Below, piece by piece: positions 1 through 64,000 of a DNA stretch of 64,000 bases. The notes under the pieces are model-generated. The model saw only the letters and a list, made by a program, of their open reading frames with translations. It was not told where the DNA came from and made no database searches. The DNA is taken from positions 128,001 to 192,000 of the forward strand of contig JAZJZK010000005.1 in assembly GCA_040389905.1 (NCBI GenBank), in the 5' to 3' direction. The DNA comes from Gemmatimonadota bacterium. GTDB taxonomy: Bacteria; Gemmatimonadota; Gemmatimonadetes; Gemmatimonadales; Gemmatimonadaceae. The number at the start of each line of letters is the position of its first letter. The first letter of the stretch is position 1. The position numbers and the translations under genes were made by a program.

Positions 1-888
1 CTCGCGAACGCAATGACCGAGCTCAAGGCACTCAACGCCGAGTTGGCAGAGCGCCAGTCGGAGCTCGAGCGAGCCATGGCGGCGCGGAGCCGATTCTACG
101 CGTCGATGAGCCACGAGTTGCGCACGCCGATCAATGCGGTGCTGGGGTACAGCACGCTGCTGCTCGAAAACATCTACGGCCCGCTCAACGACAAACAGGT
201 CGAAGGCATCACGCGCACGCACAAAGCGGCGAAGCATCTGCTCGAGCTGGTCAACGATGTGCTGGATCTGTCGAAGATCGAAGCCGGCAAGATCGATCTG
301 CGCCTACAGCCCGTGGTATTCCCCGCGCTGATCGAGGACCTGTTCGTCACCGTTCGTCCGCTCGCCGACCAATTCGGCTCGATGCTGTCTCACGAGCACG
401 AGGGAGACCAGGTCAAGGTCATCAGCGACCCGCGGCGCGTGCGACAGATTCTCCTCAACCTGCTGTCGAACGCGATCAAGTTCGGACGCGGGCGACCAAT
501 CCTCCTGCGCTCGATTCCCACCGAGCACGGAGGGATAGTCATCGAGGTGATCGACGAAGGGGAGGGCATTGCCGAGGCAGACCGCGAAAAGATCTTCGAC
601 GAGTTCGTGCAGCTGGGTAAAACGCAGCTCACCGAAGGGACCGGGCTCGGCCTGCCGATCTCGCGGCGTCTCGCGGAGATGCTCAGTGGGCACTTGGAGA
701 TCGAGTCCGAAGTCGGTAAGGGCAGTACCTTCCGCCTCACGCTGCCAGAGACAGCGGAAGCGTACATGCCGCGGAGCTCACGTCAGGTCGACCAGGAAGT
801 CGTAGCCATGGCGCTCGATGAAAGACCGGAGCCGGCAAAGGATCGGAACGGGGCCGCTAGCGCTGCGGCCACGGTGAGTGAGCGATAG
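1..888 (+). CDS. Sensor histidine kinase, C-terminal part (HisKA + HATPase_c); 5' end lies outside the window
   Basis: H-box SMSHELRTP, N-box NLLSNAIKF, G1 DEGEGI, G2 GTGLGL; frame is open from base 1. Confidence 0.92.
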   Translation, partial: LANAMTELKALNAELAERQSELERAMAARSRFYASMSHELRTPINAVLGYSTLLLENIYGPLNDKQVEGITRTHKAAKHLLELVNDVLDLSKIEAGKIDLRLQPVVFPALIEDLFVTVRPLADQFGSMLSHEHEGDQVKVISDPRRVRQILLNLLSNAIKFGRGRPILLRSIPTEHGGIVIEVIDEGEGIAEADREKIFDEFVQLGKTQLTEGTGLGLPISRRLAEMLSGHLEIESEVGKGSTFRLTLPETAEAYMPRSSRQVDQEVVAMALDERPEPAKDRNGAASAAATVSER

Positions 889-934
889 CGCAGCTATTGC
901 TACTATGGCCCAGTTGGCGCGCTTTGCCATAGAC

Positions 935-1021
935 GTCATCCCGAGCGAAGTCGAGGGATCTGCACGTTCAGTCTGGGCTGAGGTGCAGCCCCCTCGACTC
1001 GCTTCGCTCGCTCGGGGTGAC
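935..1021. repeat. Palindromic REP/REPIN-like element, family A
   Basis: GTCATCCCGAGCGAAGTCGAGGGATCTGCAC...GTGCAGCCCCCTCGACTCGCTTCGCTCGCTCGGGGTGAC; similar copies at 29484, 37747 and 47776. Confidence 0.9.
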
Positions 1022-1053
1022 AAAGGTTGGAGCTGGCAGGTCAGCCCAATTAA

Positions 1054-2388
1054 TCAGAACTCGAAGCCTGCCGAGAAGTTGATGTGGTAGTTCGTGGCCG
1101 AACCCGCAGCGTACTTCGTGCTGATCCGCCGAATCTCTGCCCCGAACACAAGGGGGCCACTGGGACGGACCATCGCATAGCCGGCGCAGGCCTGATTCCG
1201 TAATCGTCCGCCAGCCGGAACATCCAACTCGCGTGGCATATCCGTTCCGCATCCTGCCCCGCCACGCGCCGTCGTCGATAGATCGACATTGAGCTGTGCC
1301 CAGCCACCCTTGTCGTCGAGTGGCGCCAAGCTCGCACCGACGTTCTGGCCAATCCCGCCACCACCGAGTCCTCGAAGCCCTCGGCCCGTAAATGCTTCGC
1401 CCTGCAGGTCTGCACGCGGGCCGAGCGTAAGTTTGGCATCGCATGCGAATGCATGCGTCCGAGCGCTGGGGTTGGACGGCGTCGTGAGCCATCCCACGTG
1501 GGCCCCGCAGCCGATCTCGCTCGGCATGTCCTCACCGCCAAATCGGGCGCGAACGCGGGATTCGAAGGCCGGTCGCCCAGAGCGTTCGGCGGGATCGACG
1601 TCGGTGTCGAATAACCCCACCGCGTCGCCATTGATGTTCGCCAGCATTGCACCCTGAATCCCGAGGCTGATGTCCCCCGCGGATTGGATGGTCGCGCGCA
1701 CTTGAGGGAGCCACAGCCACAGATTGCCAGCCGCCGCGAATGCCGGCGTGCCGATCGCGGCGGGGCTCACGGGATTCAGGCCAGAGACGAGTGGCATCTC
1801 CTGGCCGACGAGCAACTCGCCATGCGTCCACTTAACCGTACTCCGTGCCGTCCGAAGGCGCAGCAGCGGAAAGGTCCGCCCCCCGCTGCTCGGTTGCTGG
1901 CCGCCGAAGAAATCGACGTCGACGTCGCCCACGAAGTGGCCGCCAAGTACATCGCTGGCGGTGAGTACCGCGCCGAGTCGGGTCTGGCGAACAGTCAACG
2001 CCACAGGCGTCCCCGGTGCCGTCGCGGAAATGAGGGCGAACTGCGGATCGTCGGCGTTGTTCACACGCCCATCGTTCCGGAACGCATGCATGAGCACGCT
2101 GCCATTCAACTCGAGTTGCATACGGCTCCGAGTCGAGACGCCGGCAGATGCCTGATCGGCGACCTGCTGCTGAAGGACGGCGATCGCCTGTTCGGCTCTC
2201 CGGAGCCGCGCCGCAAGGGAGTCGGATGCGATGCGAGCAGAATCTGCGGCCGATGGGGTGCGCTGCGCGCCCAGCGGGGTAACACCAAGTCCGGCGGCGC
2301 CCAGAAACCAGATCATGGGCGCAACGCTTGACGCTAAGGGCCGTGTCAGCACACTGTTCAAGCGCGCCGCGGCGAAGAATGCGGTCAT
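1054..2388 (-). CDS. Outer-membrane beta-barrel/porin, DcaP-like (start may be 2316)
   Basis: Signal-peptide-like N-terminus, short coiled coil (LAARLRRAEQAIAVLQQQV), alternating beta-strand pattern, C-terminal FSAGFEF. Confidence 0.7.
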   Translation of the reverse strand: MTAFFAAARLNSVLTRPLASSVAPMIWFLGAAGLGVTPLGAQRTPSAADSARIASDSLAARLRRAEQAIAVLQQQVADQASAGVSTRSRMQLELNGSVLMHAFRNDGRVNNADDPQFALISATAPGTPVALTVRQTRLGAVLTASDVLGGHFVGDVDVDFFGGQQPSSGGRTFPLLRLRTARSTVKWTHGELLVGQEMPLVSGLNPVSPAAIGTPAFAAAGNLWLWLPQVRATIQSAGDISLGIQGAMLANINGDAVGLFDTDVDPAERSGRPAFESRVRARFGGEDMPSEIGCGAHVGWLTTPSNPSARTHAFACDAKLTLGPRADLQGEAFTGRGLRGLGGGGIGQNVGASLAPLDDKGGWAQLNVDLSTTARGGAGCGTDMPRELDVPAGGRLRNQACAGYAMVRPSGPLVFGAEIRRISTKYAAGSATNYHINFSAGFEF

Positions 2389-2412
2389 GTGGCTATTTGC
2401 AGGAGAAAAGGA

Positions 2413-3099
2413 ATGCAAAAACTCGCGATAGCTCGCCTCGTGGCGACACTGATGGTCCTCGGAGTTCCGGCGGTGCACGGACAAGGGGCGGTAACCGGAC
2501 AGGTGAACCTGCTCGAACGTCCGGGGGAGACGACAGAAGACCTCGCAGACGTCATCGTCTGGCTCGAGCCGACAGGCGCGACGAAGTCGCGTACGTCCGC
2601 GAGCACGACGACCATCCAGCTCCAGGGGCGCCAGTTTTCACCACGTGTCCGCGCCGTCACGGAAGGTAGCAAGGTCGAGTTTCCGAACCAAGATTCATTC
2701 AGCCACAACGTATTCTCGAAGCACCCGGATGGGGCGTTCGACACCGGCGTCTATGCCCGTGGACGGACGAAGGACCAGACCTTCAAGGAGTCGGGCATTT
2801 TTCCGATCTATTGCAATGTCCATCCGCGGATGACGGGCTACGTCGTCGTCCTCAAGACGCCATATTTTGCGCAGGCGAGCGATGACGGCCGTTTCAGTGT
2901 CGGCCGAGTACCGGCCGGCACGTATACAATGCACGTCTGGCACGACCGCGTGCCGATGGAGACGACGAAAGACGTGGTGGTGACTGCATCCGGGCTGGCG
3001 GTTGGTCGCGTAGAGATGGATGCGAAGGGCTATCGCTACGTCCAGCACAAGAACAAGTTCGGGCAGGAGTATACGAACGCCGCGGGCGATCGATACTAG
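2413..3099 (+). CDS. Secreted cupredoxin-like protein with a carboxypeptidase-regulatory-like C-terminal beta-sandwich ('methylamine utilization protein'-like)
   Basis: SD AGGAG at 2401; signal peptide; FSPRV, FPNQD, HNVFS and YCNVHPRM motifs (His...Cys-x2-His-x2-Met). Confidence 0.8.
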   Translation: MQKLAIARLVATLMVLGVPAVHGQGAVTGQVNLLERPGETTEDLADVIVWLEPTGATKSRTSASTTTIQLQGRQFSPRVRAVTEGSKVEFPNQDSFSHNVFSKHPDGAFDTGVYARGRTKDQTFKESGIFPIYCNVHPRMTGYVVVLKTPYFAQASDDGRFSVGRVPAGTYTMHVWHDRVPMETTKDVVVTASGLAVGRVEMDAKGYRYVQHKNKFGQEYTNAAGDRY

Positions 3100-3140
3100 C
3101 GGGCTTGTCGCTGGAACCACCTCACTTCGATCGGCACGAC

Positions 3141-5234
3141 ATGCCCCGGTTCGGCCTCTCACTCAAGATCTTCCTCGGCACCGCGGCAGTCGTCACCGCA
3201 GTGCTTGCGATCACGCTCTTCGTAACGTCCGCATCGGCACGATCGAATGCGGGCGACTCGATCGAGCGAGGCCTGAGGGAGACCAACGCTCGGGTCGCCG
3301 AGCAGCTCCGTTCGCGACAGAAGGAACTCGCCGGCAAGCTGCAGGTGTTCGCACAGAATCCCGTCGTCGTCCAGAACATCGTGAACGATTCGTCGGGGAA
3401 CAATGCGTTCGACCAGGCAGGCGTCGCGGTGGAAGCGAGCGGAGCGAAATGGGTGCAGGTGCTCGACGCCGCCGGGATCGTCCTTGCGAAGAGCGACGAC
3501 CGCTCGGCGAAGGGCCGCGATATTTCGCAGTCGCCGCTCGTCGTGAGCGCGCTCCAGGGGACCGCCGCCAGCGGGATGGGCGTATTCGGCGACACGACGA
3601 TCATACAGCTCGTGGCCATCCCGATGCTGAGTAACCTGAACAATGCGGTCAGCGCAGTCGGTGTGCTCCTGGCCGCGGAACAGATTGGCGATTCCCTGGC
3701 GTCTGCGATCGGCGCGACGACAGGCAGTCAGGTGGCGTTTTACGTCATCGATTCGACCGGTGCGCCGCGCATCGTCGGCTCATCGATCCCGGCCGCTGAG
3801 CGAAAGCCGCTGCAGGATGAGCTCTCGGCGAGGCTCAGGGACACCACGATGCGAGCCGCTCCGACTCCGGCCGCGCGGACTGACAGCGGACCTGCTGCGA
3901 AGAAGGACACGAGCGCGATGGGCAAAGCCAGCGCGCAAGGCTCCATCGACATCGGCGGCACGGCATACGTTGGACAAACGACGCCGATCTTCAGCGCCGG
4001 AGGGTCCGAGATCGGCGGTTTCCTCGCGATGCGGTCGCTCGATGCTGAACTCGCGGGATTCTACGATCTGCGACGCAAGTTGCTGCTCGCCGGGGCCGTG
4101 GGTCTGATCGTCGCGTTCCTGTTGTCCGGAGCGATCACCCGGCAGATCGTGCGGCCCGTAACGGCGCTCGTCATGGCCACACGCCGCGCAGCAGACGGCG
4201 ACTATGCAGCCGAAATCCCAGCGGGCGGCGGCGACGAAATCGGTACGCTCGCCGATGCCGTTCGGCGGCTGCTTGGCGATTTACGCGACAAGCAGGCGCT
4301 CGTGGATTTCCTCGGCGGCGGACGGGCAATGGCGACCGGAACGCTCGTTGGTGGCGATGGCGACGCGACGGCGTTGATGCCCGGCGTCGCGCCTCGCACC
4401 GGTGTGTTGATGCCGGGCCAGTCGCTGGGCGTTCGCTACGACATCAAGGCGACGCTCGGCGCGGGCGGGATGGGAATGGTCTATCGCGCCGTCGATCGCG
4501 AACTCCAGGAAGTCGTCGCCATCAAGACGCTCAAGCCCGAGATCCTCGCGGGTGACGACACCGCGCTCGAGCGTTTCAAGAGCGAGATCCGACTCGCCCG
4601 CAAGATCTCGCACCGCAACGTCGTGCGGACGCACGATCTCGGCGAGGCGAACGGGCTCTATTTCATCACGATGGAGTTCGTCGAAGGGACGTCGCTCAAG
4701 GATCTCGTGCGGGCACGCGGGCGGCTGCCCGTGCAGGTGCTCCTGCCCATCGCGAAGCAGCTCTGTCGAGCGCTCGAGGTCGCGCATGAGGCCGGCGTGA
4801 TCCATCGCGACATCAAGCCACAGAACATGGTGGTGGAGGGCGATGGCACGTTGAAGGTCATGGACTTCGGCATTGCGCGACTCGCATCGCGCGCGCCGCA
4901 ACAGGGATTGACGCAGGCGGGCATGGTCATTGGGACGCCGGAGTACATGGCGCCCGAGCAATTGCTCGGCGACGAACTCGATGCGCGCGCCGATATCTAC
5001 TCGGCCGGTGTCGTATTGTATGAGTGCCTGACCGGCAAAGTGCCGTTCGACGCTCCAACCCCGATTGCGCTCATCTCTCGGGTACTCGAAGAGACGCCAG
5101 TCGCTCCACATGCCGCGTTTGCCGACATTCCCCAGGTACTCAGCGCGCTCGTCATGCGCGCGATGTCACGCGACCGCGATGCGCGCCCAGCGACGGCGCA
5201 GTTGTTCCACGACGCGCTCGAACAGATTGGTTGA
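3141..5234 (+). CDS. Membrane Ser/Thr protein kinase (TM-Cache-like-TM-HAMP-Hanks kinase)
   Basis: LGAGGMGMVY, VAIK, HRDIKPQN, DFG, GTPEYMAPE; two hydrophobic helices; HAMP motif (RPVTAL...DEIGTLA). Confidence 0.92.
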   Translation: MPRFGLSLKIFLGTAAVVTAVLAITLFVTSASARSNAGDSIERGLRETNARVAEQLRSRQKELAGKLQVFAQNPVVVQNIVNDSSGNNAFDQAGVAVEASGAKWVQVLDAAGIVLAKSDDRSAKGRDISQSPLVVSALQGTAASGMGVFGDTTIIQLVAIPMLSNLNNAVSAVGVLLAAEQIGDSLASAIGATTGSQVAFYVIDSTGAPRIVGSSIPAAERKPLQDELSARLRDTTMRAAPTPAARTDSGPAAKKDTSAMGKASAQGSIDIGGTAYVGQTTPIFSAGGSEIGGFLAMRSLDAELAGFYDLRRKLLLAGAVGLIVAFLLSGAITRQIVRPVTALVMATRRAADGDYAAEIPAGGGDEIGTLADAVRRLLGDLRDKQALVDFLGGGRAMATGTLVGGDGDATALMPGVAPRTGVLMPGQSLGVRYDIKATLGAGGMGMVYRAVDRELQEVVAIKTLKPEILAGDDTALERFKSEIRLARKISHRNVVRTHDLGEANGLYFITMEFVEGTSLKDLVRARGRLPVQVLLPIAKQLCRALEVAHEAGVIHRDIKPQNMVVEGDGTLKVMDFGIARLASRAPQQGLTQAGMVIGTPEYMAPEQLLGDELDARADIYSAGVVLYECLTGKVPFDAPTPIALISRVLEETPVAPHAAFADIPQVLSALVMRAMSRDRDARPATAQLFHDALEQIG

Positions 5235-5269
5235 TGGCAAGCGTCTGGGCAGGCCGACTACGATGACGA

Positions 5270-6850
5270 ATGCCACGACGCGTTAGCGACAGCGCGGCCG
5301 CGGTCTCGACCCGAATGCCGGGTGGGCGAAAACACGCTGCATCGGACGTCGATGCCGCGCATGTTCTCGACCTGCTCGAAGTTGGCGTGATGATGCTGGG
5401 CCACGACCTTCGTGTGACGTACGCGAATGCGCGGTGGGAGTTATGGATTCCGCAGCCGCTGCTTCCGGAGGCCTCGTTCGAGGACCTGCTCGGCGACGGC
5501 GCCAGTGCGGTCATCGAGGAACTCCGCGGTGTCCTGGCTGACGGGGAGCCGCGGACTGTCCATTTGACGCTCCCGCCCGTGCGTGCGGATGCGCATGGTT
5601 GTCTACTCGACGCGCTCGTGCGCCGGGTGCCTGACGGACTCGTTCTCGAGGTCCGGTCCGATAGCGTCGAGGAACGCGCTGCGATGCACGATATCGCACG
5701 ACGCCTGGCGGAAGTCAGTGACATGGCTGAAGTCCTTCGGGCACTGTGCGACATCGCCATGCGCCAGTGCGGGGGGACAGGCGCGAGCGTGATGCGCGTG
5801 CTCGGAGAGCACGGAGAGGTGGTCGCGTCCGCGGGCGACATGGGGCCGGCATGGGGGCGCACGTTCGCGCTCGAAGGTTCGATGCTCCTTCAGGCGATCT
5901 CGGAGTCAGAGGTCATTCGCGAGGAGAACTACAGCCTGTCCAATCGGCCATTGGCACGCGCCGTTCCGGAACTGGCCGTCGGGCCCGTGCTGATGGCGCC
6001 GCTCAAGGCGCACGGAGAAACGCTCGGCGTGATTGCCGTGAGTCGCCCCGTTGGCGGTCGCGCCTTTCGTCCGCGAGACATCGAACGTCTTCGCGGCTTG
6101 GCGGATCACGCCGCGCTGGCCGTCCACAAGTCGCTCCTGCTCCTGCAAGCGCAAAGCGCCGATCGGGCAAAGGGACGCTTTCTCGCGACGATGAGCCACG
6201 AATTGCGAACGCCGCTCACCGCGCTCGCGGGCTACAATGAACTGCTCGCGGACGAAGTCATCGGGCCACTCAGCGCGCCGCAACTCGACATTCTCGAACG
6301 AATGCGGTCGGTTACGCTGCACCTCTCCGCGATGATCGAGGAGATTCTCTCGTTCACGAGCCTGGAAGAAGGTCGCGAGGTCGTGCGCCCCAGTGAGTTC
6401 CTGGTGGCCGACCTCGTTCGCGCGGCCGTCGCGATCGTGGAACCGATGGCCGAACAGAAGCGGATACGATTGGTCGCAAAGCTCTCGCAGAAGCCGGTCC
6501 GCATGACGAGCGATATCGAAAAGTCCCGGCAAATACTGGTCAACCTCATCGGCAACGCCGTGAAGTTCACCGATTCGGGAAATGTCACCGTTTCCTTGAG
6601 TACGGACGACTCGACCGTTCGCATCGATGTACAGGATACTGGTATCGGCATCCCCCCCGAGGAGCTGGCGCGTCTGTTCAAGCCGTTCGTCCAGGTGGAT
6701 GCCGGACTGACCCGCCGGCACGGCGGAACCGGACTCGGCCTGTACATCTCGCGCCGGCTTGCCACGCTACTGGGCGGTCGGATCGACGTGACCAGCACGG
6801 TGGGCGTCGGATCCACCTTCTCGGTGGTCCTGCCCACTCGAATCGGCTAG
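5270..6850 (+). CDS. PAS/GAF sensor histidine kinase (start uncertain)
   Basis: GAF motif APLKAHGETLGVI; MSHELRTP, NAVKFT, DTGIGI, GTGLGL. Confidence 0.9.
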   Translation: MPRRVSDSAAAVSTRMPGGRKHAASDVDAAHVLDLLEVGVMMLGHDLRVTYANARWELWIPQPLLPEASFEDLLGDGASAVIEELRGVLADGEPRTVHLTLPPVRADAHGCLLDALVRRVPDGLVLEVRSDSVEERAAMHDIARRLAEVSDMAEVLRALCDIAMRQCGGTGASVMRVLGEHGEVVASAGDMGPAWGRTFALEGSMLLQAISESEVIREENYSLSNRPLARAVPELAVGPVLMAPLKAHGETLGVIAVSRPVGGRAFRPRDIERLRGLADHAALAVHKSLLLLQAQSADRAKGRFLATMSHELRTPLTALAGYNELLADEVIGPLSAPQLDILERMRSVTLHLSAMIEEILSFTSLEEGREVVRPSEFLVADLVRAAVAIVEPMAEQKRIRLVAKLSQKPVRMTSDIEKSRQILVNLIGNAVKFTDSGNVTVSLSTDDSTVRIDVQDTGIGIPPEELARLFKPFVQVDAGLTRRHGGTGLGLYISRRLATLLGGRIDVTSTVGVGSTFSVVLPTRIG

Positions 6851-6918
6851 TCCCCGGCCGACTCAAGTATTGAAGCCACTCTGCCGATACCCCGAACCGT
6901 GTCTTCGACGATGGCTGC

Positions 6919-9900
6919 ATGAAGCCGGAAGAGCGGAATGTCGAGTTGGATCGTGGCGTCGATCGTGTTGCGAATCGGAAGAGACTCGGCGGCGGACGGT
7001 CGGCCAGCCAATCCATCGCGGCGCTGAGCGATGCCCTCTTCGCGGCGGAAAGAGTCTCTGACGTAACGCACCTGGCCGCTCCCGCACTCAGAACGGCCAC
7101 GGGAGCGCAGTTCGCGCTCCTGACGTTGGACGGCGTCGAATTTCACTTCGACGGCGATGACAGCAAGGGCGTGCGCTCCGTCGCCCTCGACCGGTTGTCC
7201 GCGGCGATTTCCGGCGACGCCGGCGACGTGATCTGGCGAAACGAGGCACAGTTCCTCCGCGACGCCGACCCCGACATTCGCGCCGAAATGGGTACCGCCT
7301 CGCTCGCGATTCTTCCATTTCGTCACAGTACGCGCGACACTGGCGCGATGGTGCTTGGTTTTCAGTACCGCACCGACTTCCCGTCGGAACAACAGGACTT
7401 CCTCCTCGCGGCGGCGACACTCGTCGGGCATGCCCACCAGTACGCGCGAATGCTCGAGCGGAAGCGGGCCGCGCTCGAGGCAATCAACTATCTGGAACGG
7501 GCGAGCCTGTTGCTCGGCAAGGGCACCGATCCAGCCATCGTGCTCGAGCAACTTGCCCGCCTCGCGCTGCCGAGGCTCGGCGATTACGCGATGATCGACC
7601 TCGTCAATGGAGACGGGTCGACTTCCCATGCAGGAGTAGCGCACCAGGATCCCGCCAAGGAGGGACTGCTTCAGGAGTATCGCAGACGCCATCCCGTGTC
7701 GATCGCGCCAACTGCACCGGCAGGCCGCGTGCTGATTACTGGGGAGCCTGAAGTCGTGCCGCGACTCGGCGCGGACGGCCTCGCGAAGTTGGCTGCGAAT
7801 CCAGAACAGCGCGCGATGCTCGAGCAGATCGGCCTATCAGGCTACATGGTCGTGCCGCTTCTGCACCTCGGCAATGCGGTTGGTACGATGGTGTTCGGAC
7901 TGACGACCTCGGACCGATCATTTTCGACGGCGGACGTTGCGCTTGCGGTCGCGGTCGGCGATCGGGTGAGCACGGTGCTGCACGGCATGGCGCTGGTGGA
8001 AGAATCGGAACGCACGCGCGTCGAGGTCGAGCGGGTGAATGCTCAACTGCGCGAACAAGCGGTCGAGCTCGAGGCGTCGAATCACCTGCTCCAGGAACAA
8101 GCCGTCGAGATGGAGCAGCAGACGGAGGAGGCCCGCGCGCTATCCGAAGAACTGGAGAATACGCTGGATGACCTTCGTCGGAGCGAGGGGCGCTTCAAGG
8201 CACTCGTCGATGCCAGTGCACAAGCGGTCTGGCGCAGTGATCCAGCGGGGCAGTTCGTGGAGGTCTCCGACGAGTGGAAAAAGCTCACCGGGGTTACGCC
8301 GACGCCAGAGGGTCAATCGGGCGCGAGCGCCGTGCATGCCGACGACCTGGAGCGAACGTTGACGGAGTGGCGTCGAGCCCTGGTGTCCGGAACGCCGTTC
8401 GAGATCGAGCACCGTCTCAGGCTCGCGAATGGTGATTTCCGCTGGTTCTTCGGGCGCGCGGTCCCGATCTACGATGACGACGGCGACAGGATTCGCGAGT
8501 GGGTTGGCATGCACACCGACGTGCATGAGCAGCACACGCTCTCGGACGAGCAACGTCTCTTGTTACTGGTCGGGAGCGCCGTTCAACAGAAGTACGAGCC
8601 TGACGCACTCGTGCAAACAGTGCTGGCGGCCCTCGCCGAGCACCTCGGCGTCGAGCAGGCGCGGCTCGTCGACGTCGACAGCGTCACCCGCGTCGCAACG
8701 TTGCGTGCCGCACACACGTTTCTGCGTGACGATGGACACCCAGCGCGCAACGCACCGCCGATCCGGCGCGTTGCGCTCTCGCATGTCACCACCGATATCG
8801 ACGCGCAGCTTCGTGGCGAGCCGTCGGTCGTCTCGAATGCGCGGACCGATCCACGCACGTCGCCGTACTACGAGCGGACCTTCGCGCCGACAGGGACGCT
8901 CTCGGAACTGTCCGTGCCGCTGCTGCGCGCTGGCAAGATGGTGGCTGCACTTGCGGTGGCGTCTGGTGTACCGCGAGAGTGGCTGCCGCGCGAGATCATC
9001 ATCGTACGACGGGTGGGTGACAAGCTGTGGTCCGCCTATGAAGCCGCATCAATGCTCAAGGAACTCGAGGCCAAGAACGCCGCGCTCGCGGCCAGCGAGG
9101 CACGGCTCGCGGGCGTCGTCGGGTCGGCAATGGATGCCATTCTGTCCGTGGATGCGGATGGGTTTGTCAGCGTGTTCAATGCGGCGGCCGAAGAGGTATT
9201 CGGCATTCGAGCCGAGAATGCGATGGGCATGCCGCTCAATCAGTTCATCCAATCGCGGCTTGCCGTCGCGAACCTGAGCGCCGATTTGCCCGGAGTGGAT
9301 GCGTTGTCGACGAGCGACATCGGGCATCCCACCGAGGTGGTGGGCTACCGTGCCGATGGCGGAACCTTCCCTGCGGAAGCCACCATCTCACAGGCCGCCG
9401 GCGATGCGGGACGCGCGCTCACGATCGTGCTCCGCGATGTCACCGCGCGTCGCGCACTCGAGGCACAGCTCCTCCAGGCGCAGAAAATGGAGGCCGTCGG
9501 GCGGCTCGCGGGCGGCGTGGCGCATGACTTCAACAACATCCTTACCGTCATTCGCGGCTGCGCGGATTTCCTGCGCGAGTCGATGCCGACAACCGACGAG
9601 CGCCGCGTCGATCTCGACGAGATGCTCGCCGCCACCGATCGCGCGACCACGCTGACACGACAGCTTCTCACGTTCAGCCGCAAGCAGGTGGTCCTCCCAC
9701 GCGTGCTCGACGTGAACATCGTGGTGCGCGGCATCGAGCCCATGCTCCGTCGCCTCATCGGCGAGGAGATCGAACTGGCCGTAATGCTGCAGGGGAATCG
9801 GCTGGCCGTCCGAGCAGATCTCGGCCAGCTCGAGCAAGTGATCATCAACCTCGCCGTGAATGCGCGCGACGCCATGGTGCAGGGCGGGGTACTCGGGATC

Positions 9901-10644
9901 GAAACCGACATCGTGGTCATGACGCCGGACGATGTGCGCCGGCATCAACTCGATCCCATGACGACCGCGCAAGCCACGAGGGTCGGTGAGTACGTCGTGA
10001 TTCGCGTCACGGATACCGGGATCGGGATGGAATCGTCCATCATGGAGCATGTCTTCGAGCCGTTCTTCACGACGAAGTCGGAAGGGCATGGCACCGGTCT
10101 CGGGTTGGCGACCGTTCACGGAATCGTGGCGCAGGCCGGTGGACACGTGCGAGTGCGGAGCGTGGCCTCGGAGGGCACGACATTCGAAGTGTTTCTGCCG
10201 CGTTTGCGGAACGACGATTCGGGGGAGCACCCGCGGGCGGTGCAGCCCGAACAGAGGAAGGCCTCCGGCACCGTTCTGCTCGTCGAGGACGAAGTGACCG
10301 TCCGCCGCTCCGTCCGCCGGATGCTGGAACGTGCCGGCTACACTGTCGTCGAGGCGAGACACGGTGCCGATGCCTTGCTCGTCTGGCGCGAGCACGAGGG
10401 CAAGATCGATCTGGTGCTCACCGATCTCCGCATGCCCGAGCTGGGCGGACGCGAGCTCATTGCCATGCTTCGCGCGATCCGGCCAGACCTTCCCGCGATC
10501 GCGATGTCTGGCTATCCGCCGGAGATGGGGATCGGACCGGTCGAGAACTGGGGCGAGGACCAGCGGCTGCACTTCCTCGCGAAGCCCTTCACGACCGACG
10601 CGTTGCTGTCTGCCGTGGACCGGATGCTTGCCGTCGACGCGTAG
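6919..10644 (+). CDS. Hybrid multi-sensor histidine kinase (GAF-GAF-PAS-GAF-PAS-HisKA-HATPase-REC, CckA-like core)
   Basis: [35 protein letters not shown]; receiver LLVEDE...LTDLRMP...KP. Confidence 0.93.
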   Translation: [1241 protein letters not shown]

Positions 10645-10662
10645 GCCGCGCGAACCCTCGCT

Positions 10663-10911
10663 CTACAGTCCGGGCCCTGGGTCGCGGACCAGGACGTCGC
10701 GGTAGTCGACCTTTGCTATGGCGATCAACCTCCGAAGCCGATCCAACGATCCGCCGCACGACTGCAATAACACACGCCGGACACGTCGAATTTCACGCTC
10801 GTATGACTGCTCGCCATATGTCTCCAGCAGCGCGCGCGCTTCGGCATGATCGGCGGGCGGAAGCGTTTGTGCCAGATACTCCGACAGCTGATCCTCGGAC
10901 CACTCCGTCAT
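10663..10911 (-). CDS. Small hypothetical protein (DYRDVL motif)
   Basis: Fills the gap between convergent genes; protein-like composition from MTEWSEDQL. Confidence 0.6.
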   Translation of the reverse strand: MTEWSEDQLSEYLAQTLPPADHAEARALLETYGEQSYEREIRRVRRVLLQSCGGSLDRLRRLIAIAKVDYRDVLVRDPGPGL

Positions 10912-10934
10912 GTCACCGTTGGACGTCGAATGTC

Positions 10935-12188
10935 TTACGCGATCGCGCGACGATCGGCCATCGCATCGAGCGCCATCGCCGCGCACTCGACGACGATCGT
11001 CGAGACCGCGAAACGCTGAGCGCCGAAGCCTTCACCCGTCATGGGATTGAAGTATTCGCGAAATCCTGACTGGCGGACAAGTGCTGTCGTGCGATCCACG
11101 AGGTGGTCCGCGTCGGCATCGCGTCCAAGGCGCATGAGCCCTTTCATAATGAACCACGTGGTGAACAACCACGTTGGACCGCGCCAGTAGCGTTCCATCC
11201 ACAGGTACCGGTCCTCGCCAGCGACGAAACTCCACTCCGCCGCTGAGGTACTGGGAATCGGAAAGGGAAGCCAGTACCGCTCCGGATTGATCAGGTGCTC
11301 GTTGACGACTCGCTGGCAGATCTCGACCGGAAGGTGCGCCAGTGCGAGCGGGGCGAGGCCAGCCCACGTGCTCACGTCGAGTTGCTCGCCGTCTGGTCCC
11401 TCCGCGAAGAAGAACCCCTTCTTCGGGTCGTATAGGCGCCTGACCAGGGCATCGGTCAGCTCCTTGGCACGCCGCGCCGCCTCAGGCTCACCAAGCCGCG
11501 CAAGCCCTTCCCACCCGAGAATCCACGCGCTGTTCACGAGGACGTCCGTCGCGTGAAATCCGCCGTCGGCGACCACGCGCCGATACTCGTAGGCGCGACT
11601 CCGGTTGAAGTGTTGAAGCGCGAGAAACCCCGGTTTCGGATGGCTGCGCCAGCCGAGCGGAACATCGTACGCGGGGGTTGCGTCGAGGCCCGTCTCGTCG
11701 GGCTGCAAAATCCCAATCAGGCCATCAGCGTCGGCACGCGTGCGCTCGAGGTAGGCATGGAAATGCGACAGCACTTCCCGGCCCTCGTCGGCAAAGCGCC
11801 CATCGCCCGCGCGCGAGGCCACCTCGGCCCAGATCCAGGCGAGTAGCGGCGGCTGAATTGTCGCCGTTTGAAAGGCGCCGCGGTCGATCATGTTGTACGT
11901 GAACGCGCGCGAGAGCCGACAGGGGCCATGCCAGAACGTCGTATGGCCGATCATTCCGGATGGTTGCTGCGCCGCCGCCAACGAGCGCAATTCGCGCATA
12001 GCGCGGTTGGGGTCGAACCGGCTCCAGACGAGCGCGTGGAAGCAGGAGTCCCAGAAAAACTGGTCCGGATACTTCTGGTCGTTCGGACACGTATACCCGA
12101 ACTCGACGCCGCAGTCGTTGCGCCCCTCGCGCCAGTTCACCTCGAGCAGATGCCTGGCGTCGGCGAAGATATCGGAGTATTCGCGCAC
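10935..12188 (-). CDS. (alpha/alpha)6 glycoside hydrolase, GH63/MGH1-like (mannosylglycerate hydrolase/trehalase-like)
   Basis: YPDQFFWDSCFH, QPP, ETGLD, YWRGPTW and FREYFNP motifs. Confidence 0.8.
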   Translation of the reverse strand: MREYSDIFADARHLLEVNWREGRNDCGVEFGYTCPNDQKYPDQFFWDSCFHALVWSRFDPNRAMRELRSLAAAQQPSGMIGHTTFWHGPCRLSRAFTYNMIDRGAFQTATIQPPLLAWIWAEVASRAGDGRFADEGREVLSHFHAYLERTRADADGLIGILQPDETGLDATPAYDVPLGWRSHPKPGFLALQHFNRSRAYEYRRVVADGGFHATDVLVNSAWILGWEGLARLGEPEAARRAKELTDALVRRLYDPKKGFFFAEGPDGEQLDVSTWAGLAPLALAHLPVEICQRVVNEHLINPERYWLPFPIPSTSAAEWSFVAGEDRYLWMERYWRGPTWLFTTWFIMKGLMRLGRDADADHLVDRTTALVRQSGFREYFNPMTGEGFGAQRFAVSTIVVECAAMALDAMADRRAIA

Positions 12189-12346
12189 GGCCTGAGTGTG
12201 TACGGTTGCGCTCGCCTGAGTTAGCGGGCGACGGTCCTTTCAGGCGCAGAGTGCATGGAGCGGGCCGATTTACGACGCGTCAAGTTTTCTTTGTGGTCCT
12301 GAGCGGCAACGACATCGAACCGCGCGCCGGCGGCCAAAAACATACC

Positions 12347-12376
12347 TTGACACGTATATACCCGTGGCAGTATATT
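12347..12376 (+). promoter_or_regulatory. Sigma70-like promoter with an overlapping ArsR operator palindrome
   Basis: TTGACA (12347) - 18 bp - TATATT (12371); inverted repeat ATATAC-N8-GTATAT at 12356-12375; ATG 6 nt after the -10. Confidence 0.7.
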
Positions 12377-12382
12377 CGGTCC

Positions 12383-12727
12383 ATGCAATCTGTCTTCGAG
12401 ATCATCGTGGAGCCAAACCGCCGAGCGATCCTGCGTCTTCTCGCCACCGCAGAGCAGTCGGTTGGCGAGATCGAGCGCCAGCTTCGCATGCCGCAGCCGA
12501 CTGTGTCAAAGCACCTGCGCGTCTTGCGAGAGGCTGGCTTTGTCGAGTCGACCGTGGACGCGCAACGTCGTCTGTACCGACTGAAAGCCGAGTCACTCCA
12601 GGAGGTCGATGACTGGCTGGCGCCCTTCCGCCGATTTTGGTCCGACCATGTAGACGCTCTCGAACGGCACCTCGACCGCATCGATCCACCACAGCCACCG
12701 AAAAAAAAGACACGGAGAACAAAATGA
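12383..12727 (+). CDS. ArsR/SmtB family transcriptional regulator
   Basis: EPNRRAIL...QPTVSKHLRVLREAG HTH; ATGA overlap with the next gene. Confidence 0.92.
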   Translation: MQSVFEIIVEPNRRAILRLLATAEQSVGEIERQLRMPQPTVSKHLRVLREAGFVESTVDAQRRLYRLKAESLQEVDDWLAPFRRFWSDHVDALERHLDRIDPPQPPKKKTRRTK

Positions 12728-13293
12728 CCGAACGCGAGCTGTACGAACCCGGGCCGGCGAGTGGGGCGCAGGTGCTCAAGGAGGGAGAGAAGTGGACGCT
12801 CATGCTCGTCAGGGAGCTGCGTCACTCGCCGGACAAGGTCTGGCAGGCGCTCACTGATCCGGCGCAGCTGCGCGAGTGGGCGCCCTTCGACGCCGACGAG
12901 CGCCTTGATCAGAGCGGAAAGAAGGTGAAGCTCACCACGGTGGGCGCGCCGACGCCGCTCGTTTCCGAAATTACGATCAAGCGCGCCGATGCTCCGAATA
13001 CGCTCGAATACAACTGGGGCGGCCAGGATCTCCGCTGGCAACTCGAAGCCGCTGGTGCAGGAACGCGCCTGACGCTGTGGCACAACATCAATCGCAATTT
13101 CATCTCGATGGGTGCGGCGGGTTGGCATATCTGCTTCGACGTCCTCGATCGGCACCTGGCAGGGCACCCCATCGGACGCATGGTCGGCACTGATGCCCTC
13201 GGGTTCGGTGGCTGGCAGCGATTGAACGCCGAATACGCACAGCAGTTCGGTGTCGAGCTACCCAAATGGCCGTCTCAAGCGGCCCCACAGTAA
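12724..13293 (+). CDS. SRPBCC/AHSA1-like protein
   Basis: VWQALTDPAQLREW, GTRLTL, AGWHIC motifs; usual ArsR partner. Confidence 0.88.
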   Translation: MTERELYEPGPASGAQVLKEGEKWTLMLVRELRHSPDKVWQALTDPAQLREWAPFDADERLDQSGKKVKLTTVGAPTPLVSEITIKRADAPNTLEYNWGGQDLRWQLEAAGAGTRLTLWHNINRNFISMGAAGWHICFDVLDRHLAGHPIGRMVGTDALGFGGWQRLNAEYAQQFGVELPKWPSQAAPQ

Positions 13294-13311
13294 ACAGACC
13301 GAGGAAATCAC

Positions 13312-13554
13312 ATGACCTGGAACAACGGACTCCGGCAATTCCACCGCTGGACATCGATCGTCTTCACGCTGACGGTCATCGCGAACTTCGTGGCCCTGTC
13401 GCAGGGGACGCCCCCGGCCTGGGTGACCTATTCACCCCTGTTCCCACTGGCCCTGCTCACGTTTACCGGACTGTATCTGTTCGCGCTGCCGTATGTCGCC
13501 AAATGGCGTAACAAGCGAGCTGCGTCTGTCTCCCAGCCGAGGGTCAGCACATGA
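13312..13554 (+). CDS. Small two-TM membrane protein (PepSY-TM-like HRW motif)
   Basis: SD GAGG; RQFHRWTS; two hydrophobic helices; ATGA overlap. Confidence 0.8.
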   Translation: MTWNNGLRQFHRWTSIVFTLTVIANFVALSQGTPPAWVTYSPLFPLALLTFTGLYLFALPYVAKWRNKRAASVSQPRVST

Positions 13555-13979
13555 AAAAGGTCGCCGAAGAACAGTCGGCGTCGGATCTCATCTCACAGCG
13601 AATCGCCGACCTCGGGGACTGGCGCGGGAAAACCCTCGACCGGATGCGCACGCTCATCCGAAAAGCGGACCCGGATGTCGTCGAGGAGTGGAAGTGGGTC
13701 AAGGCGACGAAACCCGGCACACCGGTGTGGTCGCACGACGGCATCATCTGCACGGGCGAATCCTACAAGTCCGTTGTGAAGCTGACCTTCGCGAAAGGTG
13801 CGGCACTCGAGGATCCGGCCCAGCTCTTCAATTCGAGCCTCGAGGGAAACGTGCGCCGCGCGATCGACATTCACGAAGGCGAGAAAATCGACGAGACGGC
13901 CTTCAGGGCGCTGATTCAGCGAGCCGTTGCCCTCAACAGCGCTCGCAAGGCAAAACCCGCGAAAAAGCGCACGTCATAG
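13551..13979 (+). CDS. DUF1801 (YdhG-like) protein
   Basis: DWRG, EEWKW, PVWSHDG, LTFAKGAAL, RRAID motifs. Confidence 0.88.
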   Translation: MKKVAEEQSASDLISQRIADLGDWRGKTLDRMRTLIRKADPDVVEEWKWVKATKPGTPVWSHDGIICTGESYKSVVKLTFAKGAALEDPAQLFNSSLEGNVRRAIDIHEGEKIDETAFRALIQRAVALNSARKAKPAKKRTS

Positions 13980-14031
13980 ACGTGGAGTCGTGCAGCCCCA
14001 CACTCCCATTTCTCCCATTAAATTGCTCGAC

Positions 14032-16779
14032 ATGAGCAATTTTCCCCCGACCACCACGGTTTTCAACGACGGCTACATCGCCGAAGCATACGAGGCGTAC
14101 CGGCGCGATCCGACGTCGGTGGACGAGTCTTGGCGCCAGTTTTTCCGCACGGCCGAGGCGCTGGGTGGTGGCGGACCGGCTCGTAGCGACGATCGCCTTC
14201 TCCGGAAGGCGGCGGGGGCAGCCGAGCTCGTCGATGCCATTCGCGAATACGGTCATCTCGCCGTACAGCTCGACCCGCTCGGCACGCCGCCGCCTGGGGC
14301 GCGCGAGCTGGATCCCCGCGCGCATGGAATCACCGAAGACGAACTCGCGGATGTTCCGGCCACGGCGCTCGGATATGACGATGGGTCTGCGGCGGATGTC
14401 GTCCAACGCCTGCGAGAAGTGTACTGCGGCGCCATCGCCTTCGAATACACCCACCTCGGTAGCGAGGACGAGCGCGCTTGGTTCCGTGATGCCGTCGAAG
14501 AAGGCACGCTGACCCGGCCACTCACCGCAGATGAGAAGGTGGCCGTGCTGCGCCGTCTCACTGAGGTGGACGGCCTCGAGCGCTTTCTCGGTCGCGCGTA
14601 CCTCGGCTTCAAGCGCTTTTCCATCGAGGGCACGGACGTCATGGTCCCCATGCTCGACGAGGTCATCGCACTGAGCGCCAGGAACGGCGCCCGTCAGGTC
14701 GTGCTCGGAATGGCCCATCGTGGACGTATCAATGTGCTCGTCCACACGATGGGCATGTCGTACGTCGAAATGTTCGGCGAATTCGAAGGTCGCCAGGGCG
14801 ACGCAAGCGCTTACAGCTCGACGGGCGACGTGAAATACCACCTCGGATTCAGCGGTACCCGCGTCGTCGGTGACAAGCACGTTGAACTGGAACTGGTGCC
14901 CAATCCGAGTCACCTCGAAGTCGTGAACCCGGTGATGTCGGGTATCACGCGCGCCAACCAGCGCGCCGACGGCACGGCCCAGCGCAACGAACGGAGCGTC
15001 CTGCCCATCTGCATTCACGGTGACGCGGCGTTTCCCGGTGAGGGCGTCGTTCCGGAGACGTTCAATCTCTCGCGCCTCAAGGGCTATCGCGTCGGCGGCA
15101 CGCTGCATCTCATCGTCAACAACCAGGTGGGCTTCACCACCGACCCGATCGACGCACGCTCCACGCGGTACGCATCGGATATCGCAAAGGGCTTCGAGGT
15201 CCCGGTGATGCACGTCAATGCGGACGACGCGGAGGCGTGTCTCGTGGCCGTCCGTCTCGCCGTGGCGTATCGCGACCAGTTCAAGAAGGATGTGCTCATC
15301 GATCTCGTAGGCTATCGGCGTCACGGGCACAACGAGACCGACGAACCCGCATACACGCAGCCGAAGCTCTACGAGCTCGTCAAGGCGCATCCCACGCCGC
15401 GGCAAGTGTGGGGCGCTCGCCTCGTGCGAGAGCGCGTCGTCACGGATGATGACGTCAAGACGCTCGACGCAGAGTTCCTGGACAAGCTCACCTCCATTCA
15501 CAAGGAGATGAAGAACTCGGCGCCTGCACCTGACGCCGAAGCCAAAGCGGCAAAGACGAGAAAGGAATACGGCACCGCCGCGGAACCGACGACGCGCGTG
15601 TCTGCAGAGAAGCTCGAAGCGCTGAATACTCGACTCCTCAGCTGGCCTGCCGACTTCAAGATGAACAAGAAGCTCGGTGCCATCATCGAGCGGCGGAGAG
15701 AAGCGCTGCACACGGGAATCGACTGGGGCCACGCCGAGGCGCTCGCGTTCGGATCGCTGCTGGTCGATGGCATCGGTGTTCGTCTCAGTGGACAGGATGC
15801 TGAGCGCGGGACGTTCGCGCATCGCAACGCGGTGCTGCACGACGTCGAGAGTGGCGCGACGTTCACGCCACTCGCGAACGTTCCGAATGCCACGGCACCC
15901 TTCGAGGTCTACAACAGCTGTCTCTCGGAGACGGCGGTGATGGGCTTCGAGTACGGCTTCAGCGTCGCATCGTCGAAAGACCTCGTGATGTGGGAAGCAC
16001 AGTACGGTGACTTCGTGAACGTCGCTCAGCCCATCATCGACCAGTTCATCTCGTCGGAGCGTGCAAAGTGGGGGCAGACGAGTGGACTCGTCCTGCTGCT
16101 CCCGCACGGTTACGAGGGCGGCGGTCCTGAACACTCCAGCGCACGTCTCGAACGCTTCCTCCAGCTATGCGCCGAGAACAACATGTGCGTCGCGTACCCG
16201 AGCACGCCCGCGCAGTACTTCCACATTCTTCGTCGTCAGGCACTGCGCACCGAGCGGCTGCCGCTCATTCTCATGCAGCCGAAGAGTCTCCTGCGCATGC
16301 CGGCGGCCGCGGTCAAGCTCGAGGCACTGTCGGAAGGATCGTTTCAGGCAGTGATCGACGACGCATCGATCGGCGCACGCGCCGACGAAGTGCGGCGTCT
16401 CGTGCTCTGTACGGCGAAGATGTACTACGACCTGCTCGCCGCCAAAGGCGACAACGCCGAGATCGCGCTCGTACGCGTCGACGAGCTGTATCCGTGGCCC
16501 GGTGAAGCCATTGCAGCGGTGGTCGACCGCTATCCGAACCTCGACGACGTCGTGTGGGCGCAGGAAGAGCCGAAGAACATGGGCGCGTGGAGCTACGCGG
16601 CGCCCCAACTGCGCGTGGCCACCGGTAATATGCTGACCATCCGCTACATCGGCCGACCGGAACGCGCGAGCCCTGCCGAGGGTTACTCCAAGGCACACGA
16701 AATCGAACAGAAGCGCATCGTCACGGATGTCCTGACGCTTGCCGCTTCCCCCGCCAAGAGAAAAACGAGCAAAGTGTAA
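14032..16779 (+). CDS. sucA: 2-oxoglutarate dehydrogenase E1 component
   Basis: KRFSIEG, GMAHRGR, GDVKYH, HGDAAF, GHNETDEP, WEAQYGDF, GPEHSSARLERFLQL. Confidence 0.96.
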   Translation: MSNFPPTTTVFNDGYIAEAYEAYRRDPTSVDESWRQFFRTAEALGGGGPARSDDRLLRKAAGAAELVDAIREYGHLAVQLDPLGTPPPGARELDPRAHGITEDELADVPATALGYDDGSAADVVQRLREVYCGAIAFEYTHLGSEDERAWFRDAVEEGTLTRPLTADEKVAVLRRLTEVDGLERFLGRAYLGFKRFSIEGTDVMVPMLDEVIALSARNGARQVVLGMAHRGRINVLVHTMGMSYVEMFGEFEGRQGDASAYSSTGDVKYHLGFSGTRVVGDKHVELELVPNPSHLEVVNPVMSGITRANQRADGTAQRNERSVLPICIHGDAAFPGEGVVPETFNLSRLKGYRVGGTLHLIVNNQVGFTTDPIDARSTRYASDIAKGFEVPVMHVNADDAEACLVAVRLAVAYRDQFKKDVLIDLVGYRRHGHNETDEPAYTQPKLYELVKAHPTPRQVWGARLVRERVVTDDDVKTLDAEFLDKLTSIHKEMKNSAPAPDAEAKAAKTRKEYGTAAEPTTRVSAEKLEALNTRLLSWPADFKMNKKLGAIIERRREALHTGIDWGHAEALAFGSLLVDGIGVRLSGQDAERGTFAHRNAVLHDVESGATFTPLANVPNATAPFEVYNSCLSETAVMGFEYGFSVASSKDLVMWEAQYGDFVNVAQPIIDQFISSERAKWGQTSGLVLLLPHGYEGGGPEHSSARLERFLQLCAENNMCVAYPSTPAQYFHILRRQALRTERLPLILMQPKSLLRMPAAAVKLEALSEGSFQAVIDDASIGARADEVRRLVLCTAKMYYDLLAAKGDNAEIALVRVDELYPWPGEAIAAVVDRYPNLDDVVWAQEEPKNMGAWSYAAPQLRVATGNMLTIRYIGRPERASPAEGYSKAHEIEQKRIVTDVLTLAASPAKRKTSKV

Positions 16780-19445
16780 TGAGAAAGTTCCTGTGCTTCC
16801 TCGGTGAAGCCGCCGTCCGTTTCCTGATGCTGTCGCTCCTGGTCCTCATCGCGCCGCGCCTCCTACCTGCTCAGGAGCGCGGCGCGACCGCGTTAGGTGA
16901 GGCCGTTGCTGGACTCGATGTGACCCCCCGCGTCCTGATGATCGGCGCACATCCCGATGATGAGGACACGCAACTCATCACATGGCTCGCGCGAGGGCGA
17001 CAAGTCGAAACAGGTTACCTCTCGCTGACGCGTGGCGACGGCGGGCAGAATCTCATCGGCAACGAACTGGGCGTCCTGCTGGGGATGATTCGCACCGAGG
17101 AATTGCTCGCGGCGCGTCGTCTCGACGGCGGGCGCCAGTTCTTCACCCGGGCGTATGACTTCGGCTTTTCCAAGACGGCCGATGAGACGTACAAGCATTG
17201 GCAGAAGGATTCAATCCTGCGCGACGTCGTGACCGTGATTCGCGCCTTTCGGCCGCAGGTGCTCGTGGCCGTCTTTTCCGGCACGCCGCGTGACGGACAT
17301 GGACACCATCAGGTGTCGGCGATTCTTGCGCGCGAAGCCTTTGATGCCGCTGCGGACACGGTGCGTTTTCCGCCGCGCATGACGCTCGGCATTGGCCCGT
17401 GGTCGCCGTCGAAATTCTATCGTGCTTCTCGCTTCGCGCCGAACGAAGCCACCGTCACATTCAACGTCGGCGAGCTCAGTCCGTATCGTGGACAGACCTA
17501 CGCCGAGATTGCGTCGCAGAGCCGGTCGCAACACTTGTCACAGGGTTTTGGGAGTCTGCAACGGAGAGGTACATCGCTCGACTACCTGAAGCTCGAAGTA
17601 TCGCGCGTCAGTGACGCCGGCAAGAAAGAGGCGTCGCCGCTGGAGAACATTGCGAGCGACTGGACACGGTTTCGTGGTTTCAGCTTTCCGGTGACGGCGA
17701 AGGCACAGGAAGGCCGAGCTGCGTTGGATTCGATTCCCGAGGCCATTGCGGCGGTTCGTGCTGTCGAGAACCTTGCGGCGCCCGCACCGATGGTCGTGCC
17801 GCTCGCGCGCCTGAACAAATTGCTGTCGACTGCGAGAGCAACGTTACCCTGTTCGCGCGGCGGGGTTGCCGCAGGGTGCCGCGGCGTCATGGGCGACCTG
17901 GCGCTGACGCTCGAGACAACAGAGGCGCGCGCAAAGACGGCCTTGCTTGCCGCAGCGGGTGTCCTCGTGGAAGCCACGGCGCCACGCGAGCTCGTTGCGG
18001 TGCGCGACACATTGCCCATCACCATCTCCGTCTACAATCAGGGGACGTCGGATGTTGTGTTCGAAGGCGCGAGCGCATGGACGACGGACGCATTCGGTCC
18101 ACGCGCCGCGGGCACGGCGACGCTGCTCCCGCCAGACAGCACGGGACGAATCACCGTGCCGTTGATCGGCACTGCCGCTGACTGGCCGTGGTGGTTGCAG
18201 AACAAGAAAGTCGGTGACGTGTTCAAGTTGCCCCCGAGCGGATCGCCCGAAGCGGAGAATGTCGCGATCGGCGAAGACCGTGTGGCGTTTACACATTCAC
18301 GGGCGTGGCTTCGTATCGCTGGTGTGCCTATCGAAGTCGATGGTGGCCCCGTCGTGTACCGCTTCGCCGATCCGGCGAAAGGTGAACTGCGCCGGCCGGT
18401 GTCGACGGTGCCTGGTATCAGCGCACTGTTCGATTCCGAAGTCGAGTACGCGCGCGCCGGCGTTCCCTTCGAGCGCGACTGGAACGTGCGCATTCACTCG
18501 GCGAGTGCGGCGCCGCGTGGCGTGACGGTCACACTCACGGTGCCTGCTGGTCTCAAGGCGGATTCATTGGTGCGCCGTGTGGCGATGGAGCCGTTTTCCG
18601 ATGCGATTCTGACCTTTCACCTGAAGGGCACGCTCGCCGAGGGCCAACACCTCGTCAGCGCGACGATCACGAGCGGCGATGAAAAATTCGCGTCGGGCTA
18701 CGTGCCGTTGCACTACGATCACATTCGTCCCCTGCGCTTCTATCGCGCCGCGAGCATCATTGTCGAGTCGGTGAAGGCGACCTTGCCGCCGAAGACCACG
18801 ATCGCCTACATCCGCGGCGTTGGCGACAACGTCGCGACGATGCTCGGCCAGCTCGGCCTGAAGGTCACGCTCGTGACTCCAGAAGAACTTCCGAATATCG
18901 ATCTATCGAAATTCGGATCGCTGGTCGTCGGCCCACGTGCCTTCGCGGCGAGTGATGTGCTCGCAGCGCAGGCGGGAAAGATCCAGGATTTCGCGCGCGC
19001 CGGCGGAACGGTCGTTGTGCAGTACGGTCAGCAGGAAATCCAGGCTCCGGGAATTCTTCCATACCCTGTCACGCTCGCCGGCCGAGCCGAGCGCGTGACG
19101 GACGAAACGGCGCCGGTGAAAGTCCTCTCGACGGGATCGACCCTGTTGACAAAACCGAACAAGATCGCGCCGAGCGATTTCAACGATTGGGTGCAGGAGC
19201 GCTCGACGTACATGCCCACGAAGGTCGATCCGCACTACCAGCGCTTCTTCGAGATGCATGATCCGGATGAGCCGGCGAACGAGAATTCGTTGCTGGTGGC
19301 GCCGGTGGGGAAGGGCGCGTTCGTGTACGTGACCTTGGCGTTGTTCCGGCAACTACCATCGGGGGTGCCGGGACCGGCACGGATATTCTTGAATCTTCTG
19401 GCCGCTGATGGCAAGACATCGCTTTCCACGTTGCCGAAGCCGTAG
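16779..19445 (+). CDS. PIG-L/LmbE family deacetylase, long secreted form
   Basis: AHPDDE, TRGDGGQN, HGHHQ; start overlaps the sucA stop (TAATG). Confidence 0.9.
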   Translation: MRKFLCFLGEAAVRFLMLSLLVLIAPRLLPAQERGATALGEAVAGLDVTPRVLMIGAHPDDEDTQLITWLARGRQVETGYLSLTRGDGGQNLIGNELGVLLGMIRTEELLAARRLDGGRQFFTRAYDFGFSKTADETYKHWQKDSILRDVVTVIRAFRPQVLVAVFSGTPRDGHGHHQVSAILAREAFDAAADTVRFPPRMTLGIGPWSPSKFYRASRFAPNEATVTFNVGELSPYRGQTYAEIASQSRSQHLSQGFGSLQRRGTSLDYLKLEVSRVSDAGKKEASPLENIASDWTRFRGFSFPVTAKAQEGRAALDSIPEAIAAVRAVENLAAPAPMVVPLARLNKLLSTARATLPCSRGGVAAGCRGVMGDLALTLETTEARAKTALLAAAGVLVEATAPRELVAVRDTLPITISVYNQGTSDVVFEGASAWTTDAFGPRAAGTATLLPPDSTGRITVPLIGTAADWPWWLQNKKVGDVFKLPPSGSPEAENVAIGEDRVAFTHSRAWLRIAGVPIEVDGGPVVYRFADPAKGELRRPVSTVPGISALFDSEVEYARAGVPFERDWNVRIHSASAAPRGVTVTLTVPAGLKADSLVRRVAMEPFSDAILTFHLKGTLAEGQHLVSATITSGDEKFASGYVPLHYDHIRPLRFYRAASIIVESVKATLPPKTTIAYIRGVGDNVATMLGQLGLKVTLVTPEELPNIDLSKFGSLVVGPRAFAASDVLAAQAGKIQDFARAGGTVVVQYGQQEIQAPGILPYPVTLAGRAERVTDETAPVKVLSTGSTLLTKPNKIAPSDFNDWVQERSTYMPTKVDPHYQRFFEMHDPDEPANENSLLVAPVGKGAFVYVTLALFRQLPSGVPGPARIFLNLLAADGKTSLSTLPKP

Positions 19446-19466
19446 CAGTGCGGGCGCTTCGCTTCT

Positions 19467-19504
19467 AACCGCAGAGGGCGCAGAGGAGCAGAGGTCCGCA
19501 GAGG
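19467..19504 (+). repeat. Short tandem (C)GCAGAGG repeat, 4 imperfect units
   Basis: AACCGCAGAGGGCGCAGAGGAGCAGAGGTCCGCAGAGG. Confidence 0.75.
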
Positions 19505-19521
19505 AAACCGCGCGCAGTTCT

Positions 19522-19562
19522 GCTCGTTTTGTCGCCCTGAGCGAAGCGAAGGGCCTGCACCT
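19522..19562 (+). repeat. REP-like element, family B
   Basis: GCTCGTTTTGTCGCCCTGAGCGAAGCGAAGGGCCTGCACCT; further copies at 30694, 39218, 39747, 46680 and 56556. Confidence 0.9.
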
Positions 19563-19574
19563 GCGGATTCGTAT

Positions 19575-20831
19575 GTGTCTATGAAAGCAAAACCGAGAAT
19601 CATCATCATCGGCGGCGGTTTTGGGGGGCTCTACGCCGCCCGCGCGTTCAAGCGCGATGACGTCGAGTTGCTCGTGCTCGACCGCACGAATCATCACCTC
19701 TTCCAGCCCTTGCTGTATCAGGTCGCCACTGCGACACTCGCCCCGACGGACATCACCGCACCCATACGGTGGCTGCTTCGGAACCAGCGGAACACCACGG
19801 TCCTCATGACCGAAGTTGACCGTGTCGATCCGGATCGTCGCGTGGTCATCGCCGAAGGCGGCGCGCGTGAGTTCTCTTATGATTTCCTGATCGTCGCCGC
19901 CGGAGCGCGGCACTCCTACTTCAACCACCCCGAGTGGGAGAAGCTCGCTCCAGGGCTCAAGAGCATCGATGACGCGATTCGCCTGCGCCATCGCATCCTC
20001 TCGGCCTTCGAACACGCCGAATTGAGCGACGACGAAGAGGAGCGCCGCGCATGGCTGAACTTCGTCATCATCGGGGGTGGACCGACCGGCGTGGAACTGG
20101 CCGGCATGCTGCCAATCATTGCGAAGCATGCACTTCCCCGCGATTTCCGTCGCGCGAGTGAGATGACCGTTCGTGTCACATTGCTCGAAGGGGGACCGAA
20201 GGTCCTGCCGAGCTATCCTGACGCGCTGGCCGAACACGCTCGGCGCGATCTCGCGGATCTCGGCGTGGAGGTTCGCACAGGCGCGCTGGTGACACACATC
20301 GAGCGCGGCGTCGTCTCGGTGGGCGATGAGCGGCTGCGCGCACACACGGTCATCTGGGCAGCTGGGAATGCCGCGTCGCCGCTTGGACGGTCGCTCGGCG
20401 CCGAGCTGGATCGCGCAGGGCGGGTGCTCGTGGCGCCTGACCTCAGCATTCCAGCGCACCCTGAGATCTTCGCGATCGGCGACATGGTGTCGATCATCTC
20501 ACACGGGAAGCCGGTGCCGGGCGTGGCGCCGGCGGCCATGCAAATGGGTCCGCATGCGGCGCGAAACATTCGTCACACACTTGCGGCGCGGCCGCGTGAG
20601 CCGTTCGTCTACCGGAACAAGGGCGATCTGGCGACGATCGGCAGGCATCGAGCGATCGCGGATTTCGGCAAGCTGCAGGTGACCGGCAGTCTCGCGTGGT
20701 GGTTCTGGTTGTTCCTCCACATCATGTACCTGGCGGGCTTTCGGAACCGCATCAGCGTGCTCGTGGAGTGGGGGTACAGTTACCTGACATTCGAACGTGG
20801 GGCCCGACTGATCACGAGAACCGGGCGCTAA
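19575..20831 (+). CDS. ndh: Type II NADH:quinone oxidoreductase
   Basis: GGGFGG, HLFQPLLYQVAT, GGGPTGVELAG, AIGD, APAAMQMG. Confidence 0.92.
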   Translation: MSMKAKPRIIIIGGGFGGLYAARAFKRDDVELLVLDRTNHHLFQPLLYQVATATLAPTDITAPIRWLLRNQRNTTVLMTEVDRVDPDRRVVIAEGGAREFSYDFLIVAAGARHSYFNHPEWEKLAPGLKSIDDAIRLRHRILSAFEHAELSDDEEERRAWLNFVIIGGGPTGVELAGMLPIIAKHALPRDFRRASEMTVRVTLLEGGPKVLPSYPDALAEHARRDLADLGVEVRTGALVTHIERGVVSVGDERLRAHTVIWAAGNAASPLGRSLGAELDRAGRVLVAPDLSIPAHPEIFAIGDMVSIISHGKPVPGVAPAAMQMGPHAARNIRHTLAARPREPFVYRNKGDLATIGRHRAIADFGKLQVTGSLAWWFWLFLHIMYLAGFRNRISVLVEWGYSYLTFERGARLITRTGR

Positions 20832-21024
20832 CGTACGAGGTATCCGGAACTGGGTACCCTGACTGGCATACTGACCAAGAGGAGCCGTCAGAAAGTGCCT
20901 CGCGGATGACGCCCTTCGCAACGGCGGACGGTGTGTGGCGTCGGGTCGATGACATCCAAAGTGTCGATGGCTCCTCTTGGTGTGGATGCCAGACCGGGTA
21001 CACGATTCCAGATACCTCGTACGT
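20831..21024. ncRNA. 194-nt rod-like hairpin; candidate structured ncRNA (6S-like size) or diverged inverted-repeat element
   Basis: Paired segments ACGTACGAGGTATC/GATACCTCGTACGT, GTACCC/GGGTAC, CTGGCAT/ATGCCAG, ACCAAGAGGAGCCGTC/GATGGCTCCTCTTGGT, GGATG/CATCC. The hairpin is certain; its identity is not. Confidence 0.4.
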
Positions 21025-21091
21025 CGGTGGCCGCGTTCGGGAGAGACAGTCGCATTGACCCCCGCCTCGCGCGACGCGAACTTGCCTACCG

Positions 21092-23047
21092 ATGCTAGTA
21101 ACTGCACTCGACAGCGCGCGCGGCGATTCAGGCGCCGAACTGGCCCGCCTCGACGCCCTTCTCGAGGCGGTGCCGCTTGCCGTCGCCCTGTTCGATGGGA
21201 CGCTGGCGCTGGTGGCTACCAATGCGCGCTACCGCGACCTCACGGGCCTCGACATTGCGCAGGCATCAGGGCGCTCCATCTACGACGCCTTTCCGAACGC
21301 CCTCGCCGACCTCACGGAGCAGGTTGACATCGCCGCCGGGGGGGTGCCTGTCGTCTCGGTTCGCGTTCCCTTTCAGCACAGGACAGGGCGACGACTTGTC
21401 GAAGCGACCTTTGTCCCGCTCAGCGACGCCAGTGGTGGACGTGGTGTGTTGTTCGCCGGCAGCGACATCACCGAGCGCGAAGAACTGCGAGAAGATCTCG
21501 CACGCAGCGTGGCACAGCTCGAATCGATCTTCGACGTGCTTCCCGACTCGGTGCGCGTCGTGGATTCCGATGGTAGCACCGTGCGCACCAACGCTCAGGC
21601 GCAGCTGGAACACGCCCCTGCGAAGCCGGAAACCCTCCGCGAACTCTGGCAGCTGGACCGTCCTCGCACCCTCCAGGGCACCACCCTGTTCGTCCATGAG
21701 CACCCCACCGCGCGCGCGCTGCGTGGAGAGCGCGTACGTGGGGAGACGCTCGAAGTGCGGCGCGGACCTGGCGGGGTTCCGGCTGTTATCGAGGTCAACT
21801 CGAACCCGCTCTACGATCCCCATCGGAGAATCCGCGGCGCAGTCACCGTCGAACGCGACGTCACGGAGCGGACTCGGCTGCAGCAGCGCGTGCAGACGGA
21901 AGCGGAACGTCTCGAGCGCATGGTCCAGGAGCGTACGCGCGAACTCCTCGCCCTTCAGGAAGCCGCGGCGCGTGACCGGCGTCTGGCGGCCGTCGGCCAA
22001 CTGGCCGCCGGCGTCATGCACGACGTCAACAATGCCCTCAATCCCATCATGGCGGCCGCGTATCTCCTCGAGATGAATGCGGAGAACCCCGCGGCGGTGC
22101 GTGATTATGCGGTGCGCATTTCACGCGCGGCAGAAACGGGTGCGGCCACCGCTGCGCGCGTCGGTCGATTCATCAGGCAGGAACCGCTGCTCGGGTCACG
22201 CGAGGAGTCCGTCGATCTTTCCGTGATGGTCGACGAGGTGGTGGCGATGACGCGGCCCCTCTGGCAGGAGCGCGCGAAAGGCGGAATCGTCAAGCTCGAG
22301 GAAACACTGGCGCCCAAAGCAATGATCCGCGGAATCGCCGGCGAGTTGCGTGAGGCCCTGCTCAACCTGGTCCAGAACGCACTCGACGCGATGGCTGGGG
22401 GCGGCACGCTGCGGATCCGTACGACGGCAGACCAGAACGAGGTCACCGTGGCCGTCACGGACACTGGCGTGGGAATGTCGGCGGAGGTGCGCGAGCGGGC
22501 GTTCGAACCGTTCTTCACGACGAAAGGCGTCAACGGTACCGGACTCGGCCTCGCCGAGGTGTACGGTATCGCGCGCCGCCATCGAGGCCGCGCCGAAATC
22601 GAGTCGGCACCGGGGGAGGGCACAACCGTACGGTTGCTCTTTCCGCCCGGCTCCGTGGAAGTTGCGCGCACCTCCGACGCCACGAAGCGCGTGCGCCTGC
22701 CCAAGACTATTCTCCTCGTCGAGGATCACGTCGACAGCCGAGAGTTCATGCAAGCATTATTGGAGAGTGATGGACATCGGGTCGAGGCGGTGCGCAATGT
22801 CGAAGAGGCGCGAGAACGCCTCCAGGATGATAGCTTTGCACTTGACGTGTTGGTCACGGACATCGGGCTGCCGGATGGCAGCGGTTGGGATCTCGTCGCG
22901 TTCGCGCGTGAGCGTAGACCAAAGCTGCGGATCGGAGTGGTGACCGGCTGGGAACCGCGCAACGAGCAGGACCCGGCGTGCGATTTCACCCTGCGGAAGC
23001 CGGTTGGCGCGGCCGATTTACTGTCAGAGATTGCGGGACCCGAGTGA
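21092..23047 (+). CDS. Hybrid PAS-PAS histidine kinase with C-terminal receiver
   Basis: AAGVMHDVNN, NALDAM, FEPFFTTK, GTGLGL, VTDIGLPDGSG. Confidence 0.92.
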   Translation: MLVTALDSARGDSGAELARLDALLEAVPLAVALFDGTLALVATNARYRDLTGLDIAQASGRSIYDAFPNALADLTEQVDIAAGGVPVVSVRVPFQHRTGRRLVEATFVPLSDASGGRGVLFAGSDITEREELREDLARSVAQLESIFDVLPDSVRVVDSDGSTVRTNAQAQLEHAPAKPETLRELWQLDRPRTLQGTTLFVHEHPTARALRGERVRGETLEVRRGPGGVPAVIEVNSNPLYDPHRRIRGAVTVERDVTERTRLQQRVQTEAERLERMVQERTRELLALQEAAARDRRLAAVGQLAAGVMHDVNNALNPIMAAAYLLEMNAENPAAVRDYAVRISRAAETGAATAARVGRFIRQEPLLGSREESVDLSVMVDEVVAMTRPLWQERAKGGIVKLEETLAPKAMIRGIAGELREALLNLVQNALDAMAGGGTLRIRTTADQNEVTVAVTDTGVGMSAEVRERAFEPFFTTKGVNGTGLGLAEVYGIARRHRGRAEIESAPGEGTTVRLLFPPGSVEVARTSDATKRVRLPKTILLVEDHVDSREFMQALLESDGHRVEAVRNVEEARERLQDDSFALDVLVTDIGLPDGSGWDLVAFARERRPKLRIGVVTGWEPRNEQDPACDFTLRKPVGAADLLSEIAGPE

Positions 23048-23095
23048 CATCATCCAAATTCCAGCAGGACCGCTCACACACCCTAGTGAATCGCA

Positions 23096-23707
23096 ATGCC
23101 TGAATCGGGTTCCATCCGTATTTTGATCGCTGAAGACGACGACAACGCGCGCGCGTTGCTCGTCGAGCTGCTCAATACCATGGGTCATGTGGTCGTGGCC
23201 GAGGTGAATGGCGGACGCGAGGCGATCGAGCGCGCCAAAGATGTCGTGCCGGACGTCGTGCTGCTGGATGTCCACATGCCAGATGGTTCCGGCATCGAGG
23301 CGGCCGAACAGATCGCTGCACAAGTCCCTGGCGTTGCCGTCGTGCTATTCAGCGGCGATGAATCGCTCGTTTTGTCCGAACGCGAAGTTGCGGCCACGTC
23401 GGCCATCGCCTTCCTTCCGAAGCCCACGCCGCCCCGCGTGCTGGACTCGACGCTACGGCTCGCGGTGTCTCGGGCGCGCGAGTTCGCGGTGGCCAAGAAA
23501 GACGCCATGGCGGCGCGCGGCGCGCTGGAAAACCGGAAGACGATCGAGCGCGCGAAGGGCATCCTCATGCGGCGCACCGGCTCGTCCGAGCAGGAAGCAT
23601 ATCGCATCCTTCAGCGGACGTCGCAGGATCGCTCCGTTCCTATGGTTGAGATCGCCAAAGCGGTGCTAGCGAGTGAGCCGGGATTCCAGGAGAATCAGAA
23701 GGAGTAG
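23096..23707 (+). CDS. ANTAR-domain response regulator (AmiR/NasT/PdtaR type)
   Basis: Receiver IAEDD...LLDVHMP; ANTAR motif LENRKTIERAKGILM...EQEAYRILQRTS. Confidence 0.93.
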   Translation: MPESGSIRILIAEDDDNARALLVELLNTMGHVVVAEVNGGREAIERAKDVVPDVVLLDVHMPDGSGIEAAEQIAAQVPGVAVVLFSGDESLVLSEREVAATSAIAFLPKPTPPRVLDSTLRLAVSRAREFAVAKKDAMAARGALENRKTIERAKGILMRRTGSSEQEAYRILQRTSQDRSVPMVEIAKAVLASEPGFQENQKE

Positions 23708-23751
23708 TCGCGCGAAGTTGGTCGAACCCGAAGTCATGCTCATATAAACAG

Positions 23752-24003
23752 ATGACGCTGCCGATGCTATCGTTCGGTAGCGTCATTCTGTTTTACCAGG
23801 CCGTCCGTAGCGCGAATTTCTCGAGCATCGCGACAGACGAAAAAGGCGTCATCCAGATCTTCAACGTCGGCGCCGAGCGAATGTTCGGTTATACCGCCGC
23901 AGAGGTGATGAACAAGGTCACGCCGGGAAAGCCGACTTCGATCACGAGCGGTTCACGGTCGAGATCAGGCGGGCAATGTCAGGGCGGCACTCGGGCTACG
24001 TGA
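23752..24003 (+). pseudogene. Truncated PAS-domain remnant of a sensor kinase
   Basis: ANFSSIATDEKGVIQIFNVGAERMFGYTAAEV is a PAS N-terminal half; flanking translation is not domain-like. Confidence 0.6.
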
Positions 24004-24100
24004 GATGGCAGGAATCGTGAGCGTCGTCTACGCGGCGACGAGGAAGTGGTGACGAGAATCTCGTAAGCACGGCGCCGAAAAGGGAGTCACACTTGGCGGA

Positions 24101-24538
24101 TCAATGAACAAACCGCGCGAGACGCTCAGAGGCGCGCAGCACGACGAGTGTGCCTCCAGTAATCTCGTAATGATCCGTCGACCCGAGTGCCGAAAGGAAG
24201 GCCTGTTCCTGACGGTTCAGGGCATCGTCGGCACACGCCATTCTCGTGGACATCATGGGGCCGAAGCGGAGCGACAGTCCCTCACGCGTAAACGATCCGC
24301 CGAACCGGTTGCACCCCGCATTGCCGTTGACATGACTGCTATCAACACTGAAGCGTATCCATGGCCGGCGTGCGGGATCCGCTGGCACCGCCGGCACACC
24401 GCCAACCTCCACGAGTCGCCAGTCGCGTGTGCCGAGCTCGGTGGAGGAAGCGCCTGATCCGGCGGATGCGCAGCCGGCTACGGTTGCCGCGACAACGAGC
24501 GCAGCGAACGCCAGGGTACGGATCTCTAAGATTGCCAC
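24101..24538 (-). CDS. META domain (HslJ-like) lipoprotein
   Basis: Lipobox VAGC; WRLVEV, GNAGCNRF, STRMAC motifs; GTG start inferred. Confidence 0.85.
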   Translation of the reverse strand: MAILEIRTLAFAALVVAATVAGCASAGSGASSTELGTRDWRLVEVGGVPAVPADPARRPWIRFSVDSSHVNGNAGCNRFGGSFTREGLSLRFGPMMSTRMACADDALNRQEQAFLSALGSTDHYEITGGTLVVLRASERLARFVH

Positions 24539-24662
24539 GGATCGTCCAACTCTCCGCGGACGAGGATCGCGCACAAACTCTTTGAACGCAGACTCTTCGG
24601 TGTTCAATCCGGCTGTTTCCGTTGCATCCGGAAAATCCGCTCCGAGCAAGTCATCGACGCTG

Positions 24663-25952
24663 TTACGCGGCAGCAATCTTTGGCTGCACATACGACTGCA
24701 TGTCGCGCCCGAGATAAATCGTGAAGAGCACCAGGCTCGCCGCGAGGAGGAAGGGCAGGGGAAGTGACACATCGAACAACATCCCGAACACGATCGGGAA
24801 GATCACTCGGGCAATGCCGCCGAACGTCTGCTGCACGCCCATGTACATCCCGCGCTCCGTGCTGGGAATCACGCGTGAGAGCAACGCGGTCACGCACGGA
24901 AACGTGAAGGCAGTGCCAAGCGGGAGCAGCGCGACGGCAAGTGCGAGGGGAAGATACGGCAGGAACGCCACGACACTCGCTGGCAACACGCCGCCGAGCA
25001 TCGTCGCGACCGCCGCGGGATTCGCAATCGGTTTCGTGAACGCCATCGCCGTCAGCCCGCTCGCGATCAGCGTCAGCCCGAAGCGCGAGAGTTTGACCTC
25101 GCCGTACTTATCGACCATGCGGCCAAGAATCAGCGCGCGGGTCAACACGCTGATGACGCCAGTGTACGTAAAGAAGAATCCGATCGTGTTTTCCGTCACG
25201 GCGAATCGGACGGCGAGGTACAGCGCGAGCATCGACGTCATCCCCTGAAACGCACCCAGCGCGATCGCGTAAATCCAGATGAGCCGAGACGCGGGTTCTG
25301 TCGAGTGCGTCACGACCTTCAGCACGGCGTCTCGCGAGCGAGAGCGCGTGCCCGTCGCGGCCTTGGACGCCGCGGCCTCGGTCATGTCACGCGACTCATC
25401 GAGGAAGCGCCACGCAAAGCCCATGTTCGCCACGCACAGTGCCGCGGCGAAGAGTCCGGGTCCCTGCACGCCCAGCGAGTGCGTCATCGATCCAAGCACC
25501 GGTCCGATGGCGACGCCGGCATTGGTCGCCGCCGAGAGCCAACCCAGCGCCTTCGCGCGTTCGTCAGGTTGCGTCGAATCGGCGACGTAGGCCTGAATGA
25601 CACTGACCGTCCCGCCCCCTGCGCCCTGCACGATACGGCACAGGAAGAGGAAGAAGAGCGGATGCGGCAACCGGAGCGCGTATCCAAAAATGACATACGC
25701 AATCGCGGACGCCGTCAGGCCGACGAGCAAGGCGGGACGTCGGCCGTAGTGATCGGACAACCGGCCCCACATGGGCGCGGTCACCAACTGTGCAACGGCG
25801 AATGAGCTGATGAGCAGTCCGACGACCAATCCGCCCTGCCCAAGCGACTTCGCGTAAAAAGGAAGGAGGGGCACCACCATCAGGAGCCCCACCATATCGA
25901 CGAATGCCGTGATCATGAGGATCCACAGCTTGTTGCGGCTGGCGGATCTCAT
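24663..25952 (-). CDS. MFS transporter (DHA1/TetA-like)
   Basis: Motif A GRLSDHYGRRP; many TM helices. Confidence 0.9.
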   Translation of the reverse strand: MRSASRNKLWILMITAFVDMVGLLMVVPLLPFYAKSLGQGGLVVGLLISSFAVAQLVTAPMWGRLSDHYGRRPALLVGLTASAIAYVIFGYALRLPHPLFFLFLCRIVQGAGGGTVSVIQAYVADSTQPDERAKALGWLSAATNAGVAIGPVLGSMTHSLGVQGPGLFAAALCVANMGFAWRFLDESRDMTEAAASKAATGTRSRSRDAVLKVVTHSTEPASRLIWIYAIALGAFQGMTSMLALYLAVRFAVTENTIGFFFTYTGVISVLTRALILGRMVDKYGEVKLSRFGLTLIASGLTAMAFTKPIANPAAVATMLGGVLPASVVAFLPYLPLALAVALLPLGTAFTFPCVTALLSRVIPSTERGMYMGVQQTFGGIARVIFPIVFGMLFDVSLPLPFLLAASLVLFTIYLGRDMQSYVQPKIAAA

Positions 25953-25971
25953 CGTGGGTCTCTACACAAGG

Positions 25972-26879
25972 TCATTCCGCTGACGTCTTGCCCAATGCAG
26001 CCGGCGGCACGGCTCGGCCTACGACACCGGCGAGGGCGATGATAGTGAGCACATACGGGATCATCTCAATGAACTGACTGGGAATCGCATGCGTTCCCTG
26101 CAACTGGATCTGGAGGGTCTCCGCGGCGGCGAAGAGCAGACACGCGAGCCCGGCGCGCAATGGATCCCATCGGCCGAAAATGGTGGCGGCGAGTGCGATG
26201 AAGCCGCGACCGGCCGTCATTCCATCGGTGAACTGATGCTGGTCGAGCGCGAGGTAGGCACCGGCGAGTCCCGCAATCATGCCGCTGAGCGCCACCGCGA
26301 GATATCGCACGCGCGCCACCGGCACACCAACCGATGCCGCGGCCGCGGGATGCTCCCCGACCGCGCGCACGCGCAACCCAAAGGGCGTCCGGTACAGCAG
26401 CCACCCCACGCTCGGAACCATCACGACACCAATCCACACCAGCGGGTCATGAACAAGCGCCCCGAAGCCCGTGCCGGCACCTTTCGCATCGAAGCCGGGA
26501 ACGCGCGGTGAATTCGAGGAGCTGTCGAAGAACAGACGAAGGAAGAACCGCGTGAGTCCAACGGCAAGGAGATTGATCGCGATGCCGACCACGACCTGAT
26601 CCGCACGAAAGCGAATCGCACTGGTTGCGTACAGCATGGACAAGAGGGCCCCACCAACGACAGCAGCCAGCACGCCAATCCACGGCGCGAGCCCGGCTTG
26701 ATCCGGCATTCCACTGGCCACGGCGAAGCTCGTGGCCGCCGCGCAGAACGCGCCGCCGAGCATGTATCCCTCGAGCGTGAGGCCGATCAGGCCAGCGCGC
26801 TCACTGAGAACGCCTGCGGAGGCCGCGAGCAGATATGGAATCGCGATGCGCAGCGTCTGCGCGAGAAAATCGAGCGCGT

Positions 26880-26883
<4 letters not shown>
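25972..26883 (-). CDS. Nucleoside/simple-sugar ABC transporter permease (NupC/YufQ-like)
   Basis: SERAG, RTPFGLRVRAVGEHP, GRGFIALAA, PYVLT. Confidence 0.9.
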
Positions 26884-27934
<1,051 letters not shown>

Positions 27935-27938
<4 letters not shown>

Positions 27939-29470
27939 GCGGCGTGCTCCGCACCCGTCATGTACGGTCCCAGCGTGTCAGGCGACGCATCCGCGCGAGG
28001 CATGACCGTCACGAAGCGGCCACCGTACATCACCGCGACGCGATCGGCGAGCGCCAGGACCTCGGATAGGTCTGCAGACACCAGGAGAATCGCCTTCCCC
28101 TGCTCACGCGCCTCGCGCAGCCTGGCGTGAATGAATTCGATGGCACCGACGTCTACACCACGCGTGGGCTGGGATGCGAGCAGCACCTTGAAGTCGCGCC
28201 CCATCTCGCGGGCCACGACGATCTTCTGCTGGTTTCCTCCCGAGAGGGCCCGTGCCGCAAGCGATGCATCGGCCGGCCGGATGTCGTAGCGCTCGATCAA
28301 CTGGAGCGCATGCGACATGATCGCCTTCCGGTCGAGTGTCAGGCCTCGCGTGAACCGGTGCTGCTGCCCGAGAATCAGATTGTCCGCGATGCTGTAATCC
28401 AGCACGAGCCCGCGTTCGTGACGATCCTCGGGAATGTGCGACAAGCCGGCATCGCCGCGCTGACGGACGGAAAAGCCAGCGACACTGCTTCCCATCAGGG
28501 TAATCGCGCCGGTCGAAGCGCGGAGACCGGCCAGCGCTTCGATCAACTCGGTCTGGCCATTTCCCTCGACGCCGGCAATACCGAGAATCTCTCCCGGCGC
28601 GACACTGAAGGTGACGCCCCGGACGACCGGCGTGCGCCGCGAGCCGGTCACGGTGAGATCGCGTACGTCGAGCAACGGCGGTCCGGCGGCGGCACTCGTC
28701 GCGGTGGTGCCGGCGTAGTCGGCATCGAGCGCGAGCGCGACGTCACGACCAACCATCGCGCGCGCGATGGTCTGCGGTGTCGCTCCGGCGCTCGCCATGC
28801 GCGCGACGGTCGCGCCCTGGCGCATCACGGTAATCGAATCGGACACCTCGATCACTTCATCGAGCTTGTGCGTGATGAGCACCACCGTACCGCCATCGGC
28901 CTTGAGCGAACGCAGCACCGCCCAGAGTTCTCGCACTTCCGGGGGCGAGAGGACCGCGGTGGGCTCATCGAGAATGAGTATCTTCGCGCCGCGGTACAGC
29001 GTCTTCAGGATTTCGACCCGCTGTGCTTCTCCGACGGAGAGCTCCGACACCAGGCGGTCGGGTGGCACGGCCAATCCCGTGCGTGCAGAGAGGTCGCGTA
29101 CCGCTTGCTCCGCGGCCGCGCGGTCGAGGACCGGCCCCCTCGTGATCTCGGAGCCGAGGACGACGTTCTCCGCCACCGTGAGCGTTGGAACGAGCATGAA
29201 GTGCTGGTGCACCATGCCGACGCCCGCGCCGATCGCATCATTGGTCGACCATCCGGTCACGTCGCGACCGCTGACTTCCATCGTGCCGGCATTGGGCGCG
29301 TACAGCCCGGCGAGGATGCGCATCAGTGTCGACTTGCCCGCACCGTTCTCGCCAACGAGCGCGTGGATCTCGCCCTGGGCGACCTCGAGTTCGGCACCGC
29401 GATTGGCGTGGACCGGGCCGAAATACTTGTCGATTCCCGTCAGGCGGATTGCGACATTACTCACGTGCAC
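27935..29470 (-). CDS. ABC transporter ATP-binding protein with two ATPase domains (NupA/YufO-like)
   Basis: GENGAGKST, HQHFMLV, LDEPTAVL, GVEGNGQ, LSGGNQQK. Confidence 0.93.
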
Positions 29471-29483
29471 GCTCCTGCATGAT

Positions 29484-29564
29484 TGTCATCCCGAGCGAAG
29501 TCGAGGGATCTGCACATCCTGCAGGTGGTGAGGTGCAGACCCCTCGACTTCGCTCGGGGTGACA
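29484..29564. repeat. Palindromic REP/REPIN-like element, family A
   Basis: TGTCATCCCGAGCGAAGTCGAGGGATCTGCAC...GTGCAGACCCCTCGACTTCGCTCGGGGTGACA. Confidence 0.9.
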
Positions 29565-29600
29565 TCCATGGCTTCCTGCTCGCTCCCAATTGGATGCCGT

Positions 29601-30638
29601 TCATTTGCTGCTGGGAACCTTGATTCGCCCGGCGATGATATCCTGCTTGAGGGCCTCGAGCCGCGCTCTCACGTCGGCTGGAATGAGCTTTTCATTGTTT
29701 GCGTCGAACACATATCCGACTCCGTCTTCGGCGAGACCATATTCGTAGACCCCGCCAGCGAACTTGGCGTCTTTCACACGGCGAACTGCGTCGAAAACGG
29801 CGTTGTCCACCCGCTTGACCATGCTGGTGAGCACGTACCCCGGCGCTTCCTTGTATTGGTCGGCATCCACGCCAATGGCCAGTTTGCCGGTTTGGCGCGC
29901 GGCCTCGAACACGCCCAGGCCCGTCGAGCCGGACGCGTGGAAAATGACGTTGACGCCCTGCTGGTACTGGCTGAGCGCGAGCTCCTTGCCCTTGCCCGGA
30001 TTGCGGAACGCTTCGGGCGTGACGCCGGCGTACTGCGAGAGCACCTCACAATCGCGGCACACCTGCTTGACCCCGGCCGTGTACCCGACCTCGAACTTGT
30101 GAATGAGCGGGAAGTTCATGCCGCCGACGAATCCAATCTTCTTCGATTTGCCGATCAGGGCGGCCATGGCGCCCACGAGAAACGACCCCTGCTCCTCTCG
30201 AAACTTGAGCGCCGCGAGATTGGGTGGCGGCGGAATGACCTTTCCGTCCTTGTCGGTGGAGAGGGAGTAATCCACTCCCGCGAACTTGGTGTTGGGGTAT
30301 TCCTTGGCGAGCTGCGTCAGGTCATCGGTAAAGATGAAGCCCACACCGACGACGAGGTCCATTCCCTCCGCGGCAAGCAGGCGAAGTCCCGCTTCGCGAT
30401 CGGAGCCCTCTCCGGGCTCGATGAAGCGTACCCGAACACCAAGCTCCTTCTCCGCCCGCTCCGCACCGAGGTACGCGCCGTCGTTGAAGGACTTGTCACC
30501 TCGCCCACCCATGTCGAAGACGATGCCGACGTCGACCGCTTCGCCAGTCGGCGGAACGGCGGCGCCCGAGGGATGGACAAACAAAAGAGTCACGTGAACG
30601 AGCAATAGCACGCCCACGAAGATCAGCAGCTTCCGCAT
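29601..30638 (-). CDS. BMP family ABC substrate-binding protein (PnrA/TmpC-like)
   Basis: GGRGDKSFN, FREEQGSFLVG, GVDADQ, SMVKRVD. Confidence 0.92.
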   Translation of the reverse strand: MRKLLIFVGVLLLVHVTLLFVHPSGAAVPPTGEAVDVGIVFDMGGRGDKSFNDGAYLGAERAEKELGVRVRFIEPGEGSDREAGLRLLAAEGMDLVVGVGFIFTDDLTQLAKEYPNTKFAGVDYSLSTDKDGKVIPPPPNLAALKFREEQGSFLVGAMAALIGKSKKIGFVGGMNFPLIHKFEVGYTAGVKQVCRDCEVLSQYAGVTPEAFRNPGKGKELALSQYQQGVNVIFHASGSTGLGVFEAARQTGKLAIGVDADQYKEAPGYVLTSMVKRVDNAVFDAVRRVKDAKFAGGVYEYGLAEDGVGYVFDANNEKLIPADVRARLEALKQDIIAGRIKVPSSK

Positions 30639-30693
30639 GTGCGGGAAAAGTCGTGCGCGGAACGGACGGGGGCAAGCATAGGGACGTTCCGCG

Positions 30694-30732
30694 CGTTTTG
30701 TCGCCCTGAATTGAAATGAAGGGCCCGCACCT
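30694..30732 (+). repeat. REP-like element, family B (diverged loop)
   Basis: CGTTTTGTCGCCCTGAATTGAAATGAAGGGCCCGCACCT. Confidence 0.8.
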
Positions 30733-30770
30733 AGCGTCGTTGCGTCGTTCCTTCACCCTATATTCCCAGC

Positions 30771-32279
30771 ATGCCCGAACGAATGCGCACGCGGTTCCTC
30801 GTCATCGGTAGTGGTGTCGCCGGTCTGCACACGGCATGGCGTGCGTCGCAGCATAGCGACGTTCTGCTGCTCACGAAGCGCTCCCTGTTCGACAGCGCAA
30901 CGGCATACGCGCAAGGGGGAATCGCCGCCGCCCTCGGCGCCGGCGATTCACCGAAACTGCATCGTCAGGACACCCTGGCGGCAGGTGCGGCTCTCTGCGA
31001 CGCGGCAGCAGTGCAGGTGCTCGTCGAAGAGGGGCCGGCGCGCGTCCGCGAGCTGCAGACGGCGGGCGCCGAATTCGACCTCGATCCGAAGGGCGAGCTG
31101 CTGCTGGGGCGTGAGGCGGCGCACTCGACCAACCGCATCGTGCACGCACATGGCGATCAGACCGGTGCCGAGGTCGCCCGCACGCTCATCGCGCGCGTGC
31201 GGCGGAGCAAGCGGATCACCGTGCTCGAACGGGCGCGTGTCCTCGACCTGATCGTCTCGCGCGGTGCGTGCATCGGCGTGCGCGCGAGTGTCAAGGGAAA
31301 GCCGGTGGAGATCATCGCCGACGCGAGTGTGCTCGCGACCGGCGGGTGTGGCCAGTGCTATCGCTATACGACGAACCCCGTCGTCGCCACGGGAGACGGA
31401 TTCGCGATCGCACACCGCGCCGACGTCACACTCGCCGACATGGAATTCGTCCAATTCCATCCGACGGCGCTCGACACCCCGGAGAATCCGCTCGCGCTCA
31501 TCAGTGAGGCCGTCCGCGGAGAGGGCGCAATCCTCGTGAACGAGCGGGGCGAGCGTTTCATGAAGAAGGTGCACGCCGACGCGGAGTTGGCGCCGCGAGA
31601 CGTCGTCGCGCGCGCGATCTTTCGCGAACAGAAGCGCAGCCGCGTCTACCTCGATGCGCGCAAGCTCGGCCGCGGGTTCGCGAAGCGCTTTCCCGGCATC
31701 CTCGCGCTGTGTGCCGCGCGAGGTATCGATCCCCGCAAGAACCTCATTCCGGTGACGCCGGCGGCGCACTACATGATGGGCGGCGTGGTGACCGACCTGA
31801 ATGGCCGCTCGAGCATGCCCCGCCTCTACGCCGTCGGCGAAGTGGCGCGCACCGGTGTGCACGGCGCCAATCGGCTGGCGTCGAACTCGTTGCTGGAAGG
31901 ATTGGTCTTCGCGGAACGCGTGGCACGCGATCTGATCGGTGTCGCACCCCTGAAGAGCCTGCCCGCCGCGAAGGACTGGACGGTGCCGCCGTTCTCCGAT
32001 CGCGGTGCGGCGCAGGTGGCGGCGGATCGCGTCCGCGCGGTGATGTGGCTGCACGCGGGCATCGCGCGCACGGCGAAAGGTTTGCGGATGGCAGTGGCCG
32101 AGCTGGCGGAAATCGAAGAGCGCCTGCCAGAGGGAGCCACGGAAGAACTGAATCTGGTGCAGACCGCACGCCTTATCGTGGAGGGCGCGCTGCGGCGCAA
32201 AGAGTCTCGTGGCGGACACTACCGGAGCGATTTTCCGCGATCGAAAAGCACGTGGCGTGGCCGTCACATAGAGTTGTGA
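30771..32279 (+). CDS. nadB: L-aspartate oxidase
   Basis: GSGVAG, AQGGIA, EFVQFHPT, SEAVRGEG, HGANRLASNSL; linked to nadA and nadC. Confidence 0.95.
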   Translation: MPERMRTRFLVIGSGVAGLHTAWRASQHSDVLLLTKRSLFDSATAYAQGGIAAALGAGDSPKLHRQDTLAAGAALCDAAAVQVLVEEGPARVRELQTAGAEFDLDPKGELLLGREAAHSTNRIVHAHGDQTGAEVARTLIARVRRSKRITVLERARVLDLIVSRGACIGVRASVKGKPVEIIADASVLATGGCGQCYRYTTNPVVATGDGFAIAHRADVTLADMEFVQFHPTALDTPENPLALISEAVRGEGAILVNERGERFMKKVHADAELAPRDVVARAIFREQKRSRVYLDARKLGRGFAKRFPGILALCAARGIDPRKNLIPVTPAAHYMMGGVVTDLNGRSSMPRLYAVGEVARTGVHGANRLASNSLLEGLVFAERVARDLIGVAPLKSLPAAKDWTVPPFSDRGAAQVAADRVRAVMWLHAGIARTAKGLRMAVAELAEIEERLPEGATEELNLVQTARLIVEGALRRKESRGGHYRSDFPRSKSTWRGRHIEL

Positions 32280-32388
32280 CCACAGGCCGGTCACTGTCAG
32301 ACTGACAGGCACCGCGATAAGTTGACCCTCTGTCGGGGTCGGCTCGCATGCCGGCGCGCCGGGCCAATACATCCGGGAGAATGACTGC

Positions 32389-32769
32389 GTGAGGGTTCTC
32401 GTTGCCGATGATGATCGCATGCTGTCGCAGATGCTTTGCAGCGTTCTGCGGCAGGTTGGTCATAAGGCTACGCCCGCATTCGACACCATCCAGACGATGA
32501 TGCTGGCGAAGCGCGAGCCCATGCCGGAGCTCATTCTTCTCGACATCAACATGCCGGGCGGATCAGGGCTGGGGACGCTCACCAGTCTCAAGAACAATTC
32601 CAAAACCTGCGACATTCCGATCATCATCATCAGCGGTAGCCCGGACAAGACGATGCCGGAGCAGGTCAAGAAGCTCGGAGGCAGCCGCTTTGTCTCGAAG
32701 CCCGTCGACCCCAGCATGCTTCTCCAGATCATTCGTGAAGTGATGGAGGAAAACGGCGTCGTCGATTAG
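32389..32769 (+). CDS. Stand-alone receiver (CheY-like) protein
   Basis: VADDD, LLDINMP, IISG, SKP; SD-like GGAG upstream of GTG. Confidence 0.9.
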   Translation: MRVLVADDDRMLSQMLCSVLRQVGHKATPAFDTIQTMMLAKREPMPELILLDINMPGGSGLGTLTSLKNNSKTCDIPIIIISGSPDKTMPEQVKKLGGSRFVSKPVDPSMLLQIIREVMEENGVVD

Positions 32770-32778
32770 AATTCACGG

Positions 32779-33813
32779 ATGGGGACGACCAGCGCGCCGA
32801 TTCGCTCGCGAGACGAGTTGATCGCCGAGATGCAGGGTGAGATCAAGATGCTCGCCCGCGCGAAGAACGCCGTGATTCTCGCGCACAATTACGAGCGACC
32901 GGAAGTCCAGGACGTCGCCGACTTTGTCGGGGACTCGCTTGGCCTGTCTCGCGAAGCCGCCAAGACGGAAGCCGAGGTGATCGTCTTCTGTGGCGTGCAC
33001 TTCATGGCGGAAACCGCTGCGGTTCTCTCGCCATCGAAAACAGTGCTCCTGCCTGACCTGGCCGCAGGGTGTTCACTCGCGTCGATGATCGATGCGAAAC
33101 AGCTCCGCGCATGGAAGGCGGAGCATCCCGGTGCGGTCGTCGTGTCGTACGTCAACACGACCGCCGAGGTGAAGGCCGAGAGCGACTACTGCTGCACGTC
33201 GGGGAATGCGGTCGAAGTGGTGAACGCCATTCCCGCCGACACCGAGATCCTCTTCTGTCCCGACATGTTTCTCGGCGCGCACGTCAAACGCCTGAGCGGC
33301 AGACAGAACATCCATATCTGGCTCGGCGAATGTCACGTGCATGCGGGCATCGATCCCGAGGACATTCGTCTCAAGCGTGCGCAACATCCGGGCGCGGAGT
33401 TCCTGATTCATCCCGAGTGCGGTTGCTCGACGAGCGTACTCGAAGCGATGTCGGCCGGCGACGTCGACCCCGAGGGCGTACAAATCCTGTCCACCGAAGG
33501 GATGATCAAGCGGCCGGCGCTTTCTGGTGCCGACGAGTTCATCGTCGCGACGGAGGTTGGAATCTTGCATCGCCTCCGCAGGGAAAATCCGTCGAAGCGT
33601 TTCTTCGCCGCGAACGAGCGCGCATCGTGCACGTACATGAAGGTGACCACGCTTCCAAAGGTGAAGCGTGCACTCGAACGGATGGAACACCGTATCACCG
33701 TGCCGGCGGCGATCGCCGACAAGGCTCGCCTTGCCATCGAACGTATGATCGCTATCGGGGGCCAGCATCCGCTGAGTCCCGTGCCGGAAACCACGGTTGA
33801 TCCCGGGGAATAG
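32779..33813 (+). CDS. nadA: Quinolinate synthase A
   Basis: LAHNY, GDSL, FCGVHFMAE, AGCSLA, YVNT, HPEC. Confidence 0.95.
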   Translation: MGTTSAPIRSRDELIAEMQGEIKMLARAKNAVILAHNYERPEVQDVADFVGDSLGLSREAAKTEAEVIVFCGVHFMAETAAVLSPSKTVLLPDLAAGCSLASMIDAKQLRAWKAEHPGAVVVSYVNTTAEVKAESDYCCTSGNAVEVVNAIPADTEILFCPDMFLGAHVKRLSGRQNIHIWLGECHVHAGIDPEDIRLKRAQHPGAEFLIHPECGCSTSVLEAMSAGDVDPEGVQILSTEGMIKRPALSGADEFIVATEVGILHRLRRENPSKRFFAANERASCTYMKVTTLPKVKRALERMEHRITVPAAIADKARLAIERMIAIGGQHPLSPVPETTVDPGE

Positions 33814-33947
33814 CAAACCGCAACGAAATGAACGCGGGTTGAGCGGATTGAGGCGGATCACATCTGATCAAAAAGCGTTCAAGGCATGTTTTATCAGTTT
33901 TTTGCTGTGTGATCCGCTCAATCCGCGTTCTTCTGTTGCAGTTTGCT
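33812..33947. repeat. Inverted-repeat element, family C, with AT-rich core
   Basis: GAACGCGGGTTGAGCGGAT...ATCCGCTCAATCCGCGTTC with outer arms AGCAAACCGCAAC/GTTGCAGTTTGCT; second copy at 46771. Confidence 0.85.
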
Positions 33948-33961
33948 CAAGGAGGGCCACG

Positions 33962-34891
33962 ATGGAACTTCGCCAAGCGGAACCCGACCGCCCCCCGCGC
34001 ACGATCACCCCGCTCAGCACACCAGCGGTGATGAGCGTTGGGTTGCTCAGATTCCCCTATGCGCAGGTCGAGCTGCATGGCCTGGTCAAGGCAGCCCTCG
34101 ACGAGGACGGAGCGTTCAACGACCTCACCACGATTGCGACCGTGGTGTCGGACCGCCACGCGCGCGGCCGGCTCGTCGCGCGCGCGCATGGCGTGCTGTG
34201 CGGCATACCGCTCGCCCTCGAGGCGTTTCGCACGCTCGACCCCAAAGTCACTATCCGCGTGGACAAGGAAGATGGCGCCACCCTCGCACCGGGCGATTCG
34301 ATCCTCTATCTGTCGGGCCACGCGCGCGCGCTACTCGCTGCGGAGCGGGTATCGCTGAACTTCATGCAACGGCTGTCCGGCGTGGCGTCGATCACCGCCC
34401 GCTATGTCACCGCCGTCACGGGCACACGCGCGAAGATTCTCGATACGCGAAAGACGACGCCGGGGTGGCGGTTGCTCGAGAAGTACGCGGTGCGGGCCGG
34501 TGGCGGCACTAACCATCGCCTCAACCTCTCCACCGCGGTGTTGATCAAGGACAACCATCTCGCCTCCGTTGACGGCGATGTCGGCGTCGCCGTGCGGCGC
34601 GCCCGCGAGCTCGCTCCCGCGGGAACCAAGGTCGAGGTCGAGTGTGACCGCATCGAGCAGGTCCAGGCAGCGATTGACGCCAAGGCCGACATCATCTTGC
34701 TCGACAACATGTCCATCGCCGTGATGTCGCAGTGCGTCGACCTGATCGCCGGGCGCGTCATCACCGAAGCATCCGGCGGCGTCAACCTCGACACCGTGCG
34801 CACGATCGCCGAAACCGGCGTGGACTGGATTTCCGTCGGCGCCCTCACTCACTCGGCGCCCGCGCTCGATCTTGCCCTCGACTTCGAGTAA
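33962..34891 (+). CDS. nadC: Nicotinate-nucleotide diphosphorylase (quinolinate phosphoribosyltransferase)
   Basis: SD AGGAGG; DTRKTTPG, NHR, IKDNH, EVE, LLDN, EASGG. Confidence 0.95.
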   Translation: MELRQAEPDRPPRTITPLSTPAVMSVGLLRFPYAQVELHGLVKAALDEDGAFNDLTTIATVVSDRHARGRLVARAHGVLCGIPLALEAFRTLDPKVTIRVDKEDGATLAPGDSILYLSGHARALLAAERVSLNFMQRLSGVASITARYVTAVTGTRAKILDTRKTTPGWRLLEKYAVRAGGGTNHRLNLSTAVLIKDNHLASVDGDVGVAVRRARELAPAGTKVEVECDRIEQVQAAIDAKADIILLDNMSIAVMSQCVDLIAGRVITEASGGVNLDTVRTIAETGVDWISVGALTHSAPALDLALDFE

Positions 34892-36002
34892 CGAATCCCT
34901 CTGGGCCGGCGTTCAACGCGTTCAGTATCCAACACTCGTTGGAGAAGCGTTCGCGGACGTCTGCGTTGTCGGCCTTGGTGGGTCTGGGCTCGTCTGCGCC
35001 GGTGAACTGCTGCGCCTGGGCGCGAGTGTCATCGGCATCGATGCCGGCGCGATTGGTGGCGGGGCCGGAGGACGGAATGGCGGATTCCTGCTGGCCGGTG
35101 TGGCGAAGTTCTACCACGACGCTATCGACGCCTACGGCCGCGAGCGTGCGCGGCAGATGTATCAGCTGAGCCTCGACGAGATCGAGCGAATCGCCGCTGC
35201 GACACCGGATACCGTCTCGCTCTGCGGCTCACTTCGCATTGCCGACTCGCCCGAGGAGGAACGCGACTGTCTGGCGCAGGTTGTCGCGATGCGGCGCGAT
35301 GGACTCGCCGCCGAGGCGTATGACGGTGCGGAGGGCCGTGGCGTGCTCGTGCCTGGCGATGGAGCCTTTCAGCCGCTCGAACGGTGCGCGTCGCTCGCGG
35401 CTGCGGTGCGCGCGGCCGGGGGCGTGTTGTTCGAAGGGTCGCCGGTGACGCGCGTCGCGGCTGGCGCAGTGCACACCCCAACGGGCGTCGTGCGTGCCAA
35501 ACGCGTCGTCGTTGCCGTGGACGGAGCGCTCGACCTCCTCCTGCCGGAGCTCGCGAGCGAAGTGCGAACGGCTCGGCTGCAGATGCTGGCGACGGCCCCG
35601 ACGACGGAGATCAGTCTCACGCGGCCCGTGTACACGCGGTGGGGTTACGACTACTGGCAGCAACGTCCTGATGGCGCGATTGCGTTGGGCGGCGCCCGCG
35701 ACGTTGGCGGCGACGCCGAGTGGACACATGACACATCGCCGACAGAGACGGTCCAGCGTGCGCTCGACGACCGGCTGAGAGCCACGCTCGGCGTCAGCGC
35801 AAAGATTACGCATCGATGGGGCGCAAGCGTGAGCTATACGAAATCAGAAGTGCCCATCGTGCGCGAAGTGCGTCCATCGGTGTGGGCGGTCGGCGGCTAC
35901 TCGGGTACGGGGAATGTGATCGGGTCGCTGCTTGGTCGCGGAATCGCGCGGCTCGTCATCAGGGGCGACGACGCGCTGCTCTCGCCATTCCTGCACGCGT
36001 GA
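34872..36002 (+). CDS. FAD-dependent oxidoreductase (DAO/PuuB-like)
   Basis: VVGLGGSG, GRNGGF, GYSGTG. Confidence 0.85.
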   Translation: MPSTSSNESLWAGVQRVQYPTLVGEAFADVCVVGLGGSGLVCAGELLRLGASVIGIDAGAIGGGAGGRNGGFLLAGVAKFYHDAIDAYGRERARQMYQLSLDEIERIAAATPDTVSLCGSLRIADSPEEERDCLAQVVAMRRDGLAAEAYDGAEGRGVLVPGDGAFQPLERCASLAAAVRAAGGVLFEGSPVTRVAAGAVHTPTGVVRAKRVVVAVDGALDLLLPELASEVRTARLQMLATAPTTEISLTRPVYTRWGYDYWQQRPDGAIALGGARDVGGDAEWTHDTSPTETVQRALDDRLRATLGVSAKITHRWGASVSYTKSEVPIVREVRPSVWAVGGYSGTGNVIGSLLGRGIARLVIRGDDALLSPFLHA

Positions 36003-36015
36003 CCATCTTGGTGGA

Positions 36016-37044
36016 ATGAACGCTCCGCCGCGGACGGCACGTCCGATCGCCACGCTCCTCGAAGGAATCCTGCGCGTCCCGCTCCTGGCCAAGCTGGCGG
36101 GCGCGAATCTGATCATCGTCGCGTCCGCCCTGTTCGGCGTCATGATCGAGCGGCGGCTGAGTTCGACGGCGAGCGCCGTCTCGATTCTTGGCATCGCGCT
36201 CGGCGTCAGCCTCGTCGTCAACCTCGTGCTGGTCTATGTGGCGCTGCAGCCGTTGAACGACCTCGAAGCGACGGCCACCCGCCTGTCCACTGGTGACATG
36301 AGCGCTCGGGTGCCCGCGAGTGTGCTGGCCGACCGCGACATGGCACGCGTAGGCACGACGCTCAATGCGCTGCTCGACCGACTGACGGAAGATCGCGCGC
36401 GCGAGCGTCAGCTCGCGGCGCTTGTCATCAGTGCGCAGGACGAGGAGCGTGCGCGTGTCGCCCGCGAGCTGCACGACTCCACCGCGCAGATTCTCACGGC
36501 GGTCATGCTCCAGCTGGGTGCTGCCGCGCGGGAGAGTACCTCACCGCCGCTCGATGCGCGCATTGCGACGCTGCGCGAGTTGACCGCGGAAGCGCTCGAA
36601 GAGGTGCGGTCGATGTCGCACACGATGCACCCGCGCGTGCTCGATGACCTCGGGCTCGCCGCCGCGCTGGAGTGGCTTGCCCGGAAGACGGGTGCGCAGG
36701 AGCCGCTCGATGTGCATGTTGCAGCCGTCGAACTCGATCCACCGCTTTCTCCGCCATTGGCCGCCGCGCTGTATCGTGTTGCCCAGGAGGCGTTGCGCAA
36801 CGTTGCACGGCACGCCGATGCTCGACACGTGAACGTCCGGCTTCGCCGGGAACGGGAGGTCGTGTTGCTCGAGGTCGGTGACGATGGCCGTGGGTTCGAC
36901 GTGGCGAGCGCGGAAAAACGGCGGCCGGGAATGGGATTGTTTTCGATGCGTGAACGCATAGGCTTGGTAAATGGCCACCTGCTCGTGAAGAGCGCGCCGG
37001 GCCAGGGCACAACGGTCGTCGCGACGGTGCCGTTTGGAAACTGA
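36016..37044 (+). CDS. Membrane HAMP sensor histidine kinase, HisKA_3 (NarX/UhpB) type
   Basis: QDEERARVARELHD, QEALRNVARH, DDGRGF, GLFSMRER. Confidence 0.92.
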   Translation: MNAPPRTARPIATLLEGILRVPLLAKLAGANLIIVASALFGVMIERRLSSTASAVSILGIALGVSLVVNLVLVYVALQPLNDLEATATRLSTGDMSARVPASVLADRDMARVGTTLNALLDRLTEDRARERQLAALVISAQDEERARVARELHDSTAQILTAVMLQLGAAARESTSPPLDARIATLRELTAEALEEVRSMSHTMHPRVLDDLGLAAALEWLARKTGAQEPLDVHVAAVELDPPLSPPLAAALYRVAQEALRNVARHADARHVNVRLRREREVVLLEVGDDGRGFDVASAEKRRPGMGLFSMRERIGLVNGHLLVKSAPGQGTTVVATVPFGN

Positions 37045-37058
37045 CGAGGTGCACTAGA

Positions 37059-37721
37059 ATGAACATTCGGGTCGTGCTCGTGGATGACCATGCCATCGTT
37101 CGCACGGGACTCAAGGCGGTGCTTGGTTCCGCGCCGGACGTGGATGTCGTCGGGGAGGCAGCTGGCGGACACGAGGCCGTGACACTGCTGGCGAGGACCC
37201 CAGCAGACGTCGTCGTCATGGATATTTCCATGGCGGACGGCGACGGCATCGCGGCGACGCGGACGATTACCGCCGCGGGAAATGATGGGCCGCGTGTACT
37301 CGTGCTGACCATGCACGCGGAGGAAGCGTATCTGGAGGCCGTCCTCGAAGCGGGTGCCTCGGGGTACCTGGTGAAGAGCGCTGCCGACCGCGAGCTCGTG
37401 GATGCAGTCCGGGCGGTCGCGCGCGGGGAGGTCTGGGTGCAACCTGCTGCCGCGCGCGTGCTTGCGCAGGGTGCGCGTCGGCGAGAAGAACATGCCACGG
37501 ACAGGGCTCGCTACGAGCGGCTGACCGATCGCGAGCGAGCCGTGATGGGGTTGATCGCCGAGGGCTACACGGCGCCGGAAATCGGAGAGCAGCTCTCGAT
37601 CAGCCCAAAAACAGTGGATACGTACAAGCAGCGGATCAATGACAAGCTTGGCCTGACGCATCGCGCAGACTACGTAAAGCTGGCGCTCAAGCTTGGCTTA
37701 CTGAAAACGCCGGTGCAGTAA
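37059..37721 (+). CDS. NarL/FixJ (LuxR-HTH) response regulator
   Basis: VDDHAIVRTG, MDISM, LTDRE, ISPKTVDTY. Confidence 0.94.
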   Translation: MNIRVVLVDDHAIVRTGLKAVLGSAPDVDVVGEAAGGHEAVTLLARTPADVVVMDISMADGDGIAATRTITAAGNDGPRVLVLTMHAEEAYLEAVLEAGASGYLVKSAADRELVDAVRAVARGEVWVQPAAARVLAQGARRREEHATDRARYERLTDRERAVMGLIAEGYTAPEIGEQLSISPKTVDTYKQRINDKLGLTHRADYVKLALKLGLLKTPVQ

Positions 37722-37746
37722 TGTGAGGCGGGCCAGACTGACAGGC

Positions 37747-37786
37747 GTGCAGACCCCTCGACTCGCTTCGCTCGCTCGGGGTGACA
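37747..37786. repeat. Family A repeat, right half only
   Basis: GTGCAGACCCCTCGACTCGCTTCGCTCGCTCGGGGTGACA. Confidence 0.85.
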
Positions 37787-37810
37787 GGGGCAGTTCACGA
37801 TGGGAACCAA

Positions 37811-37951
37811 TCAAAGATCAGCGCAACTCTTGGCGATGCCGTTACAGTTGCGACACAACAGCTTGCAGTTGCGCCACCACAGATCCGTAGAGCCGCAGTG
37901 ATCGCACACCTCTTCCGACGGTTCGGGCAGGGGCGCTGGAATATCAGGCAT
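37811..37951 (-). CDS. Small cysteine-rich zinc-ribbon microprotein
   Basis: CDHCG...NCKLLCRNC...SCAD; lies in an otherwise intergenic gap. Confidence 0.7.
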   Translation of the reverse strand: MPDIPAPLPEPSEEVCDHCGSTDLWWRNCKLLCRNCNGIAKSCADL

Positions 37952-37990
37952 GTCTGAAGATACCATTTTCTCTCCGCGAGCCACTATCTC

Positions 37991-39097
37991 ATGTCGATGA
38001 CACCCACAGTGTCGAATGTTGGACTGATCGGCTTCGGCCTCGGCGGCGCTACCTTCCATGCGCCGTTCATCGCCCGGACGCCGGGCCTGCGCCTTGCCGC
38101 AGTGATGACCAGCGATCCTGCACGGCGCGCCGCAGTGGAGCGTGAGTATCCCGATACGGTGATCGTGAGTGACTTCGCCGAGCTCATGGCGCAGTCTCCC
38201 AAGCTCGACCTGGTTGCGATTTCCACGCCGAACGGCACCCACTATCCACTCGCTCGCGCCGTGCTCGAGGCTGGGTGCCATGTCGTCGTCGACAAGCCAT
38301 TTGCGGCGACCGCGAGCCAGGCGCGCGACCTCGCGTCGATCGCGGCCGCGGCAGGCCGGCGTGCCTTTCCCTTCCAGAATCGCCGCTGGGACGGCGACTA
38401 TCTCACGCTACGCAAGCTCATCGCCGACGGCGCGCTTGGAGAGATTCATCGCTTTGAGTCACGGTTCGACCGGTGGCGCGTCGATCCGAAACCTGGCTGG
38501 TGCCGGCCTGACGCGCGCGAGCGGACGGAGAATATCGTTCACGATCTGGCGACACACCTCATCGACCAGTCGCTCTGCCTGTTCGGGCCGGTGGCCTCCG
38601 TGTACGCCGAGCTTCGGCGCGTCCGACCGAAAACGGAGAGCGTGGACGATGCGTTCATCGCGCTGACGCACGAGAGCGGTGTCTGCTCGCACCTCACGAT
38701 GACCATTCAAGCCGGAATTCTGCCAGCGCGGATGAGTGTGTTCGGTGCGCGCGGGGCGTACGTGAAGTTCGGCGTGGATGTGCAGGAGGAGCAACTGCGT
38801 GCTGGGGTCCGTCCCGACACGCCGGGTTACGGCGACGACCCAGAAGAGCGTTGGGGCGCTTTCGGCGCCGGCGAGGACAAGCGCATCATCCCCACCCTGC
38901 GCGGCGACTACTCGCCATTCTATCTGGGCGTTGCGCGGGCCATTCGAGAGGGTGCGCCGAGTCCGGTGGCGATTCCCGACGTCGTGACGCAATTGGAAAT
39001 CGTCGAGGCTGCCTTTCGTTCGGCGGAGAGTGGCATGGTCGAATTCCTGAGCCCCATCCGCGGCGCGCGCCTATCGCTCGCGCGTCGTCCCTTCTGA
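37991..39097 (+). CDS. Gfo/Idh/MocA family oxidoreductase (YdgJ/IolW-like)
   Basis: IGFGLGG, TPNGTH, VVDKP, FQNRRWD, DLATHLID. Confidence 0.9.
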   Translation: MSMTPTVSNVGLIGFGLGGATFHAPFIARTPGLRLAAVMTSDPARRAAVEREYPDTVIVSDFAELMAQSPKLDLVAISTPNGTHYPLARAVLEAGCHVVVDKPFAATASQARDLASIAAAAGRRAFPFQNRRWDGDYLTLRKLIADGALGEIHRFESRFDRWRVDPKPGWCRPDARERTENIVHDLATHLIDQSLCLFGPVASVYAELRRVRPKTESVDDAFIALTHESGVCSHLTMTIQAGILPARMSVFGARGAYVKFGVDVQEEQLRAGVRPDTPGYGDDPEERWGAFGAGEDKRIIPTLRGDYSPFYLGVARAIREGAPSPVAIPDVVTQLEIVEAAFRSAESGMVEFLSPIRGARLSLARRPF

Positions 39098-39100
39098 AAC

Positions 39101-39163
39101 GACAGGTATCAGGAGACAGGGGACAGGGGACAGGAGCTCGGTGCTGGGGTTTAGGAGCTAGGA
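39101..39163 (+). repeat. Heptamer tandem array (GACAGGG)n, about 9 degenerate units
   Basis: GACAGGT ATCAGGA GACAGGG GACAGGG GACAGGA GCTCGGT GCTGGGG TTTAGGA GCTAGGA. Confidence 0.85.
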
Positions 39164-39217
39164 CGTGCAGGCGAAGCCGCTCGCCGATCGTGCGCCGACC
39201 GTGCAGCGAAGGCTCTT

Positions 39218-39258
39218 CCGCTCGTTTTGTCGCCCTGAGCGCAGCGAAGGGCCCGCAC
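39218..39258 (+). repeat. Family B repeat, left arm of an inverted pair
   Basis: 41 bp with 2 mismatches to the reverse complement of 39747-39787. Confidence 0.92.
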
Positions 39259-39326
39259 ACTCCCCGGCGGGCGCACACAGCGGCCTTCCGCTGGAAGTGG
39301 ACTTAGGACTTCGAAGCGGGCAATCG

Positions 39327-39668
39327 TTAATGTCGCTTGTTTCCCGTCTTCGAGGCGTACGGAAGGTCTCCAGTCTTTAACCACTTCCAGAGCCAATCAT
39401 ACTGGGGCGGCAGCATCGTGAAACCTTCTTTGGTCAGAAGCCACCATGAATCTATGCCGGCCTTGACCGAGACAATCCGCTGAGGGTCGTTCGACAAGGC
39501 GGCCATGATGAAGCTCCCCGGCACAACGAAAAGGAAGAAAACCATGGGGGTCAGCAGGAACCAGAACTGGAAACCTGCGAAGAGCACGACTAACAGCAGC
39601 CATGTCCACGCCGCGGCGGCTAGCACGAACGGCAGTCGAATTAGCAGAAACACCGTAGATAGACGCAT
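39327..39668 (-). CDS. Orphan small membrane protein
   Basis: 113 aa, very hydrophobic and Trp/Phe-rich; SD-like GAGG upstream; no family recognised. Confidence 0.65.
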   Translation of the reverse strand: MRLSTVFLLIRLPFVLAAAAWTWLLLVVLFAGFQFWFLLTPMVFFLFVVPGSFIMAALSNDPQRIVSVKAGIDSWWLLTKEGFTMLPPQYDWLWKWLKTGDLPYASKTGNKRH

Positions 39669-39746
39669 TGTGCCTCATCGGGCTGAGTTCGGCGCAAGAA
39701 GGACGGTGACACGATGGCAAAGGTCTCGAAAGATGGGAAGTGCGGG

Positions 39747-39787
39747 GTGCAGGCCCTTCGCTTCGCTCAGGGCGACAAAACGAGCGG
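39747..39787 (-). repeat. Family B repeat, right arm of an inverted pair
   Basis: GTGCAGGCCCTTCGCTTCGCTCAGGGCGACAAAACGAGCGG. Confidence 0.92.
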
Positions 39788-39791
39788 TTCT

Positions 39792-39861
39792 TCCTGTCCC
39801 CTGTCTCCTGTTCCCTGTCCCCTGTCCCCTGTCTCCTATCACCTAGCTCCCGTCCCCTGAC
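39792..39861 (-). repeat. Heptamer tandem array (CCCTGTC)n, about 10 units, complementary to 39101-39163
   Basis: TCCTGTC CCCTGTC TCCTGTT CCCTGTC CCCTGTC CCCTGTC TCCTATC ACCTAGC TCCCGTC CCCTGAC. Confidence 0.88.
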
Positions 39862-39900
39862 TCCCTAGATTCAAGGAAGCCACCTCCTACGGAGCTACAT

Positions 39901-40908
39901 ATGCGCCCGCTCGCGATCGCACTCGCTTTCACGCTGCCCCTTTCACTCTCGGCACAGCAAGGCAAAGTCGGCGCGTCAGAACCGAAGACGTACGACACGC
40001 CCTGGACCAACACGAGGCCGCGCGACCCCTACGTAGCGCCGAGCGGGCACGTGTGGTTCGTAGGACAAACGGGCAATTACGTCGCGAACCTCAATCCCAA
40101 GACGGGCGAGTTCAAGCGCTTCGAAATCGAGGAGGGCACGAATCCGCACAACCTCGTTGTCGATGCGAAAGGGACGGTGTGGTTCACCGGCAACGCGAAT
40201 GGACGCATCCTGAGAATGGATCCAGCGTCGGGCAAGGTGACGACGTTCATGATGCCGGATCCCGCAGTGAAGGATCCACACACCATGATCTTCGACAAGA
40301 AGGGCGACGCGTGGTTCACGGCACAGAATTCCGGATTCGTGGGGCGACTCACGCAGGCGGACGGCAAGATTCGCCTCTGGAAGATGGACGCCGGCTCTCG
40401 TCCGTATGGCATCTGGCTCGACTCGCATGATACCCCGTGGTTTGACCTGTTCGGGACCAACAAGCTCGGGACGATCGATCCCAAGTCGGGGGAGTTCAAG
40501 GCCGTACCGTTGCCGAACGAGCGCACGAGACCACGCCGCATCGCGATCACGCCCGATGACGTCGTCTGGTACGGCGACTACACGCGCGGAATGCTCGGGC
40601 GGCTCGATCCGAAGAGCGGCGCCGTCGAAGAGTTCGCGCTACCATCGGGAGCGGGGTCTCTGCCCTATGCAATGACCGTCGATGATCGCGGACGCATCTG
40701 GCTCGCGGAGACCGGGGTTCAGCCGAACCGGCTTGTTGCCTTCGATCCCGCTCGCCGCGCCTTCACGGAGAACGTGCCCATCGCCGCCGAGGGCAACAAC
40801 GCGATCCGGCACATGGTGTTCGACAAGAAGACTCGGCAAATCTGGTTCGGTGGCGACGCCAACATGATTGGGCGGTTGAACGTGTCCGCTCCGCCGCTCA
40901 TCCCCTGA
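39901..40908 (+). CDS. Secreted Vgb-like (virginiamycin B lyase family) beta-propeller protein
   Basis: Signal peptide; repeated blades P(H/Y)x(I/L)xxDxxGxxWF...G(R/T)(L/I)DP. Confidence 0.82.
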   Translation: MRPLAIALAFTLPLSLSAQQGKVGASEPKTYDTPWTNTRPRDPYVAPSGHVWFVGQTGNYVANLNPKTGEFKRFEIEEGTNPHNLVVDAKGTVWFTGNANGRILRMDPASGKVTTFMMPDPAVKDPHTMIFDKKGDAWFTAQNSGFVGRLTQADGKIRLWKMDAGSRPYGIWLDSHDTPWFDLFGTNKLGTIDPKSGEFKAVPLPNERTRPRRIAITPDDVVWYGDYTRGMLGRLDPKSGAVEEFALPSGAGSLPYAMTVDDRGRIWLAETGVQPNRLVAFDPARRAFTENVPIAAEGNNAIRHMVFDKKTRQIWFGGDANMIGRLNVSAPPLIP

Positions 40909-41755
40909 CGACCAGCCGGCGCAGCCGACGTCCAATCCGCTCGAGTAAACGGGGAAACACGAGGCTCTCAGGCTCGGTGATCGTGTCGAAATGGGCAATG
41001 CGACCGATATAGCGCGCCGAGAAGCCGACGCCGCTGCACACGTTGCCGACGATCGCGCCGCAACGGGACAGCGCGAAGAGGTCGACGAAGAAATCCGTCG
41101 CGTCGGTCTGGCGAAGCCGATCGGGATGGAACGCGGCATCATGCACGAACACCGGCACTCCCAGGGTGCTGAGGCGTTCCATCCAATCGTGTCTCCCCTC
41201 GGCGGAATCGCTGGCGATGAAAACACTATCGATTGCACCGGAGCTCACCTTGCGGCGAACGTGCTGTTCCATCGCCTGGTCTCCGCGCGCGGATTCCTGT
41301 GGTGAAAGTTCATAGCGGCTTGGCCATTCTCGCACCTTGTCCGTTCGCCGCACATGTACGCCAAGCGTCCGCCGCGATACCGGCAAGGCGTCGAGAAGCG
41401 CCCGGACCGCTGGCTTCGGCTGAATGAGCGTGTACGAATCGATCCAATGGTGAAGGAAGTCGACAGCAGTGACATCGAGACCGGCCGGGAGATGTTTCTG
41501 CGCGCTGTCCAGCGCGGGACTCGCATGCGGCGTAAGGCTTCTGCTCCCGGCAGGTGGGGTCCCCTCAAAGGGGCGCAGCTCGAGACCGTCGAATTCGATC
41601 GAATCGCACATCCGGTAGGGACAGTGCTTCGAGGGCGGTTCGTGGAGTTCGAGTAACGCATCGCCGCTCAGGCGCGCGACCGCCATGAAATAGGTAACGG
41701 CCCGCAGCCGGTCACAAAGTCCGTGGTCCCGCGATATGGTGAGATCGACGATCAT
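40898..41755 (-). CDS. Putative fucosyltransferase (NodZ/GT23/GT11-like fold)
   Basis: GLCDRL near the N-terminus, GVHVRRTDK, FIASD, DLFALSRC motifs. Confidence 0.7.
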   Translation of the reverse strand: MIVDLTISRDHGLCDRLRAVTYFMAVARLSGDALLELHEPPSKHCPYRMCDSIEFDGLELRPFEGTPPAGSRSLTPHASPALDSAQKHLPAGLDVTAVDFLHHWIDSYTLIQPKPAVRALLDALPVSRRTLGVHVRRTDKVREWPSRYELSPQESARGDQAMEQHVRRKVSSGAIDSVFIASDSAEGRHDWMERLSTLGVPVFVHDAAFHPDRLRQTDATDFFVDLFALSRCGAIVGNVCSGVGFSARYIGRIAHFDTITEPESLVFPRLLERIGRRLRRLVVRG

Positions 41756-41823
41756 CCGGAATCCTACACGTCGAACGGTTGTCCGACATACGCACCGTCG
41801 GAGGCGCTCGCCAAATGAAGCAC

Positions 41824-42552
41824 CTAGCGACCGCTCCGATCGGTCCGTTCCTGGGCCACTGTTCCGGCCAACTCCGCTCGGATCTGTTGACGAATTGCGA
41901 CCGCACGCTTCAGCGCGGCGCGGTAGACGGATAACTGTGCGTCCTTGAAGATCTTGTTTGTGCGAACGAGGTTCCGGAACTGGTCGCGCTTCTGCACGCT
42001 GCGATACACGGCACTCATGCCAGTCGCTTGCTCGGCACCACCCGTCCCCTCCACGAAGGGCGCCGTCTCGTCGAGGTACGGAATGAATCGGTCGAGAATG
42101 AAGTTGCGATTGATCCCATCCCATTCTGCCGTGCGGATGTACTCCCGGTTGTAGAGACTCGTGAGCTCCGAGAGTAGCGCCCGATTCCGGATCAACCGCG
42201 AGCCCGCAAGTTGTTCGAGTTCATGGTACGCCGTCTGTGTTGGAGTGAACACCGCGTAGCTGATGGCCTGATCCATATACGAATCGAGACTGTCTGGAGG
42301 CCCTCCAGACAGCAGGCCATTGTACGCGCTGACGATTCGTTCGAGCTGCACGCACCGCTTGGCAAGGTACGCCGAGTCCGCGGTAAGGTTCTCGCCAATG
42401 GCGGTCCAGTGGCGTCGTTCCTCGCGCCGGTCCTCGCGATCGCGTCGCCACTCGTCGAGCGCAAACGAGATCGAGATCCCCGCCACCACGACGAAGAGCT
42501 CGATGATGAGGCGCGGCCAGTCGGTGCGGATGGTCCTTAAGAATCGCTGCAC
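41824..42552 (-). CDS. Membrane-anchored hypothetical protein (DUF6090-like)
   Basis: ELFVVVAGISISFALDEW N-terminal anchor followed by a helical domain. Confidence 0.7.
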   Translation of the reverse strand: MQRFLRTIRTDWPRLIIELFVVVAGISISFALDEWRRDREDRREERRHWTAIGENLTADSAYLAKRCVQLERIVSAYNGLLSGGPPDSLDSYMDQAISYAVFTPTQTAYHELEQLAGSRLIRNRALLSELTSLYNREYIRTAEWDGINRNFILDRFIPYLDETAPFVEGTGGAEQATGMSAVYRSVQKRDQFRNLVRTNKIFKDAQLSVYRAALKRAVAIRQQIRAELAGTVAQERTDRSGR

Positions 42553-42676
42553 GATGCGATGGGATTACGAGTCCAGTCGAAAATCGTACGCCGAGCGCTG
42601 CATTGCCAGAGGACCCACTCGATTGCACTTTCTGGGACGTCCATCGTGGCTCACCGCCTCTCACCAGGATACAAAC

Positions 42677-45600
42677 ATGTTCGCACGGATCGCGTCGTCA
42701 CGACTCGCTTGCGCTGCTCTCTGCGCCGTGGCCCTGCTCCCTGCGCCAGCACGCGCACAGCGAGGTGCGGCAGGGCCGCCGCGAGATTCCATGCAGGAGC
42801 TACTCCCGCTTCGACCGACCCGGACGCTGTCCTTCACGACGAAGGTGGGCAACTGGATGTCCTCGGATGTGAGCTCCGACGGAAAGACCATCGCCTTCGA
42901 CCTGCTCGGCGACATCTACACGATGCCGATTACCGGCGGCAAGGCCACGGCGCTGACGCGCGGCATGGGATTCGATGCGCAACCGCGTTTCTCCCCGGAT
43001 GGAAAGAAGATCGTCTACGTGAGCGATCGGACCGGCGGCTACAACCTCTGGACGATCACCGTGGACAAGAAGGACACGGTGCAGATCACCACGGGTAACA
43101 CGAATACCTACGAGTCGCCGATCTGGACGCCGGACGGCAAGTACATCATTGCGACGCGCGGCTCCAAGCTGTGGCTCTTTCCCGCGTCCGGCGGCGCGGG
43201 CATTCAACTCATTCGCGATTCAACCGCAGCCGGTGGAGCGGGAGGACGTGGGGGCGGCGGCGCGGACGTTGGCCGCGAAGAGGGGCCCGCCTTCGGTAAG
43301 GATCCGCGCTACATCTATTTCGCCGAACGTCGGGGCCGCTGGGTCTACAACACGCCGCTCGGCGACTATGACCTGATGCAGTACGATCGCGAGACCGGAC
43401 GTGTCACGACGAAGGAGAATCGCTGGGGATCCGCTTTTCGTCCGACGCTTTCGCCCGACGGAAAGTGGCTCGTCTACGGAACGCGCTACGTCGATCAGAC
43501 TCGCCTTCGCATCCGGAATCTCACGACGAACGAAGAGGAGTGGTTAACGGGGCCCGTCCAGCGCGATGATCAGGAATCGCTCGCGACGCTGGACGTCTAT
43601 CCCGGCATGAGCTTCACGCCCGACTCGAAGTATCTCGTCACGACCTGGAGCGGCAAGTTCTGGAAAGTTGCCGTCGACACGAAGCAGGCAACCGAAATCC
43701 CGTTCGAAGCCGACGTGTTCCAGGCGCTGGGACCAAAGGTCGCGTTCGATTATCGGATTCCGGACTCGACGACCTTTGTCATCAAGCAGATCCGCGATGC
43801 CGTTCCCAGCCCTGACGGGAAGAAGCTCGCGTTCGTTGCGCTCGATCGGTTGTACGTGATGGATTATCCGAACGGTACACCGAAGCGCCTCACGAATGTC
43901 GATCGCGGCGAGTTCGAGCCGGCATGGAGTCCGGACGGGCAATGGATCGCGTACACGACGTGGGACGACAGCATTGGCTATCTCAATCGAATGCGGAGCG
44001 ATGGCACCGGCCGTCCTCAGCGCGTGACCCCGCAGGAAGGGCTGTGGACGAACCCCGTGTACACGCCGAACGGGACGCGCATCGTCGCCACGAGAGCGCC
44101 ATCGCGCGCATTTCGCACGGCGGCCAGCGGCGGAGGTGGCCGAGGTGGTGGGGGTGGAGAACTCATGTGGATCCCCGCCGGTGGTGGACCATCGACCTTC
44201 ATCGCCGACGCCGCGGGCGACGTGCATTTCAGCGCACGTGATACCTCCCGCATTTTCGGCTACTCTGGCGGTCGAGGTCTCTACTCGATGCGCTGGGACG
44301 GAACGGACATCAAGCAGATCCTTCGTATCACGGGCGCCGCTCCAGCTGGCGGCGGCGGTGGCGGGCGTGGCGGCGGCGCCGCGTGGGCACAGATTTCACC
44401 AGACGGTCAGCACGTGCTCGCGCAGATCAACACCGATCTCTATTACATCCCTGACATTCCCTGGCCTGGCGGCGCGGAGCCGACAATCTCGGTTGGCGAA
44501 GGTCGAGGCGGCGGGGGAGGAGACGCCGCGGGTGGCGGTGGTCAGGCCTTCCCGTCGCGCAAGCTGACGGACATCGGCGCACAGTTCCCGCATTGGGGTG
44601 CAGACGGCAACACGATTCATTGGTCCATCGGCAACGCGCACGCCGTGTATGACGTCGCACGCGCTATGGCGTTCGATGATTCTGTCCGCAAAGCCAACCC
44701 GGCACGCGCCGGGGGTGGTGGTGGCGCCGGCGCCGATTCGACGGGAGACGCTGGAGGCGGACGTGGCGGGCGAGGTGGCAGGCCTCCTCTTCCGACGTAC
44801 AAGGCCGTTGAGACGCGAATTCGCGTCAACGCCGAACGCGACATTCCGAAGGCGACGGCCGTTCTGAAAGGCGCTCGCATCATCACGATGAACGGCAATC
44901 AGATCATCGAGCGCGGGGACATCGTCATCACCAACAACAAGATCACCGCGGTTGGACCCAGTGGCACGCTCGCTGTTCCATCAGGAGCGCGCGAGATCGA
45001 CGTCAGCGGGAAAACGATTGCGCCCGGATTCGTGGACACGCACGCGCACCTTCGTGTCGCGAACAACGTCCACCGCGATCCCGTGTGGAGCTACGCTGCG
45101 AACCTCGCGTACGGTGTCACAACGGCACGCGATCCACAGACCGGATCGACGGACGTCCTGACGTACGAGGACCAGGAGAAGGCCGGAAAGGTTCTCGCGC
45201 CGCGCATCTACTCGACGGGCCCCGGCGTTTTTGCCGCTGAGAATATCCGGAGCCTCGAGAACGCACGAACGGTGCTCAAACGCTACGCCGAGTACTACGA
45301 CACCAAGACCATCAAGGAGTATCAGACCGGCAATCGTGAAGTCCGGCAGTGGGTCATCCAGGCCGCCAATGAGCTGAAGCTCATGCCGACGACGGAAGGT
45401 GGCCTCGACGTCAAGATGAACATGACGGAAGCCATCGACGGGTACAGTGGCCACGAGCATACGATTCCGACGTACCCACTGCAGTCTGACGTGATTCGCT
45501 TGCTTACGGAATCCGGCATCACCTACACCCCGACGATCATCGTCGCGTACGGCGCGCCGTGGGGCGAGAACTACTGGTACGAGCACATGGACCTGCTCCA

Positions 45601-46156
45601 CGATGCGAAGCTGCAACTCTTCACGCCATGGAGTGACCTCGAGAGCAAAATCCTGCGTCGCGGCGGCTCGCCAGGAGCCGTTACGACGATGGCGCAGGCC
45701 GGATGGTTCCACGACACCCAATATCCGATGAAGCTCGTCGGCGGCGACATCAAGCACCTCATCGATGCAGGCGGCAATGCGGGTGTCGGTTCACACGGCC
45801 AGCAGCAAGGTATCGGCTATCACTGGGAGCTGTGGAACCTCGGTATGGGCGACGGCATGACGCCCATGGACGCCCTCAAGATCGCAACCACACTCGGCGC
45901 GAACGCCCTCGGACTCGGCAAGGATGTCGGGTCGATCGAGGTCGGCAAGATGGCCGACCTCGTGGTGTTCGACCGCAACCCGCTCGACAACCTGCAGAAC
46001 ACGTCGTCTCTGAAATACGTGATGAAGAATGGCAGGCTCTACGACGCGACCAACCTCGACGAGGTGTATCCGCGGAAGGTGAAAGGCGCGCCGTTCCCGT
46101 GGAACGAGGACGAGTCGCCCACGCGCGACAAGCTCAAGGCGACACTGCCGAAATAG
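42677..46156 (+). CDS. Secreted TolB-like (PD40) propeller fused to an amidohydrolase
   Basis: Repeated SPDG blades; GFVDTHAH, TTEG, HEH, GSHG, GSIEVGKMADL. Confidence 0.9.
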   Translation: MFARIASSRLACAALCAVALLPAPARAQRGAAGPPRDSMQELLPLRPTRTLSFTTKVGNWMSSDVSSDGKTIAFDLLGDIYTMPITGGKATALTRGMGFDAQPRFSPDGKKIVYVSDRTGGYNLWTITVDKKDTVQITTGNTNTYESPIWTPDGKYIIATRGSKLWLFPASGGAGIQLIRDSTAAGGAGGRGGGGADVGREEGPAFGKDPRYIYFAERRGRWVYNTPLGDYDLMQYDRETGRVTTKENRWGSAFRPTLSPDGKWLVYGTRYVDQTRLRIRNLTTNEEEWLTGPVQRDDQESLATLDVYPGMSFTPDSKYLVTTWSGKFWKVAVDTKQATEIPFEADVFQALGPKVAFDYRIPDSTTFVIKQIRDAVPSPDGKKLAFVALDRLYVMDYPNGTPKRLTNVDRGEFEPAWSPDGQWIAYTTWDDSIGYLNRMRSDGTGRPQRVTPQEGLWTNPVYTPNGTRIVATRAPSRAFRTAASGGGGRGGGGGELMWIPAGGGPSTFIADAAGDVHFSARDTSRIFGYSGGRGLYSMRWDGTDIKQILRITGAAPAGGGGGGRGGGAAWAQISPDGQHVLAQINTDLYYIPDIPWPGGAEPTISVGEGRGGGGGDAAGGGGQAFPSRKLTDIGAQFPHWGADGNTIHWSIGNAHAVYDVARAMAFDDSVRKANPARAGGGGGAGADSTGDAGGGRGGRGGRPPLPTYKAVETRIRVNAERDIPKATAVLKGARIITMNGNQIIERGDIVITNNKITAVGPSGTLAVPSGAREIDVSGKTIAPGFVDTHAHLRVANNVHRDPVWSYAANLAYGVTTARDPQTGSTDVLTYEDQEKAGKVLAPRIYSTGPGVFAAENIRSLENARTVLKRYAEYYDTKTIKEYQTGNREVRQWVIQAANELKLMPTTEGGLDVKMNMTEAIDGYSGHEHTIPTYPLQSDVIRLLTESGITYTPTIIVAYGAPWGENYWYEHMDLLHDAKLQLFTPWSDLESKILRRGGSPGAVTTMAQAGWFHDTQYPMKLVGGDIKHLIDAGGNAGVGSHGQQQGIGYHWELWNLGMGDGMTPMDALKIATTLGANALGLGKDVGSIEVGKMADLVVFDRNPLDNLQNTSSLKYVMKNGRLYDATNLDEVYPRKVKGAPFPWNEDESPTRDKLKATLPK

Positions 46157-46167
46157 GAGGAGATCGC

Positions 46168-46674
46168 TTGGCTGATACGGAATGGTGGCAGCGTGGGCCG
46201 GTGGACGGTGTTCCGCCCGCGCTGCAGCCCGTTGCGCATATCCTGCTTCAGGTGCGCGAGAGTGTGCATGAACTGGTCGAGGGCTTATCGGACGAGCAAT
46301 GGAATGCTCGCCCCGCAGGAGTCGCTTCCGCGGCCTTTCACGTGCGCCACATCGCGGGCGTCGTGGACCGATTGTTCACGTATGCGCGCGGATCCGGTCT
46401 TTCGGAGGAGCAGTTTGCCGCGCTGCGAGCGGATCAGCTGCCCGTTCTCGTCGATGATGTACCCATTATCATGACGGCGCTCGACGACCGCATTGAGGCA
46501 GCCGTCGCCGAACTGCGCAGGGTCGACCCCGCGACGCTCGGCGACTGGCGCGGTGTGGGCCGTGCGCAACTACCGTCCACCGTCATCGGCTGCCTTGTGC
46601 ACGGCGCGGAACACGCCATGCGTCACGTGGGGCAGCTTTCGGTCACCGTGCGCGTTGTGCGCGGGACGTCCTGA
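46168..46674 (+). CDS. DinB family protein
   Basis: SD AGGAGG before TTG; FHVRH, HGAEHAMRHVGQ. Confidence 0.85.
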   Translation: MADTEWWQRGPVDGVPPALQPVAHILLQVRESVHELVEGLSDEQWNARPAGVASAAFHVRHIAGVVDRLFTYARGSGLSEEQFAALRADQLPVLVDDVPIIMTALDDRIEAAVAELRRVDPATLGDWRGVGRAQLPSTVIGCLVHGAEHAMRHVGQLSVTVRVVRGTS

Positions 46675-46679
46675 GCGTT

Positions 46680-46720
46680 GCTTGTTTTGTCGCCCTGAGC
46701 GAAGCGAAGGGCCCGGACCT
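46680..46720 (+). repeat. REP-like element, family B
   Basis: GCTTGTTTTGTCGCCCTGAGCGAAGCGAAGGGCCCGGACCT. Confidence 0.88.
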
Positions 46721-46770
46721 GCCTTGCAGTTCGAGTGGAGCGTTTCGCAAGTATCGATAGCACGGTAGCA

Positions 46771-46940
46771 CCGGCACATTGAACGCGGATTGAGCGGATT
46801 GACCAGCGAAACAGTGATGGGTTCGGGGAGTCACGACAGAAGCAGTTGACCGTGACGTCTTCAAGCAAATGCTTCTCGTGTTTTCACGCTTGATCATTGT
46901 TCTTCTTTTCGATTCGCTCAATCCGCGTTCAAGGTGCCGG
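46771..46940. repeat. Inverted-repeat element, family C
   Basis: CCGGCACATTGAACGCGGATTGAGCGGAT...ATTCGCTCAATCCGCGTTCAAGGTGCCGG. Confidence 0.85.
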
Positions 46941-47094
46941 CGCGCCGACCGACTCGGACCCGGCAGAACGAGCGGAAATTCAGCGCAGGAGCGCGACACT
47001 CAGCACCGCACGACCGCCGGCCGCAGACCACCGGAAGGATCCGTGATTGTCTCTTCGTCAGCATCCGGTGAAGTTATCTGGAGACCCGACGGAC

Positions 47095-47757
47095 ATGACG
47101 ATGAGTGAACGAGTTGGTTTGTACCTCAGAGTGACGCCGGGGCCGGGCGTCCTCCATCAGTTGACTGGCGTGATTGCGCGGCATGGCGGCGATATCGTAT
47201 CGGTTGACATAGCGAGCGGCGCCGGGGACGAAGCCCGCGTCAACTTCGAGATCATCGTCGATGGCGATGCAGCGCCGCTCGTCGGCGAACTCGACGCCTT
47301 GGCGATCGTCCACGAAGTGCAGCGCGTAAACACGCTTCAGCAAGTCTACGGAAAACGGATCATCATCATGGGGGGCGGCGCACAGGTGGGGCAGGTCGCC
47401 ATCGGCGCCATCTCGGAAGCGGACCGGCACAACATCCGCGGTGAACGCATTTCGGTGGACACGATTCCCCTCGTTGGCGAGCAACCGCTCGCCGACGCGG
47501 TACGCGCCGTTGCCCGGCTGCCGCGCGCTCGTGCACTGGTGCTCGCCGGTTCATTGATGGGCGGTGACATCGAACGCGCGGTGCGCGAGGTTCGCACACA
47601 AGGGCTGTTGGTCGTCAGCCTCAACATGGCGGGGAGCGTTCCCGACGCGGCGGATCTCGTGGTCACGGATCCGGTGCAGGCCGGCGTCATGACCGTCATG
47701 GCTATTGCCGATACGGCGCGGTTCAACGTCGAACGTTTGCAGCGTCGAGTGTTCTGA
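47095..47757 (+). CDS. ACT domain + DUF5612 protein
   Basis: N-terminal ACT (PGVLHQLTGVIARHGGDI); YGKRIIIMGGGAQV, EADRHNIRGERISVDTIP, LAGSLMGG, DPVQAG. Confidence 0.8.
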   Translation: MTMSERVGLYLRVTPGPGVLHQLTGVIARHGGDIVSVDIASGAGDEARVNFEIIVDGDAAPLVGELDALAIVHEVQRVNTLQQVYGKRIIIMGGGAQVGQVAIGAISEADRHNIRGERISVDTIPLVGEQPLADAVRAVARLPRARALVLAGSLMGGDIERAVREVRTQGLLVVSLNMAGSVPDAADLVVTDPVQAGVMTVMAIADTARFNVERLQRRVF

Positions 47758-47775
47758 GGCCGGCGCGCAACCCTG

Positions 47776-47891
47776 TTGTCATCCCGAGCGAAGTCGAGGG
47801 ATATGCACGTTCAGTCTGGGTTTGTGGTGCAGACCCCTCGACTCGCGGAGCCTGCCCTGAGCGTAGCGAATGGGCTCGCTCGGGGTGACAA
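47776..47891. repeat. Family A repeat with a nested family-B-like hairpin in its right arm
   Basis: TTGTCATCCCGAGCGAAGTCGAGGGAT...CTCGACTCGC[GGAGCCTGCCCTGAGCGTAGCGAATGGG]CTCGCTCGGGGTGACAA. Confidence 0.88.
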
Positions 47892-47914
47892 ATCGTTTAC
47901 AAGACGGCAGCGTC

Positions 47915-48313
47915 CTACCGGACGGCGACGAAACCGCGCTCGCGGAGCAGCGCGCGATCGAACGTCGCTACGGTGTCGCACTCAGCGGCTCGCGCGTGCT
48001 CGCGGATGAGATAGTCAGCGAAATCACCCTTGCCCGTCTCGAAGGCATCGAGCGCGCGGATCAACTCGTCTGCCGCGCGGAATCTCAGGTGCCGTGCGCG
48101 AAAGAGATTTCGGAGCACGCTCGCGACCTCCTTTCGCCCGACGCGATAGCTGACGGACATCACCCAGACAATCTCACACACCACCACGTCGGACACGAAG
48201 AGCGTCTCGTCCTCGGCGATGGCGCGATCGATGAGCGACGCCGCCAACGCTCCCTGCTTTGCGTCGTCGTCGACCAGATACCGGACGAGGACGTTGGTGT
48301 CCAGCGCGATCAC
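47915..48313 (-). CDS. vapC: PIN-domain toxin (VapC)
   Basis: LDTNVLVR, conserved E, DFAD, TFD acidic residues; overlaps the antitoxin stop. Confidence 0.9.
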   Translation of the reverse strand: MIALDTNVLVRYLVDDDAKQGALAASLIDRAIAEDETLFVSDVVVCEIVWVMSVSYRVGRKEVASVLRNLFRARHLRFRAADELIRALDAFETGKGDFADYLIREHARAAECDTVATFDRALLRERGFVAVR

Positions 48314-48549
48314 GTCCCCGATCCGCCCCGACGCACGGCGTCGTTCATCTGCTCGATGCTGACGTGGCGTCCGCCGGCCTTCACGATACCACGCAACGAC
48401 GGAAGATCCACCGTCTCCGCCTCGACCGTGACGGTGCCGTCGTCATGGATGACGAAGCTCATTCGGTCACCGGCCTGCAACTGCAGCGTCTCGCGCACCA
48501 CCTTCGGTACCGTGATCTGTCCCTTGCTCGTGATCTTGCTGCCGCTCAT
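48310..48549 (-). CDS. vapB: AbrB/MazE-type antitoxin (VapB)
   Basis: KITSKGQITVPKVVRETL; SD GGAGG. Confidence 0.9.
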   Translation of the reverse strand: MSGSKITSKGQITVPKVVRETLQLQAGDRMSFVIHDDGTVTVEAETVDLPSLRGIVKAGGRHVSIEQMNDAVRRGGSGT

Positions 48550-48585
48550 CCTTACCTCCGATACTATTCCTTACACAAGGTAATG
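48550..48585 (-). promoter_or_regulatory. Putative vapBC autoregulatory operator
   Basis: Two TCCTTAC direct repeats and palindrome CCTT-ACAC-AAGG just upstream of the antitoxin. Confidence 0.45.
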
Positions 48586-48615
48586 CCACCACGACAGGTT
48601 GCCAATACCGATCCA

Positions 48616-48795
48616 CTACGTCGTCGAGCGAATCGTGGCCAAACGCAATGCCCACCCACAGAGCGCCGCCGCGACAACGGTAATTGCGACGAACGGCGGC
48701 TTGGCCACCCCGCTGCCCTCGACGAAAATGCGCCACACGTGTGCCGCGGCGAGCAAGCCAAAAACAACTCCAGTCGTGATGACATAGGCTCTCAT
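48616..48795 (-). CDS. Small two-TM membrane protein
   Basis: MRAYVITTGVVFGLLAAAHVWR...; SD GGAG. Confidence 0.7.
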   Translation of the reverse strand: MRAYVITTGVVFGLLAAAHVWRIFVEGSGVAKPPFVAITVVAAALCGWALRLATIRSTT

Positions 48796-48916
48796 CTGGG
48801 TAGCTCCGGTCTGAAGAAGAGGGTGGCGGCGAGATAACAAATCCTTATGTCTGTTGGCCCGAACCGCAACAGCATACGGCATCGACGTTCCTCTCGATTG
48901 GTGGTAAGCTACGCGA

Positions 48917-51580
48917 ATGAAGAGACGCGATTTTCTCCGCCACGGGCTTGTCAGCGCGGCAGTCGTACGCGGATTGGCCTGGCCTCCGCGCGCCGCACGC
49001 AATGTTGTCTTTGTCATCGAGCCAGGTGACCCGGTGGCCGACGCGCCGCCGGTGAAGGTGGCGCTCGCGCTGCTCGAACAACAACTGATCGCCGTCGGCG
49101 CAACGGTCAGCACGGTGTCGGCAATCAATGAGAGCGCCAAGGGCGACCTCTGTCTCGTGATTGGCGGGAAGGAGAGCGCGACGGCCCGAGCTGTCCTTCG
49201 CTCCGCCCGCGCGACGGCGCCGACCGCCGCGGAAGGCCTGGTCCTCGCAGGAACGACGATGTCCGGACGCAGCGCGATTGTCGCCTGCGGTGCGGACGCG
49301 CGCGGGCTCTCCTACGCGCTACGCGAGCTCGCGGACAGCGTCGAGCACGGGACGCCGGCAGTGTCCGCGCTGCGTATCTCGCGCCCAATCGCACAGCAGC
49401 CGGCGAATGCAGTGCGAAGCGTCATGCGGCAATTCACCAGCGAGCCGCTCGACAAGCCGTGGTACAACGACCGCGACGGGTGGACGCGCTATCTCGACAT
49501 GCTCGCGACGCACCGCTTCAATCGCCTGCACCTCGCATTCGGTCTCGGCTACGACACGCTGTCGCGCGTGACCGATTCCTACATGGTCTTCCTGTACCCG
49601 TTCCTGCTGTCTGTGCCGGGTTACCCCGTGCGGGCGACGAACCTTCCCGATGCGGAACGTGATCGCAATCTCGAGATGCTGCGTTTCGCCAGCGAACAGG
49701 CCGTCGCCAGGGGGCTCGACTTTCAACTCGGCATCTGGATGCATGGTTATGCCATGCCGAACAGCCCCGGCGCGAAGTACGTCATCGAGGGACTCACGGC
49801 GGAAACGCATGCGCCGTACTGCCGCGACGCGCTCACGGCCGTGTTGAAGGCCTGTCCGGCGATCTCCGCGGTCGCACTGCGTATTCACGGAGAGAGCGGG
49901 ATCGCCGAGGGCAGCTACGAATTCTGGGGTACGGTGTTCGATGGCGTGCCGCGTGCGGGGCGACAGGTCGAGATCGACCTGCACGCGAAAGGGATCGATA
50001 CGACAATGATTTCCCGTGCGTCGAAAACCGGGATGCCGATCAACCTGTCGCCAAAATTCGCTGCGGAACACTGCGGCATGCCCTATCACCAGGCAGCGAT
50101 TCGCGATCTCGAGATGCCTGTTGCCGGGCATACGGGCGCGGGGCTGATGACGCTGAGCGAAGGCCAGCGTGTATTCACGCGCTATGGCTACGCGGATCTC
50201 ATGCGCGACGATCGCGCATACACGGTGCGCACGCGTGTGTTCGCGGGAACGCAGCGATTGCTCGCGTGGGGCGATCCGGAGTGGGCCGCGGAATATTCCC
50301 GCGCTTTCCAATTTGCGGGCATGACGGGAGCTGACCTCATGGAACCGTTGACGTGTCGCGGTCGACGAGGCACCGGCGTGGGGCGTCGTGATGGCTATGC
50401 CGATGCGACACTTGCTCCAGCGCGCGATTGGGAGAAATATTCGGCGTGGTATCGTGCGTGGGGACGCACGATGTATGACCCGCGCACCGCGCCTGACGTC
50501 TTCAGTCGTTCGTTTGGAAGCGACGCACGTTCGCGCGCGCTCGCATCGGCGCTCGCGCGCGCGAATCGCATACTGCCCATCGTAACCAATGCACATCTCC
50601 CGTCCGCGGCATGTGATGCGTACTGGCCGGAGATCTACTGGAACCACCGAATCGTCGGCGACACGCCGCGGAATCCCTATGGTGACTCGCCGTCGCCGAA
50701 GAACTTTCAGCATGTGAGCCCACTCGATCCGCAGCTGTTCACGTCGATCAGCGAGCATGCGGAGGAATTGGCCGCGGGTGCGCGAAGCGGGAAGTATTCG
50801 CCGATCGACGTCGCACAGTGGCTCGAGGACCTTGCCACACGTGCGGATGCCGACCTGGGGCGCGCGGGATCCGGCACGTCACCAGACCGCCGCCGCATCG
50901 CAGTCGACGTGGGAATCCAGATTGGCCTCGGCCGCTTCTTCGCGGCGAAACTGCGGAGTGGCGTGCTGTACGCACTGTTCGAGCGCACGGGCGATCGACG
51001 AGCGCTAGTCGAAGCGCTGGCACTTTATCGCCGTGCGCAAGCGGCGTGGTCGGCGATGTCCGAACAGCAGCGTGGTGTGTACCAGGCCGATCTGTCGGTC
51101 AGCGACAAGATATCGGAGCACGGACAGTGGGCCGATCGCCTACCGTTGATCGAACAGGACGTTCAGCAGATGGAGCAAAAGCTTTCTGCGGCGGCGACGA
51201 CCGACCATCCGCGCGTTCCCGCGGCGATTGCCGAAGCGAAGAGTGTCGTGCGCAGGACGACCGCGGTCGTAACACATACGCCGCCCGCACGATTCACCCC
51301 CGGTAGCGGGGTCGTCATCACCGTGGCGGTACCGAACCGAAAGGCGAGCTCGGCGCGGTTGTATTACCGCCACGTGAATCAGGCGGAGCGATACGAAGTC
51401 GTCGAGATGACCGCGCACGGCACGAATTACTCGGCGAGCATCCCTGGCGCGTACACGGATTCGCCGTATCCGCTCCAGTACTATTTCGAGATACGAGAAA
51501 GTCCGGCGATGGCGTGGCTCGCACCGAGTTTCGGCCCGGATCTCGGGAATCAACCGTACTACGTATTGCGTCGCGTCTAA
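48917..51580 (+). CDS. Large Tat-exported protein, possibly glycoside-hydrolase-like
   Basis: Twin-arginine KRRDFL; GH20/GH67-N-like segment (GADARGLSYA); barrel-like core. Confidence 0.7.
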   Translation: MKRRDFLRHGLVSAAVVRGLAWPPRAARNVVFVIEPGDPVADAPPVKVALALLEQQLIAVGATVSTVSAINESAKGDLCLVIGGKESATARAVLRSARATAPTAAEGLVLAGTTMSGRSAIVACGADARGLSYALRELADSVEHGTPAVSALRISRPIAQQPANAVRSVMRQFTSEPLDKPWYNDRDGWTRYLDMLATHRFNRLHLAFGLGYDTLSRVTDSYMVFLYPFLLSVPGYPVRATNLPDAERDRNLEMLRFASEQAVARGLDFQLGIWMHGYAMPNSPGAKYVIEGLTAETHAPYCRDALTAVLKACPAISAVALRIHGESGIAEGSYEFWGTVFDGVPRAGRQVEIDLHAKGIDTTMISRASKTGMPINLSPKFAAEHCGMPYHQAAIRDLEMPVAGHTGAGLMTLSEGQRVFTRYGYADLMRDDRAYTVRTRVFAGTQRLLAWGDPEWAAEYSRAFQFAGMTGADLMEPLTCRGRRGTGVGRRDGYADATLAPARDWEKYSAWYRAWGRTMYDPRTAPDVFSRSFGSDARSRALASALARANRILPIVTNAHLPSAACDAYWPEIYWNHRIVGDTPRNPYGDSPSPKNFQHVSPLDPQLFTSISEHAEELAAGARSGKYSPIDVAQWLEDLATRADADLGRAGSGTSPDRRRIAVDVGIQIGLGRFFAAKLRSGVLYALFERTGDRRALVEALALYRRAQAAWSAMSEQQRGVYQADLSVSDKISEHGQWADRLPLIEQDVQQMEQKLSAAATTDHPRVPAAIAEAKSVVRRTTAVVTHTPPARFTPGSGVVITVAVPNRKASSARLYYRHVNQAERYEVVEMTAHGTNYSASIPGAYTDSPYPLQYYFEIRESPAMAWLAPSFGPDLGNQPYYVLRRV

Positions 51581-51609
51581 AGGGCGCGCGATCGGCGCGC
51601 TCAGCCGTT

Positions 51610-51762
51610 CTATCCTTGCCGTTTGAAGAACTGGACTGCGCGTTCGTGCTTCTGCGCGGCGGCGCGCGTGCTGAAGGTCCCGAGGTTCCGGCGCTTCCCG
51701 GTCTTCGGGTTCTTCTTGCGTGAATAGAGGCGGAACTCGCCGCTCTTGAGATTGCGTATCAT
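51610..51762 (-). CDS. Small, very basic hypothetical protein
   Basis: SD GGAGGAG; MIRNLKSGEFRLYSRKKNPKTGKRRNLGTF. Confidence 0.8.
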   Translation of the reverse strand: MIRNLKSGEFRLYSRKKNPKTGKRRNLGTFSTRAAAQKHERAVQFFKRQG

Positions 51763-51841
51763 CGCGCTCCTCCGGTTGACCGTTCGCATCAATCGTGGGC
51801 GCGAGAAGCGTGCCAGTCAGGCACGGTAACGGCGCGACGAC

Positions 51842-51887
51842 TTGACACGGTACGGGCGATGGCGCTACATCTTGATTATCAAGATGT
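51842..51887 (+). promoter_or_regulatory. Promoter region with a perfect palindrome, probable PadR operator
   Basis: TTGACA at 51842; ACATCTTGAT-T-ATCAAGATGT at 51867-51887, just upstream of padR. Confidence 0.65.
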
Positions 51888-51914
51888 GACAGTCAACTGG
51901 AGCCGAGCGTCGTC

Positions 51915-52250
51915 GTGGACGAACCGAATACCGATGTCATCCAGGGAACCCTGGACATGCTCATCCTCAAGTCGCTCAGCCTCGAGCCCATGCACGGCTT
52001 CGGGGTAGCGCGGCGAATCGAACAGATCTCGCGTGGCGTATTCAAGGTCAATCCGGGCTCGCTCCTCGTGGCCTTCCAGCGGCTCGAGCGCAACGGCCTC
52101 ATCGACGCCGCATGGCGCCAGACGGAAAACTCGCGCCGAGCGAAGTTCTATCAACTCACGCGCGCGGGGACGAAACAGCTCGGCATCGAGACCGCGGATT
52201 GGGCGCGTCGTGCCGCGGCCGTCGCACGCCTGCTGCGCGCGGAGAGCTGA
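51915..52250 (+). CDS. PadR family regulator (ADOP-associated subtype)
   Basis: QGTLDMLILK, HGFG, ENSRRAKFYQLT. Confidence 0.92.
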   Translation: MDEPNTDVIQGTLDMLILKSLSLEPMHGFGVARRIEQISRGVFKVNPGSLLVAFQRLERNGLIDAAWRQTENSRRAKFYQLTRAGTKQLGIETADWARRAAAVARLLRAES

Positions 52251-52253
52251 CCA

Positions 52254-54935
52254 ATGTCGGTAACGAGCATCTGGCGACATGTCACACGTGGCGTCCGCGC
52301 TCTCGTCCCGGGATCCGGGCACGATCGCGATCTCCAGGACGAGCTGACTCACTATCTCGATCAGGCGACCAAAGCGCATATCGCCAATGGCCTGACGCTG
52401 GAAGACGCACGCCGCGCAGCGCAGCGCGACGTCGGCAACCTGACCGTGGCCCGCGAGTCGGTCCACGCCTCGCTCTGGGAGAATACCATCGCAACCCTTG
52501 TCACCGATGTTCGTTATGCGATGCGGATGCTGCGTCGCAGTCCGGTCTTTACAACGATCATCGTGCTCGTCATTTCGCTGGGGATCGGCGCGGTCACCAC
52601 GATCTTCAGCGCGGCGAATGGCATCCTCTTCAAGCCGCTTCCGGGCGCGAGCGACCCGGGCCGGCTCGTTGGCATCGATCGCATCGAGCCAGCAGAACGC
52701 GGTGGCACGCAAGCGACCTATCCCTACTACCGGTTCCTTCGCGAGCGCACGCGCACACTCTCGGGTATCGCAGCGTGGGGCAAGGCCACCTTGACGCTGA
52801 ACACAGGCCAGAGTGGGCATTCCGTCTACGCGAACATCGTCAGTGGAAACTTCTTCTCCGTCCTCGGTGTGCGACCGGCGCTAGGCCGGTTCTTTCTGCC
52901 GGAAGAAGACGTTACTCCGCTCACGCATCCGGTCATCGTCGTCTCACACGAATTCTGGGAATCCGCACTCGGTGCGGACAGCAGTGCCATCGGTCGCACC
53001 ATCGGCGTGAACGGCGCCGCATTCACGCTCGTCGGCGTAGCGCCGCGTGGTTTCCGTGGTGTGTTCACTCCGATCGTCACCTCCGCATGGGTTCCGCTGA
53101 TGATGGCCGAGCGCGTCCGGCCGAGGACCGACTTCGAGAGCGCGGCCGCGAGCTGGCTCTGGACCTTTGGCCGGCTGAACCGGGGTGTCAATCGCGAAGT
53201 GGCGAGGCAGGAGCTCCGCGCGCTCACTGCGGATCGGATCGCACAGGGTGTCGAACCGAAATGGATGGAGCGCAACAACGGTATCAGGCTCATCGGCCTC
53301 ACCGGACTTCCCGACGACGCGCACAAAGCGATGCTCGCGTTCGCATCCGTGCTGCTCGGCGTGGCAATCATGGTGTTGCTGATCGCCAGTGTGAACGTGG
53401 CCGCGATGCTCTCGGCGCGCGCGGTCGCGCGGCAGCACGAAATGGCCATCCGCGTCGCGCTCGGTGCGGGGCGTTTGCGGCTCGTTCGTCAATTGCTCAC
53501 CGAGAGCGTGATGCTATTCGTCCTGGGAGCAGCGGGCGGTGTAGGTCTCGCATGTGGCGCGACCTGGCTGCTCGAGCGCATTCCACTGCCGATCGGTGAG
53601 CCGCTGTCGCTCGAACTGTCCCCGGACTATCGCGTTCTCGTGTTCGCGCTGCTGGTGTCCCTCGTCACAGGGGTGCTCTTTGGTCTTGCACCCGCATTGC
53701 GAGCCGCTCGGCTCGATGTCACGTCACGTCTGCGCAACGACTCGCGGACAGGTGACGCGCGACGGGGACTCATCAGCAATGCGCTCGTCGTCGGCCAGCT
53801 TGCGCTCTCACTGCTACTGCTGGTTTCAGCGGGGCTGTTGTTGCGCGCGCTTGATCATGGCCGGAGCGTCGATCCGCGCTTCGATGTCAAGGGTGTGGCC
53901 ACCGCGGAGCTCAAGGCTGAGTCGTGGGGGTACGATGAGGCCAAGGCGCGCACGTTTTATCGAGCGCTCCGTGAGCGCGTGCAAGGACTTCCGGGAGTAA
54001 CGGAGGTGTCGTACACGAGTCGGCTGCCGCTTCAGATGAGCTCGAGCAGCAGCAACATCCGACTCGACAACGCGCAAACACCGGGACGTGCAGAAGAACG
54101 CGGAACTCCCGTGCAGACGGACGTTGTCGACGTCGACTACTTCTCCGTCGTGCGAATTCCGGTTCTTGCCGGCAGGCCGTTTCGTACCAGCGACGACCAA
54201 GACGCACCACGTGTCGCGATCGTCAACGAGACGTTCGCGAAGAAGCATTGGGCTGTCGGCGGCGCGATTGGCCAGACGTTCGTCGCGGATGGAACGCAGG
54301 TCACCATCATCGGTATCGCGCGCGACGCCAAGTACTCGACGCTGACGGAAACCACGCCGTCGCACGTATACTATGCTGTGGGCCAGGGCGCGCAGACGGA
54401 GCTGACGCTCATGGTGAGGACGACCGGTAGCGCCGATTCGCTGCGCGCACCGATTCGCGACGCGGTGCTTGCACTGGATCGCGGACTTCCACCACCGGCT
54501 GTCGTCAGTCTCGAGAATGCGACGAGCTTCGTGTTATTGCCGCAGAGAGTTGCGGCGATGGTGACGGGTGCGCTGGGCGTACTCGGTCTCTTGCTAGCGT
54601 CGATTGGACTGTACGGAATCATCTCGTATTCGGTGAGTCGTCGCTCGCGCGAGATCGGTGTGCGCATGGCGCTTGGAGCACGTGCAACCGATGTGCATCG
54701 GATGGTGGTACGGAGCGGCATGCGCCTCACAGCGATGGGAGTCGTCATCGGTCTCGTGCTCGCGATGGCCGCGTCGCGACTGCTCGTCGCGTTCCTGTAC
54801 GGAGTTAATCCGCTCGACGCTCTCACCTTCGCCGCGACATCCGCGCTGTTGGTCGCAGTGGCATTTCTTGCCAGTTACCTTCCCGCGCGCCGTGCAGCGG
54901 CGGCCGATCCGCTGGTGGCGCTACGGTCGAACTGA
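52254..54935 (+). CDS. ADOP duplicated MacB/FtsX-type ABC permease
   Basis: DVRYAMRML, SLGIGA, E(M/I)xxRxALGA twice, PARRAAAADP. Confidence 0.92.
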   Translation: MSVTSIWRHVTRGVRALVPGSGHDRDLQDELTHYLDQATKAHIANGLTLEDARRAAQRDVGNLTVARESVHASLWENTIATLVTDVRYAMRMLRRSPVFTTIIVLVISLGIGAVTTIFSAANGILFKPLPGASDPGRLVGIDRIEPAERGGTQATYPYYRFLRERTRTLSGIAAWGKATLTLNTGQSGHSVYANIVSGNFFSVLGVRPALGRFFLPEEDVTPLTHPVIVVSHEFWESALGADSSAIGRTIGVNGAAFTLVGVAPRGFRGVFTPIVTSAWVPLMMAERVRPRTDFESAAASWLWTFGRLNRGVNREVARQELRALTADRIAQGVEPKWMERNNGIRLIGLTGLPDDAHKAMLAFASVLLGVAIMVLLIASVNVAAMLSARAVARQHEMAIRVALGAGRLRLVRQLLTESVMLFVLGAAGGVGLACGATWLLERIPLPIGEPLSLELSPDYRVLVFALLVSLVTGVLFGLAPALRAARLDVTSRLRNDSRTGDARRGLISNALVVGQLALSLLLLVSAGLLLRALDHGRSVDPRFDVKGVATAELKAESWGYDEAKARTFYRALRERVQGLPGVTEVSYTSRLPLQMSSSSSNIRLDNAQTPGRAEERGTPVQTDVVDVDYFSVVRIPVLAGRPFRTSDDQDAPRVAIVNETFAKKHWAVGGAIGQTFVADGTQVTIIGIARDAKYSTLTETTPSHVYYAVGQGAQTELTLMVRTTGSADSLRAPIRDAVLALDRGLPPPAVVSLENATSFVLLPQRVAAMVTGALGVLGLLLASIGLYGIISYSVSRRSREIGVRMALGARATDVHRMVVRSGMRLTAMGVVIGLVLAMAASRLLVAFLYGVNPLDALTFAATSALLVAVAFLASYLPARRAAAADPLVALRSN

Positions 54936-55014
54936 ACAGCGCAACATCAGGTTCGCTCCGCCCAGAGACTGCACGTTACTATCGGCATCGGGACGCAATC
55001 GGCTAGAATTGCGA

Positions 55015-56538
55015 ATGCGCCTCCCACTCGTTCCAGTTCGGACGGTCTCACGGCTCGTCCTCATCACCGTGATCTCCACCGAGGCAGGCTGCATCGCGGG
55101 TCGACAAACCGGCGGTGGCCTCCCCGATGATCCGCCGGCGCTCACCGCCATCGTTGAATCCGACCTCCGACGCGACCTGTTCGCGCTCGCGAGCACCGAG
55201 ATGCGTGGCCGAGAGGGCGGAACGGTGGACGAGCTGCGAGCCTCGGCATGGCTGGCCGAACGGGCGCGAGAGGCCGGTCTCGAGCCGGCAGGCGATGACG
55301 GCACGTACTTCCAGTTCTGGCGAATGCGTCGAAGCCGAGTGTCCGACGCCAGCAGCGTTTCGTTGGGTGGTGCGGCCATCCGCATGCCGGACGACGGCGT
55401 TTTCGTAACCCCGGTCAGCGCCAGCGTCGATCTCCCTGTTGTGTATGTTGGCGAGGGACGGGCAGCCGATCTGGCGAACATCGATCTCCGTGGCAAAGCG
55501 GTGGCAGCGCTGTTGACAGCGCCGGAGAATTCACCGCCTGTCGGTCCCCTGCTCACGGCGCGCCGCTACACGATGCTGGCCGTGAGGCAGCGCGCGGCAT
55601 TTCTCTCCGAACGCGGCGCGGCGGCAGTGCTCATCGTCTCCGATTCCATTGGGGAGACACAATTCCAGAACATTGCCACCGGATGGGCGCGCGGGAGCTA
55701 TGCGCTCGATACGGCGACGAGTGTGGTAACCCGTCCAACGCGCGTACCGGTGCTGTGGCTTCGCCGTGCATCGCTCGCGCGTGTGCGTGGTGCCACGGCT
55801 GCGCGGTTCGTCGCGTCCGTCACGACCGATGATTTCGTGGTGCCATCCGTGAACGTCGTCGCGCGCGTACGCGGCACCGACCCTGTGAGACGCGAAGAAC
55901 ACATTCTCTACAGTGCACATCAGGACGGACTCGGTGTTCGCTATGCGTGGGATGGTGACTCAACGTGGAAGGGCGCGGATGACAACGCGACGACGAGTGT
56001 TGCACTGTTGGCGATTGGCCGCGCGTTCCGCGCTGCCCCAGCGCGTCGGTCGGTGCTGTTCGTCTGGCACGGATCGGAGGAGCTCGGTCTCCTCGGGTCG
56101 CGCTGGTTTGCGCTGCATCCTACGGTGCCGCGCGCGTCCCTTGCCGCGGTGATCAACGGCGACATGATCGGACGGAATCACCCGGACACCGCCGCGCTGA
56201 TGGGTGTGATGTCCCCGAACCGAAACTCCCGTGTGCTCGCCGATATGGCGCTGTCCGCCAATGCGCGCGTGAGCCGCTTTGCGATCGATACGTCATGGGA
56301 TGCGCCGACGCATCCCGAGGGTCTCTTCCAGCGGAGCGATCACTGGCCGTACGCGCTCCAGCGAATTCCGGTCATCTATTTCTCGACCGCGTTGAGCGCC
56401 GACTATCACACACCTCGCGACGAAGCCTCGCGCATCGACTATGCCAAGCTCACGCGCATGTCGCAGTGGATGTACGCCACCGGGTGGGCCGCGGCGAACG
56501 CCGATCAACGACCGACGTTGGACGGAGGAAGACGATAG
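55015..56538 (+). CDS. M28 family peptidase with PA domain
   Basis: SAHQD, GADDNA, SEELG, NGDMIG, RSDH, YHTP. Confidence 0.9.
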   Translation: MRLPLVPVRTVSRLVLITVISTEAGCIAGRQTGGGLPDDPPALTAIVESDLRRDLFALASTEMRGREGGTVDELRASAWLAERAREAGLEPAGDDGTYFQFWRMRRSRVSDASSVSLGGAAIRMPDDGVFVTPVSASVDLPVVYVGEGRAADLANIDLRGKAVAALLTAPENSPPVGPLLTARRYTMLAVRQRAAFLSERGAAAVLIVSDSIGETQFQNIATGWARGSYALDTATSVVTRPTRVPVLWLRRASLARVRGATAARFVASVTTDDFVVPSVNVVARVRGTDPVRREEHILYSAHQDGLGVRYAWDGDSTWKGADDNATTSVALLAIGRAFRAAPARRSVLFVWHGSEELGLLGSRWFALHPTVPRASLAAVINGDMIGRNHPDTAALMGVMSPNRNSRVLADMALSANARVSRFAIDTSWDAPTHPEGLFQRSDHWPYALQRIPVIYFSTALSADYHTPRDEASRIDYAKLTRMSQWMYATGWAAANADQRPTLDGGRR

Positions 56539-56555
56539 CGACCCGTAAAGGAGGA

Positions 56556-56605
56556 GCAGGCCCTTCGCTGCGCTCCTCGAGGCCAGGCAGGCGACAAAAC
56601 GAGCG
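56556..56605 (-). repeat. Family B repeat, interrupted by a short insertion
   Basis: GCAGGCCCTTCGCTGCGCTC...GGCGACAAAACGAGCG. Confidence 0.75.
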
Positions 56606-58024
56606 TCAACCACTGCAGGCCCCCGGCGGCGGCGCAGGTATGGACTTCACGTACGCCGGCGCTGCGACATAGAAATCCGTGGCCGACTGGCTGAAGCTCG
56701 TGATGAATCGCGATTGCCAATTGACTCCCGCGGGCAGTCTGGCGCTGTCGTTGATCCACGTGTGCAGATCATATAGCGTTTTGCCGACAGAGAGCTGCTC
56801 GATGGCGAGCCCGGTGAGCGCATGGACGGGCCCAGGAGTCCCCTGCGCGCTGAGATTCGCTTCAAGTGTCTCGAGGTTCGGAATGCCGGGCGGTTGCCGC
56901 GTCGCGTATTCCGCAATCTCGGCCGCTGCGCAGCTTCGCCACACGTCCAATGACAGGAGGCCTCGCGCGGCGAGTGACGATGCGGCCGCCAACTCGGCGA
57001 TCCCCTCGAACATCCACTCTGGTCCGGCGTTAGGCTGGCCATCTGCCCGGTTCCACGCTGCTTGAAAGCGGTGGTGAAGTTCGTGTGCCACGATCTTCTG
57101 TCTGAACACCGGTCCGCTCGCCAGCCAGCGGGTGCTGGCCATGCAGATCGTGATGGTGCTCGCGTCAGTGCGGGCCGCATTCCCAATACGTGAGTCACAC
57201 AATGGTGACGACAATACCCCGTTGATCTTCGTCGCCCCGACCTGTGGAAGGATTGTACTCGGCAGGCATCCAGGAATCACGATTAGTGTGGAGCATGTGA
57301 AACGGAGCGCCAACACATCACGCAGGTAGGGGTACGCGTACAGAAAAACATCCTTCACCACTTGCTGGTCGGCCTGCGAACTCCCGGCATCGAACGCAAA
57401 AGTGAACGGCGTCAACTGGCTGGCCAAGGCAAACGAGCTACTCGAAGCACCGGCGCTGGCAGTGATGACGACCGTTCCAATCCGCAGCGCGGTAGCCACG
57501 CCGTCAGCATCGATTGATACGAGCGTGGGATCGGAACTCGACCACGACGGCGTAACGGCGACGGGAGTGCCGGCCGCATTACTGAGAATTGCTGTCAGTT
57601 TCGTCGTCGTTCCGGCCTGAACCGTCGCGGCTCCGGAGATAACGATGGACGTGACTGTGCTCGGCGCCGGACCGACTGTGAGACCGAGTGTACCGGATTT
57701 GCCATCGGCCGCTGCGCTGATCGTCGCCGTGCCGACCGCGTGTGCGGTTACGGTGCCGTCCGACGCGGCCGTCGCAACGGATTCGTTCGTACTCGCCCAT
57801 GTGAACGCCTTGCCGCTGATCTCGGTGCCCGACGAGTTGCGCGCGATGGCGGTCAATCGCGTCGCCTTTCCACTCTCGATGATCGTGGCACCACTCACGG
57901 TGATCGTGACGGCGACGGACGATACGGTATTGGTTGCTGGGGCGGTACCCGTCGGGCTCTCAGAGCCGCCGCATGCGGCGATCACGGTCAGCACAGCAAT
58001 GGAAAATTGCGCGGGTCGGATCAT
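56606..58024 (-). CDS. Lipoprotein with two Ig-like (Big_2) domains and a HExxH metallopeptidase-like domain
   Basis: Lipobox IAAC; TWASTNESVATA and WSSSDPTLVSI; HELHH plus EGIAE. Confidence 0.78.
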   Translation of the reverse strand: MIRPAQFSIAVLTVIAACGGSESPTGTAPATNTVSSVAVTITVSGATIIESGKATRLTAIARNSSGTEISGKAFTWASTNESVATAASDGTVTAHAVGTATISAAADGKSGTLGLTVGPAPSTVTSIVISGAATVQAGTTTKLTAILSNAAGTPVAVTPSWSSSDPTLVSIDADGVATALRIGTVVITASAGASSSSFALASQLTPFTFAFDAGSSQADQQVVKDVFLYAYPYLRDVLALRFTCSTLIVIPGCLPSTILPQVGATKINGVLSSPLCDSRIGNAARTDASTITICMASTRWLASGPVFRQKIVAHELHHRFQAAWNRADGQPNAGPEWMFEGIAELAAASSLAARGLLSLDVWRSCAAAEIAEYATRQPPGIPNLETLEANLSAQGTPGPVHALTGLAIEQLSVGKTLYDLHTWINDSARLPAGVNWQSRFITSFSQSATDFYVAAPAYVKSIPAPPPGACSG

Positions 58025-58144
58025 CTCGCATCGTGGCGTCAGGTCAATTGTCCAGCAGAGTGCGGACAATTTTGCATGCAGTCGAGTCCAGCGCAAGGGA
58101 GGACGACGGAGGCCGCGCCCTTCACGCCTGACGGCCGGACAGCC

Positions 58145-59074
58145 CTATCGCAATCGCGCCCGCAGTACCGTCGGCGTGATCCCCAGCTCTCGACGGCAAA
58201 TAGTGACGAAGTGGGCATGGCTGGCAAACCCTGCCGAGTGCGCGATTGCGGAGAGATTCGAACCGATCGACGACGTGCGTCCGTCGAGTTGCTCCATCGC
58301 GTACTGGAGGCGCAGGCGCACGCGGTACGAATGCATCGTCTGCCCGGTTTGCTCCCTGAAGACGCGACACAAATGAAAGGCCGAGGTCTGAAGCGTTCGC
58401 GCAAGCTCGGATACGGACCGGTTCTCCAGCGCGGTGCGCGCGAGCTCGGCACGCGCGGCCTCGGCGAGATCCCTTCGGCGCAAGCTGGGGCGCCCGTGAT
58501 CGAGCGGCACTCGCGTGCCAGCCTCGGCGCGCGCCGCGGCGAGCACACTCGCAACGATCGCGAGCACTTCCTCCTCCGCCTCGAGCGCGGAGAGCTGTCG
58601 AGCGGCCGCACGACGCTGGAGGGCCCGCTGGCGCAGGTAGAGCGCCGAGCTGGCTGGGGCGCGCTCGAAGCCGAATGGCCGATCCGCGGACGCGACGTGC
58701 GGCGCGAGAGACGCGGCCGCGTCGCGAGCGAAATCATCGGAAAGGGCGAACCAGTCGCAGTGATCCCCCACGGGGGAAATGGGAAAGCGCTCATACCGCT
58801 GGCCGCGATTGTAGATCGTGACGACGTTGGGGTCGGCAACAAAACGGCGAGATCCCTCGTGGCGAATCCACACGCTTGTGCGGGGAAAGACGACGATCGA
58901 CTGACTGATCGGACCGGTGTTCTGGAATCGAGGGTGATGACGATCGCATCGGAACTGCCCAATGGTGACGTCCGGGCTCGCGTGCAAAATGGAGTCGAGG
59001 TCAGAATCGTGTGTGGGCGAGCAATCATATGGAAGCGCGACGCGTCGCACCTCATATCCTTCAGGGACCGTCAC
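58145..59074 (-). CDS. AraC family transcriptional regulator (start approximate)
   Basis: SAFHLCRVFREQTG, IAHSAGFASHAHF. Confidence 0.9.
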   Translation of the reverse strand: MTVPEGYEVRRVALPYDCSPTHDSDLDSILHASPDVTIGQFRCDRHHPRFQNTGPISQSIVVFPRTSVWIRHEGSRRFVADPNVVTIYNRGQRYERFPISPVGDHCDWFALSDDFARDAAASLAPHVASADRPFGFERAPASSALYLRQRALQRRAAARQLSALEAEEEVLAIVASVLAAARAEAGTRVPLDHGRPSLRRRDLAEAARAELARTALENRSVSELARTLQTSAFHLCRVFREQTGQTMHSYRVRLRLQYAMEQLDGRTSSIGSNLSAIAHSAGFASHAHFVTICRRELGITPTVLRARLR

Positions 59075-59088
59075 CGGAGAAGTCCTCA

Positions 59089-60027
59089 ATGCGTCGTTCG
59101 ATTCGATTTGCGTTTCTCTTGCTGCCCGCCGTTCTCGCCGGAACCATGAATGCCCAAACCAGCGGAGCGCCACCTGCCGCAGAGCTTCAAAGCGCCGCCG
59201 CTGCCTTCTCCGCCGGCCGGTGGGCCGACGCCAACATGCAATACGAGTCGTTAGCCAAGCGCTTTCCCCAGCATCCACTCTCGCGCTTTCGCCTCGGTGT
59301 GACCCTCACGGAACTCGGACGGGCGGCCGAGGGCGAAGTCGCCCTCCGCGAGGGAGAACGACTTGGTGTGCCGGCGCCGCAGGCCGCCTATCGTCTCGCC
59401 GAGTCCCTAGCGGAGCAGAAAAAACTCGACGCGGCGATCGCCGAACTCCGCCGGTCGGCCGCTGCCGGGTTCTTCGTTCCCAACGCCACGCTCACTGGGA
59501 ACCCGCACTTTGCCCGACTCGTCACACACGCCGGGTGGCAGGGCGCATTGGATGCGTTCGATGCCATTGTCCAGCCGTGCAAGCACGACACGCGTTTTCG
59601 CGAGTTCGACTTCTGGGTCGGCGATTGGGATGTGCGTCCGACGGGCGCACCGGCGGTCGGTCCGGCATCCCGGAACCGGATCACGCTCGAGGAAAGCTCG
59701 TGCGTCGTGATGGAACATTGGGAAGGTCTCGGCGGCTCGACGGGGCAGAGCTTCAACCTCTTCGATCGGTCGATGGGGAAGTGGCGACAGACGTGGGTGG
59801 ACAACACCGCCGGCCAGCACGAATACGCAGGGTCGCTCGTGGACGGCAACATGGTGATGGAGGGCACCACGCCGGCAGCAAGCGGCCAGCTCGGCCGCGT
59901 CCCGACCAGACTCACGCTCTTCCATATCTCGAAGGACAGCGTGCGGCAGCTCTTCCAGACGTCACCGGACAGCGGGCGGACGTGGACACCGACGACGGAC
60001 CTGATGTACGTGCGCCGGAAGCCCTGA
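59089..60027 (+). CDS. Secreted protein with TPR-like N-terminus and DUF1579-like beta domain
   Basis: Signal peptide; helical repeats; FDFWVGDW, WRQTWVD. Confidence 0.75.
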   Translation: MRRSIRFAFLLLPAVLAGTMNAQTSGAPPAAELQSAAAAFSAGRWADANMQYESLAKRFPQHPLSRFRLGVTLTELGRAAEGEVALREGERLGVPAPQAAYRLAESLAEQKKLDAAIAELRRSAAAGFFVPNATLTGNPHFARLVTHAGWQGALDAFDAIVQPCKHDTRFREFDFWVGDWDVRPTGAPAVGPASRNRITLEESSCVVMEHWEGLGGSTGQSFNLFDRSMGKWRQTWVDNTAGQHEYAGSLVDGNMVMEGTTPAASGQLGRVPTRLTLFHISKDSVRQLFQTSPDSGRTWTPTTDLMYVRRKP

Positions 60028-60101
60028 CGACTCCTGGCGCGCGGGATCACGCGCCGCCGGCTTCTTCCGTAGCTTTGTTGCTACGCCCAACGGAGCCGTT
60101 C

Positions 60102-62216
60102 ATGCGTCGCACCACCCTCGTGCTGTCCGCCGCGATCACACTGGTCGCCACCCGAGTCTCTGCCCAGGAAAAGGAAGACCGCACCCTGCTCAACTGGGAC
60201 CAGATGCGCGCGATCATCATGGAAGCATCGGGTGAACGCGCCATGCATCACGTCCTCGAATTCGTTCCGTATCAACGCGTGCGGCCCGCGTCGGAATACA
60301 CGACGGGGCCGTTTCGTGAGAGCAGCGTCACCGCGTCCTACGCGAAAGAGTACGGTTTCTCGACGGTCGAGATCGAGAGATTTCCCAGTGGACCGCTCTG
60401 GCAACCGACCAAGGGACAGCTGTGGGTGTCCGAACGCCTGGGCCCCAGAAAGATTCACGACATCTACGACACGCCCGTCGCACTCGGCGGCAATACGCCG
60501 TCCGGCGACATCTCGGGTGACCTCATCGACGTGGGCAACGGTGGCCGGCCTGAGGACTACGCGGGCAAAGATGTAAAGGGGAAGGTCGTGCTTGGGAGCG
60601 CAGGACTGAACGTCCTTCAGCGACTGGCCGTGTTCGAGCGCGGAGCGGTGGGCGTACTGTCGTGGAGCTCGATGCGCCCCATCGAGAAGCCCGACATCAT
60701 GATCTCGTCGTCGATTGCCGGCACGAATCCGAACGGTGGAAGCGTCGGTTTTGGTTGGATGGTGACGACGCGAGTCGCGCGCGACCTCGCGGTGCGCCTC
60801 GAGCGTGGCGAGAAGGTGGCGGTGCGTTCAGTCGTCGAGGCGCAAACGTACCCAGGCCGTCAGGAGGTCATCCACGCGACGATCGCCGGTGATGGCAGCA
60901 CCAATCAGGACGTTGTGGTTTCCGCGCACATCTTCGAGGGACTCATCAAGCAGGGCGCGAATGACGATAACTCAGGCGCCGCGCACATTCTCGAAATGGG
61001 GCGCGCGTACATCGCCCTGGTGAAAGCGGGGCAACTGCCAAAGCCGAAGCGCACGATCCATTTCCTTTTCGTGCAGGAGATCAGCGGAACGAACGCGTGG
61101 CTCAATGCGCATCCGGACATCGCGAAACGCGCCATCGCGGACCTCAACTACGACATGGAAGGCCTTCGTCTCACGGCGAGCGGCGCGACATGGCTGCTCA
61201 TGCGCACGCCGGATTCCTTTCCTTCCTTTCTCAACGACATCTGCCAGAACTTCCTCGAGTTCGTTGCGGAAATTACACGGGAGCGCGTGCGCTATCGGGC
61301 GAACGGCTACGCGCCAGCCCTGGATGTGCTCTCGCCGAATGGGAGTCGCGACGCGTTCTACATCAAGGTGGACAAGTACTATGGTGCGAGTGACCACGCG
61401 ACATACATGCAGCACGGGATTCCGGCGGTGATCTTCAACACGTGGCCCGATCTGTGGTACCACTCGTCAGCGGACACGCCCGACAAACTGGATCCGACGC
61501 AATTCAAGCGCGCAGCGGTGGTGAGCATCGGTGCGATGGCGGTTCTCGCGACCGCAGACGACCCCATGGCGGTCCGTGTGGTCGCGGATGTCGTCGGGCG
61601 TGGCGCGGAACGCATGACCGCGAACCAGCGCAAAGGGCTGGGCTACATCGGAGACGTGACGGACGCGGCGCAGCTTCCGCAGGCATATACCGACGCGAAG
61701 GTCGCGGTTCGGCATCAGGCGAATATCGAAAAGGCCGTCGTCAAGTCCGCGAGTGTGCTCTTTGCGAATCCAGCTGACGCGGAGAAGCGGCTTGTTGCCA
61801 CGTATCATCCGCTGATCGATGCGCGTGCCGGCGCATTGCTCGCCGAGTTGAAGGCGACGTACGCGCTCGCGGCGTCTACCTGGAAGGTGCCCGCCACGGA
61901 ACCGGCGCAATCCGAACTCGAGAAGCAGGCAGCGCGAACGACGGTTGAGCGCGTCGCGCAGGCGGCAGGTGCCGGCGGACGCGGTGCTGGGCCCGGCGGT
62001 GGCGGCCGAGGTCGTGGCGGTATGACGTCGCGCATTCCCGGTCACATGAGTGGAGAGCTGAACGCGGTGCTCGGCCGAGGCGCAACGGTGCTCGAGATTC
62101 GCGATTTCATTTCTGGAGAGTTCGAGCCGGTGCCCCTTCAGGATGTGTGGGACTATGTGAAGGCGCTCGAAGCTCAAGGCTCGGTGAAGTTGACAGTCAA
62201 GCCGGCGGGCAAGTGA
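60102..62216 (+). CDS. M28-like peptidase with PA domain, variant metal motifs
   Basis: SD GGAG; signal peptide; SAH, GANDDNSG, QE, YDM, SDH, YHSSAD. Confidence 0.82.
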   Translation: MRRTTLVLSAAITLVATRVSAQEKEDRTLLNWDQMRAIIMEASGERAMHHVLEFVPYQRVRPASEYTTGPFRESSVTASYAKEYGFSTVEIERFPSGPLWQPTKGQLWVSERLGPRKIHDIYDTPVALGGNTPSGDISGDLIDVGNGGRPEDYAGKDVKGKVVLGSAGLNVLQRLAVFERGAVGVLSWSSMRPIEKPDIMISSSIAGTNPNGGSVGFGWMVTTRVARDLAVRLERGEKVAVRSVVEAQTYPGRQEVIHATIAGDGSTNQDVVVSAHIFEGLIKQGANDDNSGAAHILEMGRAYIALVKAGQLPKPKRTIHFLFVQEISGTNAWLNAHPDIAKRAIADLNYDMEGLRLTASGATWLLMRTPDSFPSFLNDICQNFLEFVAEITRERVRYRANGYAPALDVLSPNGSRDAFYIKVDKYYGASDHATYMQHGIPAVIFNTWPDLWYHSSADTPDKLDPTQFKRAAVVSIGAMAVLATADDPMAVRVVADVVGRGAERMTANQRKGLGYIGDVTDAAQLPQAYTDAKVAVRHQANIEKAVVKSASVLFANPADAEKRLVATYHPLIDARAGALLAELKATYALAASTWKVPATEPAQSELEKQAARTTVERVAQAAGAGGRGAGPGGGGRGRGGMTSRIPGHMSGELNAVLGRGATVLEIRDFISGEFEPVPLQDVWDYVKALEAQGSVKLTVKPAGK

Positions 62217-62689
62217 GCCGCCGCCTCGTTCGCGCCGGTTTGCTCACAGGTGTGATCGATGGGCTGTGGGCTGTGGTGTTGACACATCTCTACGGAGGTG
62301 AGCAGATCAAGCTCTGGCAGCGCATTGCCGCGACGGCATTCGGCGATTCGATGTACAACGGAGGGGTCAAGACGGCAGCGCTCGGTCTCCTCATGCACTT
62401 CACTGTGGCGTTCACCTGGTCCGCGATTCTTCTGCTGCTGATCACACGCTCGCGCTGGTTGCAGCAGGTGCTTGACTCTCCGCTCGGCGTGCTGAAGATC
62501 GCAATGGTGTACGGGCCCTTGATCTGGCTGGTGATGTCACTGATCGTCGTTCCGATCCTCACCCACAAGCCCTTTACCGTAGACGGCGTGACGGCAACAT
62601 TCACCTATCGGTGGTTCATCCAGGCGGCGGGGCACATCGCCTTCGTTGGCGCGCCGATGGCGTGGGCCCTTCGCAAAGGAACGACATGA
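62213..62689 (+). CDS. Integral membrane protein
   Basis: About four hydrophobic helices with intramembrane His; 4-nt overlaps with both neighbours. Confidence 0.78.
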   Translation: MSRRLVRAGLLTGVIDGLWAVVLTHLYGGEQIKLWQRIAATAFGDSMYNGGVKTAALGLLMHFTVAFTWSAILLLLITRSRWLQQVLDSPLGVLKIAMVYGPLIWLVMSLIVVPILTHKPFTVDGVTATFTYRWFIQAAGHIAFVGAPMAWALRKGTT

Positions 62690-63708
62690 AAACGACACTT
62701 CGATATTCGGTGTTACTCGCATCGGCAGTGGCTGCGGCGAGCGTGCACGCGCAGACCGTACATCAACTGCCCGCGACGCCCACGACCGTGGCCTATGGCT
62801 ACTACTGGTCAGAAGCGAAACCGGCACTCCGGATCAAGTCCGGCGACATGGTCGATATCGAGACGATGCTGACCAACTCGCCGGCGGGCCTCGAGCGAAT
62901 GGGCGTCAAGCCTGCGGACGTGCCGCAGAACCTGCGAGACATTGTCACACAGGATACCGGCTCGCTCAAAGGGCCCGGCGGTCACATCCTCACAGGGCCG
63001 ATCTTCGTGGAGGGAGCCGACTCGGGGGATGTGCTCGAAGTCCGTATCCAGTCGATCACGCTGCCGATCGCGTACGGCTATAACGGCTGCAGCGGTTTCG
63101 TTCGTGAGCTGTGTCAGGTGCGTGGCAGCTCGCTGATTCAGATGGATCGCCAGAAGATGACGGCGGAGATCGTCCCCGGCATGGTTGTGCCACTCCGGCC
63201 ATTCTGGGGCTCCATCGGCGTGGCCCCGGCAGCAGCACTTGGCCGTGTGAGCAGCAACCCGCCGAGTCGACATGCCGGCAACATGGATAACAAGGAACTC
63301 GTCGCAGGTACGACGTTGTATGTCCCCGTCTTCGTGAAGGGCGCGTTGCTCGAGCTCGGCGATGGTCATGCCGTGCAAGGAGACGGCGAGGTGGATCAGA
63401 CCGGACTCGAGACGAATTTGAAAGGCCGAATTCAAGTCGTCGTTCGCAAGGACATGAAGCTCGACTGGCCGCGCATCGAGACACCGACGCACTGGATCAC
63501 GATGGGGACCGATACGTCTCTCGTCGTCGCAACGAAGACGGCGATCGTCGAGATGGTCAAGCTGCTTCAGGAGAAGAAGGGCATTACCCAGACACAGGCC
63601 TATCAAGCCGCGTCGATGGCGGCCGATCTTCGCATCACGGAGCTGGTGGATTTCAACGTCGGCGTGCACATGATGATTGCCAAGTCATACCTGCTCCCGG
63701 TGAAGTGA
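62686..63708 (+). CDS. Acetamidase/formamidase family protein with signal peptide
   Basis: GHILTGPI, AGNMD, GDGHAVQGDGEV. Confidence 0.9.
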   Translation: MKTTLRYSVLLASAVAAASVHAQTVHQLPATPTTVAYGYYWSEAKPALRIKSGDMVDIETMLTNSPAGLERMGVKPADVPQNLRDIVTQDTGSLKGPGGHILTGPIFVEGADSGDVLEVRIQSITLPIAYGYNGCSGFVRELCQVRGSSLIQMDRQKMTAEIVPGMVVPLRPFWGSIGVAPAAALGRVSSNPPSRHAGNMDNKELVAGTTLYVPVFVKGALLELGDGHAVQGDGEVDQTGLETNLKGRIQVVVRKDMKLDWPRIETPTHWITMGTDTSLVVATKTAIVEMVKLLQEKKGITQTQAYQAASMAADLRITELVDFNVGVHMMIAKSYLLPVK

Positions 63709-64000
63709 TGACTCGGATCATCCCGCGTAGAGAGTTTCTTGCTCAGTCCGGAAGTTGCGCTGCGCATCTCGCGCTTGCCGCCATGGCGATGCCGGTTGGC
63801 CTGCGCCGAGCATGGGCATCCTCACCACTCGGCGGCATGGCTGCGCGCGAACCGTTTGGGAGCCTCGAGAAGGTTGCGGATGGGGTGTGGGCGCTCATTT
63901 CGACTCCACTCTCAGGTGATCGCACGACACTCTCGAATGGCGGAATCATTGCCGGCCGGAATGGCGTGCTCGCCATCGAGGGATTCAACCAACCGCAGGG
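63708..64000 (+). CDS. Tat-exported metallo-beta-lactamase-fold protein, 5' part (runs off the window)
   Basis: Own translation: MTRIIPRREFL...KVADGVWAL...SNGGIIAGRNGVLAIE; start overlaps the previous stop. Confidence 0.65.
   Translation, partial: MTRIIPRREFLAQSGSCAAHLALAAMAMPVGLRRAWASSPLGGMAAREPFGSLEKVADGVWALISTPLSGDRTTLSNGGIIAGRNGVLAIEGFNQPQ

Follow-up and report, generated by a model that had tools for sequence, protein, structure and literature searches.

Periplasmic accessory proteins act in several envelope signalling systems, including YfiB-YfiR-YfiN, TorT-TorS, LuxP-LuxQ, and CpxP/ZraP. The YfiBNR relay consists of a YfiR-family periplasmic protein, the OmpA-like lipoprotein YfiB, and the diguanylate cyclase YfiN. 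To our knowledge, the established role of blue-copper proteins is to shuttle electrons, and they are not known as receptor subunits. Two kinds of porin are also relevant here. According to the accessible part of the report on DcaP, this porin is anion-selective and passes carboxylates through an Arg-lined constriction (10.1101/306035), while the Cyc2 cytochrome-porins are marked, in the accessible part of the report on them, by a PxFAR motif upstream of CxxCH (10.1101/228056).

Here, we present an analysis of a three-gene locus in a 64,000-nucleotide stretch of DNA (the window) from a Gemmatimonadota bacterium (GenBank assembly GCA_040389905.1, contig JAZJZK010000005.1, positions 128,001 to 192,000). 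The locus encodes a predicted porin, a secreted cupredoxin, and a receptor kinase, and we argue that the cupredoxin and the sensor domain of the kinase likely make up a previously undescribed sensor of extracytoplasmic redox conditions. Its proposed logic is that of the accessory-protein systems, in which a periplasmic partner sets a TM-sensor-TM-HAMP receptor and to which Yfi adds an outer-membrane component. However, the partner in the window is a predicted redox metalloprotein with a fold unlike those of YfiR, periplasmic binding proteins, and CpxP; a porin takes the outer-membrane position; and the outputs are interchangeable. None of the three window proteins matches the YfiBNR families. 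We found no description of the module in the literature searched (main text of openly accessible papers). It is not described in the accessible parts of PMC11904497, PMC11429942, PMC10654088, PMC5566968, and PMC3770913, and the accessible part of the first of these, on truncated haemoglobin N, yielded no gene context.

Results

Gene layout and promoter

The locus has the following features:

1054-2388, minus strand: predicted outer-membrane beta-barrel with a DcaP-like 16-stranded porin fold (AlphaFold model, Foldseek, and 55-member alignment)
2328-2355, plus strand: predicted housekeeping sigma-70-type promoter directed towards the cupredoxin-kinase pair (-35 at 2328-2333, -10-like hexamer at 2350-2355)
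2413-3099, plus strand: secreted protein of 228 aa, with a cupredoxin domain that is nested within, or attached to, an Ig-like domain, and with a conserved C-terminal tail (Pfam and model)
2704-2832, plus strand: predicted type-1 copper ligands His98 (2704-2706), Cys134 (2812-2814), His137 (2821-2823), and Met140 (2830-2832)
3046-3096, plus strand: C-terminal tail H-x-N/D-K-x-G-x-x-Y...R-Y, a candidate docking element (conserved residues)
3141-5234, plus strand: inner-membrane receptor kinase of 697 aa, TM1-dCache-TM2-HAMP-Hanks-type RD Ser/Thr kinase (Pfam and motif check)

All three ORFs were confirmed where a preliminary description had placed them, as was its arrangement of a barrel gene divergent from, and at most 96 bp away from, a two-gene unit for a secreted His...Cys-x2-His-x2-Met protein and a membrane kinase. 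The start-to-start gap is 24 bp if the barrel begins at ATG 2388 (444 aa) and 96 bp if it begins at ATG 2316 (420 aa); the latter is the likelier start because the longer frame overlaps the promoter of the other strand. The cupredoxin stop lies 41 bp before the kinase start at 3141, for which a TTG at 3105 is a possible alternative. A consensus promoter scan did not pick up the promoter at 2328-2355. Its -35 pentamer was present in 28/38 divergent intergenic regions, compared with a mean of 2.2 in shuffled regions (maximum 8 in 200 shuffles), and the strict -35/-10 pattern was present in 10/38, compared with 0.05 in shuffles. A sigma-54 promoter was found in none of the 38 divergent gaps.

The cupredoxin

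The protein has a signal peptide of ~23 aa (judged by eye), a Copper-bind domain (PF00127, residues 72-146, E 1.5e-5, above the cut-off), and an Ig-like domain of the fn3_3/CarboxypepD_reg kind (fn3_3 at residues 151-193). Its model (pLDDT 95.1) was matched by Foldseek to amicyanin and pseudoazurin, with which it shares the cupredoxin fold (E ~1e-6; TM 0.72-0.74 by target for amicyanin) and the His...Cys-x2-His-x2-Met pattern, and its ligands align with amicyanin-type sites. In contrast to these proteins, with which identity is 20-28%, it has the added Ig-like domain and conserved tail and is encoded together with a receptor; against the amicyanin equivalog TIGR02657, it scored 21.9 bits, where the cut-off is 110.2. 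The family is annotated as 'methylamine utilization protein' or 'plastocyanin', and 'MauL' is what we take to be its CDD name. Among the 70 neighbours scanned, there were no methylamine dehydrogenase (mau structural) genes.

The conservation of the Cys/His/Met ligands had been named as a point on which the proposed copper protein could fail. Each of the four ligands is invariant in 60/60 orthologues, which were chosen by whole-protein score; this is the clean count, and the wider count of 178/178 is partly circular because 80 of the loci were found by a pattern that itself includes Cys, His, and Met. The axial Met is present in every sensor-linked cupredoxin. In the tail, His212, Lys215, Gly217, and Tyr220 are likewise conserved in 60/60 orthologues. 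A sensor is present for 154/159 tail-bearing homologues with room downstream, and the tail is found in 0/13 Cyc2-linked cupredoxins; because 17 sensor-linked cupredoxins are without it, the tail is dispensable for pairing. A second cupredoxin paralogue in the genome (C9:4168-4632) was rejected as a member of the system; it retains only one of the four ligands, and no sensor lies close to it.

The receptor kinase

The receptor comprises a periplasmic dCache domain (~3228-4070), HAMP (4134-4289, residues 332-383), and a kinase domain (4437-5210; Pkinase at residues 433-690), in agreement with the Cache-HAMP Ser/Thr kinase with Hanks-type output proposed previously. dCache_3 scored 33.2 bits (cut-off 25.7), and dCache_1 scored 44.4, just below its cut-off of 45. 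The P-loop, Lys, HRD...N, DFG, and APE motifs are intact in the window kinase and in 52/58 orthologues. The PknB/Stk1 PASTA-kinase model matched the kinase part only, with 315 bits, below its threshold of 450; PASTA kinases have an N-terminal kinase followed by extracellular PASTA repeats, whereas the window receptor is sensor-first with dCache and HAMP. The sensor profile matches this gene alone in the window's genome. No His, Cys, or Met is conserved in the sensor, which places the unit's metal site on the partner. The sensor is weakly conserved between phyla, with a single invariant column, and sensors of the kinase group carry conserved Asp, Gln, and Trp.

The barrel

The AlphaFold model of the barrel (mean pLDDT 86.7) has an N-terminal periplasmic helix, which is a predicted coiled coil, followed by an all-beta barrel that ends on Phe. 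In Foldseek, the model most closely matches the 16-stranded porin DcaP (6eus; E 1.2e-16, TM 0.65/0.75). Judging from the accessible part of the DcaP report (10.1101/306035), the A. baumannii protein and the window barrel have in common 16 strands, an N-terminal periplasmic coiled coil, and conserved wall arginines. However, identity is 17%, the DcaP family PF19577 matches 0/55 barrel members, and the window barrel is tied to a signalling pair and not to carboxylate catabolism. None of the 55 aligned members matches any Pfam family, none has the haem motif CxxCH, and PDB sequence searches with the barrel and sensor profiles gave nothing significant. The conserved charged residues are mostly Arg, with Arg134, Arg177, Arg179, and Arg231 kept in 54-55 of 55 members; in the same alignment, His297 is invariant and His435 near-invariant.

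Linkage, spread, and outputs

A lack of co-occurrence in other genomes would have spoken against the module. Instead, a sensor lies within 700 bp of the cupredoxin at 80/80 orthologous places, and a barrel lies within 1,200 bp at 68/80. Conversely, 88/94 sensor-domain matches adjoin a cupredoxin. A full sensor-kinase with no cupredoxin upstream occurs in one genome, and sensor remnants only in three. The 80 orthologous loci come from 77 of the 301 Gemmatimonadota genomes sampled. Strong matches were found in 55/201 Acidobacteriota genomes, and in 9/9 Acidobacteriota genomes tested the sensor is single-copy and lies in a barrel-cupredoxin cluster. Together with Gemmatimonadota, the cupredoxin and dCache subfamily occur in five phyla, the others being Acidobacteriota, Myxococcota, Fidelibacterota, and Pseudomonadota (the last read as four plasmid loci only). 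The gene association is not due to chance.

The neighbourhood search proposed for the 2413-3099 protein gave, for 178 sensor-linked loci, Ser/Thr kinases (112), histidine kinases (25), cyclases (11), cyclase plus Ser/Thr kinase (5), GGDEF-EAL (4), and PP2C (1), with 20 loci cut off. A sensor profile built from Gemmatimonadota only matches the periplasmic part of 4/4 proteobacterial GGDEF-EAL partners (E 6e-22 to 7e-6) and four histidine-kinase partners (E 2e-28 to 9e-23). The barrel is missing near 18 well-covered loci and is replaced elsewhere by families without detectable similarity, while the cupredoxin and sensor stay. Thus, of the three-gene module as originally conceived, the cupredoxin-sensor pair is constant and constitutes the obligate core, and the barrel is exchangeable.

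Relatives with haem partners

A proteobacterial counterpart of the kind named in the preliminary description was found as an operon of DUF3034, group 1 truncated haemoglobin, 'methylamine utilization protein', and HAMP-GGDEF-EAL with a homologous sensor. It has a homologous cupredoxin (26-34% identity) with the same ligands, a homologous dCache, and an adjacent barrel, and the Novosphingobium version has the same divergent layout as the window. In contrast, the window output is a Ser/Thr kinase, the window has no globin, the proteobacterial cupredoxins are without the tail, and the window barrel and DUF3034 are not the same family (hhalign probability 3). This operon is annotated, and no characterization of it was found in the literature searched. 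A two-sequence DUF3034 profile gave no match in the window's genome.

A truncated haemoglobin with a signal peptide (by eye) is encoded at 3/4 plasmid loci. Moreover, globin-cupredoxin fusions make up 38 of 73 longer homologues, and we accept them as real because the copper motif is kept and the appearance uniform in 35/35 of those listed. No clear sensor of the window family was found near the fusions in the eight loci examined. A profile built from 38 sequences detected no globin in the window's genome (84.6% complete), and none was found in loci L031-L111. Among the 17 (of 73) long homologues read, the apparent cupredoxin-sensor and cupredoxin-kinase fusions lack parts or contain Arg-rich stretches in the wrong frame; we discarded them as artefacts, probably frameshifts or chimeric assemblies.

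A 24-row cupredoxin clade (SH-aLRT 98) contains all 13 Cyc2-linked members together with neighbours of Rieske/cytochrome b or multihaem cytochrome genes and is the sister clade of the window cupredoxin, a split between electron transfer and signalling that depends on the midpoint root and a short branch. The barrels adjoining this sister clade carry the Cyc2 motif; in contrast, the window barrel is without a haem motif and has no detectable similarity to them, and the window locus has a receptor kinase instead of quinol oxidoreductase genes. Di-haem peroxidase-like and multihaem cytochromes adjoin other members of the cupredoxin family. Altogether, the neighbouring genes speak for redox or haem-linked chemistry rather than copper resistance.

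Discussion

Our findings directly support the domain anatomy, the invariant ligands, the cross-phylum linkage, the output exchange, the intact kinase, and the conserved housekeeping-type promoter, and the three genes likely function as one envelope-sensing unit. We suggest, with confidence evenly balanced for and against, that this unit is a periplasmic redox sensor whose dCache receptor takes its state from the type-1 copper protein. According to this model, the cupredoxin, which is predicted to bind redox-active copper, would dock on the periplasmic dCache of the kinase, possibly via its conserved tail; the porin would admit a small anionic redox-active solute or hold the cupredoxin near such a solute; and a change between Cu(I) and Cu(II) would be transmitted via TM2 and HAMP to autophosphorylation of the kinase. 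The exported truncated haemoglobin of the proteobacterial loci may place a haem that reacts with O2/NO upstream of the copper. Because no globin was found in the window's genome, some other oxidant or reductant would serve as the input here. The model draws support from the two-way linkage, the sensor without conserved metal-binding residues, and the haem and cytochrome partners of the cupredoxin family. Against it weigh the covariation result given below, the lack of a credible cupredoxin-sensor fusion, the missing globin and barrel haem motif, the few sensors that stand without a cupredoxin, the sensor-linked cupredoxins that have no tail, and the globin fusions with no clear sensor.

A different role for the copper is conceivable but unlikely: apo versus holo cupredoxin, rather than redox state, would control the receptor, copper proteins would be made when periplasmic copper is present, and copper, free or chelated, would enter through the porin. 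The invariant copper ligands and the two conserved barrel His residues would fit such a sensor of copper availability, as would the second cupredoxins, CuA-type or plastocyanin-like, that occur near 11 of the 157 sensor-linked loci for which genes had been called; three of these adjoin acidobacterial histidine kinase-regulator operons. However, 146/157 loci are without a second cupredoxin motif, and no copper ATPase, Cus/RND efflux, or multicopper oxidase genes were found among 70 recurrent neighbours (of ~120 candidates; E 1e-8). In addition, the predominance of Arg among the conserved barrel charges resembles anion-selective DcaP as described in the accessible part of 10.1101/306035, and the globin and cytochrome partners would be left unaccounted for. 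We also consider it improbable that the dCache itself binds a small molecule imported by the porin (e.g., a carboxylate, nitrite, or amine), with the cupredoxin being a scaffold, an inhibitor, or a converting enzyme. Small-ligand binding is a general property of dCache domains, YfiR, CpxP, and TorT are models for such a partner, and the conserved Asp, Gln, and Trp of the kinase-group sensors are consistent with this idea. So are the four near-invariant barrel arginines and the Arg-lined carboxylate route reported, in the part accessible, for DcaP, the closest solved barrel (10.1101/306035). Nevertheless, the cupredoxin and sensor persist where the barrel is swapped or absent, the module has no recurrent catabolic or transport neighbours, and the one invariant sensor column across phyla contrasts with the copper site.

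Finally, the genes could be co-regulated yet physically independent, with the cupredoxin serving as a normal electron carrier, the porin as a normal channel, and the receptor next to them regulating both. MI-APC covariation, which had low power, gave no signal over six within-clade shuffles for 156 cupredoxin-sensor pairs (top z 7.0 versus 7.0-7.2) or for 83 cupredoxin-barrel pairs (top z 7.5 versus 6.3-7.6), and relatives in the Cyc2 clade lie downstream of unrelated two-component systems; both observations agree with independence. Still, we regard it as very unlikely, given that one dCache subfamily is retained through five output types, several without direct transcription control, that the cupredoxin-kinase pair lies behind a conserved housekeeping-type promoter, and that no recurrent electron donor or acceptor gene was found among the neighbours scanned in Gemmatimonadota loci.

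Returning to the redox sensor, we tentatively propose, at somewhat less than even likelihood, a widespread modular receptor class in which a free type-1 copper protein, co-opted from an electron-carrier lineage related to the Cyc2 partners, supplies the input. The Cu(I)/Cu(II) state of this protein, set via a porin or an exported haemoglobin or cytochrome, would gate a dedicated dCache domain, with Ser/Thr kinases, histidine kinases, cyclases, c-di-GMP enzymes, or phosphatases as the outputs. Such a receptor would be a blue-copper sensor of periplasmic redox state (or of O2/NO), and we found no sensor of this kind in the literature searched. If this proposal is correct, it would provide a function for three unannotated families, i.e., the misnamed 'methylamine utilization protein', the DUF3034-type and DcaP-like barrels, and the exported group 1 truncated haemoglobins, as well as a testable route by which bacteria sense extracytoplasmic redox conditions. 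The system occurs in abundant soil phyla and in culturable proteobacteria, and it is open to direct testing in Novosphingobium sp. EMRT-2 and Burkholderia sp. THE68, which carry c-di-GMP versions.

Anatomy of the module

All three reading frames proposed in a preliminary description were confirmed in the window:

1054-2388, minus strand: barrel gene; a helix followed by a beta-barrel, confidently modeled (pLDDT 86.7)
2413-3099, plus strand: cupredoxin gene; 228 aa, cupredoxin and Ig-like domains
3141-5234, plus strand: receptor kinase gene; 697 aa, TM-dCache-TM-HAMP-kinase

The barrel has no Pfam or NCBIfam match in family searches; among solved structures, it matches DcaP best (E 1.2e-16, 17% identity) and other 16-stranded porins next, and Atlas look-alikes of the model include DcaP clusters. 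The cupredoxin model (pLDDT 95.1) matches amicyanin and pseudoazurin, and the kinase has a complete set of catalytic motifs. Close homologs bear Gemmatimonadetes or Gemmatimonadaceae names, which assigns the genome to that group. Cytoplasmic PAS/GAF histidine kinases surround the module (1-888, 5270-6850, and 6919-10644). Comparable flanks are seen at L148 and at L032, a locus of the same genus, but are absent from other relatives; they therefore do not belong to the module. The short intergenic stretch past a histidine kinase gene (900-1025) resembles a palindromic repeat element by eye.

Linkage within Gemmatimonadota

Some cupredoxin match occurs in 233 of 301 genomes, and a distinct full-length group (E < 1e-42) is found at 80 places spread over 77 genomes, always with the gene order of the window. 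In the 60 places fetched of the 79 other than the window's, a homologous sensor always lies directly downstream of the cupredoxin, the kinase is visible in 59 (the remaining one stops at a contig edge), and a barrel is present in 51 (41 divergent, 10 co-directional). Independent profile searches over the same genomes bore out the predicted co-occurrence of the three genes, with a sensor ≤700 bp from the cupredoxin in 80/80 places and a barrel ≤1200 bp away in 68/80. Conversely, 87 of 94 sensor matches adjoin a listed cupredoxin (88 with one found at a contig end), as do 69 of 73 strong barrel places, split matches having been merged and nine weak barrel matches left out; six of these nine were fetched and had neither partner alongside. 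There are a few exceptions: one full sensor-kinase lacks a cupredoxin, three matches are sensor remnants, two lie at contig edges, and two genomes have only the barrel. Because kin are not independent, these counts describe conservation and carry no test statistic.

A conserved sigma-70-type promoter directed at the cupredoxin-kinase pair is predicted in 28 of 38 regions, which would fit a standing sensor. A deletion relic (L196, G180:C3:280879-281649) retains the flanking genes and a sensor gene truncated past the second membrane helix; cupredoxin, barrel, and kinase are gone. All 10 loci with a co-directional barrel (L044, L048, L050, L054, L055, L063, L068, L072, L079, and L081) have lost the kinase RD arginine, and six, lacking further catalytic residues, encode pseudokinases that still keep copper ligands, sensor, and barrel; the 10 share an upstream anti-sigma gene, with an ECF sigma factor seen in three and a downstream Ig-cupredoxin-CHRD protein in six. 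In two families, the module has nearby genes for MsrP/MsrQ, or for an MsrP-like molybdoenzyme with cytochrome b (upstream in L033-L040, downstream in L046-L078; 21 loci in cluster 3), which may reflect chance synteny or a link to periplasmic oxidative repair.

Output domains and barrels are exchanged

The preliminary description had pointed to proteobacterial counterparts beside HAMP-GGDEF/EAL genes; indeed, a plasmid cupredoxin annotated as "methylamine utilization protein" precedes an EAL protein in 4/4 loci read, three of which also encode DUF3034 and a group 1 truncated hemoglobin, the globins having signal-like N-termini by eye. A DUF4394 protein lies near the cupredoxin on a Comamonas plasmid (L114:3928-4878) and in an unrelated genome (L303:1115-1972). 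A sensor profile built from Gemmatimonadota only, which matches a single gene in the window's genome, also matches the periplasmic part of all four plasmid EAL partners and of four histidine kinase partners.

The pair was seen with other outputs across a wider sample of 80 loci from named genomes of Acidobacteriota, Gemmatimonadota, Myxococcota, and Fidelibacterota and in further samples (strong matches in 24/121 and 55/201 genomes). The tallies of 301 and 201 each contain one unpublished genome, G156 and G447, respectively, which support none of the other claims. Among 178 sensor-linked loci, a sample weighted towards the two phyla searched most, 112 have a Ser/Thr kinase as output, 25 a histidine kinase, 11 a nucleotide cyclase, five a cyclase together with a kinase, four GGDEF-EAL, and one PP2C, while 20 are cut off.

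In nine of nine Acidobacteriota genomes whose barrel is of the window's type, the sole sensor-family match lies in a kinase-barrel-cupredoxin operon (regulator in view in eight); the trio is therefore found again in a second phylum, its order and output differing. Close to the acidobacterial operon of regulator, kinase, barrel, and cupredoxin lie small soluble cupredoxins of the CuA type (L285:11026-11427, L291:616-1023, and L292:13276-13719), possibly its regulated targets.

None of the barrel-like neighbors at other loci (DUF3034, Porin_5-like, Cyc2-like, and several unnamed groups) shows similarity to the barrel of the window (hhalign probability ≤11). Among 71 sensor loci of the wider sample, the window's barrel is present in 21 and a different one in 15; 18, with ample flanks, have neither. 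The barrel is thus exchangeable, being replaced or absent elsewhere, which leaves cupredoxin and sensor as the core of the proposed three-part unit; these two very probably form one functional unit.

The predicted copper site and its redox-associated relatives

The predicted type 1 copper ligands His98, Cys134, His137, and Met140 are each conserved in 60/60 orthologs. All four occur in 178/178 sensor-linked homologs, a partly circular count because a pattern holding three of them had found 80 loci. The C-terminal tail H-x-N/D-K-x-G-x-x-Y is invariant in orthologs and common in other phyla; among 159 proteins that carry it and leave room downstream, 154 have a sensor, 17 sensor-linked cupredoxins lack the tail, and none of 13 Cyc2-linked cupredoxins has it. 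The sensor has no conserved metal ligands. In a paralog of the cupredoxin-Ig protein (G000:C9:3751-4665, L031), three of the four copper ligands are replaced, and no sensor lies close by.

A 24-row clade of a 174-cupredoxin tree (Ser/Thr kinase rows subsampled, quick method, midpoint root) contains all 13 that adjoin barrels with the Cyc2 motif (10.1101/228056), as well as others whose neighbors are genes for Rieske protein and cytochrome b or for multiheme cytochromes; every sensor-linked cupredoxin falls outside it. Truncated-hemoglobin-cupredoxin fusions make up 38 of 73 longer homologs, mostly with lipoprotein-like signals and, where named, from Myxococcota; the eight loci read have peroxidase-like cytochromes and Ser/Thr kinases nearby and no clear sensor of this family. 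These neighbors and fusions point to an electron-carrying copper site.

The Myxococcota fusions (P0264-P0315; L216-L223, L249), in which a lipoprotein-like truncated hemoglobin is joined to the cupredoxin, terminate in a D/N-K-F-G tail and adjoin di-heme peroxidase-like cytochromes; we found no description of this predicted heme and type 1 copper protein. Tail-less cupredoxins immediately beside a Cyc2-like cytochrome-porin (L096-L098, L108, L109, and L234-L244), several with Rieske and cytochrome b genes next, may form part of an electron conduit from the outer membrane to quinone in Gemmatimonadota and the phylum of G301.

Mechanism and significance

The preliminary description envisaged a relay from porin through cupredoxin to kinase. 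The likeliest model, to which we give about even chances, is one in which the cupredoxin would dock on the dCache domain and relay its copper redox state via HAMP to the kinase, while the porin would supply, or keep local, an anionic redox-active input. The pore of DcaP is lined with arginines and selects anions, and the protein has a coiled coil in the periplasm (10.1101/306035). Alignment of the window's barrel family reveals conserved arginines, which may line its pore as well. The identity of the signal is the weak part of the interpretation. Covariation between the module proteins gave a null result; apparent cupredoxin-sensor fusions, considered as contact evidence, were judged to be artifacts.

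Copper availability is an improbable signal; none of the 70 recurrent neighbors scanned belongs to copper ATPase, Cus, or multicopper oxidase families, which argues against copper resistance, although a second cupredoxin lies nearby in 11 of 157 loci. It is equally improbable that the dCache domain binds a small ligand with the cupredoxin as co-receptor, and we consider it very unlikely that the genes are independent and merely co-regulated.

The proposed logic of the module resembles that of accessory-protein systems such as YfiBNR and TorT-TorS; however, membership tests fail, and its partner protein is a predicted redox metalloprotein. We found no description of the module in the literature searched. 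Altogether, the module is real, conserved, and apparently undescribed; it would be a variation on accessory-protein envelope signaling and has a reasonable chance of representing a new type of copper-based redox receptor.
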